A stretch of DNA of 9,947 nucleotides from Candidatus Helarchaeota ASGARD archaeon Hel_GB_B (lineage in GTDB: Archaea; Asgardarchaeota; Lokiarchaeia; Helarchaeales; HEL-GB-B), in contig SUPR01000109.1 of NCBI GenBank assembly GCA_005191425.1, positions 1-9,947 of the forward strand, in the 5' to 3' direction. Below, in pieces: positions 1 through 9,947 of this stretch. The notes beneath the pieces were generated by a model. That model worked only from the letters and a program-made list of their open reading frames with translations, ran no database searches and was not told where the DNA came from. Each line of letters starts with the position of its first letter. Within the stretch, counting starts at the first letter, position 1. Both the position numbers and the translations under genes were made by a program.

Positions 1-120
1 TAAACTTTTTTGCGTAAAACAAATCTATTATACATATAATACCTATCATACGTATAACCTATTAAAAGGTGATATAATCTATGTTTTTAAGAATATATAT
101 AACTTCTGGTCAAAAATAGG

Positions 121-138
121 TGGCTTTTATGGCTTTTA
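121..138 (+). repeat. 9-bp perfect tandem duplication (TGGCTTTTA x2)
   Basis: tggctttta at 121-129 and 130-138. Confidence 0.8.
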
Positions 139-419
139 GACTATAATAGCTGATTAACTTTTTAGATGTTTTCTATTATTTTTTTTATTAATAATGCTAT
201 CATATAAAGCTGTTTAGAATATTCAAGTCCTTATTTTTTATTTTATGTGAGACCAGTCAATTTCAATAAAATTATATAAATAAATGTATAGTAGCGAAAA
301 CATTTTTAAAGGTAAAAAAAAGCGGGTCCTGCCCAAAGATCTTTAATTTAAAGCCACTTTTATCATTATGAATTTTCGCACTCATTGCATTTTATAGACC
401 TTTTTACCTTTTTACATAA

Positions 420-1000
420 ATGAGATATAAGATGAGTATAGACCAAGATGAGCTGTTTAATAAATATTTATAGGTATATAAATTTTAAATTTATATAAGG
501 CAGAGTTATAAAATTTTTAGATAAATATGATAATAAAAAATGATTAAAGAGTAAAAATAATAATATTGTTAAAAATGAGGGGTTAAATAAAAATAGGGGC
601 GGTCAAATTAATCATATTGAAAGGGGAAGTCTAAATGTTGTCTAAATGTTTATTATTATCACAAAAACCTGGACTTGATAATACCGATTAATAGCGCATT
701 AAAAGAGGTTATAGAGGCGCTAAAAATTGTTGCAATAAAATTTAAAGGAAAAAATATAACAACAAAAATAGTAGAACAGGAGTTTAGTAGAGTAAAAAAG
801 CAGATAAATTTTAAAGTGAAAAAGAGGGAGGAGATGTGGAAAAAGGTCTTGAATTTTATTATACGATGAGGGAATTTCTTGATTTGGTGAAAGGAGTAAT
901 AAAAGAAATAGAAATAGGGAAAAAAAATGTTAAGAAGGTCGATGGGACTTGTATTAAAAGTAATAGAGAACTGCGGTGGAAAAATAACAGAAAAAAATAA
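420..1000 (+). pseudogene. Probable decayed coding relic, possibly the C-terminal part of a DDE transposase (includes ORF 675..869 and a 44-aa ORF 866..1000)
   Basis: The + strand is purine-rich and coding-like, with protein-like segments broken by stops and frameshifts (MRYKMSIDQDELFNKYL*; GRVIKFLDKYDNKK*LKS; ...TTKIVEQEFSRVKKQINFK). Removing one copy of the 11-bp tandem duplication at 629-650 gives one open frame from 544 to 869. TTKIVEQEFSRVKK loosely resembles the TTNxxExxFxxxK catalytic-Glu helix of DDE transposases. The identity is speculative. Confidence 0.3.
629..650 (+). repeat. 11-bp perfect tandem duplication (GTCTAAATGTT x2)
   Basis: gtctaaatgtt at 629-639 and 640-650. Confidence 0.9.
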
Positions 1001-1087
1001 AAATGAAAAATGTTTAATTTTTAAAGAATAGGATTTTATGAAAAGTTAATACAGATATATTTTTATATATATTAACTAATGATTTAA

Positions 1088-1456
1088 GTGAAATTTATAA
1101 TGCCAGAAAATAATGAAAAAGATGAAAAAAAACTAGGGATAGTGGAAATTGAAAGTTTAAAAGATTTGGTACATTTAATAGTAAGACTACCATTCCAAAT
1201 TGTTAACCATATGGAATTATCTGGAAAACACTTATATTTCATTTTATTAGGAAGTGGCGTTCCTGGAGTTTCAACTACTTTGTATTATATTCTTTTGGAT
1301 GAGAAAATTAAAGAAACATATATCGTGTTTAATAGCATTAAAGATACAATAACATACTCAAGTTCTTTTGAGGATAGGCGAGGTGGTACGGTATACATCC
1401 CAATTATTAACATAAAGAAACAGAACTTAGTTAAGGAAGATCTACTTAACTTTTAA
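1088..1456 (+). CDS. Hypothetical protein of ~120 aa (start GTG 1088 or ATG 1100); resembles small conserved archaeal hypotheticals
   Basis: Intact ORF with globular alpha/beta composition, a TATA-like TTTATATA at ~1062-1069 upstream and a T-tract right after the stop. No motif recognised. Confidence 0.75.
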   Translation: MKFIMPENNEKDEKKLGIVEIESLKDLVHLIVRLPFQIVNHMELSGKHLYFILLGSGVPGVSTTLYYILLDEKIKETYIVFNSIKDTITYSSSFEDRRGGTVYIPIINIKKQNLVKEDLLNF

Positions 1457-1471
1457 TTTTTAAATTTTTTT
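1457..1471 (+). terminator. Putative archaeal oligo-T terminator of the 1088..1456 gene
   Basis: TTTTTAAATTTTTTT immediately after the TAA stop. Confidence 0.4.
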
Positions 1472-1610
1472 GTAATATGCTTTTATTATTTTTAATAAGT
1501 AGGTATTCAATTTAATAAATAAAATATAGAAAATGAGATAATCCAGATATAAGGCTACTAAATTAAAAATTTTAATTATTTATTTAGAATTATATAAATT
1601 AAATAAACTG

Positions 1611-1627
1611 AAAAAATTAAAAAAAAA
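1611..1627 (-). terminator. Putative oligo-T terminator of the acyl-CoA dehydrogenase gene
   Basis: An A-tract on + (T-tract on -) about 17-33 nt past the stop at 1644; the two genes are convergent. Confidence 0.35.
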
Positions 1628-1643
1628 TAAATATATTGGTTTT

Positions 1644-3215
1644 TTATTTTGTCATTTCCATTAATCGTTCATCTGCTTTTACCCAATCAGGGTACCATTG
1701 ATAATATTCTTGTGGATTAGCTTTTCTAAGTCCAGCATAATTTGCTTTGACTAAGATTATTTTGTCCTTATGTTTAAAAGTTACTACAAGGCCTTGTTTT
1801 TCTAATTTTTCAATGAGTTCATTAATTACGCTGCGTTTCCATTTCGTTAGTTTGCGAATGTCATCAATTTTCATATGTAGTCCAGGATTTAATCTATAAT
1901 CTTCTGCCAGTATTTTTAATAAGTTTTCCTCTGTTGGTTCTGTTTTTAGCCAATGAGATGGTTTATTTGTAATTATAGGAACGCCCAATTCTTCATGTAA
2001 AACAAAATGATGGTCTAATTCCAAAAATCCTTTTTCTAAAAGAGACCCTCTATAAATAATTACTTTTTGAATTTCTGTAGTCCCTGCTACGATTTCACCT
2101 ATTTTTGCTTCTCGAACCATTCGTTCTATTGGATAAAATCGAGTCAATCCATCACCACCGCTTATTTGGACTGCTACTGATCCAATTTCACGTGCTGAAA
2201 TTGTGCTATATAATTTTGCAATACTTGACCATACGCCCAATGCCATTTCCCTCATTTTTAGTTCTTTTCCGTGGTCTAACAAATATGCAGTGTGATAATT
2301 CACTAATCTTGCGATTTTAAATTTGGTTATAATATCAGCAAGGTCGAATTGTAAGTTGGTCAATCGATTTACTTGAATACCGAATTGAACTCTTCTTTCC
2401 ATATAATTGCCTAATAATTTAATTATGTCACCAAATCCACCGCCAACTACAGCAGCGCCGATCAAACGTTCAAAGTTTAAGCCAGCCATCATAACTTGCC
2501 AACCTTGGCCAATATCACCGCATCTTTGTGAATCAGGTATTCGTACATCCTCGAAGTTCAAATATCCGTTAGGTACATTATCGAAGCCTATCAATGTATT
2601 AATTTTTTCAAGTGTAAATCCTTTAGTCCCGCGATCTATTACAAATGCAGTTAAATGTTTATATTGGCGTCGGTCAGTTGGGTCATCGCTTGTTTTACAA
2701 TAGACTAAATATCTACCTGCAGCTCCTGCACCAGTAGCAAATCTTTTTTTACCATTAATAACCCATTCATCGCCTTCTTTTACTGCGGTTGTATAAGCGT
2801 TTGCTGCATCAGAGCCAGCAAAAACTTCAGTGATCCCTACAGCACCTAAAACTTTACCTTCAGCAATCTGAGTAAGGTATTTTTGTTTTAGTTCTTCAGT
2901 TCCGAATTTAATTAATTGGTGTAGTCCACCTAACATAGAGACAACGAATAGATGTCCAACAGCATAAAGACGACCTAAAGCTTCAGCAACAATACAGCAT
3001 CCAGTTGCTCCCAAGTCAAGTCCGCCGTATTCTTTGGGTACACCTGCACCCATATATCCTTTTTTAGCAACTAGATCCATAACTTCCCATGGAAATCGGT
3101 GCTCCCAATATGCTCTTTCAGCTTTTTCAATATGATCATCACAAAATTGACCGACATCTTTAGCAAGAGCTTTTTGCTCGTCGGTCCACCACCAAAACGG
3201 TTCTAAACCAGCCAT
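1644..3215 (-). CDS. Acyl-CoA dehydrogenase (IVD/LCAD-type catalytic Glu) with a ~130-aa C-terminal extension resembling a winged helix-turn-helix
   Basis: ACAD motifs: GITEVFAGSD (signature 1), WVINGKKRF, GQGWQVMMAGLNFERL, R.QFG, QISGGDG and R.VREAKIGEIVAGTTEIQK (signature 2). The chain continues ~134 aa beyond the usual ACAD end. Confidence 0.95.
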   Translation of the reverse strand: MAGLEPFWWWTDEQKALAKDVGQFCDDHIEKAERAYWEHRFPWEVMDLVAKKGYMGAGVPKEYGGLDLGATGCCIVAEALGRLYAVGHLFVVSMLGGLHQLIKFGTEELKQKYLTQIAEGKVLGAVGITEVFAGSDAANAYTTAVKEGDEWVINGKKRFATGAGAAGRYLVYCKTSDDPTDRRQYKHLTAFVIDRGTKGFTLEKINTLIGFDNVPNGYLNFEDVRIPDSQRCGDIGQGWQVMMAGLNFERLIGAAVVGGGFGDIIKLLGNYMERRVQFGIQVNRLTNLQFDLADIITKFKIARLVNYHTAYLLDHGKELKMREMALGVWSSIAKLYSTISAREIGSVAVQISGGDGLTRFYPIERMVREAKIGEIVAGTTEIQKVIIYRGSLLEKGFLELDHHFVLHEELGVPIITNKPSHWLKTEPTEENLLKILAEDYRLNPGLHMKIDDIRKLTKWKRSVINELIEKLEKQGLVVTFKHKDKIILVKANYAGLRKANPQEYYQWYPDWVKADERLMEMTK

Positions 3216-3527
3216 TTTTCATTCAGACCCTTTAAATTTAAATTTTTAATTAAAAAGTTGGTTATAATAAAAAAGATCATACAGTTTAAGAAATTTTTTA
3301 CAAATGAAAATTAATTAAATTAAAGTAAAAGATTTAACTAAAAAGTGGAACTTAAGAATAAAATATAGAGAATATTAAGGTAATCATAGGAAATAATAAT
3401 GAGAATAATTATGTAATTAAATATTAAGGTAAAAATAATCATATAATTGAATTATAAGTTAAAATATATAATATTATTCATAAAATATTAAAAAAAGTAT
3501 CATGTAAATTGTTGTAGGATGCAATAA

Positions 3528-4688
3528 TTATTTAATGAATTTAGTTGATCTTCCAATTCCAAGAGATAGGATATCATCTTTAGTAATTTTGTAATCTGGG
3601 GGAGTATCTTTGTTGATATCCAAATATACGCCATGTAATACTTCGTCAGTACTCATACCAAGAGATTGAGAGAAGATACGTTCGCCTTCAGGGTATGATG
3701 GTTCAAATTTACTAGTTTTCCATATTTCTTTTGAATTTAAATCAGCAATTTGACAATTAAGTGTTTGGTAAGGTGTAACAAGTCCATTTTTTTCGAGTTT
3801 ATTAATTAATGCACTTTCATAAATTTCTGGAAGGTCACTTTTTAGCCAGTTTATCCAGAAATCACCCAGCCCTTGAATATACAGGTTATGGCCAGCTGAA
3901 AGGCCAGCAAGAATTACTGTAAAATTAAATCGAGGAGAAATTAATAAAGTTTGAATAAAAGGTGGATAAGGTACATATTCAAAATATGCATCAGGAAGTC
4001 CCCATATACGAGGTGCGGTTATCCCATCATAGATATTGGCAATGGATTCATAATTGGAAATTTCAATACCTAAATTACATGCAGCACTCATCCAAACAAG
4101 GACAACATGATAAGTAGAATTAGCCCATTGAGGAGTACGTTCATTTCGGATATCTTTTAATACATCAATAATTTTTTGACCACTTTTACGTAAAGTTTTA
4201 TATTTATTTGGGATATCCTTTAGTTTATAGCCAAATTTTATATGTCTACGGTTGAGAATTTCATCGTCCTTTTGAATCATGAACCAATCAACAGGAATAC
4301 CGCTCTCCATATGACAGTTAAAAAAAGTACCAATTTCACCTGTGAAATCATTAATTAGAATAAAAGTAGAATCAGTGGAATCACCATATAATAATTTAGT
4401 AGTACCAATTTGAAGATCAGAACGTATTCCAAAAACAACTGGGAAAAAGAAGAAGGTAAAAACTTTTTCTGGGTCATTTATTTTTCCATTAATAATCTCT
4501 TTAGCAGTATAAATTGCTTCATCAAGTCGTTCACGAGCAAGATAATAATATTTATCAAATACTAATTCCATAGCATTTTTAGAATAATTCCAGCCAAAAT
4601 CTCGGATAATAGGCCACATATTAAAGCTTAAAGGAAGAAATCTTTTTGTTCTAAGACTATCAGGGATATCACCATAATAAGTAGGCAT
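3528..4688 (-). CDS. Hypothetical protein of 386 aa, function unknown
   Basis: Long intact ORF with an ATG start, 22 nt downstream of the hydrolase stop on the same strand. No family recognised. Confidence 0.88.
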   Translation of the reverse strand: MPTYYGDIPDSLRTKRFLPLSFNMWPIIRDFGWNYSKNAMELVFDKYYYLARERLDEAIYTAKEIINGKINDPEKVFTFFFFPVVFGIRSDLQIGTTKLLYGDSTDSTFILINDFTGEIGTFFNCHMESGIPVDWFMIQKDDEILNRRHIKFGYKLKDIPNKYKTLRKSGQKIIDVLKDIRNERTPQWANSTYHVVLVWMSAACNLGIEISNYESIANIYDGITAPRIWGLPDAYFEYVPYPPFIQTLLISPRFNFTVILAGLSAGHNLYIQGLGDFWINWLKSDLPEIYESALINKLEKNGLVTPYQTLNCQIADLNSKEIWKTSKFEPSYPEGERIFSQSLGMSTDEVLHGVYLDINKDTPPDYKITKDDILSLGIGRSTKFIK

Positions 4689-4710
4689 TTTAGTTCACAG
4701 CAATCGTATT

Positions 4711-5475
4711 TTAAATTGATTCAACAAAATTTTTAATGATTTGATTTATAACACTTGATTTTTCAATATGGACATCATGACCAGCATTTGGGATAATTTG
4801 TAAAATACTTTTTTTAATTTTTTCGTTTAAGTAAATTGAATATTTTTGAGGAGTTAATAAATCTTTTTCCCCACAAATAATCAAAGTTGGAACGGTAATT
4901 TTTTTCACTTGATCCATTATATCAAATTTGTTGCAAATATTAAAATCGGCAATGTAAGTTTTTGATGTTGTTCGTAAAGATTCTGCTTTAACAAATTCAA
5001 TTAACGGTTTTGATTTAGAATACATTGCTATAGAACTAATTTGGTTTATTGCGCTATTAAAATCACTTTGTAAAGATTCAAAAATAAGTGAACTAACTTT
5101 TAATTTAGCCCCAGTTCCAATTAGGATCAAACTATCTACATTATCATACTTTAAGAAATAAGACATACAGATAGCACCACCCATTGAATGGCCCGCCAAT
5201 GTAATTTTATTTCTGTCAAGATGGAGGATTAATTTGTCAATACATTTAAGATATAAATCCATAGAAAGTTCTAGTTCAGCAGAGGAATTAGCATGACCTG
5301 GTAAATCAATAGATATAATTCTAAAATATTTACTTAATTCTGAAAACTGAAACTTCCATAAATTAGAATTTTCACCAGCTCCATGGATAAAAATTATGGT
5401 TTTTTGATCTGAAGTAGAATTTGGGTCAGAATCTTGATAGAAAATATTAACTCCATTGATTTCTAAATATGGCAG
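4711..5475 (-). CDS. Alpha/beta-hydrolase (serine hydrolase; enol-lactonase/esterase-like), 254 aa with a predicted CTG start
   Basis: The frame is open upstream of the track's Met (5262) and encodes IIFIHGAGEN and IDLPGH, with GHSMGG, GEKD and GHDV downstream. There is no in-frame ATG/GTG/TTG upstream. CTG-CCA-TAT (5475) has GGAGG 9 nt upstream. Confidence 0.9.
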   Translation of the reverse strand: MPYLEINGVNIFYQDSDPNSTSDQKTIIFIHGAGENSNLWKFQFSELSKYFRIISIDLPGHANSSAELELSMDLYLKCIDKLILHLDRNKITLAGHSMGGAICMSYFLKYDNVDSLILIGTGAKLKVSSLIFESLQSDFNSAINQISSIAMYSKSKPLIEFVKAESLRTTSKTYIADFNICNKFDIMDQVKKITVPTLIICGEKDLLTPQKYSIYLNEKIKKSILQIIPNAGHDVHIEKSSVINQIIKNFVESI

Positions 5476-5484
5476 ATTAATTCG

Positions 5485-5489
5485 CCTCC
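5485..5489 (-). promoter_or_regulatory. Shine-Dalgarno GGAGG for the hydrolase starting at 5475
   Basis: cctcc on + at 5485-5489; 9-nt spacer to CTG. Confidence 0.65.
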
Positions 5490-5522
5490 ATAAATATTTT
5501 AGGTGAGAATGAATAGAGTAAA

Positions 5523-6290
5523 TTAAAGATTTTGAATAAAATTTCTAATAATTTTGTTTATTAAAATATATTTTTCAATATATACAAGATGACCAGAATT
5601 TGGGATAACATAAAATTTACTATTTTTAATATGTTTATGTAAATATTTTGAATTTTCAATCGGAGTAAGGATGTCATCTTTACCACAAATGATTAAAGTA
5701 GGAATAACTATTTTATCAAGTTTATTTCTTACATCAAATTGATTTATCAATAGAAAATCTTTTAGAGTAACATCGATAGGAGTTTTTATAATTTCTGTTA
5801 AAGCCAATTCACTCAGTTCTTCAAGATTTATCACTATTTTATCAGTTGTTTTGAAAAATTTTAAAGCTTTTAAGAAATTATGGTTAATATCCTCAATTCG
5901 TAATATTATATGTTTAAATGTAGGGGCAGTACTTATTAAAATTAGACCTTTTAGACACTTATATGTAATTGCATATAATTGGGCTATTGCGCCACCCATA
6001 GAATGTCCAACTAATACCGTCCAATTAAGATTTAAGTGAATAATTAATTTATTAACAATTTCAAGGTAAAGACTAAGTGAAAGTTTTTCAATAACTTGGG
6101 ATCTTCCGTGTCCTGGCAAATCTATCGCAATTATTCTATATTCTTTAAAAAAACATTGTATTTGATATCGCCATAGATTCAAATTTTCTCCTGCTCCATG
6201 AATAAATAACAATGTTTTATCGGGATTTTTGGAATGTTTCCCATAATCTATATAAAATATTTTTCTATTTTTAAAAATAAAATAAGGAAT
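5523..6290 (-). CDS. Alpha/beta-hydrolase, paralog of the downstream gene, 255 aa with a predicted ATT start
   Basis: Motifs LFIHGAGEN, IDLPGHG, GHSMGG, GKDD and GHLV. The frame extends 26 codons upstream of TTG 6212 to ATT-CCT-TAT, matching the paralog's start. GAGGT lies 6 nt upstream and an in-frame stop closes the frame 4 codons above the ATT. Confidence 0.9.
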   Translation of the reverse strand: MPYFIFKNRKIFYIDYGKHSKNPDKTLLFIHGAGENLNLWRYQIQCFFKEYRIIAIDLPGHGRSQVIEKLSLSLYLEIVNKLIIHLNLNWTVLVGHSMGGAIAQLYAITYKCLKGLILISTAPTFKHIILRIEDINHNFLKALKFFKTTDKIVINLEELSELALTEIIKTPIDVTLKDFLLINQFDVRNKLDKIVIPTLIICGKDDILTPIENSKYLHKHIKNSKFYVIPNSGHLVYIEKYILINKIIRNFIQNL

Positions 6291-6296
6291 TTTTAG

Positions 6297-6301
6297 ACCT
6301 C
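6297..6301 (-). promoter_or_regulatory. Shine-Dalgarno GAGGT directly after the ard1 stop codon
   Basis: The minus strand reads TAA-GAGGT-CTAAAA-ATT-CCT-TAT. Confidence 0.6.
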
Positions 6302-6796
6302 TTAATTAGTTAATTTATAAGCCATTAAATATGCGTCCTCTCCATCTTTATAATAACCTTTTAATATCTTAATTTTTTTAAAATTATATTTCTCATATAA
6401 TTTTATGGCGCTGGTATTAGAAATTCGTACTTCAAGATAATATTCTTGCACTTGATAGAAACGAGCCATTGAGTCCATTCCAAATTTTAGTAGGCGTTCA
6501 CCGATTTTTTGTCTTCTAAAGTCTTCAAGGACTGCAATAGAAATTAAATGAGCAATTTTGATTCTTCTTAGTGAAATAGCAAAGTTAGAAAATGTTTTTT
6601 CGACTCTCCACATGCAATAGCCAATAATTGAACCATTTCTAGTATTTTCAGCCACCCAGAAACCTTGTGGAAATTTATAATAAACTTCTAAGAAAAAATA
6701 TGACGCATAGTTCTCGGGGAGTGCTGCTCTATTGACTTTTACTACTCCATTAAGGTCATTATCATTAAATAACCGTAATCTAATATTTTCACTCAT
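6302..6796 (-). CDS. rimI: GNAT N-terminal acetyltransferase, archaeal Ard1/RimI type
   Basis: LPENY, HLISIAV, the acetyl-CoA motif RRQKIG, LEVRISN and YYKDGEDAYLM are characteristic of Ard1/Naa10/RimI. Confidence 0.92.
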   Translation of the reverse strand: MSENIRLRLFNDNDLNGVVKVNRAALPENYASYFFLEVYYKFPQGFWVAENTRNGSIIGYCMWRVEKTFSNFAISLRRIKIAHLISIAVLEDFRRQKIGERLLKFGMDSMARFYQVQEYYLEVRISNTSAIKLYEKYNFKKIKILKGYYKDGEDAYLMAYKLTN

Positions 6797-6819
6797 TAAA
6801 AAATCAGTATCAAACTATC

Positions 6820-6827
6820 TTTATAAA
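6820..6827 (-). promoter_or_regulatory. TATA box (TTTATAAA) at -31..-24 from the ard1 ATG; likely leaderless transcript
   Basis: Palindromic TTTATAAA at canonical archaeal spacing if transcription starts at or near the ATG; no SD upstream of this ATG. Confidence 0.5.
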
Positions 6828-6949
6828 AGTTATTTATAGTTAAGAGTTGGGAAGATTGAAGATTTTAAGAATATATAATTTAATTCAGAAGAAAATGAAA
6901 AATTGAAGGTTTTTTAAAAAAATATTTTCATTTAAATTTCAAAATTAAC

Positions 6950-7762
6950 TCAAATATCAATATATAAAAGTTTTTTATTTTCAAATTTCACAATTTGAGT
7001 GTATCCAATATTTCGGAGTAATTTTAATGCGTCTTCAAATTTCCAAGCTATTTCATCAGGTTTATGGGCATCTGAACCTAAAGTTATTTGAATATCATTT
7101 TCATAACATTTTTCAAGAATATTTTGGGATGGATAAAATTCATTCACCGGTTTACGATCACCGGCAGTATTTAATTCAATACAAACATGATTTTTTTTCA
7201 ATAATTCAATAACTGGATCGATTAAAAATGAAATATCATCTTTCGGACGAAACCCAAACTTTTTAACTAAATCAAAATGACCAATTATATTAAAAATATG
7301 AGATTCGACCGCTTTTTTTAAAGCGAAATAATAATCTTTATTAATATCTAAAATGTCAATTTTATCAAATTTCGGAAGATTTTTAGGGTCATCAATACAC
7401 CAATCATTAATAACATGGACAGACCCGATTATATAATCAAATTTAAATTTATCTAAAGCCTTTTTTATAATTTGGTCTTTATTTATAATATAATCAGCTT
7501 CGGTGGCAATTTTAATCTTAATATCAGTGTATTTCTCTTGTAATTCTTTTAAATTATCAAGATATTTTGATACTTCATCCATTGACATACAATAACTTGA
7601 GGTGTCAATATTTTTAGGTATATAGAACATAGGAAAATGGTCACTAAAACCAATTTCGTCCAAATTTTTTGAAATAGCTGATTCAACATATTCGTAAGTT
7701 TCTCCAATGGCATGGTGACACATTTTTGTGTGTACATGAGCATCAATTAATCCTTTTATCAT
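6950..7762 (-). CDS. hisK: PHP-family histidinol-phosphatase (HisJ/HisK type)
   Basis: PHP motifs DAHVHT, GFSDH, EADY, IIGSVH, IGHFDLVKKF, ELNTAG.RKP, E.YPS and ITLGSDAH. Confidence 0.88.
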   Translation of the reverse strand: MIKGLIDAHVHTKMCHHAIGETYEYVESAISKNLDEIGFSDHFPMFYIPKNIDTSSYCMSMDEVSKYLDNLKELQEKYTDIKIKIATEADYIINKDQIIKKALDKFKFDYIIGSVHVINDWCIDDPKNLPKFDKIDILDINKDYYFALKKAVESHIFNIIGHFDLVKKFGFRPKDDISFLIDPVIELLKKNHVCIELNTAGDRKPVNEFYPSQNILEKCYENDIQITLGSDAHKPDEIAWKFEDALKLLRNIGYTQIVKFENKKLLYIDI

Positions 7763-7823
7763 TTTATTTCACATTAAATAAATTTATTTATAATTGAGAA
7801 ATTATTTTTATTAAATTTTTCAG

Positions 7824-7855
7824 AGATTAAGCTGATTATTTTTTGTTGAATATAT
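7824..7855 (+). repeat. Left terminal inverted repeat (AGATTAAGCTGATTATTTTTTGTTGAATATAT)
   Basis: 22 of the first 24 nt match the reverse complement of 9695-9718 (first 13 nt perfect); a further 7 nt match after a 1-nt indel. Confidence 0.85.
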
Positions 7856-8041
7856 AATTTTCACTATTTCAATGTTTCTAAATCTTTTTCAAATTTTTTA
7901 CTATTCTAACTTTATTTTTTTATTATATTTTTAATTTAGTCGGATTCTTACATTAGATTTTGCTTTTTTTTCTTCTGTCTTTGTAGTGTATTACGGAGAG
8001 AATACTCACTTTTATATTAATTATTTAACACCCAAATTCTT

Positions 8042-9668
8042 ATGGACCCTATTGACGATAAACCCTATATTATTGCCAGGCTACCAGCCCCAGACCTAAC
8101 TAATATTTCGTGTCCGAAGTGTAACTCCACCAATATTATTCGAGTTAACTCATATCCCAGAATTATTAAAGACCTGGGCACCAAAACTCGTAGAAAATTC
8201 GTGGAATTCGAAAGTATTCACCTCAAGTGCAAGTCCTGTCTTTCAATTTTTCCCGTAGAAAGAGACGAGATTATCAATGGACTATCGATTACCAGAGATG
8301 TACTTGAAACAATACTGCTATTATACTATAATTTTGAAAATTCCGCTGAAAAAATAGTACGACTAATGGAGTCATTATATTCAGTCAAACTAAAAAGGAG
8401 CTCGGTCTTAAAGTGGGTAAATATCTATGGCATTGATTATTGTCAGAAGAATAATATGGAGTTTCATAAAAATTCTGAGGTTTCAAGTGGCTATTTCGGA
8501 GCTGATGGGACATTTCCGAAATTAAAATTTCTTTCAGATACCGATTTAAATGATAAATATAGAGAAAAAAAAATGGATGTGCCCTGGTTATATCTGACAG
8601 AATTACGGGACGGGAGCTTATGTGCTATTTGGGAAGAGGTGAAGACCAACAAGAAATAGAAAAGTTCCTTACCCTTTTTAAAGAAAAGTTGAGTAAACCA
8701 CCAAAATCCATTGTTGTAGATTATAAGCCAGCCTGGGATATTGCTATTAAGCGCGTCTTTCCGGATACTATGATAATTAAAGATGGGTTTCACACGGTAC
8801 AGCTGGTAAACCGAGCAATACTAAAATGCCTACAAAAATTAACCAATAAAATATATTCAACACCAATTCGAGATACTATTAAATTATATCAACTCATTAA
8901 AAAAGATAACTGGGCAGGTAATATTAATAATTTTAATTCTACAAATAAATTTATTAAGGAATTTAAATATTATTATCAAATACTTGTTAAATTATATAAA
9001 AAAGAAGAGTTAATTGAATTTAAACCCAGACTTAATAATATATTGAATAAATTATCAGATTTAAATACTGAATATTCTATTTTATTATATCACGAATTGA
9101 TAAACAGACTTCCCCCTAATGGCCTAACTGAAAAAAATTTAAAATATTATAAAATTAAGCTCAGGGCGTCTCTATCAAAAGTGATGAGGATATTTAGACG
9201 CCAATTAGAGGTCGAAAAAAAGAACTTAAAAATGCGAGATTTCTAGTTTTAAAGAGAGCAGAGAACTTGTCTAAACAGGAAAAAGAGTGTTTAGAGAAAC
9301 TATTAAGCCAATTTAGTATCTTAAAAAAGTATAGAGCTCTATCACTGAGAATCTCAGATATATATCACAGACCGGCGGAAAAATTAAAGGAAGATATAAT
9401 ATTAGGAATTAAGTTATGGGCTGACGCTGAAGAGGAATTGAAGGCAGCAGTTAAGACATTGAAAAAAAATGTAAAAGAAATACTCAATTTCAGACACATA
9501 ATTCCGGAAAAAAATAAAGAAATAATGTATAGAAAAATCAGGTCAAGTCCGGAATATTCGATGAGAAAAATAAAAAAGGTGATGAGGAATAGATATGGGC
9601 TTAAGACAAAAAATGCAACACAATTATATCTTGAAAATCAATTAAAATGCCCGGTAATTATAGCATAG
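8042..9668 (+). CDS. ISL3-family-like DDE transposase split over three frames (8042..8572, 8572..9222, 9222..9668); 542 aa if both -1 shifts occur
   Basis: Frame A: CPKC...R.IKD...CKSC zinc finger, HTH-like segment and GADGTF (D at 8504). Frame B: IVVDY (D at 8719) and FP...KDGFH. Frame C: KNARFLVLKRAENL and SSPEYSMRKIKKVMRNRYGLK (E at 9552). The junctions coincide with A9 (8565-8573) and A_AAA_AAG (9216-9222). Confidence 0.85.
8565..8573 (+). other. Putative -1 frameshift/slippage site 1 (A9; A_AAA_AAA in phase)
   Basis: The -1 frame opens only at 8563 (TAG at 8560-8562), and its translation KKNGCALVISDRITGRELM follows immediately. Confidence 0.65.
9216..9222 (+). other. Putative -1 frameshift site 2 (A_AAA_AAG in phase)
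   Basis: The two frames overlap only over 9198-9246. The heptamer is in the correct phase and the conserved KNARFLVLK follows in the -1 frame. Confidence 0.7.
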
Positions 9669-9687
9669 ACCCGGAAAAATTTAAATA

Positions 9688-9718
9688 ATATATTAACAAA
9701 AATTTATCAGCTTAATCT
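9688..9718 (-). repeat. Right terminal inverted repeat (reverse complement AGATTAAGCTGATAAATTTTTGTTAATATAT)
   Basis: Inverted copy of 7824-7855, starting 20 nt after the transposase stop. Confidence 0.85.
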
Positions 9719-9806
9719 AAAATACACATTTAATAAAAAATAAGAAGATTATTATAGTTTAAAAAATAATTAAGAATTTGAATTTTTAATTATAGAATTT
9801 TCCGAA

Positions 9807-9947
9807 TTATTTTATAGAATAACGTTTTCTGTCTCTCCATTCCTGGATTTTTCCATTGTTAAACCTTTTTACGCGGGAATAATAACCGGTCACTCTGCTC
9901 CACCATTCTATATATTCGTCTCCAGCACCACATTTTGGGCATGTATT
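9807..9947 (-). CDS. nrdD: 3' end (46 aa) of anaerobic class III ribonucleoside-triphosphate reductase; 5'-truncated by the window edge
   Basis: The minus strand reads NTCPKCGAGDEYIEWWSRVTGYYSRVKRFNNGKIQEWRDRKRYSIK*. It has the CxxC Zn ligands, the glycyl-radical loop SRVTGY (Gly at 9885-9887) and the FN.GK.QE...R tail. Absent from the ORF track. Confidence 0.93.
   Translation of the reverse strand, partial: NTCPKCGAGDEYIEWWSRVTGYYSRVKRFNNGKIQEWRDRKRYSIK

Follow-up and report, generated by a model that had tools for sequence, protein, structure and literature searches.

A subfamily of acyl-CoA dehydrogenases with a C-terminal winged-helix module, probably a docked accessory part of the flavoenzyme

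Acyl-CoA dehydrogenases (ACADs) are among the best-studied flavoenzymes. Here we define a whole ACAD subfamily that carries its own winged-helix module, and for which no curated family model, solved structure or paper was found. One member, P0001, is encoded in a window of 9,947 nucleotides (the whole stretch of DNA that was analysed) from a Candidatus Helarchaeota archaeon. Hundreds of sequences from anaerobes and Asgard archaea had the module fused to the enzyme, and in other Asgard genomes it was a separate, tightly coupled subunit gene. The tail is probably a docked accessory module of the flavoenzyme and not a regulator.

A module that changes the shape of the oligomer or of the electron-exit face would bear on how strict anaerobes dispose of the high-potential electrons of acyl-CoA oxidation. 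If it binds DNA in the Asgard archaea, which are the archaeal lineage nearest to eukaryotes, it would represent a novel type of enzyme-regulator. In the case of a true trigger enzyme, fatty-acid or amino-acid catabolism would be wired directly to transcription in Asgard archaea. The combined signature of WW motif, IVD-type Glu and KAxYxGL / EYYxWxPxW tail would separate the subfamily from the generic "acyl-CoA dehydrogenase family protein". In addition, the fold alone is no ground for annotating the ~100-aa genes upstream of WW-type ACADs as transcription factors.

Results

The gene and its ACAD body

The features of P0001 are listed in Table 1. PF02771, PF02770 and PF00441 all passed the Pfam cut-offs, which placed the protein in the ACAD superfamily. 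Its Helarchaeota orthologues were 522-525 aa long with 67-81% identity. The full-length model matched many solved ACADs with TMt 0.87-0.92 in Foldseek, and the best match in both sequence and fold was the clostridial butyryl-CoA dehydrogenase Bcd (5ol2_C; 36% identity, TMt 0.91). P0001 has all three ACAD domains, as do Bcd and the IVD/LCAD-type ACADs (1ivh, 9jq4). However, Bcd and IVD/LCAD have neither its 132-residue C-terminal module nor its N-terminal WW motif. None of the solved ACADs aligned beyond approximately residue 404 of P0001, with at most 411 aligned columns and TMq <=0.68 (Foldseek). The NCBIfam equivalog cut-offs were far from reached, the best being AcrC with 258 bits vs 640.

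Motifs and alignment offsets indicated that P0001 has the same catalytic layout as IVD/LCAD, with Glu in the helix-G N-F-E-R and Ala/Gly at the position of MCAD Glu376. Glu249 is likely the catalytic base at the IVD/LCAD position, where its equivalence to IVD Glu254 and MCAD Thr255 was taken from the motif and the alignment offsets. Ala377 (V-A-G-T) occupied the MCAD-type position and faced the Glu of YEGT in the alignment with Bcd 5ol2_C. P0001 is probably an active dehydrogenase of a short, branched or otherwise unusual acyl-CoA.

Table 1. Features of the P0001 gene, with positions in the window
Feature	Position	Strand	Evidence
Complete ACAD gene P0001, 523 aa, with winged-helix tail	1644..3215	(-)	ORF list and translation
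FWWW motif, N-terminal, residues 7-10, subfamily signature	3186..3197	(-)	W9 and W10 almost invariant across the family
ACAD N-terminal alpha domain, residues 11-121	2853..3185	(-)	PF02771, E 1.1e-25
ACAD middle beta domain, residues 125-224	2544..2843	(-)	PF02770, E 1.8e-20
ACAD C-terminal alpha domain, residues 236-391	2043..2510	(-)	PF00441, E 1.9e-29
Glu249 in N-F-E-R, likely catalytic base, IVD/LCAD position	2469..2471	(-)	N247, E249 and R250 invariant in the family
Linker and beta-hairpin, residues 392-428, strands 403-406 and 413-416	1932..2042	(-)	AF2 models and conservation; Pro413 of LGVPI invariant
Predicted winged-helix core, residues 429-492: H1, NPGL loop, S1, H2, H3, S2, wing, S3	1740..1931	(-)	AF2 block pLDDT 91-97; Foldseek/VIA-align
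Helix 3, residues 461-473, RSVINELIEKLEK, recognition-helix position	1797..1835	(-)	AF2; exposed positions 2.2-3.1 bits entropy
Beta-wing, residues 477-491, conserved basic	1743..1787	(-)	Positions 481 and 482 ~90% K/R; K490 invariant K/R
Post-wing helix and aromatic motif, residues 493-511, YAGLRKANPQEYYQWYPDW	1683..1739	(-)	Conservation
Helarchaeota-specific C-terminal end, residues 512-523 and stop	1644..1682	(-)	Low model confidence; only in the Helarchaeota clade

Fold of the C-terminal tail

The tail comprised residues 392-523, approximately 132 residues past the ACAD fold as delimited by Pfam. This agreed with the initial annotation, which had counted about 134 extra residues; the stretch 1644-2048 that it had marked corresponds to residues 390-523 plus the stop codon, since the Pfam ACAD domains end at 391. 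AF2 was run on the tail alone and, at a mean pLDDT of 85.2, predicted a canonical winged helix with a beta-hairpin before it and an aromatic tail after it. In the full-length model, the winged-helix core had pLDDT 91-97 per 10-residue block, and pLDDT fell below 50 at residues 519-523. The secondary structure elements were H1 (429-442), a short strand at ~447-449, H2 (450-457), H3 (461-473), wing strands at 477-482 and 485-491 and a helix at 493-499. A winged-helix pattern had been read by eye at about 429-500, and the AF2 elements coincided with it almost residue for residue. The basic stretch K458-W-K-R461 lay directly before and into helix 3. In the family alignment, Y493, G495, L496, P501, Y505 and P509 were conserved in at least 96%, and W507 and W511 in ~90%.

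The structural comparison that had been proposed for the tail ranked winged-helix proteins first. The top matches in Foldseek and VIA-align were PefR, ZitR and MepR of the MarR family, 2obp, AF1382 and IdeR. PefR gave a Foldseek E of 8e-4, 2obp a VIA-align Z of 10.2 over 81 aligned residues, and MarR, IdeR and AF1382 Z 8-9. The topology H1-S1-H2-H3-S2-wing-S3 and the LExxGL motif at the end of H3 were common to the tail and to MarR-type and other small winged helices (PefR 7dvu, ZitR 5yi1, MarR 5h3r, IdeR 2isy, 2obp, AF1382 2qvo), with Z 8-10 over 65-81 residues but only 11-26% identity. Matches of 0.90-0.93 in ESM Atlas features fell on assorted small winged-helix clusters and bear on the fold only.

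MarR_2, TrmB, HTH_27, Csa3 HTH and Lrs14 of Pfam/NCBIfam gave sub-threshold matches, all over the H2-H3 stretch. No Pfam HTH model reached its cut-off (MarR_2 15.6-17.8 bits vs 27, TrmB 13-16 vs 25.6, HTH_27 13.7 vs 22.2), and the NCBIfam HTH matches of the tail were all far below theirs. The tail sequence gave nothing significant against PDB chains, with a best E of 0.011 to an unrelated NPC1-related protein. The structure predictions and fold matches confirmed the extra domain as a predicted winged helix. The initial annotation had named a VLCAD- or AidB-type tail, or a fusion already well described, as grounds against its reading. The tail was predicted to fold as a winged helix and not as such a helical domain, and the literature search turned up no paper describing a winged-helix ACAD fusion.

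Distribution of the subfamily

The tail was kept in 65 proteins of the 90% collection, in 370 metagenome stretches and in 61 of the 301 sampled Asgard genomes. It occurred in Asgard archaea and also in numerous metagenome contigs from sediments and anaerobes, where the gene clusters were of bacterial type. A survey of the architecture across archaea had been suggested at the outset. The fusion did recur in Asgard archaea, and it was subfamily-wide, extending beyond the Asgard genomes to the bacterial-type metagenome contigs. A search of 1.84 billion representative proteins with the tail returned 62 clusters, ten of which were inspected. Nine were ACAD C-termini or fragments. The tenth was P0119, a non-ACAD surface protein with aRib repeats (E ~1e-4), and this match looks like chance. 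Leaving aside P0119 and a stand-alone homologue of ~100 aa, the tail was seen solely on WW-type ACADs, with 10 of the 62 clusters inspected. The WW motif was shared by the fused ACADs and by those ACADs that pair with the stand-alone homologue, and it was missing in the canonical ACADs of 373-411 aa on the same contigs.

A tree was calculated by FastTree (LG+gamma) from 132 sequences and 377 columns and rooted on nine canonical ACADs from the same contigs. P0001 formed a clade with Helarchaeota and other Asgard fused members with support 1.0. We drew no inference on the donor or the direction of transfer because the 'meta' sequences in the tree carry no taxonomy. The tail marks a monophyletic ACAD subfamily of ~506-525 aa and is not an isolated fusion. 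The subfamily traits are the N-terminal WW motif, the IVD/LCAD-type catalytic Glu and the winged-helix tail, all of which were present in P0001 together with the C-terminal linker, KAxYxGL and EYYxWxPxW.

The stand-alone homologue

The stand-alone homologue of the tail was 90-124 aa long and matched it with an hhalign probability of 98.6% (E 5e-16) and a BLASTP E of 4e-8. At all 27 evaluable Asgard loci, drawn from several Asgard families, its gene lay immediately upstream, on the same strand, of a WW-type ACAD of 410-449 aa. Most pairs abutted or overlapped by few bases. Four called pairs had overlaps of 17-110 nt, which probably stem from calling genes at their longest-ORF start. The ACAD partners kept an extension of 25-30 aa at the position of the linker and hairpin. 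The stand-alone proteins were mostly neutral to acidic (pI 5.0-9.3), had a neutral or acidic H3 and wing and lacked the Trp-rich tail. Their profile gave only spurious DARPin matches against the PDB. This split form was taken as Rosetta-stone evidence for coupling between the module and the ACAD.

Conservation and charge of the module

The same "back" face was kept in the fused and split forms, consisting of the end of helix 1, the NPGL loop, strand 3 and KAxYxGL. These conserved residues were located on the face opposite H3. The exposed face of H3 was the most variable part of the domain in both forms, even within clades. In the bacterial-type members it was conserved-acidic in 60-66 of 76, with Asp at 461 in 54/76 and at 465 in 57/76 and an H3 net charge of -1 to -4. 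In the case of the Asgard members, position 461 was K/R in 20 of 21. The H3 and wing face of Helarchaeota was basic (K458, K460, R461, K481, K483, K485, K490), and the winged-helix pI of 8.2-9.5 in this clade resembled that of winged helices that bind DNA. In other Asgard members, H3 was of the S-R-S-x-I-R-K type, like true recognition helices. The wing was conserved-basic family-wide among the fused members, both bacterial-type and Asgard. A candidate charge swap was observed, with 461 of H3 negative and 291 of the body positive in bacterial-type members and the signs reversed in Asgard. The 461/291 swap was a single phylogenetic event.

Gene neighbourhood and upstream DNA

The bacterial-type loci were catabolic clusters. 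An AMP-ligase was a neighbour in 27 of 80 metagenome loci, and other neighbours were a TRAP transporter, a Mo-hydroxylase trio, a thiolase and a carboxyltransferase with a canonical ACAD. In 13 of the 80, a TetR regulator had a gene of its own. No ETF genes adjoined the fused ACAD in these 80 loci, and the two EtfAB pairs of the window's own genome adjoined canonical ACADs, not P0001. The Asgard loci examined (L001, L021, L022) had no common neighbours. The 386-aa ORF at 3528-4688 was considered as a conserved partner and rejected, since it had no similarity to the 397-aa ORF near the fused ACAD in genome G038. The 312-nt upstream region 3216-3527 had ~20% G+C. Short palindromes of A and T only were numerous in it, and it contained an imperfect tandem repeat of 30 nt. 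In view of the high AT content, these repeats were not counted as operator evidence.

Discussion

A docked accessory module

We propose that the module docks back on the ACAD body via its conserved back face. The docking face would consist of the end of helix 1, the NPGL loop, strands 1 and 3, the KAxYxGL helix and the aromatic tail. Once docked, the module would be a structural or partner-interface element, for example one shaping the oligomer or the electron-acceptor / CoA-substrate surface, and its role would not be that of a sequence-specific transcription factor. The full-length AF2 model had a pTM of 0.81. A ceiling of 0.75 (391/523) would be expected if only the ACAD body were well placed, which suggested that the module is docked in the model. 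Together with the charge swap between clades, this pTM value would stand in, indirectly, for a view of the contact site. The WW motif or the helix A region may be involved in the docking, and the docking may affect catalysis or electron transfer.

The initial annotation had offered an enzyme-regulator fusion or a winged helix reused for binding to a partner or a membrane. The winged-helix fold on an ACAD stood in both cases. However, the regulator was less supported because H3 was variable or acidic, the conserved residues lay opposite, no free regulator form was seen among the clusters inspected, the bacterial-type loci often had a TetR of their own and the stand-alone gene was always coupled to an ACAD. 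Reuse for partner contact fitted better with the conserved back face and the ACAD-coupled stand-alone gene. The split arrangement alone would also be compatible with a regulator, because an operon often begins with the gene of the small winged-helix repressor that controls it.

Alternative readings

We consider it unlikely that the docked winged helix of Asgard or Helarchaeota members binds DNA or RNA through a solvent-facing basic H3 and wing, with the ACAD doubling as a regulator or nucleoid-associated protein modulated by acyl-CoA or flavin redox state. MarR-type DNA binders have the same fold, and the pI in Helarchaeota, the K/R found at 461 in all but one of the 21 Asgard members and the basic wing would suit nucleic acid. 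With the back face docked, H3 and the wing would point to solvent as they do in genuine regulators, and the ACAD oligomer would give winged helices the dimeric arrangement they require. The imperfect repeats and palindromes of the AT-rich upstream region could be read in the same way, and AidB and PutA may be taken as precedents. However, H3 was acidic, and conserved so, in most of the family, its exposed positions were the least conserved even within clades, and H3 and the wing were neutral or acidic in the stand-alone homologues. Pfam HTH models stayed at 15.6-17.8 bits vs a cut-off of 27, the repeats may be due to chance in a region of ~20% G+C, and the Asgard loci examined had no common neighbours hinting at a regulon. 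It is improbable that the Asgard ACAD is a true trigger enzyme, with DNA binding via the basic H3 and wing switched by substrate or flavin redox, and with a module that is purely structural in the bacterial-type and split forms.

Another role appears doubtful, in which the wing basics (R/K481, R/K482, K490) and the aromatic tail EYYxW[FY]PxW bind the 3'-phospho-ADP of CoA, an alternative electron acceptor replacing ETF, or a membrane. Both elements were kept in bacterial-type and Asgard members whatever the charge of H3, and the lack of neighbouring ETF genes in the 80 metagenome loci, with EtfAB next to canonical ACADs in the window's own genome, would fit an alternative acceptor. However, a missing neighbouring ETF gene is weak evidence, and these elements are not common to all forms because the stand-alone homologues lack both the Trp-rich tail and a basic wing. 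It is extremely improbable that the fusion is a misassembly, or a read-through product of an ACAD gene and an adjacent small regulator gene. Nothing more than the split forms elsewhere spoke for such an artefact, and it was ruled out by the same stop-free architecture in hundreds of independent contigs and genomes. In addition, read-through cannot yield the fusion because the small gene of the split form sits upstream, not downstream, of the ACAD.

Comparison with known systems

The tail differs from MarR-type proteins in being fused to the C-terminus of an enzyme, in an H3 that is variable or acidic in most members and in conservation opposite H3. In addition, no free-regulator family was seen among the 10 of 62 clusters inspected. 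AidB, ACDH-11 and Bd2924 are, like P0001, flavoproteins of the ACAD fold with an extra C-terminal domain, and AidB is a DNA binder. Their extension is short, all-alpha and placed on a divergent ACAD core, and their tetramer occludes the site at which ETF docks (PMC6851490). In contrast, P0001 has a conventional short/branched-chain core and an alpha/beta winged helix as extension. An AidB-type C-terminal domain was rejected since the tail has a beta-hairpin and a beta-wing and matches winged helices.

VLCAD and ACAD9 (3b96, 8phe) and bacterial FadE-type enzymes resemble P0001 in exceeding 500 aa and in having a C-terminal addition. Their addition is helical, ~180 aa long, and alters quaternary structure or partner binding. 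A VLCAD/ACAD9-type domain was rejected since the chain matches stop at residue 393-396 of P0001. BirA and PutA are, like P0001, metabolic enzymes with a DNA-binding fold. DNA binding is established in BirA and PutA, whereas P0001 has a predicted fold only and DNA binding is disfavoured for most of its family. The DNA-binding domain is N-terminal in both BirA and PutA, and that of PutA is a ribbon-helix-helix. The N-terminal winged helix of BirA was itself among the fold matches to the tail (6ndl, Z 7.2).

A winged-helix tail on an acyl-CoA dehydrogenase

The window, which is AT-rich (G+C 25-37%), is from an Asgard archaeon, and the proteins closest to its acyl-CoA dehydrogenase (ACAD), P0001, were annotated as Candidatus Helarchaeota. 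P0001 is an ACAD by membership. Among solved structures, its best relative was the butyryl-CoA dehydrogenase from the Bcd-EtfAB complex of Clostridium difficile (5ol2_C; E 3e-64 over query residues 34-393). In the tailed-ACAD family, Glu249 of N-F-E-R was invariant and Ala377 occupied the position of the catalytic Glu of MCAD/Bcd. From the motif and offsets we infer an IVD/LCAD arrangement, and P0001 resembles a conventional short/branched-chain ACAD whose active-site layout is of IVD type.

The initial annotation had claimed about 134 extra residues with a winged-helix pattern after the ACAD end. Positions 1644-2048 encode precisely residues 390-523 and the stop codon, and the Pfam boundaries and ORF gave about 132 residues past the ACAD fold, in agreement with the claim. 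The tail was aligned with Asgard orthologues and short tail-only fragments from a representative library, and this alignment was the input to AlphaFold2. The model (mean pLDDT 85.2, pTM 0.78) reproduced the secondary structure that had been drawn by eye. Foldseek against the PDB placed MarR-family regulators on top (PefR, E 8e-4, then ZitR and MepR) and also matched the small winged helix 2obp (TMt 0.80). Exhaustive VIA-align returned 2obp (Z 10.2, 81 residues), AF1382 (8.8), and IdeR and MarR (8.6), together with protein-binding winged helices (Scc1-C/ScpA, Rio2, O-methyltransferase N-domains). Sub-threshold Pfam/NCBIfam matches on H2-H3 were MarR_2, TrmB, HTH_27, Csa3 HTH and Lrs14. The tail is a winged-helix fold outside every curated HTH family.

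Features of the ACAD gene, its tail and the split pairs
Feature	Location	Strand	Basis or content
ACAD gene	1644-3215	-	ORF, 523 residues
Three ACAD domains	residues 11-121, 125-224, 236-391		Pfam
Tail beta-hairpin	residues 403-406 and 413-416		AlphaFold2 model
Tail helix 1 (H1)	residues 429-442		AlphaFold2 model
Tail short strand (S1)	between helices 1 and 2		AlphaFold2 model
Tail helix 2 (H2)	residues 450-457		AlphaFold2 model
Tail helix 3 (H3)	residues 461-473		AlphaFold2 model
Two wing strands (S2, S3)	residues 477-482 and 485-491		AlphaFold2 model
Post-wing helix	residues 493-499		AlphaFold2 model
Aromatic segment	after helix 493-499		AlphaFold2 model
Split pair, locus L018	2049-4571	-	90-124 aa winged-helix protein, then 410-449 aa WW-type ACAD
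Split pair, locus L019	2131-4498	-	winged-helix protein, then WW-type ACAD
Split pair, locus L020	4454-6821	+	winged-helix protein, then WW-type ACAD
Split pairs, further loci	L103-L132

VLCAD/ACAD9 and AidB/ACDH-11/Bd2924 also carry an extra domain. A C-terminal fold of the VLCAD/AidB type, which would have argued against the original proposal, was checked, and winged-helix matches were obtained instead. No solved ACAD covered the tail; the best PDB matches of the full-length model (pLDDT 85.5, pTM 0.81) aligned at most 411 columns, and those to VLCAD and ACAD9 ended at residue 393-396. Since the tail fold differs and these matches stop there, P0001 is neither AidB-type nor VLCAD-type. In the AidB/ACDH-11/Bd2924 group, C-terminal additions change the oligomer and ETF access (PMC6851490). 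A full-text literature search found no paper on an ACAD-winged-helix fusion, which is, as far as can be seen, new to the literature.

The tail defines one ACAD family

The tail region, used as query, retrieved 65 proteins, each an ACAD of about 480-525 aa. The Helarchaeota members were 53-71% identical in the tail; the others came from many metagenomes and a few MAGs labelled Bacillota or Pseudomonadota. Only 62 clusters were obtained when the tail alone was searched against 1.84 billion representative proteins. Nine of the ten inspected were ACAD C-termini or fragments thereof, and the tenth, the aRib-repeat surface protein P0119 (E about 1e-4), was unrelated and looked like a chance match. 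Judged by these sequences, the domain is therefore neither a free-living regulator family nor fused to other proteins.

The metagenome scan gave 370 stretches encoding the tail, which was also present in 61 of 301 sampled Asgard genomes, with up to nine copies in one genus. Paralogue expansion was observed in genus g37, where the genomes G047, G064, G070 and G088 had 6-9 tail-bearing ACAD matches each, compared to a single copy in the genome of the window, which encodes ten ACADs and has the tail on P0001 only. An N-terminal [FPS]-W-W motif was a further family signature, and the canonical ACADs of the same contigs lacked it. In the ACAD-body tree (FastTree, with those canonical ACADs as root), the tail-bearing family was one clade. 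The Asgard fused proteins, including the Helarchaeota clade and P0001, grouped with support 1.0.

The module also occurs as a separate gene

Short open frames of roughly 100 aa also came up in the Asgard survey. They are homologous to the winged-helix core and stand alone (BLASTP E 4e-8; hhalign probability 98.6%, E 5e-16, 71 columns). Leaving aside loci truncated at a contig end, all 27 had the small gene directly upstream of a same-strand ACAD of 410-449 aa, and most pairs abutted or shared a few bases. In four of the called pairs the overlap was 17-110 nt, probably a result of taking the longest-ORF start. The partner ACAD was about 35% identical to P0001, had the WW motif and IVD-type Glu, and kept a 25-30 aa extension at the linker position of the fused proteins. 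The next gene, at three loci with longer flanks, is one that we take from its sequence to be enoyl-CoA hydratase-like. Among the genomes searched, split pairs were found in Asgard families without the fused tail, for example f9 (14 of 76 genomes). Fusion puts the module at the C-terminus of the ACAD, and a separate module gene lies upstream; simple stop-codon loss therefore does not relate the two forms. What was kept between them is the association itself.

Conserved residues and possible roles of the module

Conservation was computed over 97 tail-bearing sequences. The near-invariant residues were P413; L433, A437, D439, Y440, N443, P444, G445, L446, M448 and D452 (H1 end, loop, S1 and H2 start); L471 and E472 (buried end of H3); K490, A491, Y493, G495 and L496 (S3 and the next helix); and P501, Y505, W507, P509 and W511 further C-terminal. 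The solvent-facing H3 positions 461-463, 465, 466, 469, 470 and 473 had the top entropy in the domain (2.2-3.1 bits). In the stand-alone proteins, LLAKxFEYxQaLH and KIKLAKITWxGLN were conserved, H3 was variable and neutral or acidic, and the overall pI was 5.0-9.3. The winged-helix fold puts H1 and S3 opposite the H3/wing face. Because the conserved residues are on the H1/S3 side, the function common to all forms would most simply be contact by the back face. The sole partner present in every case was the ACAD.

We favour, with some reserve, an accessory module docked on the ACAD, either fused or as a separate subunit, which would add to enzyme architecture or to a partner surface. The pTM of 0.81 for the full-length model exceeded the 0.75 reachable from the confidently placed ACAD body alone, which agrees indirectly with docking. 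The WW motif, just ahead of helix A, travels with the module, and this co-occurrence, likewise indirect, would also agree with docking. Body position 291 was Lys in 71 of 76 bacterial-type proteins and Asp/Glu in 14 of 21 Asgard proteins, the mirror of H3 position 461; this apparent charge pairing agrees indirectly with docking and, as a single phylogenetic event, is only a lead.

A trigger enzyme that binds DNA is an unlikely reading, and it is retained for the Helarchaeota clade because the H3/wing face is truly basic there. H3 was basic in the Asgard members (K/R461 in 20 of 21), and the winged-helix pI of Helarchaeota was 8.2-9.5. In the bacterial-type clade, H3 was conserved-acidic (Asp461 in 54 of 76, Asp465 in 57 of 76) with a net charge of -1 to -4 and a winged-helix pI of about 5. 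Somewhat less likely still, the aromatic tail together with the basic wing, both conserved, could serve as an adaptor for a ligand, an electron acceptor or the membrane.

Gene neighbourhoods

The Asgard fused genes examined had no shared neighbours. In the bacterial-type metagenome loci, the tailed-ACAD gene was within organic-acid catabolic clusters, with AMP-forming CoA ligase(s) in 27 of 80, a xanthine-dehydrogenase-family trio in about 11 of 80 and TRAP or ABC transporters commonly. Thiolase, SDR, hydratase and 3-hydroxyacyl-CoA dehydrogenase were also found. From these varied contexts, the module characterises a diversified enzyme family in general and is not bound to one pathway. A separate TetR regulator was present in 13 loci; where a regulator was obvious, it was a protein other than the tailed ACAD. 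No ETF genes adjoined the tailed ACAD in the metagenome loci, and the two EtfAB pairs in the window's genome adjoin canonical ACADs on other contigs.

Two arrangements were recurrent. L031, L041, L063, L075 and L080 combined the tailed ACAD with TetR, a xanthine-dehydrogenase-family trio (FAD_binding_5, Fer2_2, MoCoBD), a pair of AMP-ligases and a TRAP transporter, which suggests a putative organic-acid pathway pairing a Mo-hydroxylase with the tailed ACAD. In L049, L052, L066, L097 and L102, the tailed ACAD was followed by a carboxyltransferase (PF01039) and a canonical 383-aa ACAD. We presume that this order recalls isovaleryl-CoA/methylcrotonyl-CoA or glutaryl-CoA/glutaconyl-CoA modules.

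Directly upstream of the ACAD gene of the window, a 386-aa ORF (3528-4688, minus strand) had no Pfam or NCBIfam match. At E<=1e-5 it had 190 relatives, hypothetical proteins of about 385 aa that are nearly all of Helarchaeota or Lokiarchaeota origin; this large family has several copies per genome, and one relative is 84% identical. The 312-nt intergenic DNA ahead of the ACAD gene is AT-rich. It holds many short AT-only palindromes and tandem repeats, imperfect and about 30 nt long (3355-3463, copies 73-80% identical); both may be due to chance in DNA of this composition. Two paralogous alpha/beta-hydrolase genes (Abhydrolase_1 / Hydrolase_4) are at 4711-5262 and 5523-6212 on the minus strand, and their ATG/TTG-defined ORFs look short at the N-terminus. 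An ISL3-type transposase (Zn_ribbon_ISL3 and DDE_Tnp_ISL3 matches) is split across three frames at 8042-9668 on the plus strand.
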